This document shows positions 1 to 64,000 of a DNA stretch of 64,000 nt, piece after piece. The stretch is from a virus (taxonomy: Duplodnaviria; Caudoviricetes): IMG/VR virus record IMGVR_UViG_3300014590_000001, positions 64,001-128,000 of that record. One strand, written 5' to 3'. Position numbers and translations under genes: made by a program. The notes beneath the pieces were generated by a model. It did not search any database. It was not told the origin of the DNA and saw nothing but the letters and a program-made list of their open reading frames with translations. Numbering within the stretch: position 1 is the first letter of the stretch; every line of letters begins with the position of its first letter.

Positions 1-2
1 GC

Positions 3-3000
3 ACTAACTTCGATAGTTGGGGACAGTTCTGCTATTACTTGAAACGAAAACGTTTCGACGTTCTTCCACATACTGTTAGCGAAATTGCTGCTGGTGAGTA
101 TGGCTATGACGGACAGGCGCATTATTTCAAACAATTCGCACTGACTGTTTTTATGCTTTCAAATACAGGGCGAAGCATTAACGATACAATGGCGGCGGCA
201 ATTCGAAACGCAATCAAAGAAGGAATTTCTTTCGTTGTGTTGCAGAAAGGGCCGGGCGAAGGTGCTGCAAACTTTAACGCCATTTTCAATCCGATTGGTA
301 TCACTGCCAATAAAACAACAAGTATCGTCTGCACAGATCGCGCACGTTCTGCAAATATCGGTGCGTATGGAAATCATGTTGCATGGAATGGTGTTGAACA
401 ATTCCACTACAAATTGGCGTATCGTTCCGCTCAAGGTTATGGTTTCACTGATACCGGTGAGTCACGACAAACCGGAATTAGTGGACAGCCTGGGACGTGG
501 ATTCCTTTCATGTGCGCGGATGTTGATATCAATGATGACATACGGCAAGACTCTCCGTATTTCTTCAAAGATTATTGCTGCGCAGATCCAGAAGATGCAG
601 TGAGTGTTGATTATGATGTTACTGTTTTCCCGTACAAACCCGATACGTGGCGCAACGGAATTCAAGCAGGTTATCACAAAATAAATTGGAGCAACGACAG
701 CGCACAAAGTCTTGCTGCACGTTCACAATTTTTCTGCCACGTTGTTGGCTACGGCTACTCTCTCGCTAACAACAAAGAAGGTGGTTACTCAATTATAAAC
801 GGTACTCAGTACGCGGATGCGCGATCCCTGAACGTCTATAAAATCAGTAAAGCAACCCGCCAACTTGTTGAGCGTAGAAATTTTGATCTTCATGCGAGTG
901 GCGATGGTCAGCCTGACGGCATTGCTGCTGCGGCTGCGATGGCGGCATATTTGAATAGCATCGACGGAAACTATTGGGTTCTCGTCACGATGTTTGATGA
1001 ATGTTCTTATAATCATTTGGCTGGCGGATTACCTGCTGCAATGTATCGCATTGGCGCGAGCCGTCGTGTTTGGGAAGATGTAAACTTTCAATATCGCGGC
1101 GCATATAATTGTTTCGGTAGCCCCGGATTGGGAGAAGGAAACGCAATCAACGAAATGTACAAAGGAGAAATGTCCAGCGATCCGAATGCAATTTTCGATG
1201 TTGGCTATTCCTTTGATACAAACGGCTGGCCTTATATTACAGGTACGCAACTCTATTCAAAACCTTCTGTATCAAACAGAGGTCTTTTTAATGATCAGGC
1301 AAGTCAACACTCCAACTACTACAAAGTGTTGGACGATCCGGATGGAAGCCAGTATTACGGAGTGAAGCATACTGCGGAATTGCGTGATGTTCGCTTTAAA
1401 AAACTTCCGATGTATGAAGCAAAAGATTTTGTAGTAAGTGTTGAACATCCATGTATTGATCTCGGCAACTATCCTACGTTCTCTATTGATGATATTTCAA
1501 TTAAAGAGGGCAGCGACTACGGATACTCGACAGCAACGTTTACTATTACTGCGAGTGAAGAAGTTATGGGTCGTGCGATTTCGATGACTGTTCAAACTCG
1601 CGATGGTACTGCGCGATGCGTAAGCAGTGAAACTACTGCTCGACGAATGATTGCACCTAGCGGTAATTCTCCGTTCTCGTTTATTGATTATCAGAATACT
1701 CGCGTTGTGTGGGGCGGTAGTCTTGACGCATTCACCAACAACAATCTGGCAAACAATGCGCAAACCAAACAGTTCCTAACCAATGCAATTGATTGGCTTG
1801 GACACGGACACCGAAACGATAAGATTTTAATTGTTGGCGATTCCTTCACAGGAAGTTCTTACCCAACGAGCAACTATCGAATCAATGAAGGTGGTGCGAA
1901 CGATTTCGGAACAACGCTAGTAAACCATTTGCGAAACATGCAATTTCAAGTTGATGTTGCTGGATGGTCTACGCTTTACGGCGGTGCTCCTTCTGCAATC
2001 ATCTTTGATAAGTACGTTATCGTTATTTTTATTTCTGCGAATCCAAATGCGAATGCGAAAATCGGAATTGCATTTACGAAAGCGTTAGAAAACTCTGTTC
2101 GTCGTGGTACAGGTATGATGGTTCTTACAGGACAATCAAACGTGGCTGGTAGTGCGAACATGTTGGCGAACCGTTTTTATCTGAACTACTCCGGTTCGTT
2201 CTCCGGTGAAAACTTAAACGTGGATGCAGTTAGAAGTCAGATCGGTAGCCATCAACTTATTAACGGCATGTCTGGTGCGTGGGGCGGCCTCGGTGGTTTT
2301 TCTGATGTTCGAACAAATGGAGGCGTTGGAGATCCACAAGACTACATTCCAATTGAACCGCGACAGCTTACGTTCCCTGTAGGCGCGAAAACAATGCAAG
2401 TGTCCGTACAAGTTTATCAGGACAGACTGACAGAAGGTGATGAATATTTTTATCTCGTTCTTTCTGATCTCTCACGTTCTGAATTTACGCGCGATACTGG
2501 TATGTGTACGATTCTGGATGATGATGGTACTCCGTTCGGTAGTGCTGCAAGTTCCGGCGGTCAAGGTGTTGAATGGCGTCGTCAGCTTTACCGAAATAAC
2601 ACTGGCGTATTTATTCTTTGGTCGGAACACTATAATATTCCAGACCGTGTAGATATTTTCCGCGATGGTGTTTGGCTTGATTCAAGTCCGAAAGGTGGAC
2701 AAGCGCCTTACGATTATCCGTCTGGCCCGATTTATCGCAACCTTCCGAACTCCGGCGGTCAGCATGAAATTTATATTCCTCACTATGCTGAACTTGATTA
2801 CACAACTTATTACGATGTGCGTATGCAGGGTACTGGTGACGGTACTGGATGGGATTACAACACGCGTGATGACAGTGTGAAAGGAATGTCTGGAAGTTTC
2901 AACTCCGGAAAATATGGCGGTCGTGTGTTTATTCACAACGTTGAATCGCAGCCTCGTCGTGGTGCATTCCGAATCAAAGTTGATTGGACAGGCGGTAATG

Positions 3001-3158
3001 GTGAAATGCACTTGCGCCGTGTTGGTGTAACTGCGGTTCGTGCTACTACTCGTGGAACATTCTATTTGGATCACGATACGACACGCGACTTCAAATACAT
3101 TGAAGTCTTCTTCAGTGGCACAAACTGTACGTACACAATCTCGGTTGTCGATCTGTAA
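3..3158 (+). CDS. Large virion adhesin/fibre-like protein (ILEI/GG domain, split Calx-beta domain, GATase-like inserts); 5'-truncated by the window edge
   Basis: The frame is open from nt 3 (TNFDSWGQFCYYLK). ILEI-like segment RSLNVYKI...NFDLH...AYLNSID..YWVLVTMFDE...RIGAS...YRGAY..FG. Calx-beta halves PTFSIDDISIKEG...TRDGTA and DYIP...LTFPVG...EGDEYFYLVLS...TILDDD. Confidence 0.75.
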   Translation, partial: TNFDSWGQFCYYLKRKRFDVLPHTVSEIAAGEYGYDGQAHYFKQFALTVFMLSNTGRSINDTMAAAIRNAIKEGISFVVLQKGPGEGAANFNAIFNPIGITANKTTSIVCTDRARSANIGAYGNHVAWNGVEQFHYKLAYRSAQGYGFTDTGESRQTGISGQPGTWIPFMCADVDINDDIRQDSPYFFKDYCCADPEDAVSVDYDVTVFPYKPDTWRNGIQAGYHKINWSNDSAQSLAARSQFFCHVVGYGYSLANNKEGGYSIINGTQYADARSLNVYKISKATRQLVERRNFDLHASGDGQPDGIAAAAAMAAYLNSIDGNYWVLVTMFDECSYNHLAGGLPAAMYRIGASRRVWEDVNFQYRGAYNCFGSPGLGEGNAINEMYKGEMSSDPNAIFDVGYSFDTNGWPYITGTQLYSKPSVSNRGLFNDQASQHSNYYKVLDDPDGSQYYGVKHTAELRDVRFKKLPMYEAKDFVVSVEHPCIDLGNYPTFSIDDISIKEGSDYGYSTATFTITASEEVMGRAISMTVQTRDGTARCVSSETTARRMIAPSGNSPFSFIDYQNTRVVWGGSLDAFTNNNLANNAQTKQFLTNAIDWLGHGHRNDKILIVGDSFTGSSYPTSNYRINEGGANDFGTTLVNHLRNMQFQVDVAGWSTLYGGAPSAIIFDKYVIVIFISANPNANAKIGIAFTKALENSVRRGTGMMVLTGQSNVAGSANMLANRFYLNYSGSFSGENLNVDAVRSQIGSHQLINGMSGAWGGLGGFSDVRTNGGVGDPQDYIPIEPRQLTFPVGAKTMQVSVQVYQDRLTEGDEYFYLVLSDLSRSEFTRDTGMCTILDDDGTPFGSAASSGGQGVEWRRQLYRNNTGVFILWSEHYNIPDRVDIFRDGVWLDSSPKGGQAPYDYPSGPIYRNLPNSGGQHEIYIPHYAELDYTTYYDVRMQGTGDGTGWDYNTRDDSVKGMSGSFNSGKYGGRVFIHNVESQPRRGAFRIKVDWTGGNGEMHLRRVGVTAVRATTRGTFYLDHDTTRDFKYIEVFFSGTNCTYTISVVDL

Positions 3159-3163
3159 TACGC

Positions 3164-3190
3164 TGGCGGTGTAATGCCGCCAACTTTTTT
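3164..3190 (+). terminator. Rho-independent terminator
   Basis: TGGCGGT-GTAA-TGCCGCCA followed by ACTTTTTT. Confidence 0.7.
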
Positions 3191-3202
3191 GGAGAAAGAA
3201 GT

Positions 3203-3406
3203 ATGCCAGCGCTCGGAAGATTAGCAATTAAAAATCCGGCTACAGGTGCGTGGATCTCTAATTTAACCAGAGGCGGTATGAAGATTCGTTGGACAAACCC
3301 TGCAACGGGTTTAACTGTTTGGGTGCGAATGACTCCAAACAATACGAAGCTGAAGAATCCTAACTTTGGTCAATCGGGCGAACCTGAATTTATAAGTCTC
3401 GTCTAA
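3203..3406 (+). CDS. Small virion-associated protein
   Basis: GGAG RBS, 67 aa, internal NPATG repeat, lies within the fibre operon. Confidence 0.6.
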   Translation: MPALGRLAIKNPATGAWISNLTRGGMKIRWTNPATGLTVWVRMTPNNTKLKNPNFGQSGEPEFISLV

Positions 3407-3416
3407 GGAAACTAGA

Positions 3417-4235
3417 ATGACATTGCAGAAAATTGATCCATCATTTATTAGCGGGGCAGGGGGCACTAAAAATCAAGTCCTCGCTAAAAAGAATGACCTT
3501 AGCGTTGGATTCGTTGACCCTGCTAAACAAGATCCGACAGAAAATAAATCTTCGGTACAATTTGATAGCGCAACAGGAACAATCACAGTTATTTTTCCTG
3601 ACGGTACTCAAAAAATTGCATCGGGTTTACCAACTGCGGATCAAATGAAAGCAGGACGTGAAGGGAAGCAAGGCAAACAAGGCATTCAAGGTAACGCAGG
3701 AAAAGACGGACGCGATGGACGCGATGGAGAGCCGGGCTGTCCGGGCATTCGCGGAACTCGTGGACGACAAGGGCCAACTGGTAACACTGGCCCGATTGGC
3801 CCGACAGGAAATACTGGTGCGCCGGGGCCAACAGGTATGCAAGGAAATACTGGCCCTGCTGGACGCGATGCAATTATAAATCAGTATGAAGTTTCTGCCG
3901 TTCTCGATCCTCTAACTGGTAAAGAAGTTGTTGGCGCTTATGTTGGTTCTGATTTCGATCCAAACACAGGCCGCACAATTAACTTCGGTCGCGCTATTGC
4001 TCCTGCAACTCAAAGCGCAATCAACGTCGCATTCAACAAACCGTTCTTAAACCGTTGTGCAAGTCTGACAATTACGTTCCTTAATACGGCAACCAATCAG
4101 GCTAAAACTTATTCCATCTATAACACTGATGGAACAGCGGTAAAAGAAAACGTGTTGCTCGGTGGATTTATGCTGAAGTCAACGGGCGCGAATTCCGTAG
4201 CATGGGATTTCTATTATTCAGCAATAGGTGATTAA
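3417..4235 (+). CDS. Collagen-like tail fibre protein
   Basis: About 24 Gly-X-Y triplets (GREGKQGKQGIQG...GPAGRD). The C-terminal FNKPF...FYYSAIG tip is typical of phage fibres. Confidence 0.85.
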   Translation: MTLQKIDPSFISGAGGTKNQVLAKKNDLSVGFVDPAKQDPTENKSSVQFDSATGTITVIFPDGTQKIASGLPTADQMKAGREGKQGKQGIQGNAGKDGRDGRDGEPGCPGIRGTRGRQGPTGNTGPIGPTGNTGAPGPTGMQGNTGPAGRDAIINQYEVSAVLDPLTGKEVVGAYVGSDFDPNTGRTINFGRAIAPATQSAINVAFNKPFLNRCASLTITFLNTATNQAKTYSIYNTDGTAVKENVLLGGFMLKSTGANSVAWDFYYSAIGD

Positions 4236-4236
4236 C

Positions 4237-4695
4237 ATGATCTATCTCGGTGTTAATGCTGAAACGGGAGAAATTTATGGACGGGTACGCGTACCCACTC
4301 CATCTTCCATTGAAGTGGACGAAGAACTTTTTGGGCGATACTTGGGCGATCCTAGCGCATTTATTTATTATCCGGATCGCAACACAATTGATATTCGTCC
4401 GGACTATGAACCTCCTAAAGCACAATCAATAAGTTCTGAAGTTTTAGAAAACTATCAGACGAAAGCGCAGGAAGAAATTTATATTCCTGAACTTGATGTT
4501 CACGTAAGTATCGCGGGAGTTTTCGGGCGCGTTTTACTTGCGGCATTGTCACTTGCTCAGTATGTTCCACAAACTGTTTTGGTGTTCGACAAAGGTTCTT
4601 ATTCTAAGATTGAAATCAACGCTTCGAATTTAGAATTCTTTGCTGCTGCATACGCCAAACATTTTGCAGATATCACGGAGGATCTGAATGAGTAA
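4237..4695 (+). CDS. Hypothetical protein, possible fibre assembly chaperone
   Basis: Directly follows the fibre gene; function inferred from position only. Confidence 0.55.
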   Translation: MIYLGVNAETGEIYGRVRVPTPSSIEVDEELFGRYLGDPSAFIYYPDRNTIDIRPDYEPPKAQSISSEVLENYQTKAQEEIYIPELDVHVSIAGVFGRVLLAALSLAQYVPQTVLVFDKGSYSKIEINASNLEFFAAAYAKHFADITEDLNE

Positions 4696-5476
4696 GTTAA
4701 GCAACTATGTGGATACATTGATTGAGCTTTCACGACAGCAAGGGCTTGTTGGTGGTAACGATGTTGTTTACCGCCTTGCGCCTGAAGTTGTTGTGATTAT
4801 CTCAGACAACGAACCGACGGATCACACGTTTCCTCTAAACGGAATTTGGATCGTAAGTGATATCAATGCGCAGGATTATAAATCAGTTTACAAACGTGAA
4901 AGCAAAACTCCTGCAAATGGACGAGCGTATACGTGGAAACTGATCGATGATTATGATGTTTTCATGCGCCCTCAAACGTGGGATAGCGCAGACCTTCCGA
5001 CCCCTGTTATCGTTAGCGGTAAAGGCGGGCAGATGGAAGCTGCACTTTTCCCGCGTATTGTTTCGCAGTTTTTAGCGAACGAAACTATTCCACGTAGCTA
5101 TGCGGATGCAATAAAAACTCAACTTTCGAGTGGCTTCAGTGTAATGCTCAGTAACATGAATAATCGTGTTACCTCAAACACTGGACGCATAACGGAATTG
5201 AGTCAAAATATTAAGTTGCTAAGTGCGAAAGTTGACGAAGCAATTTCCTCAAGTGCAATTCGTGGCGCTGTTATTGTGCAAGATACCCCGACTCCGCTAT
5301 GGGCTTGCACTCACGGATTTGGCGAAGGTTATGGTTTCATGTTGTGTATAGATGCCAGCGGAGAAATTGTATGGCCGGAAAGAGTCTATACAGATCCTTC
5401 TTCTCCCGAAACATTGTTGGTAGAGTTTTTGGATTCTGTCTCGGGTTATGGTCTTTTGGTGTACATTCCGAAATAA
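4688..5476 (+). CDS. Virion structural protein with coiled coil and C-terminal fibre-type domain
   Basis: C-terminal W..THGFG...D.SGEIVWP.......LLVEF motif, shared with 7794..9962. Confidence 0.6.
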   Translation: MSKLSNYVDTLIELSRQQGLVGGNDVVYRLAPEVVVIISDNEPTDHTFPLNGIWIVSDINAQDYKSVYKRESKTPANGRAYTWKLIDDYDVFMRPQTWDSADLPTPVIVSGKGGQMEAALFPRIVSQFLANETIPRSYADAIKTQLSSGFSVMLSNMNNRVTSNTGRITELSQNIKLLSAKVDEAISSSAIRGAVIVQDTPTPLWACTHGFGEGYGFMLCIDASGEIVWPERVYTDPSSPETLLVEFLDSVSGYGLLVYIPK

Positions 5477-5487
5477 ACACTCTCGCG

Positions 5488-6234
5488 ATGATTCAGAGTT
5501 ATGCGGGTGCTTATTACGGAAGTTCGGTTGCGGCAGGGATGCTGCAACAACCCACAATCATTATTTATATTCCTATCGTGAAAGATATTTCGCGTCCGGA
5601 ATTCGACGGCTACATGGATGAAGTAGCCAAACGAATTTATAAATACAACCCTAAGCAACTGGTTAGTATAGATAGAGATTTCCTAAAATTTCTTCCCTCC
5701 GACATTCAAGAAAAATATAAAAACTCTTACGTTTATCTTCAGACGAATATCTCAATGTGTGAGAAGATTGATTTCTTAATCGACTCGGCTGATAAGAAAA
5801 ATGTGCCTCTTTATATTCTTCTTGGAACTCAATCTATCTCACGCTCGACGGATGCTGAAGTTACAGAATGCGTTAAGCATGAGCACGAAATTTTCTATAT
5901 CAATACTTTGCAGCAATTGAAAAGAGTAGTTACGGAATTACAGAGTAAAGACAAAGGCTATATTATTTCTGCTCTCAATTACGTGATAGATGAAGAATAC
6001 AATACGGTTGTGGATCGTGGTCAGGTGAATCATTATATCAACATGATTAATCGCGTACACACTACAATCGGAAAATACTCTTACATCAATCTTGATATTG
6101 CATTGCGCCCTCGCTACATAAACAAACAACTCGATACAGAGCTATACATTCGTCCCAATAATTTAAAATCGGAAGACGAACAAATATTGCTCAAAAATAT
6201 TTTAACTAACATTGATGGAACACTTTCTCACTAA
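5488..6234 (+). CDS. Hypothetical protein (AT-rich)
   Basis: Start placed at ATG 5488 to avoid overlap with the upstream gene; visibly AT-rich and I/Y/N/K-rich. Confidence 0.6.
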   Translation: MIQSYAGAYYGSSVAAGMLQQPTIIIYIPIVKDISRPEFDGYMDEVAKRIYKYNPKQLVSIDRDFLKFLPSDIQEKYKNSYVYLQTNISMCEKIDFLIDSADKKNVPLYILLGTQSISRSTDAEVTECVKHEHEIFYINTLQQLKRVVTELQSKDKGYIISALNYVIDEEYNTVVDRGQVNHYINMINRVHTTIGKYSYINLDIALRPRYINKQLDTELYIRPNNLKSEDEQILLKNILTNIDGTLSH

Positions 6235-6260
6235 TTTAATGTTAGAAATTTAGTGGGGGA

Positions 6261-6542
6261 GTGGCAATGGTGAGTATCAAAAAAGCAAAGCTGCTCATTG
6301 TTTTGTTCGTAGGATTTGTCCTTGTGCTTGCAATGTTCACAGGCAAAACTTCTTATGCGCCATCCAACATCATTGGCGACGAAATTGTGAGTTGTGTTAC
6401 GGCAGTTTGTGTTTCGGATAAAACTTTGGGGAACTGCATTGAGTTTCCACCTAGAGTTGCGAGAGTGGTGCAAACCTCTGACGTTAATTCGGGCGCGGTG
6501 CGACTTGTTATTAGTCTGAACCGCAACTGCGAAGGGGGATAA
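6261..6542 (+). CDS. Small membrane-anchored or secreted Cys-containing protein
   Basis: KKAK followed by hydrophobic LLIVLFVGFVLVLAMF; 4 Cys. Confidence 0.55.
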   Translation: MAMVSIKKAKLLIVLFVGFVLVLAMFTGKTSYAPSNIIGDEIVSCVTAVCVSDKTLGNCIEFPPRVARVVQTSDVNSGAVRLVISLNRNCEGG

Positions 6543-6543
6543 A

Positions 6544-7032
6544 ATGAGTTCGTTACTTGACTTCATCGGTCAGTTACTAGGTTCAAGCGCTCCGACATTG
6601 CTCGCTTGTATCGCATTAGTTGCTGGCGGTGCTTTTTACTATTTCAAAGTTCTGCCTGATATGGAGGAACTGAAAGAGTTTAGAAAGCGTGAAGCGGAAG
6701 GAAATTTAGATTCATCTGCAATGGCGACAAGCATTGACGAACTTAGAAAACTCGTTACAAAAATGCTTGAAGATAATCCTGATTCGAACTCTGCAAAAGT
6801 GTTGAGCGATGTTTTGCGTAACACTCATGAACTTGAGCGTTCTCTTAATGCGTTAGGCCGTGATACTCAATTCACGACGGGCGTAATAAGAGATCTGATG
6901 CAGTCAGTAAATGATTTGCATACAGAAGTTAAACTGGTGCGTCAGAAACTACACAATATTTCTGGTGCAATCTATTCAACAACAGGGGCGCACGACGAAA
7001 ATGCGTTAGGCGATCTTAGGAGTTTGCGATGA
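6544..7032 (+). CDS. Membrane-anchored coiled-coil protein
   Basis: N-terminal TM segment (LLACIALVAGGAFYYF) and heptad-rich C-terminus. Confidence 0.65.
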   Translation: MSSLLDFIGQLLGSSAPTLLACIALVAGGAFYYFKVLPDMEELKEFRKREAEGNLDSSAMATSIDELRKLVTKMLEDNPDSNSAKVLSDVLRNTHELERSLNALGRDTQFTTGVIRDLMQSVNDLHTEVKLVRQKLHNISGAIYSTTGAHDENALGDLRSLR

Positions 7033-7778
7033 AAGGCTTTTTGAAAAACAACATTGAATTTCGCAGATACACTGCGGAACGATATGCAGATTTTTATAAA
7101 GCTAAGGCATTCATGCTTTCGGAAATTCTTGAAACCAATCGGCACCAATTCACGGCACAGGCGAGAGAAACTTTGTTGCAATATTTCTCGTCTGCGACCG
7201 ATTGGCTTCAAGAAGTGGAGAAGTGCTTTATCCGTAGTGGACATGGCGCTTCTCCCACGGACGAAGATGGAAAGCAGATCATCGAAAGTTTTATCGGCAT
7301 GGAAACATTCGTGCATGAACTCATGCAGGATAATCCTGAAGATTTCGATACGCGCTTTAGTAGCGCTTGGATTGAAATGCGCAAAGCCTGTCTAGCAGGA
7401 ATTGTTAACGCGTTCTCACTCCGCCTTAGTCCAAACAAAGAAGAAGCGTTCAGACTCATAACCGATTTTGTTATTGGTTATATGAGTCACACAATGTTTA
7501 ATCTGCACGAAATTGATTATCTCATTGTGGAACGTGAAAGACCGTTTGTGTATGTGGACAAACTTGATCTCACTGCGATGGAGATTGACCAAATCACAAA
7601 CCCAATTACTCGTTGGGAAACTTACAAGAAACATGGACTACTTGCATATTTCCCACAAGTAAAAATGCGAGCAAAGTATATGCTCGATGATAAATACGTT
7701 ACCTCGTATTCTATGCGCAAGGATGCGTATGAAAAGTTACGTTGTTCATTAGAACAATGTGATTCGCAATTTTATTAA
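7029..7778 (+). CDS. Hypothetical protein
   Basis: 249-aa ORF with ATGA coupling to the upstream gene. Confidence 0.65.
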   Translation: MKGFLKNNIEFRRYTAERYADFYKAKAFMLSEILETNRHQFTAQARETLLQYFSSATDWLQEVEKCFIRSGHGASPTDEDGKQIIESFIGMETFVHELMQDNPEDFDTRFSSAWIEMRKACLAGIVNAFSLRLSPNKEEAFRLITDFVIGYMSHTMFNLHEIDYLIVERERPFVYVDKLDLTAMEIDQITNPITRWETYKKHGLLAYFPQVKMRAKYMLDDKYVTSYSMRKDAYEKLRCSLEQCDSQFY

Positions 7779-7793
7779 TATCGGAGAAGAAGA

Positions 7794-9962
7794 ATGAAAT
7801 TTGGTAACATTACCCTGATGGCTGGCGCTCAGATTAAAAACCTGCGTGGTGAAAAACTTGCAGCCGATCCAGCACTTGAAACATTAGTGGCTGCACAGGA
7901 AGCAATGTTGTGGTACAACACAACTGAAAAAGTTTATAAGTTCTTCAACGGAACAGCGATTGTTTCTCTCGGCGGCGGTAGCGGTGGCGATGTTGATCTG
8001 TCAGGTCTGGTAAAAGCAGACGGCTCCGTTGCTATGACTGGCGCACTGGAACTTTCCTCTGCGGATCAGAGTGGCGCAGATGCGAAAGCTGCGGTAAGTA
8101 AAGGTCACGTTGACTCTCTGCTGGCAAACAAACTTTCTGTTTCTGGCGGCGCACTGACTGCGGATCTTTCTGCTGGCAACTTCGGCATTTCCAATCTTGC
8201 CGCTCCAGTAAATCCAACGGATGCCGCTCGTAAGATTGATATCGAAAATGCGCTGTCCGGTATGAACTGGAAAGAAGATATCGACGCGCTGCAAACTGAC
8301 GCGGTTCTGCAACCTCAGAAAATTGACGGCAAGCGTTACGTTCTGACTGACGTAGAAAATCTTCACGCAGACTTCGGCACAATCGAAGGTGTTGCAGATA
8401 ACGCAATCGTTCAGTACGTAACTGATAAATTCGTTGTTGTATTTGCTCCGACTGAAGATCGCGCTGAAGGTGCAATCGCGTGGAACTCTGCAACCAATCA
8501 GTATGTTCGTTTTGATGGTACTGCGTGGTCTACTTTTGGCGGTATGGCAAGCGTTACTGCTGGCGCAGGTCTGTCTCAGAGCGGAAACGAAATCTCCGTT
8601 GATCTGGACGAGGCTGGCGGTCTTGGTCTTGATGCTGAAGGTATCACTCTGAAACTCGACGGCGCAACTCTGGCACTTTCTGCTTCTGGTGTGAAAGTTG
8701 CTGACAGTGCTATCGGTTACAATCAGATTGATGCTGCTTTACTCGGCACCGGCCTGAAACGTAACGTCACAACTTCTAAAATTGAAGTTGATGAAACTGC
8801 TATTACTGGTTTCGGTTTCATCGGCGCTGCTGGCGGTTCCGTTGAAGCACTGGAAATCACTGGCGAAATGGGCGAACAAGACGGCGCAGTTGCAACGCGT
8901 AAGTTTGTTGTTGACGCTACTGCTGGCGCATCGAAAGTTTACGTGATGGATAACAGCGAAGAAACTGAAGGTGCAACTACCTTTGATTTCCAACACAACG
9001 CTGGAATTCGTTTCGGTACAGTTATCGTTTATAACGAAGCTGGCGAACAGATCATGCCGGACTCCATTAAGCTGATCGACAATAACAATCTGCAAGTTGT
9101 CGTTGCTGAAGCAATGAAACCGTTTATTGTTTTCATTGCTGGTGAAAACCAATACGTAAAGCCTGAAGCTCCAGTTGAGCCATATTCAATTCTGATGGCG
9201 AACGGATCTGCTTCTCGTTGGGAAAGTCAGTATAGCACCTACGCTATCTTACAGGCACAAGATGTTAGCACCGTTAAGAATGTTGTGTGGACTCGCGATA
9301 TTCCGAACATGCCTTACATGCAAAACATCATGGGCAGCGCTAACGGTCTGGTTACTCGCATTTACAACTCTGGTGCGACTACCTTCCCTGTTATCGGTAC
9401 TGTCACTGCAACGATCACCAAACAGGATGATACTGTTGTTGTGGTTACTGCTGACGTCAACATTACCGAAATGCCGACTCAGCTTTATCTCGGTGTTAAA
9501 CAGGCTGCGTCTGATACTACTGCTGCGGGTTCTTCTACTAACATTATGTCTGGTCAGAGTATCGGTATCAGTTTGACTGATAACCTGTCCAACATTCTTC
9601 GCGGTCATGACGGTGCAGGCGCAACGAATATGGCGCTTAAATCCGGCGAGAAAATCACAAACGTTACGTGGGGCGTTGTTCCGAACATTAAGAATGCGGC
9701 TGGTTATACCGGTTCCGATATTCAGATTGTTCGCGGTACTAACCCGTTCCGCATTAACATTGTTGCGCCAACCATTGCAGATGCTTCTATCAGTAACGGT
9801 TCCAGCATGAAGTTTGTTGTGTATGCAACGGTGGAAACCGATCAGGGTCGTAAACTTCTGACTAACGTTGAATTCGATTTCCTGAAATCAACTTCAGGCG
9901 TAACTACCAAAGCGGCCTATGCTTATACTCAGGCTCAACTGGATGCTGCGGTTCTGAACTAA
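7794..9962 (+). CDS. Long virion fibre/appendage protein (DUF2793-like region, fibre repeats, C-terminal beta-rich domains)
   Basis: GGAG RBS. DAARKIDI and AVATRKFV fibre motifs. GKRYV...AIVQY...GAIAW...YVRFDGTAW is DUF2793-like. HNAG..GTVIVYNEAG domain. Confidence 0.75.
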   Translation: MKFGNITLMAGAQIKNLRGEKLAADPALETLVAAQEAMLWYNTTEKVYKFFNGTAIVSLGGGSGGDVDLSGLVKADGSVAMTGALELSSADQSGADAKAAVSKGHVDSLLANKLSVSGGALTADLSAGNFGISNLAAPVNPTDAARKIDIENALSGMNWKEDIDALQTDAVLQPQKIDGKRYVLTDVENLHADFGTIEGVADNAIVQYVTDKFVVVFAPTEDRAEGAIAWNSATNQYVRFDGTAWSTFGGMASVTAGAGLSQSGNEISVDLDEAGGLGLDAEGITLKLDGATLALSASGVKVADSAIGYNQIDAALLGTGLKRNVTTSKIEVDETAITGFGFIGAAGGSVEALEITGEMGEQDGAVATRKFVVDATAGASKVYVMDNSEETEGATTFDFQHNAGIRFGTVIVYNEAGEQIMPDSIKLIDNNNLQVVVAEAMKPFIVFIAGENQYVKPEAPVEPYSILMANGSASRWESQYSTYAILQAQDVSTVKNVVWTRDIPNMPYMQNIMGSANGLVTRIYNSGATTFPVIGTVTATITKQDDTVVVVTADVNITEMPTQLYLGVKQAASDTTAAGSSTNIMSGQSIGISLTDNLSNILRGHDGAGATNMALKSGEKITNVTWGVVPNIKNAAGYTGSDIQIVRGTNPFRINIVAPTIADASISNGSSMKFVVYATVETDQGRKLLTNVEFDFLKSTSGVTTKAAYAYTQAQLDAAVLN

Positions 9963-9976
9963 TCAGTAATTTAATT

Positions 9977-10006
9977 GGGAGGGCTTCGGCCTTCCCTTTT
10001 ATTTTT
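9977..10006 (+). terminator. Rho-independent terminator
   Basis: GGGAGGGC-TTCG-GCCTTCCC followed by TTTTATTTTT. Confidence 0.85.
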
Positions 10007-10116
10007 CTAGGAGAAATTTATAAAATTTGTATCTTGACGCAAATTCGTACCAATAGTCCACAACTGCGCAAGATAAAAACGTATGACAATTTAATTCTTA
10101 GCGTGTAGGAGTTACG

Positions 10117-11178
10117 ATGAAATTTTGTAGCGTCGGTACAGTTAAAACACTTCGGGAAGAGGAAGATTCTTCGGCACTTCAGTATCTGTTTGATGCCGGT
10201 TCACCGAAACCTACGGATCTTGAGTCCATGTTAAGTATTCTTCCGGATGCGAGATCAATTGTATATGACAAAGAGGGAGACAGTTTAAAATGCTCTCCGT
10301 TGGCCGGTCTGCTCGATAGTAAATATTATCTGACTTATGTGAATATACCTTTGTTCGGAATTGAACTACAGAGCACGGCAGGTTTTCCTACAGTAAACAA
10401 GACTCCGTTGGACGTGTTCAAAATGTTCTGTTCCACATTTAGCAATTGGGAAGCGGCAAGTTCCATGCTAACTACCACTAAGAAGAGTGTTTTAAAACGC
10501 GGAACTTTTGGTTATGGGAAAATAATCTCAAACTCCCCATATCGCTACACGTATTTAGATTCTTCGCTTAGAACTCAAATGCTTTTGATTCCAACAAAAA
10601 TTGCTGATGCTCGTAAGAGTGCCACACATAAAATAAGTTTGAGTGCTGCGCAAGCATTTAATGGAACGGAAAGCTATACGAACTATTATGGTAGGTGGGT
10701 ATACACTAAAACTAGAACGTCGTATCTAGCGCAGGTACGAGTCTCGATGAATGGAAATTTTGGTGTGCTGTCCAGTCGCATTTATGCAGCAACTGCTGGA
10801 AGTAATGATATTCCTGTTACACTTGGAACTCAGTCGGGTATAAATTTAAATAGCCCGATGTACGAAGAAACCTATTACAACGTTAACTCAGAAAAAATAA
10901 CTGACTGGTCTTATTTCCAACCTGAATATCAAAACAATACCGCACTTACTACGATGGAAAGTTTATTGCCTAGTGTTGATACCGTAGGCATAGATGAAAC
11001 TATTGATCTTTCTTTTGGTGTTACTGTACTGCGACGGCAAAACGAATTTGTATGCCGCATAAGTGATTTCACAAATGATTTGGTTCAAACCGGATCGAAA
11101 GTACCAAACACTTTGCCCACTGTCTCTTTGGCTAAGGCGTGGCCTGTACAGCAAATTTCTCCGGTGATAAGTCTTTAG
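10117..11178 (+). CDS. MKFCSVG-family paralog 1 (probable virion protein)
   Basis: AGGAG RBS; conserved N- and C-termini shared with 11187..12275. Confidence 0.75.
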   Translation: MKFCSVGTVKTLREEEDSSALQYLFDAGSPKPTDLESMLSILPDARSIVYDKEGDSLKCSPLAGLLDSKYYLTYVNIPLFGIELQSTAGFPTVNKTPLDVFKMFCSTFSNWEAASSMLTTTKKSVLKRGTFGYGKIISNSPYRYTYLDSSLRTQMLLIPTKIADARKSATHKISLSAAQAFNGTESYTNYYGRWVYTKTRTSYLAQVRVSMNGNFGVLSSRIYAATAGSNDIPVTLGTQSGINLNSPMYEETYYNVNSEKITDWSYFQPEYQNNTALTTMESLLPSVDTVGIDETIDLSFGVTVLRRQNEFVCRISDFTNDLVQTGSKVPNTLPTVSLAKAWPVQQISPVISL

Positions 11179-11186
11179 GAGGTACG

Positions 11187-12275
11187 ATGAAGTTTTGTAG
11201 TGTTGGTGCTGTAAAATATAAAACAGAGAGGCAAGGCTGCGACGCTCTACAGTATTTATTTGATTCAACCACAGCCAAACCGACGGACGTTAATTCGTTT
11301 TTGAATATTGTTTCTGATGCTCGTTCCATTAGTTATGAAGCTGATGAAAATGGAAATTTAAAATGCTCTCCACTCGCAGGATACAAAGATAACAAACTTT
11401 ATCTGACCAACGTAACAGTTGCGTCATATAGCATGGATCTTAACTCTCAAGTTCCTGGACTTTTAAGTACAACGAAATCGAACTTGGATGCGTTTTATGT
11501 ATTTTGTTGTGTGTACTCGAAACAATTAACGTCTGAAGATTCAATACAAAGTGGCAACCGCTCAGTGTTGCGTGATGGCGTTACTAAATATTCTAAATGC
11601 GATGCAGCTTCTCCTTTACGATATTCAACTAAGGCAGGTGCTCTTGGGTATAGAATGGTTTTGTACCCAAATAAGTTGAATGGAAAGGCAGCAAATCTGT
11701 CAGCGTACTCAGATTACAATTTATCAGAAGCTCAAACATTAACGTATTCGAACACAACGTACTACACAAACATATTCACTCAATATTCTAGAACAACTAG
11801 ATATGCAACTTATTTGGGCAACGTTCGTTATTCTTTCGGAAGTTCAACAACTAGCCTGTACGGTAGTTATCTTTCTGTAGGCTCAACCCTCCCCGTTAAT
11901 GCTAACTCTATTGCATGGTCTAGTAACAGTATGCCTGGCATTCAATTTTTCAGACCAACGCGGTACTATTACTATTACGATTCTATAAGAAGTGGAGCAA
12001 CTAGTTATTATATTGACGGAGCCTATATAGGCAATACAGTCACTACAACGGAAACCAGTGAACTTCCGTATCTGTCTTTGGCGGGAACGGATGAAACTGT
12101 TGAACTTGGTTTCAGCGCGGTCGGTTATCGTGATATAGAAAAGAATAATATTGTTATTCGTGATTTCGGAACCGATTTAATTCAGACCGGATCAAAAGAT
12201 CCAAACACACTTCCTACAGTGCAATTGGCGAATGCAATTAACTATGCGGTCTTAACTCCGGTTCTCAATTTATAA
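11187..12275 (+). CDS. MKFCSVG-family paralog 2
   Basis: AGGAGG RBS before ATG 11187. Shares ALQYLFD, DARSI, LKCSPLAG and QTGSK.PNTLPTV.LA with paralog 1. Confidence 0.75.
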   Translation: MKFCSVGAVKYKTERQGCDALQYLFDSTTAKPTDVNSFLNIVSDARSISYEADENGNLKCSPLAGYKDNKLYLTNVTVASYSMDLNSQVPGLLSTTKSNLDAFYVFCCVYSKQLTSEDSIQSGNRSVLRDGVTKYSKCDAASPLRYSTKAGALGYRMVLYPNKLNGKAANLSAYSDYNLSEAQTLTYSNTTYYTNIFTQYSRTTRYATYLGNVRYSFGSSTTSLYGSYLSVGSTLPVNANSIAWSSNSMPGIQFFRPTRYYYYYDSIRSGATSYYIDGAYIGNTVTTTETSELPYLSLAGTDETVELGFSAVGYRDIEKNNIVIRDFGTDLIQTGSKDPNTLPTVQLANAINYAVLTPVLNL

Positions 12276-12286
12276 GGAGAGACAAC

Positions 12287-12373
12287 ATGAGATTCTGTAG
12301 CGTGGGTGCAAAAAAGATAAATAGAGAAAGTGAAGCATTAGATTCCACAAGTATTACTTCAGACGAGTGCTAA
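12287..12373 (+). pseudogene. Truncated third MKFCSVG-family copy
   Basis: AAGGAG RBS, then MRFCSVGAKKINRESEALDSTSITSDEC* (28 aa). Confidence 0.7.
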
Positions 12374-12457
12374 GAAAGATTTAGTCGCAATATTTGAACT
12401 TTAAAATTCCGCATATGCCTGTTCAGAATAATTTGTACAGAGCAAAGGAGAATAATC

Positions 12458-12955
12458 GTGGAAATAATTCGTATCCCCTTATATGTGTCAAACGTGCCTG
12501 TTCCAGACGAAGGGCAACGCGATCCAAACGAACCGCCTGTTAAGTACGGTCTTGAAAATATTCTTAACTCGTGTGCGTTCGCCAAACTTCCCGATCCTGA
12601 AAATATTGTTGTTACAGAGGGAACTGCGCTGGCTGCAATCGGTGCAACTGCTTCACTGGCAATGACAGTTATCGCAAACACGTATCCTATTACTTGGATG
12701 AATACACGCAGCAACAAACTCAAGTTTCGTGTAAAAACAACTCTCCAGTGTGCGTGGGCGCAGAATTTAGATAACCTTCTGTCAACATACAACTGCATCG
12801 TAATCAACACCAATATTGCATCAACTCCTTACGGTGGTTTTCTGGTTCTGACTATCGGTAAAGAAGGAAGCAATGCGGATCTTATTTTGAGTGAAGCGAA
12901 TTTACGTGGTGGTAAATTCTTCGCGACAATCAATCGTGTTTCAGAGGAATTCTAA
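12458..12955 (+). CDS. Virion scaffold-family protein (scaffold only)
   Basis: AGGAG RBS with GTG start; C-terminal LTIGKEGSNADLIL motif. Confidence 0.65.
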   Translation: MEIIRIPLYVSNVPVPDEGQRDPNEPPVKYGLENILNSCAFAKLPDPENIVVTEGTALAAIGATASLAMTVIANTYPITWMNTRSNKLKFRVKTTLQCAWAQNLDNLLSTYNCIVINTNIASTPYGGFLVLTIGKEGSNADLILSEANLRGGKFFATINRVSEEF

Positions 12956-15168
12956 TGAGACTTTTAGGAAGCAATCTTTTACCGTTTAGCGTGGCGCAAC
13001 TTCCCGCAACATGGAATACAGGAATTGAAGTCGAAGCGTATTTCTTCGAAGGCAATATTCCTGACGATCTTTCGCAATACTTTTTAGATCAACGCAAACT
13101 GATTGCCGATAGTGTTGCTGTTTCGCGAATTGTTCTTCAGCCCACATCCGACGGTCTAATGTTCCATCAAGCATATTCCCACGGCGTTAAAGCCGTTGCG
13201 GGCAGTGTATATGATCCGAAACTTGGCGTAACGATTCACTATCCGAAAAATATTATTCCGCGTCGTACTACGGCAAGCTCAAGCGCGATGGATATTGATG
13301 CAGCCTACGCGGTTGACCTGATGACCGGAAATAAAAAACTGAAACAGCATTTGTCGCTGTCATTATTTCCTGGGTTTCCAATCAACGCCGTGCGTACACT
13401 GACAGATTTCGTCGGCAACACTAACGGTCAGATTGCTACGGTTTGCGATTTAGTTTTTGATCGTTTGATTACCTTCGACGCTGCTCTGTCTGACACTCCA
13501 GATAAAAGCGTTGCAGGTGCATTAAATATTATTGCACAATCAAGCACGGCAGGTTCAACTACAATCGGAACTAACTCGGCACTAACTGTTCCAATTAACG
13601 TAGCAACCAACGCAGCAACTACTCCGATCACAACCGATATTCTTCGCATTGGTGGAACCGCAAACGCTCGTCGAACATTGCCTGTAAGTATTGGAGATAA
13701 AAGCACAGCACCAGTAACGAAAAATATTGGTCATGCGATTCTGGTTATTCCTGATAGCAACAACGGTGCGCTTGCAGTAGGCAACTACGATATTCGATTG
13801 ATGGCAACGAAAGTTGGTGTGAAAGGTAGCGGAGAATTAATTGAAGTTGAATCGCTTTCTGTTTCTTCTGGTGAGTTTGTTGAAGTGATTCAAGTTCGTA
13901 CCGCAACCACAACATATATTCCTGATGGCAGTGCGCTGGATTGGATTGATCCTAATGCAACGTTTGCACTTGATGCTTCTCGCTTCTCTTCTGTTCCTGT
14001 TACGGATTATCTCGGCGTTCCGTTTACGAATTCTGGATGGGTGGCTAATCCGGATGGCAGTATTACAAGTGTCTTGAATAGTGCAATAACAATTCCTGCC
14101 GCTAACTTTACGCTGGACATTACGAAAGCATTCTATATTGAGTTTGACTATAAACAGGATGATATTTCTACACACGCTGAAATGAATATGCTTCAGATTC
14201 ATACCAGCTACACTGATAGATTCATTCTGTCTTTTGATCGCAGCAATGAAACTGGTTTCTGTATTTGGAACAACCAGCAAGGCACAGTAATCTCACGCGG
14301 CTGGGCTAACTACAGCAAACTTCTTTCAAAAGAATTTGTGAAGTTTCGATATGAATACAATGGAAATTCTGTTCATAGCGTTTATATTGATGATGTTCTT
14401 GTCGATCAATTCACTCATTCCAATAAGGCTTGCTCTATTCCTAACGCTCAAATCAGAGGGCCATATGGAAGCGATGCTTATCCGAAAGCAACCATTCGTA
14501 ACTATCAAATGGTGCAAGGAAAAAAGTCTAATCCTGGAGTTACTATTGACAGTTCTGGCATATACACGCTCCAGAATGTTTCTACAGGCGAATCAAACAA
14601 TGTGTATGTTGAGAAAGTTGGCGCAGAAGAGTATATGCTTATCGCTAACTGGACAAGTTCAGGAACGGCAGACAGAAGTTGGCGTGACATGACGCAGAAG
14701 GGATTTAACTTTGTTCCTTACAACGAATTGAACGATCCGGAACGTCCTGCTTGGCCTACTCCCGTATTAAACAATTCTGATAAGTGGATGTTTACTTCAG
14801 ATTGCGCAGGTTGGGTTTCTCGTTACGGCGCATATTTGATTGCCAACACTTTCGATAGCAGTAAAACTCAAATTGCAGTTGGCGAAGCAATTCCAGTTAA
14901 CACTCCGCTCGGAAATAAAAATATTTATTCCGGAAGTTCTGCTTGGTCACAAGTTACCGCAATGACAGATCCTATTCGCTTGTGGACACATCCAGATAAT
15001 TCTGGCCCTTGCGGTGGTGCTGGTATTATTGGTACAGACAAAATCTGCCCAATCATTTCTGCCTCATGGGGTCAGGTTGCTTCAAGCTGGCACACAGATC
15101 AAACAGGCACTAAACGAATGTATCTGAAGCTGGACTACACAACATTTAAAGTAACAGCGAAAAAATAA
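12955..15168 (+). CDS. Scaffold-family protein with discoidin-like, ConA/LamG-like and fibrinogen-like domains (putative receptor binding)
   Basis: YFFEGNIP...VGVKGSGELI scaffold. FYIEFDYK...VYIDDVLV...IRNYQM is ConA-like. SGIYTL...VYVE....YMLIA is fibrinogen-like. Confidence 0.65.
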   Translation: MRLLGSNLLPFSVAQLPATWNTGIEVEAYFFEGNIPDDLSQYFLDQRKLIADSVAVSRIVLQPTSDGLMFHQAYSHGVKAVAGSVYDPKLGVTIHYPKNIIPRRTTASSSAMDIDAAYAVDLMTGNKKLKQHLSLSLFPGFPINAVRTLTDFVGNTNGQIATVCDLVFDRLITFDAALSDTPDKSVAGALNIIAQSSTAGSTTIGTNSALTVPINVATNAATTPITTDILRIGGTANARRTLPVSIGDKSTAPVTKNIGHAILVIPDSNNGALAVGNYDIRLMATKVGVKGSGELIEVESLSVSSGEFVEVIQVRTATTTYIPDGSALDWIDPNATFALDASRFSSVPVTDYLGVPFTNSGWVANPDGSITSVLNSAITIPAANFTLDITKAFYIEFDYKQDDISTHAEMNMLQIHTSYTDRFILSFDRSNETGFCIWNNQQGTVISRGWANYSKLLSKEFVKFRYEYNGNSVHSVYIDDVLVDQFTHSNKACSIPNAQIRGPYGSDAYPKATIRNYQMVQGKKSNPGVTIDSSGIYTLQNVSTGESNNVYVEKVGAEEYMLIANWTSSGTADRSWRDMTQKGFNFVPYNELNDPERPAWPTPVLNNSDKWMFTSDCAGWVSRYGAYLIANTFDSSKTQIAVGEAIPVNTPLGNKNIYSGSSAWSQVTAMTDPIRLWTHPDNSGPCGGAGIIGTDKICPIISASWGQVASSWHTDQTGTKRMYLKLDYTTFKVTAKK

Positions 15169-15180
15169 AGTGAGGACAAC

Positions 15181-16200
15181 GTGGAATACAAACTCTATGA
15201 CGCGAGTTTCGTTCCTCAGCTTTCCCGTATTTTAGGATCAGCGAGCGACGATAAGGCGGCCTACGTTATTTCTCTGGCAGAAGGAAAAACAGAGCAAGAT
15301 CTTTTAGCTTGTCTCAACACAAGACCTTCAGGCTCAGGTTATTATTTTGATACCTCGCGTCTTACAAGTGATCTCGGCGTGTTGCTTGGAACCGGAAATG
15401 ATTGTGTTCGAAATTTGGTACATGACATTTTAAGTTTCTCGAAATGCAATATCACTTGTAGAGCAGCGGGTACTCCTACTCACGTTATTTTGGGCGGTAT
15501 TGCTCCTTTCGTTTTTGAAATTGGAAAGGACGTGAAACTTCTCAGCGTGACGACCGGAACAAGCGTTGACGTTACAGGTATCGGAAGCGTTGTAAGTGTT
15601 GCGGCATTCAAATTGAAATTCACTGCAATGGATTTTGTTAAGTTCACCCAGCTTGATATCGGCGCTATTTGGTATCGGCAGAGCTACGGTGAAGCGCGTT
15701 GGCTTGCCTTTAACGACTATGCAGTTCAGCTTGTTAGACAAATAGGTACGAAAGATTTTCAAATTGATTTTTCATGTGCCGATGCTGACAGTGGAGTCCG
15801 CACAGGGCTGTTGTGTTTGACGAGCGAGTTAGGATCAAACGCAGTCGCAGTGGATGGACTTTCTGTTCGATATGCTTCGACTGGTATGTATACCTCTAGG
15901 TTCTACTTAGAACGCGCAGGAACAACCACGTCTGAAATATTCATGACGGCTCCTGGCCGATTTGGATCTGTTCCAATTACAATAAAACGAATCAACGGTA
16001 TTACAAAAATTTATGCCAACAACGTAGAACTTCCATTGTATGCCTATAGCGATACTTCTCTTACAACTCCAGTGCAGTACAGTTTGGCGTATGATCTAAG
16101 TAATGCGGTTGTGTGCAGAATGGGGAAATTCGAAGCACCTGCGGGTGAGAGTAATTCGAATGGAAGAATTTTCAACATGACTGTCAAACAACTATTCTAA
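15181..16200 (+). CDS. Scaffold-family protein with C-terminal ConA-like domain
   Basis: RAAGTPTH and FEIGKDV motifs; DFQIDF...ITIKRING.TKIYAN. Confidence 0.6.
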   Translation: MEYKLYDASFVPQLSRILGSASDDKAAYVISLAEGKTEQDLLACLNTRPSGSGYYFDTSRLTSDLGVLLGTGNDCVRNLVHDILSFSKCNITCRAAGTPTHVILGGIAPFVFEIGKDVKLLSVTTGTSVDVTGIGSVVSVAAFKLKFTAMDFVKFTQLDIGAIWYRQSYGEARWLAFNDYAVQLVRQIGTKDFQIDFSCADADSGVRTGLLCLTSELGSNAVAVDGLSVRYASTGMYTSRFYLERAGTTTSEIFMTAPGRFGSVPITIKRINGITKIYANNVELPLYAYSDTSLTTPVQYSLAYDLSNAVVCRMGKFEAPAGESNSNGRIFNMTVKQLF

Positions 16201-16215
16201 TGCAGGGAGAAAAAT

Positions 16216-16692
16216 ATGATTGTAGATATTCCTGCGTATGATAGCGCATACTTTATCAAGAATGGTTTGGTGTGGGGAACGTTCAAAGGAAAGATCAAAC
16301 AAATCTATCCGAACTATATCACGCTGAACTATCTTATTCTGCGTAAGTTGATCGTTCGCAAAACTTTTAAAGTGTACCCTCCGGATGTTTTCAGCACGTT
16401 CCTTATGCCTAGCATGAAACTTCGTGCGAAGACCGGAAAGATTTATCCAGACAATGCAGTGTACTCAAAAACATTGTGGCAGAAAGTTTTCAGTATGGCT
16501 GCTTCAAATACTGCCAGCACGGAAGCTACTGGATTGGATGGAACCTATAAAAGCATAACCCCATTTGCTCCACAAGCAGATTCGATTCAATACGTGGCTC
16601 AAGATAATCCGATTGTTGATATTCTCGTAACACAAATAAGTTTGAAGGAACCGGATTATAACTTTGTGCCAGTTGGAGGACACATCGGATAA
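16216..16692 (+). CDS. Hypothetical virion protein
   Basis: GGAG RBS; TAATG coupling to the next gene. Confidence 0.6.
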   Translation: MIVDIPAYDSAYFIKNGLVWGTFKGKIKQIYPNYITLNYLILRKLIVRKTFKVYPPDVFSTFLMPSMKLRAKTGKIYPDNAVYSKTLWQKVFSMAASNTASTEATGLDGTYKSITPFAPQADSIQYVAQDNPIVDILVTQISLKEPDYNFVPVGGHIG

Positions 16693-17618
16693 TGAAAATC
16701 ATCGACACACATATTCGCGCTCAAAGTATGTTTGGGTTGCGAAACAATACGTGGGTAGGATCTGAAACTGCACAGTCGCGCCATCCATTTACGGGCGCGG
16801 CGTGGACGGCATTTATTATGCCTGGAGATCTTCCGGCAGATGAAAGTGCTATCGCGCAAATTTTCAAACAAGATTCTCTCGCAGATCTCTACAACAAAAG
16901 TATTGGTGTTGCGCGAGGATTAGCCTCCTTTATTGTGAAAACAAACGTTGTTCAATTTGTTCCACAAGCTAATTTCTTTTACAAGGGCGTGAGTTTCTAT
17001 AAACGTCAATGGGGCGTGAATTATCGCGCTCTTATGCCGAACCGCATTACAGAAACCGCAACAAGCAAGCGCACGTTAACTCAGTTGCTCGCAGGTAACT
17101 GCTTGGCGGATGCAGATTTTCGTCCTGAAACAGTTGGCTTAGGATCGATTATTGTTGAGTTTGATAATCCGGTTCGTCTGACTCATATTCAACGCAACGG
17201 TCTTTCGTTTATTTATACCGTTAACGCAATTGACGATCAGGGCGTTGAAACTTCGTTAGGTACATGGTCGCCTATGTATGGCGATACGACAATGTACGTT
17301 GCATCGAATCCGCAAACCGCAAAACGTTTCCGCATTTTTGCTACCGGAACGTTCACAACGATGGGGCCAATTACGTTACTAACTGACGTAACTGATTACA
17401 CAGCGCCTCCGGCGTTAGGTAATTGGGTTGTTGTGGCACATACGAATACGCGTGTTTGCGGTGACTTTGAAAAGAGTCCGTTAATTCCTTACTTCGCGGA
17501 AGTTCTCGGACACGGAAACGACGCAACGCAAAAACCTTTCACGCTACGAGCGCTCGCCTCTGATGCAGAAAACATTTTGTATTGTCCGAAGATTCGTTTT
17601 AATAACAGGAGAATCTAA
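16692..17618 (+). CDS. Scaffold-family protein with discoidin-like insert
   Basis: AFIMPGDLP; IIVEFDNPVRLTHI...PQTAKRFRI. Confidence 0.65.
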   Translation: MKIIDTHIRAQSMFGLRNNTWVGSETAQSRHPFTGAAWTAFIMPGDLPADESAIAQIFKQDSLADLYNKSIGVARGLASFIVKTNVVQFVPQANFFYKGVSFYKRQWGVNYRALMPNRITETATSKRTLTQLLAGNCLADADFRPETVGLGSIIVEFDNPVRLTHIQRNGLSFIYTVNAIDDQGVETSLGTWSPMYGDTTMYVASNPQTAKRFRIFATGTFTTMGPITLLTDVTDYTAPPALGNWVVVAHTNTRVCGDFEKSPLIPYFAEVLGHGNDATQKPFTLRALASDAENILYCPKIRFNNRRI

Positions 17619-18208
17619 TGATTGTTTCAAAGGCAATGCGAAACATTCGTCAGAAGATTGATTGGACTGCGGCAAACAGTGCGAACATCACAACTGGTCT
17701 ATGGCAGTTTGATTATAGTATTGAAGCGCGGGATGAACGTTTAGACTTCTCACAGTCGCGCGGCATGGATGTTTATTTTATCGCGGTTACGGGCGGCACA
17801 ATTACGGATGACGATTGGCATAATATTTACGGCCAATTAGGAGATAGTTTCGCAACCCAAACGCTGATAAGCACTCTGAAAACTTTGCGTCCAGATCTTA
17901 CGCTCACGGGAATGAGTACCGCTCAGGCGTGTGCGCGAATCAATCAGGAGTATACGGGAAGATATTTAAATTTCGATTTCACGTATACCAACCAGCCAGG
18001 CACTGTTAACTTCACTTCGATTCTGGCAGGAATTATCAGCCAATCCGCTGGCACTATTACCACGTCCACAAGCGTAACCAATTTATTCGAAATGAGTTAT
18101 CAAGATCTTTTGAATATGGGCGTGCCACTGGTGAACAACGGAAACGGAACCTACAAAATTAATACTAGTGTGGATCGACTCCGCATTAAAATCAGCGAGG
18201 ACGTATGA
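17618..18208 (+). CDS. Virion protein (possible divergent scaffold-family member)
   Basis: TAATG and ATGA coupling; T/S/N-rich. Confidence 0.6.
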   Translation: MIVSKAMRNIRQKIDWTAANSANITTGLWQFDYSIEARDERLDFSQSRGMDVYFIAVTGGTITDDDWHNIYGQLGDSFATQTLISTLKTLRPDLTLTGMSTAQACARINQEYTGRYLNFDFTYTNQPGTVNFTSILAGIISQSAGTITTSTSVTNLFEMSYQDLLNMGVPLVNNGNGTYKINTSVDRLRIKISEDV

Positions 18209-19281
18209 AACTTTTAGACTTACAAGAGCGCCGCACATACGCTACAAGTATTTTCATGGCGTACTTTATGGAAGGCGATTTCCCCACACAGTCGCAGCTT
18301 GATTCGATGGATATTCAAGACATAATGAATAACTGTCTTACCATGCGCCCTTATATTAACGGCCAATATAGCACAGGCGGCAGAACTATCATGCAGCCAA
18401 TGAGTCGCTACGATGCAGTAAAAAATTGGCCTCTGTATAGTGCTTGGCAGGAAGTCGATACAATTTACGGCAAACAAGTTCTACCGAAAACTAAAATTCG
18501 CCGTTTCCGTGATCTGAACATTGAAAACAGCTATCCTTCTATGCAGATTACAAACATGTGGGCGATGGTGGCGATGGGGCGCACCACGGACGCTCAAGTA
18601 GCGTCCAATTTGATGGCTACCACCGCTGGCGTATTTGTTCCTGATGTTGATCCTACGGACGCAACTAAAACAATTATTGCTGAATTTGATTTCGGTGCGG
18701 ATGTTGAAATCACAGGATACATGAAACTTTGCAGCAGCGTTTCAGCAGCAGCAAACCCAATGTATCAAGTAACTCTTCAGGCACAGCTTGCTGGTGTGTG
18801 GACTGATGTATCGGCACTATTCAATCCTTCAGCATCAGATGGACAAGACGCAACTATTTATCCAATTACATACACAGGCGCAAAAGTTACGGCGCGTTAT
18901 TTCCGTTTGCGCCGTAACTCAACTACAATGCAAGTTTATCCTGGCACAATTCGCTTCATGGGTAAATATGTTGCAGGAACTCCGCGCACTTTCGGAAAAA
19001 TCGGTTACATGATTTTGACGCCGTTTGCACGTAACAACTCAGTGTTTGATATGAACACGTTGGATAATAGATCAACGTGTAACACGATTCTCGGTACTCA
19101 ATATAACATCATGGATGATCGACAGGTCGCAATGAGTGCGTACTCGGTTACTGACGACCCGAAACAAATCCCTAACTTTGATTTGTTCTTACCAAACGGA
19201 TTGGACTTTGAACAGGGAACTGATCTGTATCCTCCGTTCTTCACAACCATTCCACCTGTAGTTGAACTGGAGGCATTATGA
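18205..19281 (+). CDS. Scaffold-family protein with F5/8-type C (discoidin) insert
   Basis: YFMEGDFP; AEFDFGADVEITG...LQAQLAGVWTDV...VTARYFRL. Confidence 0.7.
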   Translation: MKLLDLQERRTYATSIFMAYFMEGDFPTQSQLDSMDIQDIMNNCLTMRPYINGQYSTGGRTIMQPMSRYDAVKNWPLYSAWQEVDTIYGKQVLPKTKIRRFRDLNIENSYPSMQITNMWAMVAMGRTTDAQVASNLMATTAGVFVPDVDPTDATKTIIAEFDFGADVEITGYMKLCSSVSAAANPMYQVTLQAQLAGVWTDVSALFNPSASDGQDATIYPITYTGAKVTARYFRLRRNSTTMQVYPGTIRFMGKYVAGTPRTFGKIGYMILTPFARNNSVFDMNTLDNRSTCNTILGTQYNIMDDRQVAMSAYSVTDDPKQIPNFDLFLPNGLDFEQGTDLYPPFFTTIPPVVELEAL

Positions 19282-19835
19282 TTTCCAATAAAGATTTTGT
19301 TGGTGCTAAAATTCTCGCAAGCATCTATGATATTTTTACACCAACATCAGCCAACGTTCAATGCAAAGTTGGTCTGTTTACTGGTGTGATGCCGAATCTG
19401 GTTGTTCCTGATACCGTGCCTCAAAACTTTGCGATCACGCCAGCAAACTTTATGGCGGCGCTCGGCGTAACGTCTGCGCAGTTTTTAGGTTGTCAAAACT
19501 ATACAACTGCGAATGGACGCAAGCCTACTGTTACGATTGGGCAGAACGCAAGCGACAGAACAAAGACGCGTAAGATCAATATTAACTTCACCGCAGTAAC
19601 AACCGATTTGATCGGCGCAGCAAACGGAACTCCGACATTCTTTATTGCGTTACGTACAAGTGCCGCAGGTACAGATGCGAGTACGTGGGCAGCATTCATT
19701 TCCGGAACCGCAGTGGATGAAATCATGATCGGTACTGTAGGAAATGAAGATAGCGATGCGGAATTGAAACTTGTTGGCGGATCTATCGTTATCGGCCAGG
19801 GTTATCGAATGACGGATCTTAACATTCAATACTAA
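19278..19835 (+). CDS. Scaffold-family protein (scaffold only)
   Basis: LFTGVMP, GTPTFF, GTVGNEDSDAELKLVGG. Confidence 0.7.
   Translation: MISNKDFVGAKILASIYDIFTPTSANVQCKVGLFTGVMPNLVVPDTVPQNFAITPANFMAALGVTSAQFLGCQNYTTANGRKPTVTIGQNASDRTKTRKININFTAVTTDLIGAANGTPTFFIALRTSAAGTDASTWAAFISGTAVDEIMIGTVGNEDSDAELKLVGGSIVIGQGYRMTDLNIQY
19731..19780 (+). repeat. 50-bp dispersed repeat, copy 1 (copy 2 at 21269..21318)
   Basis: 41/50 nt identical by manual alignment. Confidence 0.8.
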
Positions 19836-19844
19836 GGAATCATT

Positions 19845-20765
19845 ATGCTTGTCGAAATGAAACCTATTCGACAACGCGTTTTTGATCTTCTCAATCAAAG
19901 CAATATTTGTGCGGCAATGTATATGGTCAGTGGGAAGGAACCCACTGGCGATATCAGAGAAGATTTGAAACACGTTCGTGCAGTAAGTCTTTTAGATATT
20001 GCAACGGGTACAACAGGAATCACCGCAGGAAACCAAACGCTTTCGCAACGCGCAGTGATTAGTGGATATTCCGGATACGGTGCGAAGTTCTATCAAGATG
20101 GATCACTTGATGATATTCTTCTGCAAGATGCGTATCCAGTTTCTGTTTATCCTCAAGATCCAAATGCTACATATGAGGCGACATATCTTTGGGCTGCGAT
20201 CCGAAACTATTCTGGCTACTATCCGTCAACTCCTTATGAAACTGCGCTGGCTTCCGCATTCAATGCCAGCATAGGAGACAGTCCGGGAGTTATGATTGCA
20301 GATTACGGAACAGTATTTAATTTCCGTAAACTTTCATGCTTGGCCTTTGCTGCTACAAACTATAACGTGGCAAAAATTGAATACAGTGTGGATGGTGTAA
20401 AGTGGACTCAACTCACGATTGCCAATAGTCGCGTTCAACTTTTCGATTTCTCTGCGCGTTATATTCGTTACACTTCTCAGACTGCCGCAACAATTGCGTG
20501 TACGTATGTTTGGAAAGTTGTGCCGAAGGAAAATGCGTTTGCACAAGAAACGATTGATAAAATTGTTTTGTGTCGATTCAATGGCCCCCTGATGGGAACC
20601 AGTGTGGCGAACGTAAACAATCCGCTCATTAATAACTATATCGGAATTATTCTTGATATAGGAACGGACGTAACTGTTTCGGATACCGTATCAGGAACCG
20701 CAGCAATTCCTTATCTGCAAAGTTGTCGAATTGCTTTCGATTCAAATGTGGTGGAGGCTTCTTAA
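19845..20765 (+). CDS. Scaffold-family protein with F5/8-type C (discoidin) insert
   Basis: YMVSGKEP; ADYG...KIEYSVDGVKWT...SARYIRY. Confidence 0.7.
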   Translation: MLVEMKPIRQRVFDLLNQSNICAAMYMVSGKEPTGDIREDLKHVRAVSLLDIATGTTGITAGNQTLSQRAVISGYSGYGAKFYQDGSLDDILLQDAYPVSVYPQDPNATYEATYLWAAIRNYSGYYPSTPYETALASAFNASIGDSPGVMIADYGTVFNFRKLSCLAFAATNYNVAKIEYSVDGVKWTQLTIANSRVQLFDFSARYIRYTSQTAATIACTYVWKVVPKENAFAQETIDKIVLCRFNGPLMGTSVANVNNPLINNYIGIILDIGTDVTVSDTVSGTAAIPYLQSCRIAFDSNVVEAS

Positions 20766-21400
20766 TGCGATTAGTTCCTGGAAGTGCTCGTACCGCTGTT
20801 TACGAACGAACTCGTAAACAAAGTGGCGGCTCAACAATGGCAAACATGGTCGCAGCACTTATGTTTTTCGATGGTGTTATGCCGGATGCTGCAACAATTA
20901 AAGCCCGTTTTGCCGCAGGTCAAACAGGTGCGCCGCGTCAGGCGTGTTTGCATAACGTTATTTATCCGCACGAATCTCAGTATATGGGATCGGTTGCGTG
21001 GAAACTTGGATTCGAATCTATTATTCGTCCTTCGCGAAAATCTGAACTCGAATTCATTCTGAACATGACGGACGTAGGTTTAACTAACCCGTCATATACA
21101 GGAAAAGAAAGCGATCCGATGGCAACACGTCAGGCTCGCATTCACCGCGCAGGTACTCCAACTTGGTTCGCAATTGCTTTTACAAGCGGATCTGGATATT
21201 TAAGTTTAAATGGAAACGCCGTTCCTACGGCAGCAACCGGCTCGAACCAAATTTATTTCTGCGCTCTTGGTACTGTAGGCAATGAAGACAGTACAGCAGA
21301 TTTGAAACTTGTCGGCGGCAATTTGGAAGCAACTCAAACTTCCCCAATAGATCTTAGCAAGGTTCCTATTATTGCTAATTTAAGAATTCAGTTAAGATAA
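20765..21400 (+). CDS. Scaffold-family protein (scaffold only)
   Basis: TAATG start at 20765; FFDGVMP, AGTPTWF, GTVGNEDSTADLKLVGG. Confidence 0.7.
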   Translation: MRLVPGSARTAVYERTRKQSGGSTMANMVAALMFFDGVMPDAATIKARFAAGQTGAPRQACLHNVIYPHESQYMGSVAWKLGFESIIRPSRKSELEFILNMTDVGLTNPSYTGKESDPMATRQARIHRAGTPTWFAIAFTSGSGYLSLNGNAVPTAATGSNQIYFCALGTVGNEDSTADLKLVGGNLEATQTSPIDLSKVPIIANLRIQLR

Positions 21401-21418
21401 AATTCAAAGGAATATACT

Positions 21419-21658
21419 ATGCAAATCGAAGTCGCTTTAGCAGCAAAAGAATTTACTTCCCTAAGTGCTGACCTGTCTCTGTTACAGGAAGAATATCAAA
21501 CTCTTTTCCGTGAGGAACTCAGCACTTACGGAGTGAATAGTCCCGCTCAATTGGACGCGGATCAGATGAGTGCTTTCTTCACTCGTGTTTCTGACAAGTG
21601 GAAAGCTCGCAAACTGGCGCTGTACAAAGAGGGGAAAATTGATGACAGCAAACTCTAA
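21419..21658 (+). CDS. Small helical protein, possible internal head protein
   Basis: AAGGA RBS. YQ..F...L..YGVNSPAQL......FF..V..KW resembles small myovirus head-associated proteins. Confidence 0.5.
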   Translation: MQIEVALAAKEFTSLSADLSLLQEEYQTLFREELSTYGVNSPAQLDADQMSAFFTRVSDKWKARKLALYKEGKIDDSKL

Positions 21659-21670
21659 GAGGTAGTAAAT

Positions 21671-21994
21671 ATGTTGCCTGATGTGCAAGACGTAATTAAA
21701 CACTACGATTGGTTCCAGTTGTTCGGTTATATTTGCACTTGGGTAGGCGGCGTTCTTGTTAATTATGTTCAAAAGACAAAACGTGAAGGTTTAGATTGGC
21801 GTCAATACTGGACGAACAATCCGTTCTCTACTGTAGCGAGCGTGTTCGTTAGTATTGGCCTTTTCGTTAACCTGATCGGATCTGGCGAAACTAATCACAT
21901 TACGTTTTTCTCCGTTGCGTTTATGGCTGAAAACCTAATCAACAACGGATCATCACGTAGCAACGCAAACGACTCAAACGCAAAAACAGAATAG
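21671..21994 (+). CDS. Putative holin
   Basis: 107 aa, 2-3 hydrophobic segments, polar C-tail, directly upstream of spanin-like genes. Confidence 0.55.
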   Translation: MLPDVQDVIKHYDWFQLFGYICTWVGGVLVNYVQKTKREGLDWRQYWTNNPFSTVASVFVSIGLFVNLIGSGETNHITFFSVAFMAENLINNGSSRSNANDSNAKTE

Positions 21995-22004
21995 CGAGAG
22001 ACAT

Positions 22005-22283
22005 ATGCAAACGCTGAAAAAATATTGGCTCTGGTTCGTAGGCGTTGTTGGTGTGTTAGTTACCATTTATTTGGTTCGCCCACGCAGCAAAACTTCTACA
22101 GGGATTAGCGAGCTACAGAAAGCCGAAGAAAAGATTCGTGAATCGACTATCGCGCGTCAGAAAGAGGCGGCGAATGAAGTTACTGAATCTGTTAGTAAGC
22201 TGAATGAGTCTCGCAAACCTGAAACAGTTGTCGATCAGAATAAAGATATGGATGCGCTTGCGGAGGAATATAACAAGCTATGA
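22005..22283 (+). CDS. Putative i-spanin (Rz-like)
   Basis: KK followed by an N-terminal TM segment and a charged coiled coil; ATGA overlap with the lipoprotein gene. Confidence 0.6.
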   Translation: MQTLKKYWLWFVGVVGVLVTIYLVRPRSKTSTGISELQKAEEKIRESTIARQKEAANEVTESVSKLNESRKPETVVDQNKDMDALAEEYNKL

Positions 22284-22744
22284 GGAAGATAATTCTTCTT
22301 CTCGCTTTCGTATTGGTTGGATGTAATAGTCTGCCGGAAATTCCCGATAGTTCTAAAACATCCATCCAATCTATTCCGCGTGTTGAAAGTCTTACGTGGG
22401 AGAAAGTTGATGTTCCCGCGAAACCAAAAATAACATTGAAAGAGATCGAAGAGAAGAAAGTTGCGGTGCTCGATAACAAAGGTATGGCTGATTTAATCAA
22501 GCTATATTCGAGTGCAAAAGATCGTACCAGTGAAGTTAATTCATTGGTTGCGGTTCTTAACCGTACTATCGACGAACGAAACAAATTGTTAGATTTGGCG
22601 AAGGCTGAAGAACTTAGGTCTAATGCGTTAGCGAAGGATTTAAGTGCGGAGCGTGAGGCGAGGATTAACGAACAACGAGCAGCAGATTTGCAAATAACTA
22701 TTACGCGAGTGATAGCTTTAATTGCAGTCGGTTTTGCTCTATAA
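22280..22744 (+). CDS. Spanin-like lipoprotein with C-terminal hydrophobic anchor
   Basis: Lipobox LVGC (Cys15), coiled coil, C-terminal ITITRVIALIAVGFAL. Confidence 0.65.
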   Translation: MRKIILLLAFVLVGCNSLPEIPDSSKTSIQSIPRVESLTWEKVDVPAKPKITLKEIEEKKVAVLDNKGMADLIKLYSSAKDRTSEVNSLVAVLNRTIDERNKLLDLAKAEELRSNALAKDLSAEREARINEQRAADLQITITRVIALIAVGFAL

Positions 22745-22749
22745 ACGAC

Positions 22750-22779
22750 AAAAGGGAGGCCATTCGGCTTCCCTTTTTT
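22750..22779. terminator. Bidirectional terminator at the strand convergence
   Basis: AAAA-GGGAGGCC-ATTC-GGCTTCCC-TTTTTT. Confidence 0.85.
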
Positions 22780-22784
22780 ATTTC

Positions 22785-23558
22785 TTATTCCAGATTTGTT
22801 CTGATATCACCTAACAGCCATTCACCGTGAGCGTGAATAGTAGTCAGCACTTCAGAAACGTTATCCAGATGATCTTTCAGGCTCATACTTACCAGCGCTT
22901 GTGCGTCGGCTTCTTCAGATCCGGAATTGGTATCGTGTGCAAACAGCAATTCACTCAGCGTAGACATAAGATTGCGCGTATTGTTCGTTGCATCAGCGAA
23001 ACCGGATTCAGTTTCAGACCAACCGGAGTAACCGGAAGTGTCACGGCTTGCGTGAGCGTTGATCATATCGACGTTACTGGTATCGCCGTTCATCGCATAT
23101 ACACCACGCGCCAAAACATAATTCAGCGTTGAAATCGCGTTCATGGATTCGTTGCGAACAACGGTCATTGCGCGAGGTGTGCGATTAAACAAATTGCGAC
23201 CGTCGAAGATTGCGCCTTTAGCGCCGCTGTACGGGCACGGATCAACAGGACTAGGGCAATCGCTATCATCCGCAGCGCATTCGTCTTCAGAATAGTAATC
23301 GTTGAGCGGTGTGTCGATAACGATACCTGCATTGAAGAAAGCGTTTTCCAGCGCCAGCGAAAGTTTGAAAACGTTGTCTGCTTTTTCGTGGATCTGGTTT
23401 GCGATGTTCGCGTCTGCCTGACGTTGGCGATGCGGCGCAACACTTCCGATAGAATCTTCAGTCAGAAGTTTTGCTGAAGTGTTTTCCGCAGGAGCCTTTT
23501 CGAAGCGTCCAGTAGTCGGATTTTTCTGAACTTTTGAACCATTTGCTTTAGAAGTCAT
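22785..23558 (-). CDS. Hypothetical protein (paralog of 23567..24331)
   Basis: 257-aa ORF; LSELLFAHDT resembles ISWALFGHET in the neighbour. Confidence 0.7.
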   Translation of the reverse strand: MTSKANGSKVQKNPTTGRFEKAPAENTSAKLLTEDSIGSVAPHRQRQADANIANQIHEKADNVFKLSLALENAFFNAGIVIDTPLNDYYSEDECAADDSDCPSPVDPCPYSGAKGAIFDGRNLFNRTPRAMTVVRNESMNAISTLNYVLARGVYAMNGDTSNVDMINAHASRDTSGYSGWSETESGFADATNNTRNLMSTLSELLFAHDTNSGSEEADAQALVSMSLKDHLDNVSEVLTTIHAHGEWLLGDIRTNLE

Positions 23559-23566
23559 TTTCTACC

Positions 23567-24331
23567 TTAGAAAGTTTCGTTGATACGATAAGTTACGGCC
23601 TGAACAGTGTTCTGCATGTTTTCGATCTTACGCAGCGCCACGTCCAGCATGTAGACGATACCGATGATTCCGTTATCAGAAGATGCACCGGAAGCAGTTT
23701 CGTTTTCAGTTTCGTGACCAAAGAGTGCCCACGAAATGTTGTCCAGATTCGAGCGGCAGTTACTGAAGTTTTGATTCAGGTTGTCATAAACAGATGCAAC
23801 CGAACGACCGATTAGAATACGATCCGCAGCATATTCGCAACGGTCTTCAGCGCCGCACAGTTTCTTATCTGTTTCGTCGTTACCGTTAACGTACAGATCC
23901 AGCAGGTAGCTTGTGCGACCTAAAGTATCAGCAGCATAACGCAGCGCAGAGATAGCGGATTCATCCGTTGCGCCGTATTGACCGTGCAGATCGCGCAGTG
24001 CAGTCAGATGCGCTTCCATATCTTCGTACAGCGTATCGGAAACCAGACCGTTGTGGAAGATACCAACTTTACGCAGCGCTTCAGCCAGCAGATGAACAGA
24101 GTCAGAAAGTTGTGCGTTCAACATTGCCAGTGAAACAATTGGAGAACTTTCGCGCACAGGCGCTTTAATTGCCGGAGCAGCAACAGTGCGCGGAGAGCCT
24201 GACGCTTTACGCGAACCCGCTTCAGCCAGTTTTTCTTTTGGAATACTGCCGACAATAGTTGCGTTACCTGCATTCGATTTTGCGCGAGCGTGTTCTACGC
24301 GTTCGTTCTTACGTGCTTTTTCAGTTGTCAT
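23567..24331 (-). CDS. Hypothetical protein
   Basis: 254-aa ORF with a basic low-complexity N-terminus. Confidence 0.7.
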   Translation of the reverse strand: MTTEKARKNERVEHARAKSNAGNATIVGSIPKEKLAEAGSRKASGSPRTVAAPAIKAPVRESSPIVSLAMLNAQLSDSVHLLAEALRKVGIFHNGLVSDTLYEDMEAHLTALRDLHGQYGATDESAISALRYAADTLGRTSYLLDLYVNGNDETDKKLCGAEDRCEYAADRILIGRSVASVYDNLNQNFSNCRSNLDNISWALFGHETENETASGASSDNGIIGIVYMLDVALRKIENMQNTVQAVTYRINETF

Positions 24332-25050
24332 TTACCGTACCTTTCTACCAGTTGTTTATGTTTATGGTAACGAATCACGCTATCTTGCGCAGGAATATTT
24401 TCACGCAAGAACGAAGAAGCGAAATTCAGTATTGGAGTGAAGTCAAACACAACTCCGCGCGAACAGGTGAAAGAGGAATTCGTTAACGGAATTACTCGCT
24501 CATGCTCTATGCGAAGGAAACACATTTCATTTTCTTCATCCGGCATATTCTCAGTAAGAGAAATAATGCCAGCGATAATCCCTTCGGTGATCGTCGTGTT
24601 ATCAGTCAGCCACTTGTATAATGACTTTACAGTTTTCTTCTTAGTGATAAGAAGGAATAGTGGAGGAACACACAGACGTTCACGAAACTTTGTGTGCGCT
24701 TCAGCAACGGCGAGATCAATAATCTCTTCAGCTTCTTCCACAACTTTGCGAACACCGTGCTGCATACATTCGGCGTAACTATCAAACGCTTCTATTTCCG
24801 TTCTGGACATTGTATGGCTGTACACTGCGTACAGGTTCTGTCCGGAAGGAATCATAGCAATGAAGTGCGTAGCGTTTTCAAACATAGCAGCATCTACATG
24901 TTTGATTTCAACGCTGATTAGTTTTGAATACTCGGCATTGTTGCGAGGCATTGGAATTTCGCCCATGTACATGAGTTCCGCAATACGGTCTACGGTTTGA
25001 TCATGCACAATCTGCATTTCATCACTGCCAATACTGTTTGCAAGGTTCAC
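24328..25050 (-). CDS. Hypothetical protein
   Basis: 240-aa ORF with 4-nt coupled overlaps. Confidence 0.65.
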   Translation of the reverse strand: MNLANSIGSDEMQIVHDQTVDRIAELMYMGEIPMPRNNAEYSKLISVEIKHVDAAMFENATHFIAMIPSGQNLYAVYSHTMSRTEIEAFDSYAECMQHGVRKVVEEAEEIIDLAVAEAHTKFRERLCVPPLFLLITKKKTVKSLYKWLTDNTTITEGIIAGIISLTENMPDEENEMCFLRIEHERVIPLTNSSFTCSRGVVFDFTPILNFASSFLRENIPAQDSVIRYHKHKQLVERYGK

Positions 25051-25655
25051 ATCTTTCTCCTGAATTGTCGCTGCGTCATGCGCTGCATTTTCGGATTGTG
25101 ATTCTGTTTATAAAACTGGCGACGGTTCATGCTGGCAAAATTTCCGTTACCTTTCTGTTCACGAAACGCTTCAGGTTCAGTGAACAGAAAGCGAATACTT
25201 TCTGTTCCCCACTGCCCTTCCATTTGTTTTGCAAGCTGGCGTATTTGTTCACGCGCAGTTTCAATAGACAGGATTTCAATATCCAGTGCAATTAACTGTT
25301 TGAAGATTTCGTTTTCTGCTACAGGCTGATCACAATATCCTTTGCGGATTGCTTCACGCTGAAGATGATGGAACAGAGTACGAACTTGCTGCGCACCTAA
25401 TGGAGCATTCTCTTCTTCAATCCAGAAGATATCTGTTTCTTTCCACTCAGGAGCATCAACCATATCGCGATAACGTTTGACCAGCGCGATCTCTTCCTCA
25501 GTCTTTGCATCTTCCAGCAGATGAAAGATTCTAAACTTATGCCCGTTATTCTCACTGCGCAAACAGCCCAATCCCAACATGACACCCGCTAAATAATATT
25601 CCTCCTTACTCAGCGGCTTGTCACTAATACGTTGTTCGAAACCAATTCCGATCAT
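25047..25655 (-). CDS. Hypothetical protein
   Basis: 202-aa ORF with a basic tail. Confidence 0.65.
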   Translation of the reverse strand: MIGIGFEQRISDKPLSKEEYYLAGVMLGLGCLRSENNGHKFRIFHLLEDAKTEEEIALVKRYRDMVDAPEWKETDIFWIEEENAPLGAQQVRTLFHHLQREAIRKGYCDQPVAENEIFKQLIALDIEILSIETAREQIRQLAKQMEGQWGTESIRFLFTEPEAFREQKGNGNFASMNRRQFYKQNHNPKMQRMTQRQFRRKM

Positions 25656-25879
25656 CGTCTTCCCCGATTGATTCTTCTTACTGGTTTGTTTACAGATTTA
25701 AAATTCTTGCGTGGATCGCGAACGTCACGACGAGCATTCTGTAGGTCAAAGATGGTAAGCGGATTAATTTCCTTTGCCGGAAGAATCTCTACAGTGTTCT
25801 TGAGAGATTCTATCAGCGCCTTACCAACTCCGCTCGGCATACATGCGCCCAAAACAACTACCTGCTTTTTCTCACTCAT
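25652..25879 (-). CDS. Hypothetical small basic protein
   Basis: Start re-assigned to MSEKKQ (25879). Confidence 0.55.
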   Translation of the reverse strand: MSEKKQVVVLGACMPSGVGKALIESLKNTVEILPAKEINPLTIFDLQNARRDVRDPRKNFKSVNKPVRRINRGRR

Positions 25880-26321
25880 TCGTTTCACCAAAGATAAGTT
25901 TCTTTTGGCGCTCAAGGCGAGTCGCAGTGTATGGCGCAAAGATACGATCATGCCGTTCTTTCTGGCGTAACTTTTCGTCGCGCAGAGAGCGAGCCGTATC
26001 AGTAATGGCATCGACTTCAGCAACGAAAGCATTTTTGAATCGTTCGGCGCACTCTGCAATTGTACGAGTTTGCGCAGGGAATTCATTAACGCACAGAATA
26101 ACATCGCTATCCAGCATATTGTCATTAACGAAATCAGCAGCATCCTCTGCCAATCGTTGTGGATTAGTTCCACGGAAAGTTTTTAATACGCGCTTATTGT
26201 TGTACGTATAGATTACGTCAGCAACTAAACCAGCACCTTCGGCATAAGCACGAACAACAAGGTTAGCAACATCAAATTCCGCTTTGCACGACGCGGTTTT
26301 ATAAATAAGTTTCGCTTCCAT
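25872..26321 (-). CDS. Hypothetical protein
   Basis: GAGG RBS before MEAKLIY (26321). Confidence 0.6.
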   Translation of the reverse strand: MEAKLIYKTASCKAEFDVANLVVRAYAEGAGLVADVIYTYNNKRVLKTFRGTNPQRLAEDAADFVNDNMLDSDVILCVNEFPAQTRTIAECAERFKNAFVAEVDAITDTARSLRDEKLRQKERHDRIFAPYTATRLERQKKLIFGETNE

Positions 26322-26328
26322 GCTAACC

Positions 26329-26559
26329 TCAGTACGCAATATACGAGCAATTGTCTTTGTTGATATAGACAACGAGTTTCTTAAACGGCTTTATTATTTT
26401 TAAAAACGTTTTGCCGAAGAAATGTTTCTGACCAATGCCTCCGCACATATAAAAGAATTTGCACGAAGGAGGCACACGCACTTCAGAGAAGCACTGGACT
26501 ACAGTGACTTCATGAGTCTCTTTCAGTCCATCAAGGATTTGCTTTAGTTTACTTTCCAT
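26329..26559 (-). CDS. Hypothetical protein
   Basis: 76-aa ORF filling the gene train. Confidence 0.5.
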   Translation of the reverse strand: MESKLKQILDGLKETHEVTVVQCFSEVRVPPSCKFFYMCGGIGQKHFFGKTFLKIIKPFKKLVVYINKDNCSYIAY

Positions 26560-26900
26560 TTTTGGTTTCCTATTGGAACAACATTATTTGTTGGCGCACT
26601 ATCGGATCTGAATCTACCGATAGGAATTTCTACGCCGTCCACGACTTCGAACACTCTTCCGTTCTTACGAACAAAATTAAGAACTTCTGCATGTACAAGA
26701 AGAATTGCGCAAACGGTCTGCGCATTCAGTTCTTCAAAGGACATAGCAAAAAGTTTCGGTTCGATTTCGTGCGAGTAAATATGCACCGCAGCACAGTCAT
26801 CATTCTTGCCTAAAGACAGTTGATATTGTGCAGCACGACGCGCTCGCTTTTTGATCTTTTGCAGCGTGGTATGTTGGTCGATTCCGAAACGTTGAAACAT
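26544..26900 (-). CDS. Hypothetical protein
   Basis: 118-aa ORF. Confidence 0.6.
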   Translation of the reverse strand: MFQRFGIDQHTTLQKIKKRARRAAQYQLSLGKNDDCAAVHIYSHEIEPKLFAMSFEELNAQTVCAILLVHAEVLNFVRKNGRVFEVVDGVEIPIGRFRSDSAPTNNVVPIGNQKWKVN

Positions 26901-26902
26901 AG

Positions 26903-27490
26903 CTATCCCATATATTGAGGACGCGCTTTTTCGATGATACCGCGCAAATGGTTGAATTCAGCAGTGACTCCAACCAGACCTTTCGAAATGATTTCTTTCG
27001 CTTCGAGGATCAGGTTTGAATCAGCCAGATAAAGATGATCCAACACGATAACTTTCTCCACTGAATAGCTAACGAGTTTTGTTTCATCATTACGAGGGAA
27101 GTTTTTCAGGTTACTGATAATATCAGCACACTTGATGTTATGACTTCCTTCAGACTGTTCAGCCAAATGCGCAACGTTTTGCCAGAAGCGATCCACGCGT
27201 GGAACACTTTTATCTTCGGCAACGTTCGTCACACCGTTAACCAGATCGCCAACCACAGTACCGAAATGAAACTTAACTTGTTTCAGGGTACGATTGGTAT
27301 CTTCAACAACATCGTGAAGCACACCGCCAACAATTTCAGATGCAGGACGATCATGACGACGGAGAATTTCTGCTACTTCGATTGGATGCAGCACATACGG
27401 TTCGCCAGTGTATTTGCGAACTTGTCCAGCGTGTGCTTCGGCGGCAAAAATAATTGCCTGATTGTACATACGAGATTCGGATTCGGTCAT
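26903..27490 (-). CDS. HD-domain small alarmone hydrolase (RelA/SpoT hydrolase, Mesh1-like)
   Basis: AHAGQVRKYTGEPYVLHPIEVA...LHDVVEDT...IKCADIISNL. Confidence 0.85.
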   Translation of the reverse strand: MTESESRMYNQAIIFAAEAHAGQVRKYTGEPYVLHPIEVAEILRRHDRPASEIVGGVLHDVVEDTNRTLKQVKFHFGTVVGDLVNGVTNVAEDKSVPRVDRFWQNVAHLAEQSEGSHNIKCADIISNLKNFPRNDETKLVSYSVEKVIVLDHLYLADSNLILEAKEIISKGLVGVTAEFNHLRGIIEKARPQYMG

Positions 27491-27494
27491 ATTT

Positions 27495-28505
27495 TTATTT
27501 TCCGTTAGATTCTTCTGAAGTTCCTGAAACAATACACGGAGCAATCCATTTCAGAATAAGTTTCTGAATTGCTTTTGCACCTGTCCAGTAGCGATGCCAA
27601 TGCGCACAGCGAATATGTGCTTTTCGACTCCCACCTTCTCTATTTACAGTTTCGTTGAACTCACGAATTATTTCTAAATACTCCTGGCCAATCGTAACTT
27701 CTTTTGAAACTCCTTTGGTCTGAAGTTTATAACTGCGACCTTTACGGCGCGGAGCAGGACGCGAGAATTTACTTTCAGAAGAATCGGCAGGTTCCATCGA
27801 CGCAACAAACAACAAACTTTTAATTAAGTGCTCTTGCGTCATTTCAATAATGCGTCGATGGTTGTCCAGAACTTCCAGAGAGGTGGCATTGAGCGAAGTT
27901 ACTGGTGCATAAGTTTTATCTTCACGCAATCCGAAGTCTTGATCTAAATCCAGTTTGAAACTTACCCACGCGCTGTTATCGCGAGTACCTGCAACCAGAT
28001 CAATAATCGTATATTCAACAATGCAGTAAAGAAAGTTTTTATTTCCTTCAGTCAGGAAACTTACAAACGCCCCTTCCACCATTGCCTGATCGTTTGATCC
28101 ATTCTGCGCAGAGAATAAAGCATTCAAACTTATCCACTGCGTCCAGTGCGGAAAACGGCGGAGAATTTCTACTGGAATAACTTTCGGTGCATCCGATTGC
28201 ATCACATGTTCGTTAAGTTCTTCCGGAATGTTTATTTTGATTCGCGAGTAATCCCAAAAGAAAAGCGCGAATATATCACGCATCATTTGGTAAAACTTTT
28301 CGTCGCGCTTCTCTTCATGAATAAGAGGAAGCCACGTAAGGAATTCTTCGAAAGGAACTCCGTTGTGTGGAACCTTGCCTTGATTTCGCGTCAGATACTT
28401 TTCAAAACCATCCTTCAGATGCTGGCGTAAGTTTTTACCGTCACGCTCGTAGCTGGACATAACGCCCATAACTTCATCGTAGAAATGCTCTGCCGTATTT
28501 CTCAT
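27495..28505 (-). CDS. AcrVA2-family-like protein
   Basis: 336 aa; W.YS..I.I..EL....IPVEILRRFPHWTQWI and C-terminal HIRCAHWHRYWTG...LKWIAP..V. Confidence 0.55.
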   Translation of the reverse strand: MRNTAEHFYDEVMGVMSSYERDGKNLRQHLKDGFEKYLTRNQGKVPHNGVPFEEFLTWLPLIHEEKRDEKFYQMMRDIFALFFWDYSRIKINIPEELNEHVMQSDAPKVIPVEILRRFPHWTQWISLNALFSAQNGSNDQAMVEGAFVSFLTEGNKNFLYCIVEYTIIDLVAGTRDNSAWVSFKLDLDQDFGLREDKTYAPVTSLNATSLEVLDNHRRIIEMTQEHLIKSLLFVASMEPADSSESKFSRPAPRRKGRSYKLQTKGVSKEVTIGQEYLEIIREFNETVNREGGSRKAHIRCAHWHRYWTGAKAIQKLILKWIAPCIVSGTSEESNGK

Positions 28506-28729
28506 TACTCTTTCTTCTCTTTTGGAGTTACAAAACTTGCGTGACCATTAGCGCTATACACACCTTCGCCGCGATGGAAATTGCAGTCAGGGTTTGAGCA
28601 ATATTCCCAATAGTCGAAATTGCGATACGGGAAAGTTTTAGACAGTTCAGCGTTGCACAGCAGAAAAATAACAGGCCACTTACATTTTACGCACTGACTG
28701 TTTTCGAGAATGCTTACGTTGTTTTGCAC
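28505..28729 (-). CDS. Small Cys-rich (Zn-binding) protein
   Basis: CVKC and CSNPDC motifs. Confidence 0.55.
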   Translation of the reverse strand: MQNNVSILENSQCVKCKWPVIFLLCNAELSKTFPYRNFDYWEYCSNPDCNFHRGEGVYSANGHASFVTPKEKKE

Positions 28730-29069
28730 GTTTCTTTTTCCTTTTTCTAAGTCGCCTTAGAATGTTCATTAGGTTATGCGCCCACTCAGCAGCATTTGCC
28801 AGCGCGTCACCGTGACAGCGTTTAGGCTTACACCAACAACCTAAACGCTTACCATAAAGTTCTTCCAGTTCAGAGATTGTGATATAGCCATCATCAATCT
28901 TCTGCCACAATTCCTTTTCATGCTCGTCACAAACTCGATCACGTTCAGCAACTGAATCGTCTTTCATGTAGTGACGATTGCCCCACTTGCTTTCACGGTC
29001 TATACGTATATCGAAGTTTTTATTGCCGTTCCTCATGCTCACAACTTCGGTTGCACGAAAGAAAATCAT
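28680..29069 (-). CDS. DUF4326-domain protein
   Basis: IDRESKWGN...ELYGKRLGCWCKPKRCHGDAL. Confidence 0.85.
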   Translation of the reverse strand: MIFFRATEVVSMRNGNKNFDIRIDRESKWGNRHYMKDDSVAERDRVCDEHEKELWQKIDDGYITISELEELYGKRLGCWCKPKRCHGDALANAAEWAHNLMNILRRLRKRKKKRAKQRKHSRKQSVRKM

Positions 29070-29350
29070 AGTACCAGAGAAAGTTTGCCAGTATTATCGC
29101 AACGTACTGTATGCTTCAAACTTAGTTCGTCGTTGTTTCCATCGACTACAGCTTTAATAAAGTTGCCGTGATGAACATCAGTAACAACCCAAACAGCAGA
29201 ACCACAAGCAGACGCGCCTTTATAGATATAAACTTGCATTGCCTTTAACTCTTCTTTCTTGCAAGCCTGTTCGCCTAAATCTGCAACACGAGCCATCACA
29301 TGATGAATAGTGACGTTTTCAAGTTGTTCCTGAAAGTTACCCATTGCCAT
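29066..29350 (-). CDS. Hypothetical protein
   Basis: AAGGA RBS, 94 aa. Confidence 0.6.
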   Translation of the reverse strand: MAMGNFQEQLENVTIHHVMARVADLGEQACKKEELKAMQVYIYKGASACGSAVWVVTDVHHGNFIKAVVDGNNDELSLKHTVRCDNTGKLSLVL

Positions 29351-29352
29351 AA

Positions 29353-29469
29353 TTAATCCTTCTTACGTAAGCCGTCAATAATTGCAAAAAGACCGACACA
29401 GAAACATGCGGCAGTTAAGATCCAAAGAAACAAATCCAGTGCGAGGCCGATAGTGTCAGGCTGATCCAT
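29353..29469 (-). CDS. Small membrane protein (not in the ORF track)
   Basis: MDQPDTIGLALDLFLWILTAACFCVGLFAIIDGLRKKD*; fills the gap. Confidence 0.5.
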   Translation of the reverse strand: MDQPDTIGLALDLFLWILTAACFCVGLFAIIDGLRKKD

Positions 29470-29752
29470 TTCGCTGTTTTCCTTTTAAAAGTTCGCGCTC
29501 TACCCACAAACGAATACGCGCATATGTTTTCTTAAAGCACGTCTGGATGATTAACGAAAGTAAGACGAGAGGCCACAGGAAGATAACACAAAGAGAATAA
29601 ACGTAAACAAATTTGCCACGATATTCGTACTCCGTTTTTGTGAAATAGCAGAGCAAGCGGTTAGTCAGCAATTCGACAAGTTCAGCGAATGCAAACGCAA
29701 CGCCTAGACTGAAATACAGGACGAAACAAACTTTCAGAATATCATTATCCAC
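29456..29752 (-). CDS. Membrane protein
   Basis: Two hydrophobic segments; probable GTG start at 29752. Confidence 0.55.
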   Translation of the reverse strand: MDNDILKVCFVLYFSLGVAFAFAELVELLTNRLLCYFTKTEYEYRGKFVYVYSLCVIFLWPLVLLSLIIQTCFKKTYARIRLWVERELLKGKQRNGSA

Positions 29753-30608
29753 GATTTTTCTTTCTCCCTGCTTGCGAGCGTTTACGCGCAGCTTTAGCAA
29801 CTGATTTGCGCTTGCTAACTTCGCAACGCGGTTTAGGTTCCGGACGAGGTGGAATGCGATACATAGGCTTCACCGGAGGATTATGGATCGCAATCTGTTC
29901 CGGAGTAAGCGGATCGAGATTTTCCATGTACGGACTTCCGCCTAACGAATCCAACACAACATCAATCGCTTCTTCGTTCCCGATCAGTTTTGCGGCATCA
30001 CGAATTTCAGGAGCGAACGTTTGGAACATCGAACCGATCAAGTGCATATGCAGATCATGTTCACTTTGCGAAATGGCTGGCCCTTGCACTTCTGCCACTT
30101 CAACACCATCACTTTGGAATTTCAAAATTTCTTTACTCCAATCTGGAAGTTTAATAGGAGAAGGATTTACGATCACGGTATGGCGCACAGAGGGAATTCC
30201 ATCAGTGCCTTGTTCACCTTCTTCACCGCGAGCATTAGGACACATACGGCCTATGCCTAGTTGTTCAAAGATACGAGCGCGAGCAACAGAGTCGCTGTAT
30301 TCGAAATCGAAAAATGTATTCGGTGGCGCAGCGTTACGATGTTTCCCAAACACACGCATTGAAGCGTCAATACTCAAACCGTTTTTAAACAGTTCGGTAA
30401 GTTCTATGCCTGTACCATCTTTGTTTGCATTCCAGCTTTCCAAATTAAACAGCGATGCGAAACTTGAATATGGAAGTTCGGGACTAGACATTTGAATTTC
30501 AAATTGACGCTCGAAATTCTTTCTGTCCATATGCAGCAGACGTGCATAGTGCTTTTGGCAATCGCGTAAACGATCCCACAGACCTTCATCAATAATTGGT
30601 TCGCTCAT
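29745..30608 (-). CDS. Hypothetical protein with basic C-tail
   Basis: 287-aa ORF. Confidence 0.65.
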   Translation of the reverse strand: MSEPIIDEGLWDRLRDCQKHYARLLHMDRKNFERQFEIQMSSPELPYSSFASLFNLESWNANKDGTGIELTELFKNGLSIDASMRVFGKHRNAAPPNTFFDFEYSDSVARARIFEQLGIGRMCPNARGEEGEQGTDGIPSVRHTVIVNPSPIKLPDWSKEILKFQSDGVEVAEVQGPAISQSEHDLHMHLIGSMFQTFAPEIRDAAKLIGNEEAIDVVLDSLGGSPYMENLDPLTPEQIAIHNPPVKPMYRIPPRPEPKPRCEVSKRKSVAKAARKRSQAGRKKNRG

Positions 30609-31057
30609 TTCACTACCTTGATTTGTTTAACATCAAGAGGAACGTAAGAGAGATTAGCGTCTTTCAGATCTTTATGCAGACCGGAAATATTCGACTCACT
30701 TACAACCAAGCCGTCATAATGCGGCGCGGGATATTCAGGCACAGATAAATATGACCACAATTCGTCAGCATCACGCATGTGTACCGTTTCGCCAAGTTTG
30801 ATTGGCTTGATCCCAGCAGGAGCAAAATCACTTGTAATGAAATGCTCGTTAAAAATTTCCACAGCGCGAGGATCTTTTGTGGTATCGAACCAATGCTTAA
30901 CGTTCAACTCAACTTTGATCAGAATGTTTCCGTACTGTTCCGCATAATACTGGCTCTTAGTGAAGAACGCAGGACGATACTCAGAGAACTTACTGAAACG
31001 TGATTTAGTTCCGTGGAAATAAATTTGAGGTGCGCTTAAACTAATGACTGTTTTCAT
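30605..31057 (-). CDS. ADP-ribosyltransferase-like protein (ART-PolyVal type)
   Basis: YFHGT...F..F....FFT....YA..YG...V.L......D...YDGLVV...YV......IK. Confidence 0.6.
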   Translation of the reverse strand: MKTVISLSAPQIYFHGTKSRFSKFSEYRPAFFTKSQYYAEQYGNILIKVELNVKHWFDTTKDPRAVEIFNEHFITSDFAPAGIKPIKLGETVHMRDADELWSYLSVPEYPAPHYDGLVVSESNISGLHKDLKDANLSYVPLDVKQIKVVK

Positions 31058-31446
31058 TTTCTAATCCACTTGAAATCTTTACGCTCTAATCCAGTTTCAA
31101 AGAATTGCAACTGGCCTTTGAAGGGAACAGGCTTACACGGTTTTGCGAAGCGTACACAGAAACCAATCTGCCCGAAATACCACGGTGAATCGCTGTACTC
31201 AACGGAATCGAAAATCTCCATGCGGCCTACAATGCAACCGCGATCCAGTTCTTCGAATGCCGGAAGTTTCACGTTAAGACAATCACACAACGTTTTCGCT
31301 TCTGCGTACTCTGCGCGAGTCATTCCTTTGGATGCGTGAATTAAAACTTCCCCACGCAGTTTCGTATGCCAGCTACGGTTTTCAATATCCTTGTGACCGT
31401 TTGCCAGCAGCCAAGCCCACGGCTGTTTTACGCTTATGGCCTTCAT
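31054..31446 (-). CDS. ASCH-domain protein
   Basis: MKAISVKQPWAWLLANGHKDIENRSW.T.LRG.VLIHAS...G.IVG...P.KGQL.FF. Confidence 0.9.
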   Translation of the reverse strand: MKAISVKQPWAWLLANGHKDIENRSWHTKLRGEVLIHASKGMTRAEYAEAKTLCDCLNVKLPAFEELDRGCIVGRMEIFDSVEYSDSPWYFGQIGFCVRFAKPCKPVPFKGQLQFFETGLERKDFKWIRK

Positions 31447-32288
31447 TGTTTGAATTCCTCTTCGGCAATATCCAGAAGACGATTCGCATAGCCATCATTC
31501 ATTTCAACAAAATTGAAATCGTCAGGCGACATTAAGGGAATAACGCTATGCGTAGCGATAATGATTTGAACGTGTGGAAGTTTCGCCAGCTTATTCAGAT
31601 TTTTCCAGAACAAAACTTGCGCCCCAATATCAAGAGGACGTTCCGGCTCGTCAAACAGAGCAACGATATTACTGCCAGCTTTAGGCAGTAGCGGCTCAAG
31701 ACTCTGCGCACGTTTCGCAAGATGCGTGTTACGCTCTTTGTCTTTCAGATACCACGAAACGTTGTCATCGAAATAATGTTCCGGACTAGGTTTCGCCATA
31801 AGTTCGAAAATGTTTTCGATAACGTTACGCATACCTTGACCAGAAGAAAAGTCATGAACACGTTTGAAATGATCCGTCGCTTCTTTGCCTAAGCCATAAC
31901 AAAGAGCGTGTGCCCAATCGACAGCATCGCACGGCGTCCAATCAGCACTAACGTAAGTGCCGTAAATATCCGCGCTTGTTTCCAGCTTAACGTCAGACAT
32001 AAACACGTCATCGCTGTACCAACGATCCTTATCTTCTTTCTGCCAGTATTCATCCGCGAAACGAATCAGGCGATCATCCAGACGCGTGTGACCGAAATTG
32101 TACGCCATAAGTTTCTTTGCAATTGTTGCCAGCAAAGAACTTTTACCGCTACCGTTTTCACCAACGAGCACATTGATTTTATCATGGACGAATTCAAACT
32201 CTCGATTTGCGAGAATCTCTGAACGTTTATTTTGCCGCTCGTCAACAAAGTGGTGAAGTGAATCACCAACAACAATTTTATTCAGCAT
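31443..32288 (-). CDS. Soluble ABC-type ATPase
   Basis: Walker A GENGSGKS, signature SSGQ, Walker B LFDEPE, H-loop IIATHS; no TM segments. Confidence 0.85.
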   Translation of the reverse strand: MLNKIVVGDSLHHFVDERQNKRSEILANREFEFVHDKINVLVGENGSGKSSLLATIAKKLMAYNFGHTRLDDRLIRFADEYWQKEDKDRWYSDDVFMSDVKLETSADIYGTYVSADWTPCDAVDWAHALCYGLGKEATDHFKRVHDFSSGQGMRNVIENIFELMAKPSPEHYFDDNVSWYLKDKERNTHLAKRAQSLEPLLPKAGSNIVALFDEPERPLDIGAQVLFWKNLNKLAKLPHVQIIIATHSVIPLMSPDDFNFVEMNDGYANRLLDIAEEEFKQ

Positions 32289-32297
32289 CGCTTTTCC

Positions 32298-33158
32298 TTA
32301 CAGGCAAGGATCGCCGCAGTTAGTGCAACCGCCGCCCCAATTGTTTCGGTCTTCATTGTCGCAGCACTTCTCTTCACCCTCTACTTCAATTTGTGAAGAG
32401 TTATCACCGCAGCTAACGCAATCGCCCCAAACGGTTCGGTCTTCATTTTCGCAGCACTTCTTTTCACCTTCTACTTCAATCTGCGCAGAGGTATCGCCGC
32501 ACATAATACACTTGCCCTTGTAGTCAAGACTCATGCTTTCGCAGCATTTATCTTCTTCCACGTTACCGCAGTTCTCACACTTGCTGTCAAACGTCACACA
32601 CGGATCGGCGCAGCATTCATTACCTGTACGCAAATCCACTTTCACATAATGGCGCTTGTAGTTCACCGGAATTTCATCAACCGTTTCTGCGATGTTTTTC
32701 GCAACTACTTCGTTGCCAAACTGACGCGCCAGTTCTTTGTGTTCCGGATCGATAAACTGAATCTTCACGCCCGTCTTGCCGTAGTTAGGAGCAAATCCAG
32801 TAACGTAAATTGGAAACGCCTGTTTGTCGTGCGTGAGGAAATAGAATTCACGCTGATACTTTACAATCTTTACGCAGCCATTAACATCGCGTCCGTGGAG
32901 AATACCGTTACGATTTGAAACAATGCGACGAGCGCGGCGATACTGGTGACGTTCGTACCAACGTTTTTGATCTTGTTCCGCAACAAACTCTGCGTGTGCT
33001 GGCTGCAAGTGTGGGTTGAATTTACGAGCGTGACGCGCCAGATCTTTAAATTCAGGTTCACGGGAAATTTCGAATGCCCCAATGCCAGCCAGATTTAAAA
33101 GACGCACATAAATATCTTTATCAAGCACAACAACTTTATCGTTCAGATTCTTCTTCAT
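32298..33158 (-). CDS. Protein with C-terminal tandem Cys-rich repeats
   Basis: Start MKKNLND (33158); four CC-x(10-11)-C-x2-CG units. Confidence 0.7.
   Translation of the reverse strand: MKKNLNDKVVVLDKDIYVRLLNLAGIGAFEISREPEFKDLARHARKFNPHLQPAHAEFVAEQDQKRWYERHQYRRARRIVSNRNGILHGRDVNGCVKIVKYQREFYFLTHDKQAFPIYVTGFAPNYGKTGVKIQFIDPEHKELARQFGNEVVAKNIAETVDEIPVNYKRHYVKVDLRTGNECCADPCVTFDSKCENCGNVEEDKCCESMSLDYKGKCIMCGDTSAQIEVEGEKKCCENEDRTVWGDCVSCGDNSSQIEVEGEEKCCDNEDRNNWGGGCTNCGDPCL
32305..32620 (-). repeat. Intragenic tandem repeat, 90-nt period
   Basis: TTCGGTCTTCATT..CGCAGCACTTC..TTCACC.TCTACTTCAAT at 32345 and 32435. Confidence 0.8.
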
Positions 33159-33264
33159 CTTCGTATCCTTCGTTATCGTCAATTTCTTTGCAGTGCTCGC
33201 AGTTGCGCATATAAACAGGCTTGCCGCATTCAGAGCAATAGGTATTAGAACAGGAGCCGCACAT
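33136..33264 (-). CDS. 42-aa Cys-rich mini-protein with acidic tail (not in the ORF track)
   Basis: AAGGA RBS; MCGSCSNTYCSECGKPVYMRNCEHCKEIDDNEGYEDEEESER*. Confidence 0.6.
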   Translation of the reverse strand: MCGSCSNTYCSECGKPVYMRNCEHCKEIDDNEGYEDEEESER

Positions 33265-33265
33265 A

Positions 33266-33502
33266 TCAATCCTTTTGAATTAAATATCGAGACAGGCGAT
33301 CACCGGATGAACATTTATATAAATATTTTTTGTAGGGTTCGCTTTCCATAATAACAGCGCCAATGATGATTGTATCGCGGTCTACAAGATACTCACCCGT
33401 CGTCTTGCAGTTGTATTGAACCAACTGTTCCTGAGAATAATTCATATCGCTCGGTTGGTCACAACCTGCCAACAGTAACACAAGAAACAGAAACTTTTTC
33501 AT
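33266..33502 (-). CDS. Small lipoprotein
   Basis: MKKFLFLVLLLAGC lipobox. Confidence 0.8.
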   Translation of the reverse strand: MKKFLFLVLLLAGCDQPSDMNYSQEQLVQYNCKTTGEYLVDRDTIIIGAVIMESEPYKKYLYKCSSGDRLSRYLIQKD

Positions 33503-33672
33503 CGACGTTTCACCACAATATAATAAGCCAACATCAGGAAAGCGAACACGCAGGTATTCGCCGCCGTAGCTTTAAAAACGTTGTCGGAAACTTCAAGCAC
33601 TAATGCACCGATTCCGAAAGCGATCCAGTATGCTGGAATACAGAATACCAGAAACAGTAGAAATTTTACCAT
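33499..33672 (-). CDS. Small 2-TM membrane protein (not in the ORF track)
   Basis: 57 aa, MVKFLLFLVFCIPAYW...LAYYIVVKRR*; ATGA coupling. Confidence 0.55.
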   Translation of the reverse strand: MVKFLLFLVFCIPAYWIAFGIGALVLEVSDNVFKATAANTCVFAFLMLAYYIVVKRR

Positions 33673-34250
33673 TTGAATTTGCTCAACAAACGAGTACCAG
33701 AAATTTCATACACGGCATTCGGCAAATCTTTGTGGGACACACCAATATAACTTTGAGTACGCTCTTTCACCCACTGATCGAACGGCATATATTTTTCTAC
33801 GCGTGTGCAACTGCCGTCACCGGATTTATGGAACCAGAATTCCCAATATCCGTTTTCGTCTTCGGAGTAAAGCAGGAAGTCATCATAGTGGTGCATCTGT
33901 ACTTTATCAAAATGAGTGCGCGATACTAACAGCAGTTCTTCAATATATTTTACTGCGCCGCGATAGTGATCGTCAGTGTCACAACCTTCCGATTCCAACA
34001 GCGCTCTTGCTTCCGGAGTAACAAAGCGACTTTCCAGAAGTAGATCGTTTACTTCGAAACAGTCAGTCACGTCCTGCAAAATACTCAGGCCATAGTAAGG
34101 CAAAAGAAATGCGCGTGAATTTTCCGCTTCTGCGACTTCGATAAATTCTTGCAGTGTGCCGACGTGAACACTTTCAACGCACGAGTTCATCGGGATGCCG
34201 CCGAAAGTTTGAAACGCTTCTTTGAAACTTGAAATTTCGTTGAGTTCCAT
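33666..34250 (-). CDS. Hypothetical protein
   Basis: GGAGG RBS, 194 aa. Confidence 0.7.
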   Translation of the reverse strand: MELNEISSFKEAFQTFGGIPMNSCVESVHVGTLQEFIEVAEAENSRAFLLPYYGLSILQDVTDCFEVNDLLLESRFVTPEARALLESEGCDTDDHYRGAVKYIEELLLVSRTHFDKVQMHHYDDFLLYSEDENGYWEFWFHKSGDGSCTRVEKYMPFDQWVKERTQSYIGVSHKDLPNAVYEISGTRLLSKFKW

Positions 34251-34266
34251 TTTTCCTCCAGAAAGT

Positions 34267-34298
34267 AAAATAGGCCACCGACGGATGCCAGTAGCCTA
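34267..34298 (-). terminator. Hairpin terminator
   Basis: Minus strand TAGGCTACTGGC-ATCC-GTCGGTGGCCTA-TTTT. Confidence 0.7.
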
Positions 34299-34303
34299 TC
34301 TAT

Positions 34304-34314
34304 TATTTACAGTT
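34304..34314 (-). promoter_or_regulatory. Repeated AACTGTAAATA element (also at 27641, 39742, 41946, 48327)
   Basis: Exact 11-mer seen five times on the minus strand, four of them at gene ends just upstream of a hairpin. Confidence 0.6.
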
Positions 34315-34780
34315 TTTTGTAGCGGCTTCTCAGAGTCTCTCTGTAGCTGGATATACTCTGGCTTGCCTCACGATCCCTGTCATCCCTGCGCAGAGGCTGG
34401 ACGTGTACCCGCACGTAACGCAGAGCATCAACCATTTGCGGAAATTCACTCAGCCAAGTTTCGGCAGTTTGAAGTTCCTGAAAATAGCGATACTCTCTGT
34501 CCAAACGTTCCTTATCTTCTTTGTTCAGACAGGCGCGAGCAATATGCCCGATTCCACGTCGAAACTTTCGAAGTACAAAACGAATGAAACGAAAAGCCAC
34601 GTTTGGCGGGAACGGTTCGAGCGCATTGTGAACCTGACTGTAAACATGCTTGTCGCAATATTTACAGCGCCACTCACTACGCGCAAAGTTTGCTTCATCA
34701 CCATGAATAGTTCGGAACAAAGTGTAGTCATGTTCCTCGCACATCAAAGTTTTGAAAACATGCTTGATGAACTTGATCAT
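34307..34780 (-). CDS. Hypothetical protein with N-terminal Zn-finger-like motif
   Basis: C..HDY...CKYC. Confidence 0.6.
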   Translation of the reverse strand: MIKFIKHVFKTLMCEEHDYTLFRTIHGDEANFARSEWRCKYCDKHVYSQVHNALEPFPPNVAFRFIRFVLRKFRRGIGHIARACLNKEDKERLDREYRYFQELQTAETWLSEFPQMVDALRYVRVHVQPLRRDDRDREASQSISSYRETLRSRYKKL

Positions 34781-35184
34781 TCAATCACCATCAAACCCTG
34801 ATTGATACTGACTGTAGGAACAGCAGCGCTCGTTACAATCGCACCGTAAGAGTTATCAGAGCGAACGTAAATGATCGTGCCTGGGAAGATCGCCATATCA
34901 TGCCCGTCGATATTTGCATTCAACACCAGATAATCGAATCCGTGAATGATCGAGAATGGAAGACCGTTAGGAAACATTTTAGGCAACACATGTTTCTCTA
35001 AACGCTCTTTCAGATCGTTGTAGCGATGATCCGGTTCGCCATCAGCAGGAGCATCGGCAACATCCAGCGCAGCGATACTGAAGAATTGATCCGACTCTGG
35101 CCCGTTGGCGAGCATTTCGTTGAAGTTGAATTTAACTGCGCCAACAACGTAGCTATTATTTTTTCCGGTTCCGAAACCTGTCAT
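34777..35184 (-). CDS. Hypothetical protein
   Basis: 135-aa ORF. Confidence 0.6.
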   Translation of the reverse strand: MTGFGTGKNNSYVVGAVKFNFNEMLANGPESDQFFSIAALDVADAPADGEPDHRYNDLKERLEKHVLPKMFPNGLPFSIIHGFDYLVLNANIDGHDMAIFPGTIIYVRSDNSYGAIVTSAAVPTVSINQGLMVIE

Positions 35185-35187
35185 GAT

Positions 35188-35556
35188 TTATCCCAAAATA
35201 GAAATGCGATAATCGCGCCCAAACAAATCGCCCTGCGAAGGAGTCCACGGGAACACTTTGTTTTGCGTTGTTTTGATAACAGCAAATGGCGCGAAAGTTC
35301 CATCGGCAGCCGCGTTGTTATCAGCCATGCGGAAATACGGATTTTGCGGATCGGCATCTTTAGAATCGTTTGGATGCGGAGCATATGGAACCAATACGCG
35401 AACATATTGATCGGCACCGTTCCAACCTTCACGATCCAGAATCAAAGTTTGGCCAGGCTGCAATCCTTCAACATTAGATTGAAGAAGAGTTGACCATGCT
35501 TTTCCGAAATCCATTCCTTCTAAGATTACTTTTTTGTTCATTTGTTTCTCCATCAA
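35188..35556 (-). CDS. tad2: DUF2829 / Tad2-like nucleotide-sponge anti-defence protein
   Basis: MDFGKA...R.GWNG..QYV...PF..IKT.Q....PWTPSQ.DL...DY. Confidence 0.7.
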   Translation of the reverse strand: MMEKQMNKKVILEGMDFGKAWSTLLQSNVEGLQPGQTLILDREGWNGADQYVRVLVPYAPHPNDSKDADPQNPYFRMADNNAAADGTFAPFAVIKTTQNKVFPWTPSQGDLFGRDYRISILG

Positions 35557-36203
35557 TTATTGGATTTTTCTTTTCCATAAAAAGCATCCCAACCGCCGAC
35601 AGGTTCAATGAAAACCCCGTCCACACGATCAATGGAATGGCGTAACCAACGCTCGTTGATTTCGTTGTAGCCTTTGGTGTCGCGATATTCATCTACCGTG
35701 ATATTAATATCGTACATGATCTTTCCTGCGACATACGCAACGCCCCAAATAAGAACAGGGATTGCAGCAGGATTATACTCACCAATAACATCCTGTAGAT
35801 CAAACGTAACCGTGTCACCGATTTGATGTGCCGCGTGTGGCAACTCTGGCATACTTTCTTTCATCGGATTACTTACCAATGAATTTTCATGCGCCTTGAG
35901 AATCTTTTCGCTTACGCCAATCATCGGACGCAAACTATGGAAACAATACTCAGGGTTTTCTTTTGTGCCAAAGTTAACTGCAATTGCCACCGTGTAGTTG
36001 ATGCCGTCCGGAGTAAAATCAATTCCTTCAATACGTCCGAGCGGAAGATCACCAAACACGTCAAGCGTTAACTGCGCATGTTCACCGATTGCAAACGCAC
36101 TCGAATAATTTACATGCTCTTTGCGCAAGCCTAGTTCTGCAATTGCTTCAGGCGTTGCGTTGTTAACTGCATTATTTACGGCGTTTAGGGTTTTGCTTTT
36201 CAT
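35553..36203 (-). CDS. Hypothetical protein with two small beta-barrel-like repeats
   Basis: FAIGE...GRIEGI.F....Y.VAI and HQIGDTV...IWGV.Y....YDI. Confidence 0.65.
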   Translation of the reverse strand: MKSKTLNAVNNAVNNATPEAIAELGLRKEHVNYSSAFAIGEHAQLTLDVFGDLPLGRIEGIDFTPDGINYTVAIAVNFGTKENPEYCFHSLRPMIGVSEKILKAHENSLVSNPMKESMPELPHAAHQIGDTVTFDLQDVIGEYNPAAIPVLIWGVAYVAGKIMYDINITVDEYRDTKGYNEINERWLRHSIDRVDGVFIEPVGGWDAFYGKEKSNN

Positions 36204-36263
36204 GGTACATTCCTCAGTTGGAATTAGGCTAACGAACTTATGAACGTTAGCACTATTGGTAAA

Positions 36264-36524
36264 TTAAATTGGGTTTTGCATAACCCATAGTTTGCAGCGA
36301 GAAACAATTTCCGCTGCAACGTTACGATCCACGTCAGCATCCATCAGAGCATTTTCAATATCTGAAATTGTCTGAAAATCCCAACGAAGATTTTTACGTG
36401 CGGTGCTAATGAACTCAGGCCAATTGATTGGAGTTTGGTTTTGCACAATGACGCGATCAACAACTACGTCGAGAGGCAGACCATGAGTGGCCTTTAATTC
36501 GAAAGCTGTTTTGCCAGAAAACAT
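36264..36524 (-). CDS. Stand-alone protein resembling the alanyl-tRNA synthetase helical subdomain
   Basis: SGKTAFELKATHGLPLD......INW.EF resembles AlaRS G..AF.LYDTYGFPLD...VD..GF. Confidence 0.55.
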   Translation of the reverse strand: MFSGKTAFELKATHGLPLDVVVDRVIVQNQTPINWPEFISTARKNLRWDFQTISDIENALMDADVDRNVAAEIVSRCKLWVMQNPI

Positions 36525-36533
36525 TTTGTCTCC

Positions 36534-37250
36534 TTAGCGTTTGTTTCGACTTTGATTCATCAAATCATCGTCGATCATTTTAACGCGCTTACCAAACTCA
36601 CGAATGATATAACGCGGCAGATAGGTGTAAATCAAACTGTTCAGACCGCGAGTAGATCCCAGCATCGCGTAATAAGAACAGTCGCCGTTAATCCTACGCA
36701 GTTCTTCGTAAAGATTTCCGGAAGCTGGAATGAACGGCGCTGGCCCGACAGGAAGGAAAACTAATCTTTCCTCCCACATAAATTTATCGAGGCTACACAT
36801 CCACGAATACGCTTCAGCTTGCAACGCACAACGATAAATTTCGCAGTGCATATTCAGCGTGTATCCGGAATGGCTGTTACGGAAATCAGGTTTCGGGAAT
36901 TCCGTTGGCAACTGGTACGACAGATTGTGAGGCAGACCGATATGAACACCGTCTTTACCTAAACTCTGTTCGACATGCTCAACGAAGTTTTTGATCCACC
37001 GAATGCGTTGCTTCAGTTCAGGGTAATCATGTTTCGCGCCGACAAGGAACATATCATCGTTAGCCAGTTCGAGAATCGCATGTTTCGCATCAGCAAAATT
37101 GCGATACACTTCGATCTCGTCTTCGATATTCGTATCGTAAGGCATACGAATCAAATCTTTCATGCGCGACATGCGTTGCAAATTTTGGAGATACCACAAC
37201 ACGTAATGCAACTGATTCAGTTCGAAATTATGAGCGTGGCCTCTACGCAT
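36534..37250 (-). CDS. Hypothetical protein
   Basis: 238-aa ORF. Confidence 0.65.
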   Translation of the reverse strand: MRRGHAHNFELNQLHYVLWYLQNLQRMSRMKDLIRMPYDTNIEDEIEVYRNFADAKHAILELANDDMFLVGAKHDYPELKQRIRWIKNFVEHVEQSLGKDGVHIGLPHNLSYQLPTEFPKPDFRNSHSGYTLNMHCEIYRCALQAEAYSWMCSLDKFMWEERLVFLPVGPAPFIPASGNLYEELRRINGDCSYYAMLGSTRGLNSLIYTYLPRYIIREFGKRVKMIDDDLMNQSRNKR

Positions 37251-37869
37251 TATTCACTCCGTATGCTTCGCGCAAATGATTCATTGCGTCAGTTTGAATT
37301 TGGAAGTAATGATCTTTTGCACGTTGCGTAAAATCAAACGACAGCGTTTCAGGCATATCTGAACAAAGAGAGTTTCGTTTAATACCCTCCATTTCCAGAC
37401 AGCCGATTTTGTGCAGCAACATTAAAGGCGCGTCTTGGAAAACACGCTCGTAGGCAGCACCGTTCTCATAGATAACGAGAAGGCTTGAGCTGTTATTCAT
37501 ACGGCGAGCGTCATCGTCCGTCATTTTCCATCCGGCAGCAATGCGGATTTCTTCTGGATTATCTTTCAACAATTCCGGAAGAAAGTTTCTATTCAGATCG
37601 CGAATGAGATCGCGCATAGAATATGAATTGCGGAGCAGACCCCATTTGTCGTCGATATCGACAGGCATATTTATGCCAGTAGCCCACGCAATAAAACCAC
37701 GCTGAATCAGTTCCATAAACTGATACTTAATCTGACTGTTCAGTTTAGCGAAGGTAACACCAAACTTATCTGCGCTAAACGTCATTCCTCTCTCAACAGC
37801 CTGATCGCTTAGTTTTGCAATAAGAACGGTTATGTCATATGAGACTTGCTGTGCAATCGAAATTGTCAT
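37243..37869 (-). CDS. Hypothetical protein (paralog of 38206..38940)
   Basis: LLVIYENG resembles LLTIFKDG; LREAYG resembles LNARYG. Confidence 0.65.
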   Translation of the reverse strand: MTISIAQQVSYDITVLIAKLSDQAVERGMTFSADKFGVTFAKLNSQIKYQFMELIQRGFIAWATGINMPVDIDDKWGLLRNSYSMRDLIRDLNRNFLPELLKDNPEEIRIAAGWKMTDDDARRMNNSSSLLVIYENGAAYERVFQDAPLMLLHKIGCLEMEGIKRNSLCSDMPETLSFDFTQRAKDHYFQIQTDAMNHLREAYGVNNA

Positions 37870-38225
37870 TTCATTATACCGATTGAGCGATTGGCTTCCA
37901 GCAATTCTAGCGCCACGATTGTGTGGGCTTGCTGCGAACCGAAACGCAGAGTAAGAAGTTTAATGCGCGTCTGTACAAACAGATTCTGGATACGCAAAAA
38001 TTCTTCCAGAATTGCTTCGTCAGAATTTCCATGAGGCGCACACGCCAACTGACCACGAGCAGAATGCTCAATGCCGTGTCGTTGTTGTTCGCGACAAAGT
38101 GCGCCATATTCTGCATCGAAACGATTTGCCATAGCGTACATAGCATCGACCAGTTTCACACTTTTGGAACCCAACAGATCGGCATTGTTTTGCGGGAAAC
38201 GAACTTCAGCCATTTTGTTTTCCAT
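37866..38225 (-). CDS. Hypothetical protein (partial paralog)
   Basis: AMYAMANRFDAEY resembles SMAMMAVHFDAEF. Confidence 0.6.
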   Translation of the reverse strand: MENKMAEVRFPQNNADLLGSKSVKLVDAMYAMANRFDAEYGALCREQQRHGIEHSARGQLACAPHGNSDEAILEEFLRIQNLFVQTRIKLLTLRFGSQQAHTIVALELLEANRSIGIMK

Positions 38226-38940
38226 AACGTGCGTTCAGTTCTTTGACGATACGAACTACCGGACTGTAGAAACTGTCACGCATTTCCTGTCCGAAAGTAA
38301 TACCGCCGTCCTGTTTGTGTTTGAACGAAACCGTATTGTTTAGAATCGACCAGTAGAAAGCATCACGCCAGTACGGTGCAGACATTTGAGTACCGTCTTT
38401 AAAGATGGTAAGCAGTTCAGCATGAGGTGGATCGTTTGGCATGTTGTGGTTGAAGATACAACGCGCAATAGCACACTTGAGGATTCGTTCATCTTCGTTT
38501 TGTGCAAAGAACTCGTCCAGTTGTGCGTTAATGGATTCAAACGCGCTTGCACTATTCAGCTTGCGCATTTCATCGTTGTCTACGATAGGCTGAATGTAAT
38601 CGTATTGATTTTCCAGCACACGAATAGAAAACTCCGCGTCGAAGTGAACAGCCATCATCGCCATACTTGCCAGCGCTTCGTACCCGTAGTCAGACGTGCG
38701 ATCCATAAAGCGGCGCGGATAGGTGATCTGCATTTTGCTTTCGACCAGCGCCATCGGGAAGCCGCGAGTTTCAGTTTCTTTGCGCAGGATAGTGAACAGG
38801 TTTTCAATTTTCTGGACAGCAGAATGTACCAACAACTCAACCGGAGTTTTGATATCAACCGAAAAAGTTTGGGCTTCTTCGAGTGCTTCCATATCATTTG
38901 CAATACGGCAGTTGGTCATACCGCGATTTAATTGTTCCAT
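38206..38940 (-). CDS. Hypothetical protein
   Basis: 244-aa ORF. Confidence 0.65.
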   Translation of the reverse strand: MEQLNRGMTNCRIANDMEALEEAQTFSVDIKTPVELLVHSAVQKIENLFTILRKETETRGFPMALVESKMQITYPRRFMDRTSDYGYEALASMAMMAVHFDAEFSIRVLENQYDYIQPIVDNDEMRKLNSASAFESINAQLDEFFAQNEDERILKCAIARCIFNHNMPNDPPHAELLTIFKDGTQMSAPYWRDAFYWSILNNTVSFKHKQDGGITFGQEMRDSFYSPVVRIVKELNARYGKQNG

Positions 38941-38942
38941 TT

Positions 38943-39110
38943 TTATTTTGCCTTACGATAGTAGTAAACAGCGATCAGCGCAATGAGCGCCGCACTTACA
39001 GCAGGATAGCTTACGATAACTTTGAAGGTTAACGATACAACACCAGCGATAACGCCGATGAATACTGCGAGAAGAATACAAAAGAAAGTTGTGATACCTA
39101 CGTGGTTCAT
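38943..39110 (-). CDS. Small membrane protein (not in the ORF track)
   Basis: 55 aa, MNHVGITTFFCILLAVF...AVYYYRKAK*. Confidence 0.55.
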   Translation of the reverse strand: MNHVGITTFFCILLAVFIGVIAGVVSLTFKVIVSYPAVSAALIALIAVYYYRKAK

Positions 39111-39386
39111 TTAATTCACGCCTGATTGAATTGCTGCGTTAACGATATCCGCGAATTCTTCTGCGTCTTCGCGATCACCGACGATATAAACTTCGGTTCC
39201 CAAACCTTTAATGGTCGGGTACATATCCGAGACATAATGCTTCACGATCAGATGTTTTGTATCTGGCGTGTTTTCGTCAATCGTCTGCTTTATTTTCTTT
39301 TTAAGTGCAGCGAGATTTTCCGCATTATTGTTTTGTTCCAGCTTCTCAACTAAAGCCAGAATGTCATTCAGCTTCTTATTCGGCAT
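39111..39386 (-). CDS. Hypothetical protein
   Basis: GGAG RBS before MPNKK. Confidence 0.6.
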   Translation of the reverse strand: MPNKKLNDILALVEKLEQNNNAENLAALKKKIKQTIDENTPDTKHLIVKHYVSDMYPTIKGLGTEVYIVGDREDAEEFADIVNAAIQSGVN

Positions 39387-39702
39387 CGACAACTTCTCCC
39401 ATTGCCAGAGTACCATTCAGACGGTCAATGCAGATCGCGACGTGGTTACGTTTCTCAATGAACGCACCAAACTGAATGAAGAAATCAAAAGTTGGATCTT
39501 TAACGGTTTCCAGAATCTCTACCGGAATATCACCGTTGTTCAGATACACGTCAACCGTGAGTGGATGATCAAGGTTCAGCATTTCGATCAACATTTCTTC
39601 ATTCAGCAGCGAGATAACACGTTCCATAACTTTGACGCTTGCTGCCTGTGAGAAATCGTAGACAACTGGTTTTGCCGTGCGTAAGTCATTAACTGTAATC
39701 AT
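39376..39702 (-). CDS. Hypothetical protein
   Basis: GGAG RBS before MITVND. Confidence 0.6.
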   Translation of the reverse strand: MITVNDLRTAKPVVYDFSQAASVKVMERVISLLNEEMLIEMLNLDHPLTVDVYLNNGDIPVEILETVKDPTFDFFIQFGAFIEKRNHVAICIDRLNGTLAMGEVVDAE

Positions 39703-39712
39703 AAGTTTCTCC

Positions 39713-39741
39713 AAAAGAAAAGGGATGCACTACACATCCCT
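39713..39741 (-). terminator. Hairpin terminator
   Basis: Minus strand GGGATG-TGTAGTG-CATCCC-TTTTCTTTT. Confidence 0.75.
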
Positions 39742-39753
39742 TATTTACAGTTA

Positions 39754-40767
39754 TTAGAATTCTGAATAGTCGATCCAATCTGCGCAGTCGGCAACAGCAA
39801 ACACATCAATGTCGTCGATGGTAAGCATCATCATATCGTGTTCGTGTTTGAAGACAGGCACAAACGAATCAGTACCGTAAAGATACAACGCCAGATCGCG
39901 AGACAGATTAACATAACCGCCGTTGCCGTCTGCGCGAACGTTCACAATATCCAGCCCGTCATGGTGAGTAGACGGCGCAACGAATGCCGCAACCAAATCA
40001 AAGTTTGGAAGTTGCGAACGATGCGGTGCCAGAATTTCATTGAACTTTGTTGCGAGCATTTGCAGAGTGATATTGCCACTGATTTCAGGCAACACGATTT
40101 CCAGACCGCTCTGAGTCGTGTGAATGTTCAGTTCCAGTTTGTGACCAGCAGCTTCCGCAGCGAGATACGCAGATACCAAAGAGTTTGGACGATAAAACTC
40201 ACTGAGATTTACGCCAGCGCATTCAACCTGAATTCCGGTACGAGTGAATACGTGATTCACGTTTGGAATCATGTTGAACTTTTCTTTCAGTTCGTTATAG
40301 ATCGGAGTGATGATTGATTGCGCCTGTTCGCGCAACTCGTAAAACTTATCACGCGCTTCGAGGTTCCATTTGCGATCACTAACCAGCACAACTGTATCAG
40401 GAGTTGTGAAGACTTCAATATCGTCATGCAGATCCAGCATGTTGCGAAGAATTTGATCAGGAAAAGGCAGGACGAGAGCAACCGAATATGCTTTCTGTGC
40501 GTCAGATCCTCCTACAACTAACGTGATACGGCGATCCTGTTTTTCCAGCAGCACATCTAAAACTTCTTTGCATACTGCCGTCATTGGATCGGTTTCCGGA
40601 TTCGCTTCTTTCCACTGGCGAGAGGAATAGATTTCAGGCAGATAAATTTCAGGTTCGTGAATACGATTCACCTGTTCATCAGTCGGCTGATCTTCTCTGC
40701 GCTTCTGTTCGTGCCAGTTTGCCATCTTCTTTTTCAATTCGTTTGGAATATTCATTTTACCGTCCAC
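39754..40767 (-). CDS. Hypothetical protein
   Basis: 337-aa ORF. Confidence 0.7.
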   Translation of the reverse strand: MDGKMNIPNELKKKMANWHEQKRREDQPTDEQVNRIHEPEIYLPEIYSSRQWKEANPETDPMTAVCKEVLDVLLEKQDRRITLVVGGSDAQKAYSVALVLPFPDQILRNMLDLHDDIEVFTTPDTVVLVSDRKWNLEARDKFYELREQAQSIITPIYNELKEKFNMIPNVNHVFTRTGIQVECAGVNLSEFYRPNSLVSAYLAAEAAGHKLELNIHTTQSGLEIVLPEISGNITLQMLATKFNEILAPHRSQLPNFDLVAAFVAPSTHHDGLDIVNVRADGNGGYVNLSRDLALYLYGTDSFVPVFKHEHDMMMLTIDDIDVFAVADCADWIDYSEF

Positions 40768-41213
40768 TTGAATGCTGAAGTTTTCTTATCTACTTCACCT
40801 AAGAAGGAATCCCAATGCGGCTTTTCCTGAACTTCAAATAACGCCGCTGTATTGTAATTGATTTCGTGCTCTGCCAGCCCCAAATAATAATCACGCAACC
40901 AGATAAATGCCAACATCAGAGATTTCCAGACTTCACTTTCCGTCGGATAAATTCTGGTGCGCATTTCTTTGCCACCGTGGAAATCCATTAGAACGCGAAC
41001 AGCATTGACGTGTTTTTTATTTTCATCAATCACTTCAGTTTCGCGAGCGTAGATACTAAACATTTGGCGAATATCTACGGCAAGAGATTGCACACTGTTC
41101 GAAGTTGAAATAACTCGAATATGACCGTTGTAACTGTGCCATCCGTACTTGCGCAGAAACTCTTCAACGACATGCGGATCGGTGCTGCCGTTCAGTTCGA
41201 TTTTATTTTCCAT
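40752..41213 (-). CDS. Hypothetical protein
   Basis: Start re-assigned to MENKIEL. Confidence 0.6.
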   Translation of the reverse strand: MENKIELNGSTDPHVVEEFLRKYGWHSYNGHIRVISTSNSVQSLAVDIRQMFSIYARETEVIDENKKHVNAVRVLMDFHGGKEMRTRIYPTESEVWKSLMLAFIWLRDYYLGLAEHEINYNTAALFEVQEKPHWDSFLGEVDKKTSAFKWTVK

Positions 41214-41901
41214 ATGCTTCATCCAAATGAGAACGAGAGATAAGAAGGTGTCCGAACTTGCGCAGTTGTTCCTGCATATCGAGATATTCGAACATGGCAA
41301 AAACTTTATAGGCCGGATTGGTCAGCGGAATATTTTTGCTATACAGAATGCCCCAATATTCACGAACATAGTTATCCACTACATCCACGTAGAACGGAAG
41401 AATTTTCTGATCATCCTCGCGTACAGGCATATCAGAAAACGTTACGTCAGGGCAACCGGAAATTTCTGCGCGACGTTTCATGCGATGCAGTATCATAGGA
41501 ATAAAATGATTCTTCATCCAGAAGCCGAGCATATCAGAAGAAGTTTCACCACGCGCAAAGCTACCGCAATTTTGCTGCGCTTTATATAACTTGTTCATGC
41601 CAAAAATTTCTGCGAATGATTTCTGGCGCATTTTGCCAATCGAGTTAATAAACTCAGGATCGGAAGGTTCGACAAAACTAAACAGCACATCGCCCGGACA
41701 AACAACAACGCTTTCTTTTGCGTCAATGAATCCGTGGCTGTGATACTTCTCGTTGCATTGTGGGCAAACATCCGTACCTTTATATTTCGGGTGACGGAAG
41801 TAGCGAACAACAGTACCTTCTCTTTCAGGGGATTCGTTCGGAAAGTCGCCATTGGCAAACCATTGAACATAGGTAGTGAGTCGTAACTCGCGTTGAGACA
41901 T
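41203..41901 (-). CDS. Phage protein with CxxC...HxH metal-binding motif
   Basis: QWF.NGD.P...EG.VVRYFRHP....CPQC....HSHGFID....VCPGD. Confidence 0.65.
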   Translation of the reverse strand: MSQRELRLTTYVQWFANGDFPNESPEREGTVVRYFRHPKYKGTDVCPQCNEKYHSHGFIDAKESVVVCPGDVLFSFVEPSDPEFINSIGKMRQKSFAEIFGMNKLYKAQQNCGSFARGETSSDMLGFWMKNHFIPMILHRMKRRAEISGCPDVTFSDMPVREDDQKILPFYVDVVDNYVREYWGILYSKNIPLTNPAYKVFAMFEYLDMQEQLRKFGHLLISRSHLDEAYGK

Positions 41902-41948
41902 ATTGAAACTCCTGTAGTTTTGAAGGGGAAATTACCTTCCCCTTATAT

Positions 41949-42344
41949 TTACAGTTTTCCAATATTAATAGAAGTGTCTTTGACGTGGGGCAGTTTCACA
42001 ATACCGAGATTGGTCTTTTGCAAAACTGTTTGCGGCAGGAGAATTCTTTTTGGAAACTTCTGAAGTACCTTTCGCCAATACGGTTTCGAGATACATTCAA
42101 ACTTCAGAAACTCTATTCCTTGCTGTTCCTGGTATTCAAACAAAACTTCCAATAGTCCGTATGAAAGTTTGTGGCCGCGCATTCGTTCAGGCACATAAAT
42201 ATATTCGAGTACCGGAATACGATCCACTGTTATCTTGATATAAGGAATATCCTCTTTCTCAATAACAGCGGATTCTTGCGCAGGGAATCCCTTCAAAGTT
42301 AGAAAGGTTCCGGAGTAATCTTCCGAAATATTTCCTTTAAGCAT
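41949..42344 (-). CDS. GNAT-like acetyltransferase
   Basis: LEYIYVPERMRGHKLSYGLL resembles acetyl-CoA-binding motif A (V.P..RG.G). Confidence 0.5.
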   Translation of the reverse strand: MLKGNISEDYSGTFLTLKGFPAQESAVIEKEDIPYIKITVDRIPVLEYIYVPERMRGHKLSYGLLEVLFEYQEQQGIEFLKFECISKPYWRKVLQKFPKRILLPQTVLQKTNLGIVKLPHVKDTSINIGKL

Positions 42345-42651
42345 TGTACAGATACCTTTCTTGCCAAGACGATTTGATGTGTGCTTTATTTACTGTACGA
42401 CGCTCAAGACGAACAATAATCTTTCGCCCTAAGATGCCTACAGATTCAATTTTAATATCACCGTTCGCGTCAAAGACACGCAGCTCTAAAGACGGACGAA
42501 ACATCTGCTTCATTTCCACGGCGCTAAACTCAATCGTGATTTCGTTCTGGCCAGGAATGATTGGTTCGTCGCGCAAATAGTTTCTGTAATCGTAGAAACC
42601 TTTATCCGGAGGCGACATGTTTGCGCCAAAATATCTGAATGGTTGGAACAT
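42337..42651 (-). CDS. Hypothetical protein
   Basis: GAGG RBS before MFQPFRY. Confidence 0.6.
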   Translation of the reverse strand: MFQPFRYFGANMSPPDKGFYDYRNYLRDEPIIPGQNEITIEFSAVEMKQMFRPSLELRVFDANGDIKIESVGILGRKIIVRLERRTVNKAHIKSSWQERYLYNA

Positions 42652-42654
42652 AGC

Positions 42655-42697
42655 TACCTCTCGCAAATAATCATCCCTAATAAATTAGCGAGAGGCA
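42655..42697 (-). promoter_or_regulatory. RBS-sequestering hairpin
   Basis: CCTCTCGC...GCGAGAGG inverted repeat; the 3' arm contains the Shine-Dalgarno 5 nt before the ATG. Confidence 0.6.
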
Positions 42698-42701
42698 AAG
42701 T

Positions 42702-43358
42702 TTATGCTACGCGGCGAATCATTTCGTTCAGTGCTGCCACAACTTCTTCAGCAGGAACATTCGCTTTCAGCATTTCCGACAGTTCGCTTACTTGCGATAC
42801 GCACAACGATTTGCTGGCGTGTTCGAAACCGTCAGCGTTGATCAGCAGACGCAAACACATAGCGCCTGTCTGTACCGCCTCTTCACTGATTTTAACTTTC
42901 AAGTCTTCACGGTCTTCCGGATCTTGCTGATAGTCCAGCGCCGCCTGAAGAGTTTCACCAGCTTCTTCACCGAGAATACCCGCAGCATACACCGCGTCTT
43001 TATTCCAGTTAGGATGTTTCGCTTCGGCTTTAACCAATTCGTTATAGAAGCCGTGCATGTGTTTGGCACAATCCAGATCGTGTTGCGGAGTATCGCCAAG
43101 ATTGAACCAACGTCCGGTGCTGATATAGCGAACAAGTTCGAACGGATCGAAAATCTGGAGTTTCTGACAACGGATTTTTGCGGTAATGCCGTCAGTGTGT
43201 TCGATATAAAAAGGCGAGTGTGTTGCGACAGTGAAAAGATCCATTGCCACAAGAGAACCGACAGCCGGATAAAAGTTTTCAGACAGTTCAATCAGGCCAG
43301 TGCCTACGGATTGTTTGTCCTGCTTCAGATCGATCAGTTTAAACGGATATGCGAACAT
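42702..43358 (-). CDS. Protein with C-terminal MazG-like NTP pyrophosphatase domain
   Basis: AGILGEEAGE.LQA.LD...EEAVQTGAMCLR. Confidence 0.6.
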   Translation of the reverse strand: MFAYPFKLIDLKQDKQSVGTGLIELSENFYPAVGSLVAMDLFTVATHSPFYIEHTDGITAKIRCQKLQIFDPFELVRYISTGRWFNLGDTPQHDLDCAKHMHGFYNELVKAEAKHPNWNKDAVYAAGILGEEAGETLQAALDYQQDPEDREDLKVKISEEAVQTGAMCLRLLINADGFEHASKSLCVSQVSELSEMLKANVPAEEVVAALNEMIRRVA

Positions 43359-43367
43359 TGTTTTGCC

Positions 43368-44099
43368 TTATACTGGAATGGAGTTAACGAGCGTAAGATA
43401 TTCCGCATTAATATCGCGATAGATAGCGTAATAGCCGTCGCGAGTAGGACACGCAATATCGTAGGAGAAATGCTGCGACACATTGATAGCATAAATGTAG
43501 CCGTAGAAAGCAGGTTCATCGCCGTTATCAATTTTGATTGCATCACCGATTTGGAAATTGTTGTACTCAAATTCCATAGCGCCACTAATCATCAGGCTAG
43601 TGATCATAATGCTATGTTGAGTCGGACGCATATCAGTGATTTGTTCACCGAAGAAAGTTTTAGGCCAGCGAATTTCTTTCGGGCATGGCGCAAGTTCTTC
43701 AGCTTCAGAATTTTGCTCAACAACAGTCAGTCGAGTTGTCGGCTGTTTGACTTCTTCCGGATCAACAATCTCCTCTTCGTCGTAAACGTTATCCGGATGG
43801 CGCAGACTTGAGCTAGGGATCATTTTCATTACGGACATTACGCCGCTGTTACCAACAGGGATAGCGATATCGTAACTCACGAATGAACTAAAGCGCACAC
43901 CGATAACAGTTGCGTCAACGAAATGGGAAATATCTTTGTCACTCTGACAGATACCTAAAACAACAGGCTGACCAATTTTGTGTTTGTAGAGTGAGTTGTG
44001 ATCAGCTTGTTTCGCGTCTTCGCAGAATTGAATACGCACGTCGCGAATATTGTCGCGGTGGATTGCTGCAAAGTCAAACCAGTTACGCATGATAGGCAT
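43368..44099 (-). CDS. Hypothetical protein with two small beta-barrel-like repeats
   Basis: HKIGQPV...TVIGVRF....YDIAI and FQIGDAI...YIYAINV....YDIAC. Confidence 0.65.
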   Translation of the reverse strand: MPIMRNWFDFAAIHRDNIRDVRIQFCEDAKQADHNSLYKHKIGQPVVLGICQSDKDISHFVDATVIGVRFSSFVSYDIAIPVGNSGVMSVMKMIPSSSLRHPDNVYDEEEIVDPEEVKQPTTRLTVVEQNSEAEELAPCPKEIRWPKTFFGEQITDMRPTQHSIMITSLMISGAMEFEYNNFQIGDAIKIDNGDEPAFYGYIYAINVSQHFSYDIACPTRDGYYAIYRDINAEYLTLVNSIPV

Positions 44100-44113
44100 A
44101 GAATGTTCCTACG

Positions 44114-44136
44114 AAAAAGGCGACCGAAGCCGCCTT
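44114..44136 (-). terminator. Rho-independent terminator
   Basis: Minus strand AAGGCGGC-TTCG-GTCGCCTT-TTT. Confidence 0.8.
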
Positions 44137-44142
44137 AATAGT

Positions 44143-45237
44143 TTATTTAGTGACGCGGCCTTTAACAGCAGGAAGAGGATTGTAATCTTCCATAGTGAAA
44201 TATTCAGCCGTGATATTTTCCAGAAGTTCTTCCGGAGTCATTGAAAAGATCTTGTCGTCGATACGCAGAATTGGATACTGCATCGGCTCGCCAGTTTTAC
44301 GAACTTTTTCTACCAGCGTCAGGAATTGATCGTATTGTTTGTTCAGCGCTTCCCAATGATGATCGTAAACGTGCGTGTTCGTTGTGTCGAAAGTAATGCT
44401 GCCAATATTCAGGCCGCAATATTTCGCGAACAGATGGAACATCGCAGTGTATCCCGCGACGTTGAACGGGAATCCGAGCAGCGTATCTGATGAACGCAGG
44501 AATACACTCAGGTGCAAACTTTCTTCGAACGATTCACCGTGCGCGTAACGCATGATCGTTTGCTCGTACATAGTGGACGGCAGAACGTTGAATTCGAAAC
44601 CAGTGTGACACGGAGGCAGACCTTGCATGTTCACGTATGCCGGATTGAAAGCCTGAACACGAATGCGACGAGAGCGCGAACGATCTTTAATATCGTGCAG
44701 CGCATTCAGAAGTTGATCAACGTGACCTTCAACCAACATGCGACCGTCTGCCAGTTCAGTAGCTTTACCGCCGCGCTCAACCATGCGCATCATTTCTAAC
44801 GTGTTGCGAGTTTGTTCGGCAACGGTTTTGCAATCTTCGGTACGCGGGAAGATTTTAATGTCAGGCCAACGTCGCCACATAGCGCCGTAAATCGGGCCAC
44901 ACTCGCCATCTTCGTCTGCCCATTCATCCCAAATCTTACTGTTAAGAGAATTGATATTTGTTTCGCCGCGCATGAACCAACAGGTTTCATCTACAGCAGC
45001 AACCCAATTCTTTTTAGCAGACAGTGGCAGAGGAAACGCCGCAGCAGTATTCGCCAGTTGCATTACGCAGCCGGGAACAGTTTGCCAGCGATCTTCTGTA
45101 CGTTTCGGATCTTGTACCGGACGACCTTCTTCGCGAATCAAATCAACACGACCCATATACAAGCAATCGTAATTGTCCAGCGCGTAGGCGTTGAAGTCTT
45201 GCTCACGGCGCAGATCCAGTTGTGGATATTTACTCAT
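44143..45237 (-). CDS. thyA: Thymidylate synthase
   Basis: E..WF..G.TNI, IWDEWA, GPIYG..WR, SRR, LPPCH, RSSD..LG.PFN, HVY..H. Confidence 0.92.
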   Translation of the reverse strand: MSKYPQLDLRREQDFNAYALDNYDCLYMGRVDLIREEGRPVQDPKRTEDRWQTVPGCVMQLANTAAAFPLPLSAKKNWVAAVDETCWFMRGETNINSLNSKIWDEWADEDGECGPIYGAMWRRWPDIKIFPRTEDCKTVAEQTRNTLEMMRMVERGGKATELADGRMLVEGHVDQLLNALHDIKDRSRSRRIRVQAFNPAYVNMQGLPPCHTGFEFNVLPSTMYEQTIMRYAHGESFEESLHLSVFLRSSDTLLGFPFNVAGYTAMFHLFAKYCGLNIGSITFDTTNTHVYDHHWEALNKQYDQFLTLVEKVRKTGEPMQYPILRIDDKIFSMTPEELLENITAEYFTMEDYNPLPAVKGRVTK

Positions 45238-46108
45238 TGGTTCCCTTATCTTCTTCGATGGTAACACGGCTCAGAGCGCACTTCTCAAACTTGTATTGTT
45301 CACCGATATAAATACCGTCAGTGGTTCCAAATACAAGCGTGGTTAAAATTCCGAAGCAGTCGAAAACAACTTCGTCGCCCTGAATAGAATTTACAGTTAA
45401 TGTATCGCCAGAGAAAATCTTCTTATCCATAAGTGCCTGAAGATTTCGCGCACTCAAAATAAGATAGTCAACAGGCGCTCGATCAAAGTTTCGTTGCAGC
45501 AAGAAATTGGTGCGGAAATGGTGCAGCGTGATTGTATGCAGATTGCCTTTCTCGTCGTGATAGTTCACATACGGGCACGGCTGATCTTTATTGGTTACGC
45601 TATCAACTACAGCAAACGAAATTTCTTGTTCGTATTCCATGTGACCTACCGCATTAAATTTTCCAGTAGGTACAGAGAATTCGTGATACCACTTCGAACC
45701 GACAGCAGGGAAATCAATTTTGTTTGCGGCGTAAGCAGCCAACGCGACCAAACGATCCAAAGGAGTTTCAGACGCATTAGATTCATTGTCACGCATTTTG
45801 AACTTGCGAATAAACTCATGCGCCGGACGTGAGTAAATTGCGTATCCGTTAGCCGTCATATAGGTGACAGTAAGAGGCCACTCAATTCCATGAGCGTAAG
45901 AGTTTGACACAACCTGAATGGTATAAAACTTTTCGTTCTTGTAGTGTTGCCAGATAGTGCCTGGAATTAAACGTCCTTCGCGGAACATTTCGCGAGCGAT
46001 TCGTTCGTACTTGCGATTGAGATATTTTTCGCGCAGCAAATAGACCAGCAACAGCGCCATGCAGACTTTGATGAAATAGAAAATAGCTTCGCCAACAGTT
46101 ACAATCAT
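45230..46108 (-). CDS. Membrane-anchored DUF1653-like protein
   Basis: N-terminal TM segment; WQHYKN..Y....V.Y.....YSRP..EF. Confidence 0.6.
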   Translation of the reverse strand: MIVTVGEAIFYFIKVCMALLLVYLLREKYLNRKYERIAREMFREGRLIPGTIWQHYKNEKFYTIQVVSNSYAHGIEWPLTVTYMTANGYAIYSRPAHEFIRKFKMRDNESNASETPLDRLVALAAYAANKIDFPAVGSKWYHEFSVPTGKFNAVGHMEYEQEISFAVVDSVTNKDQPCPYVNYHDEKGNLHTITLHHFRTNFLLQRNFDRAPVDYLILSARNLQALMDKKIFSGDTLTVNSIQGDEVVFDCFGILTTLVFGTTDGIYIGEQYKFEKCALSRVTIEEDKGTNE

Positions 46109-46110
46109 TT

Positions 46111-46560
46111 TTATTCTTCCGGATCAGTAGTCGCGTTTTGAATCGCGTTTTTAATTATTTCGTGAAGATCTTTCAGCGCCGTGTTATTTCCTTTTACGGA
46201 AAGTTGGTGGCGGAAATGCTCACGAACCACATACAAAGTTTCCAGCATTAATTTGCTCCCAGCCATCAGGCGAGCGTTTGCAATATCGGCATCCTTTTCT
46301 TTTGAATGATCGTCACACTCAGAAGAACTTTTGCCGACCAAGAAACGCTTCCCACCTTCGACAGTATAAATCGAATTGCCTTTATGCTGCCAATGGCCAG
46401 GAGAAATATCAAGTGACTCAATTGGAACGAGTTTACGCAGCTTAGGAACTTTGAACGCAACCATTTCCGTGTACTTGAATTTTTCGTTGTTGCAATCGCA
46501 GGATGAAACCATACCGTGATAGATGTGTTCGCAGTTCTTGCATTGATAAAGACGTTCCAT
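46111..46560 (-). CDS. Hypothetical protein
   Basis: N-terminal CKNC...CDC; ANARLMA.S..MLE.L motif. Confidence 0.65.
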   Translation of the reverse strand: MERLYQCKNCEHIYHGMVSSCDCNNEKFKYTEMVAFKVPKLRKLVPIESLDISPGHWQHKGNSIYTVEGGKRFLVGKSSSECDDHSKEKDADIANARLMAGSKLMLETLYVVREHFRHQLSVKGNNTALKDLHEIIKNAIQNATTDPEE

Positions 46561-46569
46561 ACCATTTCC

Positions 46570-47346
46570 TTAACAGATAGTTTGAGTCATTCGTTTTTCG
46601 GACGCGTTGATATAATCCACAACTTCTTTTTCCGGAATATGAATCAACGTAAAACCTTCAGCTTCCAGCAGATGATCAGTAATGCGATAACTGCGAGAGA
46701 AAACAATAGTGCGAATATCGCTGTTCAGGCGCAGGAAGTTCAGACAATCAGGACACGGTGAATCCGTGATATACATTGTGTCGAATCGAACATCTTCGCA
46801 CACGCACATATTTTTGATCGCGTTTACTTCAGCGTGAACAACATCCGGAGAAGACAGAGTGCAAAGATTATCTTCACACGTATTCTCGTAACCGACTGGA
46901 GTACCATTAACGCCGCTACTTAAAATAACAGGCGGTTGATTTGGAGTGCGACGAACGATCAATGCAGCACATGCGCGACGGCGAGATTTTGAAACGTTAG
47001 CCAGCATAAACGCCGCAGATAAAAACGGATAGTGTTGGATACGATCCGCAATTGGAATAGTTCCAAAGTGTCCGTTCAGTTCCAGATGAATCACACACTC
47101 GGCAAAAGTATCGTGAGCGAAAACAGGAATACCTTCAAGCTCAGGATTCAACAGGCGACCGCCACCATCAAGGCGCATAACTACAGGCATGATCATACTG
47201 CCGTTATGCTTTACCTGTTCCAAAGTATCAAACACAACGCTGTCTTGATCGTGCTGATTAGTCCAGAAATGCAGAGTGCGGATCAGACTTTTGTTTTTGA
47301 TCGTTGCCGGACGAATAACCAAAAACGCTTTAACTTTCGATTCCAT
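46570..47346 (-). CDS. dCMP deaminase with N-terminal extension
   Basis: SSGVNGTP.G..N.CE, HAEVNAI, SPCPDC. Confidence 0.85.
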   Translation of the reverse strand: MESKVKAFLVIRPATIKNKSLIRTLHFWTNQHDQDSVVFDTLEQVKHNGSMIMPVVMRLDGGGRLLNPELEGIPVFAHDTFAECVIHLELNGHFGTIPIADRIQHYPFLSAAFMLANVSKSRRRACAALIVRRTPNQPPVILSSGVNGTPVGYENTCEDNLCTLSSPDVVHAEVNAIKNMCVCEDVRFDTMYITDSPCPDCLNFLRLNSDIRTIVFSRSYRITDHLLEAEGFTLIHIPEKEVVDYINASEKRMTQTIC

Positions 47347-47665
47347 TTTCTTTCCTGTAATGAACAATGAGTGCTCGCATAACAGCGGTTGTGTGATCGG
47401 TTCCGAAACCTTCGCAACCAGATAAAGTTTTTGCACGATACGATGCAGTATGCAGACGCTCAACACTGATTTCATGAACGAGCATCAGACGCATAATGTT
47501 ATGCCCTTCGTAAACGTTCGGCATCATCGACATGAATTGAACAGTGCCGTCAGCATCGATCCATTCTTCAGTCTCTTCACCAGCGCACCAACCTTCGCGC
47601 ATAGTCCACCCACGAGCAATCAGGTATTGAGTCTGAAGTTCTTGCCGCTCGTCGCAGGTACTCAC
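47330..47665 (-). CDS. Hypothetical protein
   Basis: 111-aa ORF. Confidence 0.6.
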   Translation of the reverse strand: MSTCDERQELQTQYLIARGWTMREGWCAGEETEEWIDADGTVQFMSMMPNVYEGHNIMRLMLVHEISVERLHTASYRAKTLSGCEGFGTDHTTAVMRALIVHYRKENGIES

Positions 47666-48267
47666 CAGAAAAGAATTCGTGCAGTTGCGAAACTGAAATT
47701 CTCGCCCGGAGCCATAATGATTGGCGCACGTAATGACGGAGGCAAATCTTGTTTCAGTAATTGCGCACGAACTTTCGGAGTCACGTAATACTGATCCGCG
47801 ATGTTCACCAGAACGCCAAAGTGATTGCCGTAACGCCTTTGCGTGTTGTCGATATCTGAAACATTCCAGTACGGAGAGAACAGTTTGTTACCACCGTTTT
47901 CTTCAACTTCCAGCAGCGTGAGGCGCAGACGTTCTTCGAAACGCGAATGACCTTCAATCCATTTGCTGTAGAAGTATTCGAACGTTTGCTGAATCTCACT
48001 AAGGATCGTTTCGTAGTCACGCCCACGATTAAAGAAACTATCTGCGCGGTACGGTTTGCAGAAGTGCAGGTTGTACATCATCAGCAGATCAATATCGCTG
48101 GGGCCAATCGAACCAGTATAGAAAACTTTCTCGAAGAAGTTTTGCTTATCCAGACGCGCACCGATATAACGCATACGCAGATAGGCCAGAAAGTTTGTTT
48201 CCATTCCAGCATCAAAATGGAAGTGATCGAAATCGTCAACAGTGAGAACAGGCAGTTTCTTTTCCAT
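47662..48267 (-). CDS. Hypothetical protein
   Basis: 201-aa ORF. Confidence 0.65.
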   Translation of the reverse strand: MEKKLPVLTVDDFDHFHFDAGMETNFLAYLRMRYIGARLDKQNFFEKVFYTGSIGPSDIDLLMMYNLHFCKPYRADSFFNRGRDYETILSEIQQTFEYFYSKWIEGHSRFEERLRLTLLEVEENGGNKLFSPYWNVSDIDNTQRRYGNHFGVLVNIADQYYVTPKVRAQLLKQDLPPSLRAPIIMAPGENFSFATARILFW

Positions 48268-48289
48268 AAAGTTTTTCCTACAGACGTGA

Positions 48290-48311
48290 GAAAGGCGAGT
48301 TTCCTCGCCTT
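48290..48311 (-). terminator. Hairpin (terminator-like)
   Basis: Minus strand AAGGCGAG-GAAA-CTCGCCTT-TC. Confidence 0.6.
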
Positions 48312-48329
48312 GTATGAGTTACTTTATAT

Positions 48330-48590
48330 TTACAGTTTTTTGATTTGTACCATACGTACAATCAGACCCTGCAATTTAGCTTGTTTGGCACACGCTTCCG
48401 AAACATCTTTCCAGCCGTCTTTACCGTCCATCAGTGCGACCTGATAGCGAGTTTCGAAACTTTCAGGATTTTCAGTAGTAACCCAAACTTTTTTATCCAG
48501 AAACGCTTGAGGAAGTTCGTCCGGAATTCCAACCCAAACACCCGCGCCCATGAGAGTGGTTACGAATGGCCCAGCCACATTTTGAGTCAT
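48330..48590 (-). CDS. Hypothetical protein
   Basis: GAGGA RBS before MTQNV. Confidence 0.55.
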   Translation of the reverse strand: MTQNVAGPFVTTLMGAGVWVGIPDELPQAFLDKKVWVTTENPESFETRYQVALMDGKDGWKDVSEACAKQAKLQGLIVRMVQIKKL

Positions 48591-48600
48591 GAAACTTTCC

Positions 48601-48795
48601 TCAGATAATACAGCCGCCACCTTCGCAGTTGTTGGAAGGTTCGAACGCCTCACCGCCGCCGTCACGTTTCGCTTCAATCGCAGCTTCATCGATCTCTAAC
48701 GAATCGAAAAAGTTTTGCTCGTCGAATGGATCGGATGGATTATTGTTTTTAGGGAAAGCGCTTCCCTGCGCAAGAATATCGTCAACCTTACTCAT
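48601..48795 (-). CDS. Acidic peptide ending in an NrdA-like C-x4-C tail
   Basis: AAGGA RBS; C-terminus NNCEGGGCII. Confidence 0.6.
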   Translation of the reverse strand: MSKVDDILAQGSAFPKNNNPSDPFDEQNFFDSLEIDEAAIEAKRDGGGEAFEPSNNCEGGGCII

Positions 48796-49522
48796 TGTCA
48801 TTCCTTACAGCACGTAAATGATTTGCCGCAGTATTTGTACGCGACGGTTTGCCTAACAAATAAATCGAACCTGCGCCCGTCATAACAACTACACCGCCAT
48901 CTTCAGCAAGTGCAGCAGGATAGCGATAGATGATCGGTGCGTCATTGAAACGCGTAATCATACTACCTACCATCGTACCGTTTTCTTCGCGAAGATATTT
49001 TTCGGTATATTCGAACGCAGTTTGCAGAAGCGGATGAAGATTTGGCATCCCAGGAAATGCGAGACAACGAGATTGCAGTTCTTCGTCGTACTCTTCTTTC
49101 ACCAAAACTTCTGCGCAGTACATGGCGATATTAGTATCAACCAAACGGCGAGCGCATTGAATCAAAACAATTTCTTCGTGAAGATTCACACCAAACTCAA
49201 ACGCCTCAACAATCTGTTCTTTCGTGAGAATGTCTTTGTATCGGTGAAAAACTTCTGTCAGAAGATCCATGCTCAGTCCGGCGATAACAATATTCACCAG
49301 ATGATTTGAAGAAGGAATGCCTACGTGATACGTGCGCCAAACATCATTGAGCAGATCGAGATCTTCGTCTTTGAGCAGCAGAGCATTGCGAACAGCCTTA
49401 CCCTGAATGTCCAGAAACATCGGACTAGCGCCAGTGCGAACTTGTTCACCTTCCCATTTCGCATACGCTTCGAATCTTCCCAAACTTTTGGCAGAGATAG
49501 CACTGAAGTTTTCCATAATCAC
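48788..49522 (-). CDS. Hypothetical protein
   Basis: 244-aa ORF. Confidence 0.65.
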   Translation of the reverse strand: MIMENFSAISAKSLGRFEAYAKWEGEQVRTGASPMFLDIQGKAVRNALLLKDEDLDLLNDVWRTYHVGIPSSNHLVNIVIAGLSMDLLTEVFHRYKDILTKEQIVEAFEFGVNLHEEIVLIQCARRLVDTNIAMYCAEVLVKEEYDEELQSRCLAFPGMPNLHPLLQTAFEYTEKYLREENGTMVGSMITRFNDAPIIYRYPAALAEDGGVVVMTGAGSIYLLGKPSRTNTAANHLRAVRNDNE

Positions 49523-49523
49523 C

Positions 49524-49667
49524 TTACTTGATAAAAACGTTTACTGCGAGATTGGTCAGCAGAAGCGCATTGACCGCCAAACTTACATAAACAATTCCAC
49601 GCAACGTAATGCTACGCTGAACAGTTTCAATGAAGTCTTTGTCGCAATGCTTGATGAAACTAATCAT
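49524..49667 (-). CDS. Small hydrophobic protein (not in the ORF track)
   Basis: GGAG RBS; 47 aa, MISFIKHCDK...VNVFIK*. Confidence 0.45.
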   Translation of the reverse strand: MISFIKHCDKDFIETVQRSITLRGIVYVSLAVNALLLTNLAVNVFIK

Positions 49668-49678
49668 GCTTTACTCCA

Positions 49679-50527
49679 CTAATAGTTAGTCACGATGATT
49701 TCTTTCGTACCGTGAGAATCGCGATGGGAATTAGCCAAACAGTAATGCTTGTCTATCTTATGAACCTTTACATCTTTTTTGTTTTTCTTCAGCCAGCTAA
49801 TCAGCAACTGGTTTTTGAAGTGGCGATGTTCGGTTACGTTGCTCAACATCCAACGCACATTGCGCTTAGTAAGGCCAGCCAGATTATTCAGCAAACGCTG
49901 TTCATCTTCTTCGCCGTACTTCGCATAAGTGTTAGCGCCGGAAGCCAGATAAGGTGGATCGAAATAGAAGAACGTTTTCTTATCCAGTTGTTTTCGATTG
50001 TGGAGTTCGTGAATCACTTCGGTATAACTTCCGCAGTGGAATTGCACGTTGTCCATCAGTTCGAAAAACTTCGTGAGTTCAGCTTCAACTTCATCGAAAC
50101 GATTCAGTAATCCACGATCACCAAACGGGGTATTGAAATGACCGTCAAGATTAAAGCGAAGAAGATTGCTATAAGCATGACGCTGAAGAATATAAAACAG
50201 AAGCGGATCATTTTTCGCATTCGCATACTTTTTAAAATCCTCAAACTGTTTTGCATTGCTGTTAGTCAGCGCCCATTTCGTTACCGTGCTTTTAATACGG
50301 CGCATCAGTTTCTTCGGATCGTTTTGTGCAAGGTGCTTAACGATTTCGAATACCTGTTCGTGACGCTCGATATACAGGCGCGATTTGAACGGCATGTTTG
50401 CAACCACAACAGCACTGCCGCCAAACGCGTCAATCATTCGTGTGCAGCCAGTAGGAAGCAAACTTTGAATAACAGGAAGTAACTCTCGTTTGTTTCCTTG
50501 AAACTTAATTGGACTCGCGTGAATCAT
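49679..50527 (-). CDS. dam: DNA adenine methyltransferase (Dam/D12 class)
   Basis: PIKFQGNK, DAFGGS, RFN..G.FNTPFG, FDPPY, WMLSN, EIIVTNY. Confidence 0.9.
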   Translation of the reverse strand: MIHASPIKFQGNKRELLPVIQSLLPTGCTRMIDAFGGSAVVVANMPFKSRLYIERHEQVFEIVKHLAQNDPKKLMRRIKSTVTKWALTNSNAKQFEDFKKYANAKNDPLLFYILQRHAYSNLLRFNLDGHFNTPFGDRGLLNRFDEVEAELTKFFELMDNVQFHCGSYTEVIHELHNRKQLDKKTFFYFDPPYLASGANTYAKYGEEDEQRLLNNLAGLTKRNVRWMLSNVTEHRHFKNQLLISWLKKNKKDVKVHKIDKHYCLANSHRDSHGTKEIIVTNY

Positions 50528-50535
50528 ACGTTTTC

Positions 50536-50841
50536 CTAACTGAAATAAATACGACAGCCGCAGTTCGGGCACTCAGGTTCCTTTACGCGTAACCGTTTTG
50601 TTTTTGTAAGCGGCGCAGAATAAATATCGTAAGCAGACAGGCAGCGATAACACAAAACAATCTTTGGAACCACTGTCTGAATTTTAATGAACTTCACAGG
50701 AAGAGGAACAATGACATGCAGGTTAAGAATATTGTTTTCAATATCCTCTACCGTGTTGTTGGTTTCATCGCAAATAACTTTCGGTTTTCCACCGTAAGCA
50801 GTCTCTACATTTGCAAGAAATTCTTTTTGTTGTGGATTCAT
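50536..50841 (-). CDS. Zn-ribbon protein
   Basis: CYRC and CPNC motifs; start MNPQQK. Confidence 0.6.
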   Translation of the reverse strand: MNPQQKEFLANVETAYGGKPKVICDETNNTVEDIENNILNLHVIVPLPVKFIKIQTVVPKIVLCYRCLSAYDIYSAPLTKTKRLRVKEPECPNCGCRIYFS

Positions 50842-50845
50842 TCTG

Positions 50846-51356
50846 TCACCTGAATTTATTGACCAACTCACGCAATTCGTCTTGAGACAATTCATCAAGA
50901 TCCTTTGACGTGCATCCGTATCGAAAAGTATTTGCGAATTCTTCACCAGCTTTATCGTCATCGCCTACGCAAACAAAACGCAGATTGAGAGCGGTTAATT
51001 GTTGTCGAAGTTGTTCGCTAACATCGCTACCGAGAACAGACCACGCATTAGCGCCAACACTATGCAACGCACATGCTTTGAAAACTGATTCAGTTAAGAA
51101 TACGGTCGTCCCGTTTAGGTATAATTTCCGTTCCCCACACCAACTGTTTGCCACCAAACACGCGAGTGAAATAGCGGCACTCTTTCGGGTTACGATCTTT
51201 CTTTGGTGCGTCCGGAGTGTATACCTGAACGCCTCGCATAGCGCGGTCAAAACTAAATAGAGGAACAGTCATCTGGTTCGGTGAAAGCCACGCGAAATGC
51301 TTCTCTGGATTCCAGTGCCTGTTTGTTAGATGCTGCAACAGCGTTGTTTCTTTCAT
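50846..51356 (-). pseudogene. TOPRIM primase-like gene split by a 1-nt frameshift
   Basis: The N-half (51090..51356) contains LVWGTE. The +1 frame continues LYLNGTTVFLTESVF...GDDDKAG...KDL (TOPRIM E and DxD). Confidence 0.7.
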
Positions 51357-51573
51357 AAAACTTTCCTTCTGAATATTCAGAGAATTGCTTTACGAACAAT
51401 GATTCCGAAAGTACCCAAGTTTTAAACGCAGGGTAATCTTTCGTTGCCTCCAGATTCTCGTAAACGATCATCGACAGAGAACAATCTTGTCCGTGTGAAG
51501 CAATCTCTTTAACACGAAACGGAATTCCACTAGGGGAACAATAAACAAAATTCTCTATAATGTCGCTAATCAT
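51253..51573 (-). CDS. DUF1653-like protein
   Basis: GAGG RBS before MISDII; IASH......MIVYENL.......WV.S...F. Confidence 0.55.
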   Translation of the reverse strand: MISDIIENFVYCSPSGIPFRVKEIASHGQDCSLSMIVYENLEATKDYPAFKTWVLSESLFVKQFSEYSEGKFYERNNAVAASNKQALESREAFRVAFTEPDDCSSI

Positions 51574-51584
51574 ATTTCCTCTAT

Positions 51585-51613
51585 AAAAAGGGCAGATAAG
51601 TATCCACCCTTTT
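51585..51613. terminator. Hairpin terminator
   Basis: Minus strand AAAAGGGTGGATA-CT-TATCTGCCCTTTTT. Confidence 0.7.
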
Positions 51614-51625
51614 AAAATAGTATTA

Positions 51626-52267
51626 TCAAACTTCAGCCGCGTCGATACCGTTGAAGCGAGGACGATACTCACCTTTAGGAGTTCGATTACGCTTTGGTTT
51701 CTTTTCGGCTTCACGATCCTCTTCGGACGGTGCGCGGAATACAGGCTTGTCGTTAAAGACCAGACAGATTGAGGCAGCGTTATCTGCAAGCAGAATGCGC
51801 AGTCCTTCAATGTCGCCATTGCTTACGTGTTCACGAATTTCTTTTCGTAAAGCACACACGCCAGATTGCGCGTTGTTCATAAGATCGCGTACAGAGAAGT
51901 AGCTTGTGTTTGAGCGGATGATAGAATACTCACCACGATCCAAAACAGCTATGCGTTTCATTTGCAGAAGTTTCAGCGCCCACTCTACGCCGTGCGTATG
52001 AATAGCACATGCGATATAGAACGGTGAAATGTGAGTAAGGAAACCGATCTCAATTGCGTTAAGAGAGCGGAAACCGAATCGCCCAACTTGAGTCCAGCAG
52101 AATTCAAAAAATTGCTTTGTGAAGGAATCCAATTCTTCTTTCGAGTGAGAGAGAATTCTTGTCTTACCATGAGACAGAACTTCCGCAATGAGTTCGTCAG
52201 TAGGACGACGCACATCAGAAAGATCCATACCAAAAATAAGAGATTCGATTTGGTTTTTATTGAACAT
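51626..52267 (-). CDS. Hypothetical protein
   Basis: 213-aa ORF. Confidence 0.65.
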   Translation of the reverse strand: MFNKNQIESLIFGMDLSDVRRPTDELIAEVLSHGKTRILSHSKEELDSFTKQFFEFCWTQVGRFGFRSLNAIEIGFLTHISPFYIACAIHTHGVEWALKLLQMKRIAVLDRGEYSIIRSNTSYFSVRDLMNNAQSGVCALRKEIREHVSNGDIEGLRILLADNAASICLVFNDKPVFRAPSEEDREAEKKPKRNRTPKGEYRPRFNGIDAAEV

Positions 52268-52271
52268 AGGT

Positions 52272-52574
52272 TTATTCCATCACCGCGAGGTATGAACCGC
52301 GATGGAAAGAGACTGATTTCATTCCGAGCGTAACGCGCCGTATAGAGGCGGCACACTCAGGAGCCAGATTACGGAAAGAACAAAAGTATTCAACGCGATA
52401 AGTTCCTTCAGACGTTTGAGCAATTAAGCAGACGTTCTTTTGCAACTCTTCGATTGCTATTGTGTCGGCAAGTTCGACAGTAATATAACCGTCGTTCGTA
52501 TCCCACACAATGTTTTCAATTGCATCATCGAGAACAGTTTCACCTATCGCGATTAGTTCGATAGTTCTAATCAT
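52272..52574 (-). CDS. Hypothetical protein
   Basis: 100-aa ORF with ATGA coupling. Confidence 0.6.
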   Translation of the reverse strand: MIRTIELIAIGETVLDDAIENIVWDTNDGYITVELADTIAIEELQKNVCLIAQTSEGTYRVEYFCSFRNLAPECAASIRRVTLGMKSVSFHRGSYLAVME

Positions 52575-53155
52575 TGGGTGCCTCGCACGAAATTCGTGTC
52601 GTAGTCCGGAGGCAAGTAAGCCAGAATATTAATGCGATGTTTTTCACACACGGCATCCAAAACATTCTGTACACACTGCCACTCAACACCGCCGAGGCCG
52701 CCATAGAAACGTTGCACCGCAATCTGTCTATCCGGATCAATCTTCATGCGACGAAGAGTTTTGATCAGATGATCGAAAGAAGCACTAAGGAATTTTTCAC
52801 TGAAACGATTTACAGGTTCCGAACTTTGGTTGTCTCCAGATCGACCTAAACCGTAACCAGACGAAATATACATGTTAGCAATAAGTAACTGTCCATGCGA
52901 GCGTTTCCAAATTTTCGAAACGGACGAGGTGCCAAGTAATTCCGGATCTGGTTTTACTTTATTCATTTCTTCGGCAAGTGACGGGAACAAGGCTTTCAGT
53001 CGTCGTTGAATGGGGCTGTTATATGAAGCGCGAGCGTTGCATTCAATTGCGAGAACTTTAAACTTCCCACCGAGGAAATCTTGAATAAGCGGTTTATCAT
53101 GAATCTGAATTACACGAAAGTCTTTCGGTGTGTAGCCAATTGCAGATAAATCCAT
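52571..53155 (-). CDS. Macrodomain-like protein
   Basis: CN.......I...LK..FP, LG.S, IANMY...GYG, IA....GGLGGVEW..V. Confidence 0.6.
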   Translation of the reverse strand: MDLSAIGYTPKDFRVIQIHDKPLIQDFLGGKFKVLAIECNARASYNSPIQRRLKALFPSLAEEMNKVKPDPELLGTSSVSKIWKRSHGQLLIANMYISSGYGLGRSGDNQSSEPVNRFSEKFLSASFDHLIKTLRRMKIDPDRQIAVQRFYGGLGGVEWQCVQNVLDAVCEKHRINILAYLPPDYDTNFVRGTQ

Positions 53156-53170
53156 AGTAAGTTTCCAAAA

Positions 53171-54208
53171 CTAGATATCAAAAATTCGTTTGAACTTGAG
53201 GCGTTTCTTTATGTCTTTGATTGCTTTCATATCCGGTTCCTTTGGAGTAAAGGCCGAAAGTGTTTTAGGCAACGTCGGAACATTCAGATCAATCGTGACA
53301 AGTTCTTTCTGCAAGTCCATATCCATAATCGGATATTGACCGACCAACGCTTTCTTCCATCGAGCATTGGATTTAATTTTCGGCGCAGCGGCAATTAGCT
53401 TTTCAAGACTGCCATACTCATTCAGCAGTTTTAACGCCGTGCCATCACTTACCCCAGGCAGCCCAGGAACGTTGTCGGCAGTATCGCCGCACATCGCAAG
53501 GAAATCAGGAATAAGATGAACAGGCACACCGAAATGTTCATGCACGTTTTTATGCGTGTATCGTTTTTCCGGTGCGTTTGCTTGCGCAGCCATAATAACG
53601 CGAATCAATTTGTTCACGACGAGTTGCAGAATATCTTTATCACGCGTGTAGATATCGACAAAATTCTTTACGCCGAAACGATACGCGAGAGTTCCGATAA
53701 TATCATCAGCCTCGTAAGGAGATTTACGTCGCGCCCATAGACCATACGCCTCTAAGATTTCCTGCGCCAAATCCATTTGAATTGGCAGGTCAGCAGTCTT
53801 AGTGCGGTCACGGTTCCCTTTATATGCACTGCTTTTCTGAAAGACACTTTTAATTACGTCCGGCGTTTGTTCGGCATTCCAGTTTTGGATTGCGCGATAG
53901 CGCCACGTACTGTTAGAGCGACCGTCAAAACAAAAAGCAGCGTAAGCACCTTTTGGATCTTTCTTTATTTGCGTCAGCATAGCTTCAATCATATTCATGA
54001 AGATATAAACTGCGCCCGTAGGAGTTCCGTCCGGTGCGGTTAATTTCCGTGGCTGATTCTGCGAAACAAAATAGGCGCGGCATAACCAATTGCTTGCATC
54101 GAAAACATGCAGCGTTGGTTTGTTCCTGAATTCAACAACAGGAGCAGCTACCGATCCTTTTTGTTTGGGAGCGCTATCTTCAGAAACGGAGTTGAACGAT
54201 CTACTCAC
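53171..54208 (-). CDS. 5'-3' exonuclease / flap endonuclease (PolI N-terminal type)
   Basis: D.SN...RAYF, YKGNR, YEADDIIGTL, DKD..QLV, GDTADNVPG.PGV...TA.KLL..YGSLE. Confidence 0.92.
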   Translation of the reverse strand: MSRSFNSVSEDSAPKQKGSVAAPVVEFRNKPTLHVFDASNWLCRAYFVSQNQPRKLTAPDGTPTGAVYIFMNMIEAMLTQIKKDPKGAYAAFCFDGRSNSTWRYRAIQNWNAEQTPDVIKSVFQKSSAYKGNRDRTKTADLPIQMDLAQEILEAYGLWARRKSPYEADDIIGTLAYRFGVKNFVDIYTRDKDILQLVVNKLIRVIMAAQANAPEKRYTHKNVHEHFGVPVHLIPDFLAMCGDTADNVPGLPGVSDGTALKLLNEYGSLEKLIAAAPKIKSNARWKKALVGQYPIMDMDLQKELVTIDLNVPTLPKTLSAFTPKEPDMKAIKDIKKRLKFKRIFDI

Positions 54209-54666
54209 TGTTCCTCCATAACAACTAAAGATTCTTCGAACCTGTCTCCGCGTTCTTTTAGTGCTTTATGAAAGTTCAGGCCGCCTACGTACAAATCAAT
54301 TACAGAGCCGTGAGACTGCGACAATTCATGAAGACAAGACACGCCACGATAAAACAATGGCGACAAAGGTTCGAATGGTGCCTTGCGAACGAATAAATGG
54401 AATATGCGCCCACTAGCGATAAGATCGTTTGGTAATTCGATTGAGAAATTTATACAGCGAAATTTCTTTCGGAAAAGCATAGGGAAGTATTTTGCGAGAG
54501 GCGTCTTTTCGCTTGAAACAGTTACTATTTGGCAAGCGTCCGGAGCTACATTGAGAAGCAGTTTCAGCATTCCCTTTTTATCGAGATCTACTAAAGCTGA
54601 GTCGAAAGGTGGTAGTCTTTCCGGCACACTGTAACAGAGTCGATGCCTTTCACTATTGGAATTCAT
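54205..54666 (-). CDS. Hypothetical protein
   Basis: GGAGG RBS, 153 aa. Confidence 0.6.
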   Translation of the reverse strand: MNSNSERHRLCYSVPERLPPFDSALVDLDKKGMLKLLLNVAPDACQIVTVSSEKTPLAKYFPMLFRKKFRCINFSIELPNDLIASGRIFHLFVRKAPFEPLSPLFYRGVSCLHELSQSHGSVIDLYVGGLNFHKALKERGDRFEESLVVMEEQ

Positions 54667-54681
54667 TTAGAATTTCCTCCG

Positions 54682-54707
54682 AAAGAATTGGGGCAGTTAC
54701 GCCCCAA
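54682..54707 (-). terminator. Hairpin terminator
   Basis: Minus strand TTGGGGC-GTAACT-GCCCCAA-TTCTTT. Confidence 0.65.
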
Positions 54708-54712
54708 CCTTT

Positions 54713-55087
54713 TTATTCGAAATCGTCTTCGCTTAATTCTTCGTCGTCTTCATCCTCGTCATCAAAATCGCCTAACGATGCCTGAACAACTGCCAGATCA
54801 CCGACGACAATAACACTGGTAACGATGAAACATTCAGCCAGAGGGAAGTTATTATCTTCCAGCAGAGTGATAGCATCAGCGTAAACCAGATCAACTTCTT
54901 CTTCGTTCTTCGCGTCTTTAACGGTCAGACCGGAAGCAGAATCAGATTCGAATTTTTCATTCAGAATTTGTTCCGCTTGTGTAGCACCTTCAACCAGCGA
55001 TGGAACATCGTCATCCGAAGGGATAACAACGAAAACAAAACCGGAAGTTTTGGCAGCCACAACACGATGCGGGAATAAATCACTCAC
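54713..55087 (-). CDS. Acidic hypothetical protein
   Basis: AGGAG RBS with GTG start; D/E-rich tail. Confidence 0.65.
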   Translation of the reverse strand: MSDLFPHRVVAAKTSGFVFVVIPSDDDVPSLVEGATQAEQILNEKFESDSASGLTVKDAKNEEEVDLVYADAITLLEDNNFPLAECFIVTSVIVVGDLAVVQASLGDFDDEDEDDEELSEDDFE

Positions 55088-55400
55088 TTGCTTTCTCCTT
55101 ATAGAAATATTTAGGTGCAGCGCAAATGTTTTCTACGTCTACACCTTCACTATTTACACTATTTCGAATCTGTACCATCAGACCAAATGCCCACGCCATA
55201 ACATCAATAGGCGAAGTCAGATCGTCAATGATTTCCAGATGCGAGTCTGTATCGTCGATTGTCCCGAATACCAAACAACATGCAAGCGTTGTACGTTCGG
55301 CATTAACGGAGACTGCCAGCCCATAGTTCGTAAAGACCGGATGTTGATAACAGACTCGCGTTTCAGTTCCGAGGATTTTACCTTCGAAAGTGAACTTCAT
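55080..55400 (-). CDS. Hypothetical protein
   Basis: TAATG coupling to the portal-like gene. Confidence 0.6.
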   Translation of the reverse strand: MKFTFEGKILGTETRVCYQHPVFTNYGLAVSVNAERTTLACCLVFGTIDDTDSHLEIIDDLTSPIDVMAWAFGLMVQIRNSVNSEGVDVENICAAPKYFYKEKASE

Positions 55401-57325
55401 TAGAACAAGCCCCCACGCTTTAACGCTCGCATTTCATAAGCAGTTGGTTGTCGCGAAACTGCGCCTGTATCAAGAGGCATAGTTTTATTCTGTTCGTAGT
55501 TTTGAACAGCTTTATAAATCGCGTCATTCGCTTTATGATTTGCTCGTGCCTGACGGAAAACATGTTTCTTCTTACCAGTTTTTCCAATCTCGTAAATTTC
55601 AGATTGTTCTCCGAAATCACGTCCTTTCAATCCTGGCCGACGAGCGCCGCCGAGTACAGCAGATTGAGATCCCAAAAGATTTGGAATACCAAGTGCCTGT
55701 TCAAGACCGCGACCAGTAGACAGACTTTTTGACACGGAAGAGAAACTATCCCCACCGCCGCCAGCGTCGTCTGCAATCTGGTACTGCTTGTCGATTTCTT
55801 GCTGACGCTTTTTGTATGCCAGCAGCTTGTGACGCAACGCGAGATCTTCATCCTGATCCATCAACAACTGATCAAAGTTGAATCCACCTGCCGCAGCAAT
55901 ACTACGCAGCGGAACAGGTACACCGAGTTCAGTCATTGCGCGTAAGTTTTCCATCATTGAGCTATCAATATCAGGACGCAATTGTTTCGACCAATGCACG
56001 TTAGGAATAAACAGTTTGCTACCGTCATTCAATCGGTACATGATTTCATTCAGACTGCCATCCATCAGGCCAGATTTTTTCATGATCTTGCCGTTCTTAC
56101 CAACAGCGTAACCGTTCATCAAACTAATGAGCGGGAAAACTTTCTCGTAGAAAATCTTACGAGTTGCAAAGTCACGGAATGCGCGGAGAGATTCGATGAA
56201 TACCGTTAGGCCAGTTGCCGCACTATCATAGTTCGCTTCACCGGAAAGTAATGCTTCAGAAATTCCGAGCAAGCGCATTTTGAACGATGCAGTCTGATCC
56301 CAAATATCGGTAATCTTCCAGAAGTCACCGCCCTGACGGAATTCACTAATGTTCACGCCTAAACGCGTTGTGATGATAGAACCGATTGGGTCACTATCCG
56401 CATTCAGAAGTAAGTCAGTGATGAAGTCCATTTCTTCTTGTGACGGTTCCCACTGATCGCCATCGCCTAACTGCGCGTGAAGGATACCACGCTGACGGCG
56501 ACCGGATTCAATGAGTGTGCCACGATAAAGGTTTTTCTCGATTAACCAGATAGGCAGCATACGACGAAACGCACTCACACCTTCACCATAAGTAAAAGTT
56601 TTGCGCGGAATATAAATCGTGCCAACCGGATCGAGTTCAACCAAACTTTCGTTCAGCATTTTATCAACGAAACCCGCACCTAATTCTTTGCGGATTGCAT
56701 CAACACGTTTGCTGTCTTTGGAGAATGCGCGTTTCACATCTTGCGGAACACGTAACTCAAAGATTGGGTCTTGTGACATTAACGGGAACGGAGTCGCTTC
56801 GATGTTATCGTAGCGGTGAGTCATCATATCAATGAACTTTTTTCGTTCCTTGTTGTAAAGCATACTGCCGCAGAACGCACCAGTTACCAACAGATCGGTT
56901 GTGATGTTTGGCATACTGGCAGACAGTGAAAGGCGCTCGTTCACCTCGTAATAAGGATCAAGCACACTATCTTTCGCGCCGCTAAAACTCACATCGGAGA
57001 ATGGCAGCGTACTGAATAAATCAACGTAACTGCCGCCGATTGGATCGAAGAAATAAATATCGCGGTACACGTTAAAGAGTTGGCGATCATCAGCTTCATA
57101 ATCCATACCCTCCAACATTGGTGACAAGTCGATATCAAGTGGAACGCCGCCCACCTGAATATTCCCGCCGCTTGTGCCGCCACCGGAAGAAACAGACTGA
57201 ACCGATTTTTTGGCTTGTGCTGTTTCTTTCGCATCAGATCCTAAAGGGCGTTTAGCTTTTGCAGCGGGTGCGGAACCTTTATTGATTTTCGGTTCACGCA
57301 CTTCGCGACCAAGTTTAATAGCCAT
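55400..57325 (-). CDS. Putative portal protein
   Basis: 641 aa, downstream of TerL. YR..Y..DPI.GS.VD...T.P.S, YG.G.S, LGISEALLSGEANY are portal-like. Confidence 0.7.
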   Translation of the reverse strand: MAIKLGREVREPKINKGSAPAAKAKRPLGSDAKETAQAKKSVQSVSSGGGTSGGNIQVGGVPLDIDLSPMLEGMDYEADDRQLFNVYRDIYFFDPIGGSYVDLFSTLPFSDVSFSGAKDSVLDPYYEVNERLSLSASMPNITTDLLVTGAFCGSMLYNKERKKFIDMMTHRYDNIEATPFPLMSQDPIFELRVPQDVKRAFSKDSKRVDAIRKELGAGFVDKMLNESLVELDPVGTIYIPRKTFTYGEGVSAFRRMLPIWLIEKNLYRGTLIESGRRQRGILHAQLGDGDQWEPSQEEMDFITDLLLNADSDPIGSIITTRLGVNISEFRQGGDFWKITDIWDQTASFKMRLLGISEALLSGEANYDSAATGLTVFIESLRAFRDFATRKIFYEKVFPLISLMNGYAVGKNGKIMKKSGLMDGSLNEIMYRLNDGSKLFIPNVHWSKQLRPDIDSSMMENLRAMTELGVPVPLRSIAAAGGFNFDQLLMDQDEDLALRHKLLAYKKRQQEIDKQYQIADDAGGGGDSFSSVSKSLSTGRGLEQALGIPNLLGSQSAVLGGARRPGLKGRDFGEQSEIYEIGKTGKKKHVFRQARANHKANDAIYKAVQNYEQNKTMPLDTGAVSRQPTAYEMRALKRGGLF

Positions 57326-57337
57326 TAGAATTCCCCG

Positions 57338-57559
57338 TTATTCAGGCAGCGCCATGCTTACCCTGCAATTTGTGCAGAAGCGCACTGGTTCACCTGAAAG
57401 AAGTTTTGATTCAACCGTAGCTGAAGAACATTTCGGACACACCATAGGATCGGTAATGTTGAAAGCCGAAACAGACTTCACCTCTTCTTTATTTACAGAT
57501 GAAGTGGACGAAACTTTGGTATCTTCTAAAACGGGATTGAAAAATCTTTTCGTGGTCAT
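57338..57559 (-). CDS. Small Zn-ribbon protein
   Basis: AGGAG RBS; CPKC...CTNC. Confidence 0.65.
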   Translation of the reverse strand: MTTKRFFNPVLEDTKVSSTSSVNKEEVKSVSAFNITDPMVCPKCSSATVESKLLSGEPVRFCTNCRVSMALPE

Positions 57560-57623
57560 TACTTCTCTCCTTTGGAATAGGACGAGTGGGAACAATGTTC
57601 CCACCGTATACATCCAAATTACT

Positions 57624-60437
57624 TTATTTTTGTCCTATTCTACGCGTCCTCACTGAACCAATCGACAAGCCTGAACCGATAGAAGACGAAGCACTGCCTG
57701 TATTCTTACGGCCTTTGGTCATACCCAAACGAGAAGGATCGCGGTTAACGTGAACTGCCTCGCGGATAGTCAATTCTTCCTCATAGTTGCCACACTCGAA
57801 ACCGTAAACCATCAGCGCCATTGCTCGCCAACTATCATCCGTTGCGCCCATGTTTTTAATAACACTGCGTCCGGTATCCTGTACGGTTTGAATCTGCATA
57901 ATAAGGTGTTCAGTCGGTTTGTTTTCGAAGCAATACGGATATTGTTCGCCGTCATAAAGAAGCGTGTCACCGATTTTTTCTGCATGTTGCATTCGCGGTA
58001 AACTAATGCGTGGAATTTCTGACTCCAACATTGTTTTAACTGTCCAAAGATCGCTGTACTTCAGACTGTATTTATCCGCAGCTTCAATGCCACCTTTTAA
58101 TTTGGCATCTTGCAGAAGTTTGATTGAGTTCCATTGGTCAGCCAGCAAAACTTTTACGTTTCGTTTGTGACACAACGGAATAAGAAGTTCATCAAATATC
58201 AGTGTGTAGTTCAGAGGAATCCCAGGCAACGGAATAATCTCTGCAATACAATCCACGCTAATAATTCCCGCAGCATTTCGGGAACCAACAACCATCGCGA
58301 AACTGTTATTACTGAAACCAGCATCGAGCGCCATAATACTAGGCTGAGTTGTTGTAGCGGCTTTCAACAATGTACCGTAACGTTGTTTGGAACCGTCTTT
58401 GTGTCGCACAATCTTGTGAGAGTATACGCACATGTTTCGGCCTTTCTCTCGAATCGCTTTGGAAACGAAAACAGGCTGAGTGATAAACGGATTCGCAGAC
58501 AACGGGGCTTCTGCCCCATAGTCACGCGCAGCGCCAACAGGATCGCGTCGGAATGCTTCTTCCAAGAACGCACTGTTACGCGGCATCGTTGGGTTCATCT
58601 TCCACGTAGGCGCATGAATGCCGAGAAGTTTTGAACTGCCGACACTACTTCGCATTAGCTCGTTGATTTTGTCACGCGCATGAACAGGACTACTAACGTT
58701 AAACATGTATCCAGTAAATGCGCGATCATAACCCGCAGCAATAAGTTTATTTTCTGCCGCACGAACAGTAGCAAGAGATCGATCAAGTGCGCCGTAAACC
58801 ATACCAGCACTTACTTTAACTTTCTTACTGTCTGCATCGTTATCAAAGTATGCGATTTCATCGAGTGCGCCGAAGATACGTGTACGACCACGCAAGATAC
58901 GACCGTCTGGGCCAGCAGGATAAACAATCAAGTTACGGTGTCCGTATAACACAAACGTGTCACGAATCTTCATTACTTCGATACCGTATTTTCTTTCTTG
59001 TCGCCTGATAACTTCGTGATATTTTTGGAACCACGGACTATCAGATATCATGTTGAAGTACGGTGTCCACAAAGTATCTTTCGCTTGTGATTGCGTCAGC
59101 GCTACGAAAGTTCCGTGAAGAATTGTCGTGTTACTGATTCCAAGAATACCAGTGGGAGACTGCGACTTTAAGATGATATGTGTGAGATACGTGGAACACA
59201 TTGCAACAACGATTGACTTACCGCTGTTATGGTTGAGCAAGCCACCTGCAACGAATTGCGGCATCCCTTCCATAACCAAGTCATACGTTATTTGATCTTC
59301 CGTGTCTTCAATGCTTTCAATTTTTATAAACAGAGACTTTGAGACAACTGGAATATCAAGGTCAAATATAACAGAATACTCATTGCCAACATTTCTGACA
59401 ACAGGCAGATAGCCAGCGTTAAGAAGGATAGACCAAGCCATTTGAGCCATCGACTCGCTGGCGGTATACACATATTTATTTTCATTAGATATCGAGTTAC
59501 GTCGTAAGTATTCCAGCGCAGCATCGCGTGTAGCAAGGCCAGCTTCTTCAATCGTCATAGGCAACGTGACTTTCTTGCCCCAAACATTCGTACCTACGCA
59601 AAGTTGGACGTGATCATCCGTGGTCAGTTTTTTAACGCGCTTGAATCCAGTTTCCGTTCGCAGAGGATGATCGGGAGTTGCATCAATGTGCATTCCGTTT
59701 TGCAGCGTTACGCGTTTTGTTGTTCCGTTCGTACTAACGTAAAGCTGTTTGATCTTCTCTAACTTATTTCCTGTACTCGCTTTCATATTGCTGAGGCGAG
59801 GAACATGGAACCCAGGAGTATCGTGACCAATAAACATATGACTAATAGGCAACAGGCCGCGCTCTGTAATAACAGGAGTGCTTGCGCCTACACAACGTTG
59901 TCCTGCGTTTACTGCAAGTTCGTTGTAGAAGTTCATTTCTTTATTGTGCATCAATTCGCTACGACGCGCTTCGCACTTTGGACAGGCACCATGCTCAAGA
60001 AGAACAAGGTGCTTTTTAATTCCTGCCAAACCTTCTTGCGGTTCGTGCGCTTCAGTTGGCAACCAATCCAGATCGCTACAGCGAGGACAGATTTCACCAA
60101 ACAAACGCAAGCCAATTAATGCCTGTTCAAGATACGGCGATTGCTTCAGGAAGTTGGGGGAAGTAACCCACTCCAAAAAGTTTTTCGCTTGTGGACACGC
60201 GCTATCATCGAATTTTAAATCTCGTGGCACTAGCGATTTATCTTTCAACGCCGTGTCTACGAGATCAACGATATTTACTTCACCTTCATTGAGAAAAGAA
60301 ACATCCGCTGTTTTCTTATCTTCGACGAAAGTTAAATCCTCGCCATCTTCATCTTCGTTATCGTTCAACAAAGTTTCGAAAGCTAAAATGCGCTTCGGTT
60401 TTAATTGAAGCGCAGGTGGTTTAGGTTTCTTTGCCAT
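57624..60437 (-). CDS. terL: Terminase large subunit (intein-containing)
   Basis: Walker A GQR/SGKS interrupted by an intein, LRGRT, Walker B ALDE, SSP, nuclease ALDAG...DQWNS...DD. Confidence 0.85.
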   Translation of the reverse strand: MAKKPKPPALQLKPKRILAFETLLNDNEDEDGEDLTFVEDKKTADVSFLNEGEVNIVDLVDTALKDKSLVPRDLKFDDSACPQAKNFLEWVTSPNFLKQSPYLEQALIGLRLFGEICPRCSDLDWLPTEAHEPQEGLAGIKKHLVLLEHGACPKCEARRSELMHNKEMNFYNELAVNAGQRCVGASTPVITERGLLPISHMFIGHDTPGFHVPRLSNMKASTGNKLEKIKQLYVSTNGTTKRVTLQNGMHIDATPDHPLRTETGFKRVKKLTTDDHVQLCVGTNVWGKKVTLPMTIEEAGLATRDAALEYLRRNSISNENKYVYTASESMAQMAWSILLNAGYLPVVRNVGNEYSVIFDLDIPVVSKSLFIKIESIEDTEDQITYDLVMEGMPQFVAGGLLNHNSGKSIVVAMCSTYLTHIILKSQSPTGILGISNTTILHGTFVALTQSQAKDTLWTPYFNMISDSPWFQKYHEVIRRQERKYGIEVMKIRDTFVLYGHRNLIVYPAGPDGRILRGRTRIFGALDEIAYFDNDADSKKVKVSAGMVYGALDRSLATVRAAENKLIAAGYDRAFTGYMFNVSSPVHARDKINELMRSSVGSSKLLGIHAPTWKMNPTMPRNSAFLEEAFRRDPVGAARDYGAEAPLSANPFITQPVFVSKAIREKGRNMCVYSHKIVRHKDGSKQRYGTLLKAATTTQPSIMALDAGFSNNSFAMVVGSRNAAGIISVDCIAEIIPLPGIPLNYTLIFDELLIPLCHKRNVKVLLADQWNSIKLLQDAKLKGGIEAADKYSLKYSDLWTVKTMLESEIPRISLPRMQHAEKIGDTLLYDGEQYPYCFENKPTEHLIMQIQTVQDTGRSVIKNMGATDDSWRAMALMVYGFECGNYEEELTIREAVHVNRDPSRLGMTKGRKNTGSASSSIGSGLSIGSVRTRRIGQK
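59226..59894 (-). mobile_element. Intein (223 aa) with degenerate endonuclease remnant
   Basis: N-terminal CVGASTPV, block B ATPDHP, block F/G TYDL......F.AGGLLNHN followed by Ser+1. Confidence 0.9.
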
Positions 60438-61200
60438 TACGTTGTGAGAGTCCTCTCGCGGTTCCTAACAACGGCATCTGACCATTCGCGATAATTCCGT
60501 CATGTCCATTCATCAGACGACGTAGCAGATTACTTTTCTGCGCACCGGAGCGTTCAGATCGAACACCGTCGAACGATTTGATCAACCAATCTTTCAATAC
60601 ATCCGCACGGACGTTATCAGGAATGTTGTCGCACGTTTTCATAGTCTCGCTGATCATATCAGCAAGGGTGACACTTCCGATATAACCGAGAAGTTCATCG
60701 TCGATTTCAATATCGGTTTTAAGAATGTCACGCACAACTGCTTCGGACTCACCTGCGGCAATATCATAACCGAGAAGCAACGGAATAGAACGGCGCAAGA
60801 ATAAACTGCGGAACGTGTCTGCCTTTTCTTCTACGTTGTCGATGATATCGGTTACTTGATCGTCTGAAACTTCGATGACGTTTTCCGAACTAATGCCATC
60901 TTTGTTGGAGCGATTTCTGATTCGGTGGAGTTCAGGTCGGATAAGCAAACGGTTTTCCGTTTTCTGGATTGCGTCGGCTGTTTCATCGAGATCGATTTCG
61001 TCGTCTGTTCCATAATCAACATCCAAATTGTGAATCTTGTGAATCCCACGTTCTTTTCTGACAGGCGATATTGTGTTGCTCATATCGCCCAACATCCAAC
61101 TTTCTTCCACTTGCTTGATGGAGTTATCGCAAGGGAATGACCAGCGAGGAACCATTTCTTCTGATTCCATTATGCCGTAAGGAGATTCATATTTACTCAA
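60421..61200 (-). CDS. Hypothetical protein upstream of TerL (candidate terminase small subunit by position only)
   Basis: Probable TTG start at 61200; overlaps the TerL start. Confidence 0.55.
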   Translation of the reverse strand: MSKYESPYGIMESEEMVPRWSFPCDNSIKQVEESWMLGDMSNTISPVRKERGIHKIHNLDVDYGTDDEIDLDETADAIQKTENRLLIRPELHRIRNRSNKDGISSENVIEVSDDQVTDIIDNVEEKADTFRSLFLRRSIPLLLGYDIAAGESEAVVRDILKTDIEIDDELLGYIGSVTLADMISETMKTCDNIPDNVRADVLKDWLIKSFDGVRSERSGAQKSNLLRRLMNGHDGIIANGQMPLLGTARGLSQRNGKET

Positions 61201-62668
61201 GAACTTTCTTCCGCTTTTTCTTCTTCGACGTGCCTTTGTCTTCGTCACCTTCGAAAGCAGAATTAACAATCATACTTGCGCGACGATTAGGTTTCAGATC
61301 TGCGAGTTCCATCGGCTCACGTTTCTTCTTCCCAAATTTACCGCCACCTTTTCTGAATTGTTCTTTGTTATCTTCCGGAGACAACTCGCGAACTTCGCCG
61401 TCGCCGTCCAGTACCTGCATCTGTTTGAAGTTTTCTTTGAGCGGCATTTCAAACAGTTCACCGTCACGCGCTTTCGTTACCTGAATCGGCAGCACACCAG
61501 TTTCACGTACTTCCGGATCTGAGTAGTTCCAGATCCAAACAACGTCGGCGTGTTCCTGCATTGCGCGTGAATAACGAATCTTACCTGTCTCGCTATCAAG
61601 CTGAACCAGAATGATAATCAGTTTGCCGCTTTGTTGTGTCTGTACTTTCGCACGACGCACAACACTGCCTAAGTTCTTCCACTGATCACCATCATCAACA
61701 CCTTCCAACAGACCTACGTAATCCAACACGGTTACTTCTGCGTTGTATGCCGTCGCCATATACAGCACATCGTCAATCGACATGCCGCGATCCGGAGAAA
61801 CAAAACTGTTACGGCCTTTATTTTTACGCATTTGTTTGTCGTAAAGTTTTGCGGCCTTAAAGACTTGTTTCTTTTCTTTGGTTGAAAGTTTGTTCTGCTT
61901 AATCTTCCAGAATTCAACGCCGGAGATCATCGCAAGCATACGGTTCATTTCCTGTTCCTCTGTCATTTCAAGAGTTATCTTGAGACAGTGGATACCGTTT
62001 GCCCGTGACATTCGATCTGCGAGGTTCATACTGAAAACAGATTTACCGCCTGACGTAGACGCGCCGAGAATTACAACGCCCGTTGTTGGTAAACCTGCGT
62101 TCTTATCGTCATACGCTTTGTATCCTGTCTTATACAGAATTTCAGCAGGTGAGTTAAGAACTTTCTTCGCGAGTTTTAACGCGTTCGATTTCTTTCCACC
62201 GAAAGAGTGAACACGTTCGTTTGACGATCCACCTTTCGCCTGATTCAGTTTGTCGGCAAGCGTGAGCAGATAAGTATCTTCATCAAACTCTTCTTCGTCA
62301 CCTTCCAAATCTTTTGCGATACTGCGCCCAACCTGCATGATCGTTCTACGCTTACGATAACGCATTAACGGTTCGAGAATACGCTCAAAACCTTTCATGC
62401 TTTTCGCTGGCGCTTCTTCACTGCTTCGAAGTTCGTCGCGATAGTCGGCGTTCAGGTTCGGATCTTCCAGCAGGTCTTCCCAATCAAGCACCATCGCGCG
62501 GGATTCAAGCAAACGCGATATTCGTTTGTACGCTTTCTTTGTTACTTCGGAGCTGAACATATCCGGAGACAAACGACCGAGCATACTTACGCGATGGGCT
62601 TTTTTAATATCCGGACTAGTGACTGTCCGGAGCGCTTTAATCTCTAATGCCAGTGAGAAAAGTTCCAT
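61193..62668 (-). CDS. dnaB: DnaB-like replicative helicase
   Basis: GASTSGGKS, LEM...Q, LDYVGLL, QL, ADVV, KARDG. Confidence 0.88.
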   Translation of the reverse strand: MELFSLALEIKALRTVTSPDIKKAHRVSMLGRLSPDMFSSEVTKKAYKRISRLLESRAMVLDWEDLLEDPNLNADYRDELRSSEEAPAKSMKGFERILEPLMRYRKRRTIMQVGRSIAKDLEGDEEEFDEDTYLLTLADKLNQAKGGSSNERVHSFGGKKSNALKLAKKVLNSPAEILYKTGYKAYDDKNAGLPTTGVVILGASTSGGKSVFSMNLADRMSRANGIHCLKITLEMTEEQEMNRMLAMISGVEFWKIKQNKLSTKEKKQVFKAAKLYDKQMRKNKGRNSFVSPDRGMSIDDVLYMATAYNAEVTVLDYVGLLEGVDDGDQWKNLGSVVRRAKVQTQQSGKLIIILVQLDSETGKIRYSRAMQEHADVVWIWNYSDPEVRETGVLPIQVTKARDGELFEMPLKENFKQMQVLDGDGEVRELSPEDNKEQFRKGGGKFGKKKREPMELADLKPNRRASMIVNSAFEGDEDKGTSKKKKRKKVLE

Positions 62669-62676
62669 ATCAATTC

Positions 62677-63033
62677 CTACATCATTCGAATTACATGCGG
62701 ATATTTTTCTTCTACTTCAGCCAACCATTCCGCAATATTGTTTTCGCGAGCAGGACGCACTAAGCGATTTTTCTTTTCACGATCCATGAACATATCAACG
62801 GCACGAAATGCGAACGGGCTTTTGAGCACCGCAACAGCCGCCTGAATATCGTCACGATTATATGCGTACTTAATATTGATATCGTGAACGAGGCGACTGA
62901 GTTGCATCACGTTTGATTTTTGAATTGTTTGGTAAACCACATAACAGAGCGCACGTTTATATTCCGGATCTAACGTGCGAGGGAACAAAGAGAAAGCAGA
63001 TTTTTCAAGTTCGGAATCAATGCAGCTATACAT
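62677..63033 (-). CDS. Hypothetical protein
   Basis: GAGG RBS before MYSCID. Confidence 0.6.
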   Translation of the reverse strand: MYSCIDSELEKSAFSLFPRTLDPEYKRALCYVVYQTIQKSNVMQLSRLVHDINIKYAYNRDDIQAAVAVLKSPFAFRAVDMFMDREKKNRLVRPARENNIAEWLAEVEEKYPHVIRMM

Positions 63034-63040
63034 TTGTACC

Positions 63041-64000
63041 TCATGCAATCTGTAACGCACTGCGCAGAGAGTTAAGGCCAGCTTCTACTGCCTCCACGGA
63101 AACGTCCAGCCACTTCGCCAGCACCTTGCGCACAGTTGCGATTGGTTTTGCGACAAGCCATTCTGTTCCGTTACTCAAGCGTTTGCCAAGTAAATTGTTT
63201 TGCGACAGATATTCTGAGAATCCATGATCTTCGCGTCCGAGAACAACACTGTAAAGTTTACCGCGCTTCTTGTCGCCGTTCTTATCCAACAGGCGATCAA
63301 TAGCAATTCGAGTTTCCAGTTGTTCAACAGGAGTTGTTGATGGTTCTGCGAGATCTTCGTAAGTACGTTCGTTATCAGAATCGCCCAAACCGATATTCTG
63401 GTTGAGTTGGTTGTCTGACATAACGATCAGTTCGAATCCATCCCCTGACTTCTGCATACGCTTGCGCTTGTCAGCAGAGTAGAAGTGGTTCATGTTATTA
63501 ATTATATTTTCCAGCGAGCGGCGCAGATAATTCAATTGATGTTGGAAACTGTACGCGTTCGGCAGACTTGAGTAATAACTCACGATCAGTTTGCACGTTA
63601 CATCACACACCAGATCCTGAGCAGGAATGTTGTGCGACTTCATAACCCAACGTAATTGTTTCTTCACGCGCCCTGCAATGTTCTTATTCAACACCGCAGT
63701 CAGTTCGTTAATCTGAGCCATGCGCGTTGCAAGTTCGTGGTGATTGACTTGCTTTGCACACAACGTTTTGTGTTTTGCTTTCGCAGTCTTCAGCAGCATT
63801 TTACGGCAGCGAATATCTGCAAGCATCAGCTTCCAAATCTGAATTGCATCAGAGCGGAGCACACCGAATTTTTTATACGAGAGGACGACACCCTTGAGAT
63901 CATCTTTCTTCGCGAGGCAAATCGAAAGAGCGTAAAAACGAATGTTCGTGACAAAACGACAAATCGAACCAACGTCCAGACGGAAATCAGCAGCAGAAAA
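63041..64000 (-). CDS. Sigma-factor-like transcription protein; 5'-truncated by the window edge
   Basis: The frame is open to nt 64000. QDL......L...Y.....F....YL..SL.N....and later EDL...IDRLL loosely resemble sigma regions 2-4. Confidence 0.35.
   Translation of the reverse strand, partial: FSAADFRLDVGSICRFVTNIRFYALSICLAKKDDLKGVVLSYKKFGVLRSDAIQIWKLMLADIRCRKMLLKTAKAKHKTLCAKQVNHHELATRMAQINELTAVLNKNIAGRVKKQLRWVMKSHNIPAQDLVCDVTCKLIVSYYSSLPNAYSFQHQLNYLRRSLENIINNMNHFYSADKRKRMQKSGDGFELIVMSDNQLNQNIGLGDSDNERTYEDLAEPSTTPVEQLETRIAIDRLLDKNGDKKRGKLYSVVLGREDHGFSEYLSQNNLLGKRLSNGTEWLVAKPIATVRKVLAKWLDVSVEAVEAGLNSLRSALQIA

Follow-up and report, generated by a model that had tools for sequence, protein, structure and literature searches.

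The microprotein gene studied here lies on the minus strand of the window, a 64,000-nucleotide stretch from the genome of a jumbo phage that is complete at 256,657 bp with terminal repeats. The closest relative of this phage is Dickeya phage JA11 (genus Salmondvirus), which matches about half of the region at 78% nucleotide identity. The features of the locus are collected in Table 1. The gene is tightly coupled on both sides: its start overlaps the stop codon of an upstream 244-residue open reading frame and its stop shares nucleotides with the GAGGA of the next frame, which has its ATG at 48590. The encoded protein ends in NNCEGGGCII, directly followed by the stop codon, and carries 14 Asp or Glu residues against four Lys or Arg residues. 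The AlphaFold2 model (pTM of 0.24) has short helices at residues 2–11 and 37–45 and is coil for the remainder, consistent with a mostly disordered protein. The initial annotation, which had described an acidic, probably disordered 64-residue product with its own ribosome-binding site and this C-terminus, is thus confirmed. The differences from the JA11 copy fall mostly at third codon positions (12, 10 and 22 at the first, second and third positions, respectively). An overlapping 119-residue alternative frame (48330–48689) was rejected as a gene, as it is neither open nor conserved in JA11. Scans for promoters and terminators around the gene gave only chance-level signals.

Database searches returned no named family. 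The 64-residue protein had no match in Pfam, its relatives matched only unnamed families in PHROGs, and the matches in the ESM Atlas were all below 0.9. The best PDB profile match, a response regulator (E = 0.04), was dropped because it did not include the cysteines.

Table 1. Positions in the window of the microprotein gene, its elements and two neighbouring genes.
Feature	Position	Strand	Basis
Microprotein gene (P0001), 64 residues, acidic, probably mostly disordered	48601..48795	-	Open reading frame; about 90 relatives
Shine-Dalgarno sequence AAGGA	48802..48806	-	Sequence, 6 nt 5' of the ATG
Optional N-terminal helix, residues 1-11	48763..48795	-	Common to some members; missing in members of 38-50 residues
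Acidic-hydrophobic motif L/F-D-x-hydrophobic-D/E-hydrophobic, residues 24-35; candidate docking element	48691..48726	-	Blind motif search, PSSM tests
Short helix followed by RDGGGE, residues 37-49	48649..48687	-	AlphaFold2; echo of the RDG (R735-G737) at the start of the NrdA tail
C57-x4-C62-I-I with free C-terminus, residues 57-64	48604..48627	-	Equivalent of NrdA C754/C759; invariant cysteines, profile match to nrdA 751-761
dCMP deaminase, downstream neighbour	46570..47343	-	PF00383, E = 5.5e-11
Thymidylate synthase (thyA), downstream neighbour	44143..45240	-	PF00303, E = 4.8e-56

A Dam-like methylase gene lies upstream of the microprotein gene, and the genes for dCMP deaminase and thymidylate synthase, already noted as nearby in the initial annotation, both lie downstream on the same strand. 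That annotation had also remarked on the lack of an adjacent ribonucleotide reductase (RNR) gene. The absence extends to the complete genome, in which no match was found to PF02867, PF00268, PF13597 or PF17975 (NrdA/NrdJ, NrdB, NrdD and monomeric class II RNR, respectively), and profile searches likewise found no thioredoxin or glutaredoxin; control genomes gave matches in these searches. Elsewhere in the window, a 937-residue gene upstream of the putative portal (57624–60437, minus strand) matches the intein splicing domain PF14890 and probably encodes an intein-containing terminase, and a 1,039-residue protein (39–3158, plus strand) with Calx-beta and ILEI domain matches probably belongs to a tail or whisker fibre.

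Likeness of the C-terminus to the NrdA redox tail

The C-terminus of Escherichia coli NrdA is DDGCESGACKI, in which the cysteines are C754 and C759. The microprotein resembles this redox tail (residues 737–761) in having an acidic flexible stretch that leads to a cysteine pair placed two residues from a terminal Ile at the extreme C-terminus, with an RDG-like motif upstream. A terminus of the form C-x2-4-C-x-I/L occurs only once among the 1,329 open reading frames of at least 30 residues in the genome. A tblastn search with the microprotein identified 66 phage records, and profile searches retrieved 47 proteins and, from 1.84 billion representatives, 59. The same form of terminus is present in 91 of the 92 proteins retrieved (64 Cx4C, nine Cx3C and 18 Cx2C); P0070 (1,664 residues) was rejected as a false positive. 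The initial annotation had proposed examining the terminal CxxxxC in homologues; both cysteines prove to be invariant, with a variable spacing. As the strong profile matches score 60–80 bits, against a cut-off near 36, relatives without the cysteines would be expected to have turned up. The uniqueness of the terminus in the genome and the invariance of both cysteines in the relatives indicate that the dithiol tail is more than a chance feature.

The likeness extends to the residues around the cysteines. The octamer CESGACKI or CEGGACKI ends 79 of 80 Enterobacterales NrdAs and is present exactly in 17 members of the family; the copies of AD1 and Alexandra end in GCESGACKI, exactly as E. coli NrdA does. 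The tail studied here, GGGCII, differs from the host octamers at two positions. When searched against the E. coli chromosome, the family profile gave a single match, to codons 751–761 of nrdA (its last 11 codons; E = 0.099), and in each of three further host genomes it gave one match, in an NrdA-sized frame. A GGGE-like sequence is found in 75 of the 91 members and R[DNS]GG in 35 of the 91, and the distance from the RDG-like motif to the first cysteine is 13 residues here, compared with 14–19 in the NrdA tails seen. The proposal that the protein mimics the C-terminal tail of NrdA is therefore well supported at the level of sequence, in agreement with the close likeness claimed in the initial annotation.

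Most members are short: 62 have 70 residues or fewer. In the 23 of 91 that exceed 100 residues, the tail module lies at the C-terminus of unrelated domains. Some of these long proteins have the beginning of the short form in their interior and could be fusions of neighbouring genes. P0084 joins the module to a circularly permuted YpsA/SLOG domain (PF12694), which belongs to a nucleotide-binding family.

The microprotein differs from NrdA in being encoded by a separate gene, without the catalytic barrel or Y730/Y731, in having an acidic-hydrophobic motif and a helix upstream of the tail, and in the variation of the cysteine spacing across the family from Cx2C to Cx4C. It is not a member of the NrdA, NrdB, NrdJb or thioredoxin families; its sole match is to the NrdA redox tail as defined by sequence. 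With 64 residues, no Pfam match and no PF02867 barrel in the genome it is not a class Ia α subunit, the comparison with NrdJb was negative, and it lacks a thioredoxin fold with an N-terminal CxxC. No description of the family was found in the literature covered, which was largely open-access. New here are the size of the family, the statistics of its tail relative to the hosts, the co-occurrence with lone nrdB genes, the chromosomal copies with NrdA-like tails and the test of the upstream motif.

Distribution in phages and bacteria

The carriers belong to several unrelated phage groups. They include the Salmond/Alexandra/Sasquatch/Yoloswag group, the 53-kb phage phiEcoM-GJ1, a phiEco32-related phage and a lambdoid prophage, together with PCH45, Miami, RAY, AH04, phiR1-37, FBKp24 and others that we group with the phiKZ-related jumbo phages, in part from their shared tail-sheath matches. 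In the Alexandra/AD1/Y3/Yoloswag clade the gene lies downstream of the dCMP deaminase gene, and between this gene and thyA where the region covers both. The copy in phiEcoM-GJ1 (L244:3077–3217; about 14576–14716 of NC_010106) is unannotated in RefSeq; an annotated tRNA-Arg immediately precedes it, and thymidylate synthase follows after about 1.6 kb. The copy in the lambdoid prophage (L116:5001–5144) sits between the antiterminator gene Q and the lysis cassette, a typical position for an accessory gene.

A profile search that matched the positive control, phiKZ, found NrdA in none of 27 carrier records (this genome and 26 others; completeness is 61–79% for three of the records, and another is a provirus of 42 kb). 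Free tail copies were in turn found neither in phiKZ nor in four viral contigs that bear NrdA. The resulting anti-correlation between peptide and NrdA is weak, because the carriers are interrelated and because RisingSun, Goslar, N1M2, pEt-SU, OBP, Aphrodite1 and phiEco32-like phages have neither NrdA nor a detectable peptide, the absence of NrdA being common in these groups anyway. Divergent copies were also sought by DNA pattern in RisingSun, Goslar, N1M2, pEt-SU, OBP, Aphrodite1 and phiEco32, with matches at chance level only, and a 72-residue phiEco32 frame ending in CDGCTI was not counted because the rest of the motif is missing.

The co-carriage of a lone nrdB is more telling than this anti-correlation. 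PCH45, RAY, AH04 and phiEcoM-GJ1 each carry the peptide together with a host-like nrdB, and in the phiEco32-related metagenomic phage (L122:1–5141, on a 105-kb contig) the genes for NrdD, its radical-SAM activase (nrdG) and DNA polymerase A lie just before the peptide gene; those sequenced relatives of the latter phage that were searched have neither nrdD nor the peptide. The occurrence of the peptide beside a lone nrdB in four phages, or beside nrdD and nrdG in one, indicates from gene content that these carriers invest in nucleotide reduction. Full-length host-like nrdB genes in records without nrdA were seen in seven phages in all, namely PCH45 (L042:1408–2514) and, as L221–L226, RAY, phiEcoM-GJ1, pEt-SU, AH04, N1M2 and OBP, among which pEt-SU, N1M2 and OBP have no detectable tail peptide.

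Free-standing copies also occur outside phages. In the host order, one of 301 genomes has a copy, directly after ubiK and between rep and catalase, and in the family of that genome (Gammaproteobacteria) six of 121 genomes have chromosomal copies. These are surrounded by housekeeping genes, and no phage genes were recognized within 1.5 kb. Three of the six end in CAGGACKI and three in CSGGACKI, and the four NrdAs read from the same bacterial family all end in CAGGACKI. From this context and from the shared CAGGACKI terminus, the peptide family, as judged by sequence, also resides in bacterial chromosomes, with a tail like that of the local NrdA variant. Of the chromosomal copies (L328–L334), those of two genomes are beside ubiK, rep and catalase, and those of two others are near a dihydroorotase-like gene that was recognized by eye.

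The upstream motif and the predicted complex with NrdA

A blind motif search of 60 non-redundant members identified the L/F-D-x-hydrophobic-D/E-hydrophobic block 22–33 residues before the first cysteine. Its resemblance to the α-docking tail of NrdB (R2 peptide 356–375; PDB entry 1R1R, chain D; hydrophobic pattern V-x4-L-x2-F-x-L) was first seen by eye and afterwards tested. In its hydrophobic spacing and acidic composition, the family motif modestly resembles the last 11 residues of NrdB. With a PSSM of the motif, the E. coli NrdB tail ranks first among 836 C-terminal 11-mers, although 151 of 241,886 windows score equally or higher (shuffle p of 0.024–0.11). In the reciprocal comparison, a profile of the NrdB tail scored 240 on the family, against 114 ± 23 in shuffles, with 27 of the 60 members (which are not independent) in the same register. 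The copy of the motif in the present protein, however, scores no better against the NrdB-tail profile than shuffles do (p = 0.76). The likeness of the motif to the NrdA-docking tail of NrdB is thus modest and confined to the level of the family, and we treat it as a lead. The NrdB tail has a free C-terminal position on a di-iron radical subunit, whereas the motif is internal, has no equivalent of Y356 and occurs in a genome without a match to PF00268.

The complex of the microprotein with an E. coli-type NrdA from which its own tail had been removed (residues 1–737) was predicted with a score of 0.59, compared with 0.01 for the best control, and no interface was returned. At least 56% of the contacts agreed between prediction runs, and the pLDDT of the partner was at least 47. 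In the benchmark, 58 of 80 solved pairs and two of 110 mismatched pairs reached the mark; those that did so with a score of 0.60 or under were only seven of the 80 solved pairs but both of the mismatches. The score of 0.59 may also reflect memory of solved RNR–peptide complexes. The prediction therefore gives weak support to a contact of the microprotein with NrdA.

Possible roles in ribonucleotide reduction

The explanation that best accounts for these observations, to which we assign a probability of about one half, is that the microprotein is a free-standing accessory redox arm that would help to re-reduce the class Ia NrdA of the host in trans. As the phage has no RNR, such an arm would have to act on the enzyme of the host. 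The α tail of class I RNR moves back and forth between thioredoxin and the active site, where it contests a single pocket with the substrate, binding of the two being mutually exclusive; the β tail is essential for formation of the RNR complex and, in a trapped E. coli α2β2 complex, shows density on one side only (PMC11903788). In the proposed mechanism, thioredoxin or glutaredoxin 1 of the host would reduce the C57/C62 pair, as with the tail of NrdA, which in isolated form (residues 737–761; PDB entry 1QFN, chain B) binds glutaredoxin. The acidic-hydrophobic motif and the helix may hold the peptide on host NrdA, perhaps in the cleft for the NrdB tail, and a linker of roughly 24 residues would then let the cysteines into the active site, where the disulfide would be re-reduced in trans. 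The arm would in this way supplement or replace the tail of NrdA itself and provide more dNTP for phage replication. A boosting role is favoured by the retention of both cysteines and by the co-carriage of nrdB or nrdD. Counting against it, the NrdA of the host comes with a tethered tail of its own, which makes the gain from a free copy far from obvious, and the GGGCII terminus departs at two positions from the octamers of the hosts.

The β-tail density seen on one side only makes a vacant NrdB-tail cleft plausible. A more specific picture, less likely than not, is a chimeric two-motif microprotein, an undescribed accessory subunit of class Ia RNR, that would dock in this cleft of host NrdA and swing a second NrdA-type dithiol tail into the active site. 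Such a subunit might be native to some Gammaproteobacteria and have been captured repeatedly by phages lacking NrdA, some of which add nrdB, so that all but the catalytic subunit would be supplied. If the peptide is a trans-acting arm, a gene of 50 residues, compared with an enzyme of 760 residues, would explain the dNTP supply of 200–300 kb phages without RNR. It would also be a natural reagent for the long-standing question of whether a partner in trans can serve the re-reduction half-cycle, and whether this half-cycle limits the output of RNR.

The same anatomy could inhibit, given the competition of tail and substrate for one pocket and the essential role of the β tail. A two-point inhibitor or dampener of RNR, functionally analogous to yeast Sml1 and to R2-tail peptides, in which the upstream motif competes with NrdB for the NrdA cleft while the tail plugs the active site, is in our estimate unlikely. 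It draws on both directions of the NrdB-tail comparison and on the mutually exclusive binding of tail and substrate, and the predicted complex fits it equally well. A phage could use such a protein to keep dNTPs under the level that sets off dNTP-sensing defences, and in a bacterium it could act as a regulator; the defence systems DRT2, DRT4 and DRT9 respond to dNTPs raised by NrdAB (bioRxiv 10.64898/2026.10.27.754916; PMC13434031). However, phages that lack RNR need dNTPs for genomes of 200–300 kb, the four carriers that bring their own nrdB would be opposed by a competitor of NrdB, and both cysteines, which a plug or a covalent trap would presumably not need, are kept in every member. Booster or dampener alike, the peptide would act on the dNTP levels sensed by the DRT2, DRT4 and DRT9 defences, and if inhibitory it would be a natural two-point RNR inhibitor. 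The dampener, the conserved upstream motif and the chromosomal members in bacteria all go beyond the options given in the initial annotation.

We hold it to be comparably doubtful that the tail recruits thioredoxin or glutaredoxin for another purpose, either diverting reducing power as a decoy or handing it on to some non-RNR partner that the N-terminal part or a fused domain would select. The free NrdA tail peptide does have a solved structure of its own (PDB entry 1QFN, chain B). The long members with unrelated domains, the lack of a phage-encoded thioredoxin or glutaredoxin, and the copy after the Q gene of the lambdoid prophage, outside any nucleotide cluster, would also suit an adaptor. 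Yet the acidic linker, the terminal Ile and the RDG-like motif copy NrdA beyond its cysteines, and some of the long forms may be the neighbour fusions considered above. A decoy is possible but disfavoured: a dithiol substrate that is reduced and then released would make a poor sink, and a trap would be expected to lose the second cysteine, which all members keep.

The two remaining explanations carry little weight beside an arm for the host enzyme. The initial annotation had suggested that the peptide might complement a phage RNR that lacks its tail, and the nearest precedent for the microprotein is indeed a split enzyme, the class II RNR NrdJa/NrdJb, in which the C-terminal region of RNR is likewise on a separate chain, NrdJb (PMC9669993). 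The four RNR profiles, however, found neither an NrdA gene, with or without a tail, nor any of the other three RNR families in the complete genome, and the 26 other carrier records are also without NrdA; barring a very divergent RNR missed by all four profiles, the suggestion is refuted for this phage and we regard it as virtually untenable. That the gene is a functionless remnant of a lost nrdA, or the product of chance, is scarcely more credible. The RDG-like motif and its spacing to the first cysteine do suggest descent from the 3' end of nrdA, but the gene has its own ribosome-binding site, intact frames and invariant cysteines across unrelated phage groups and bacteria, its differences from JA11 are concentrated at third codon positions, and the conserved upstream motif was not found in NrdA. 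In its possible role the microprotein is comparable to two small proteins that act in trans on enzymes of the RNR fold: yeast Sml1, which inhibits RNR and is not a dithiol shuttle, and GrcA/YfiD, the 'spare part' of pyruvate formate-lyase, a replacement C-terminal module that carries a glycyl radical.
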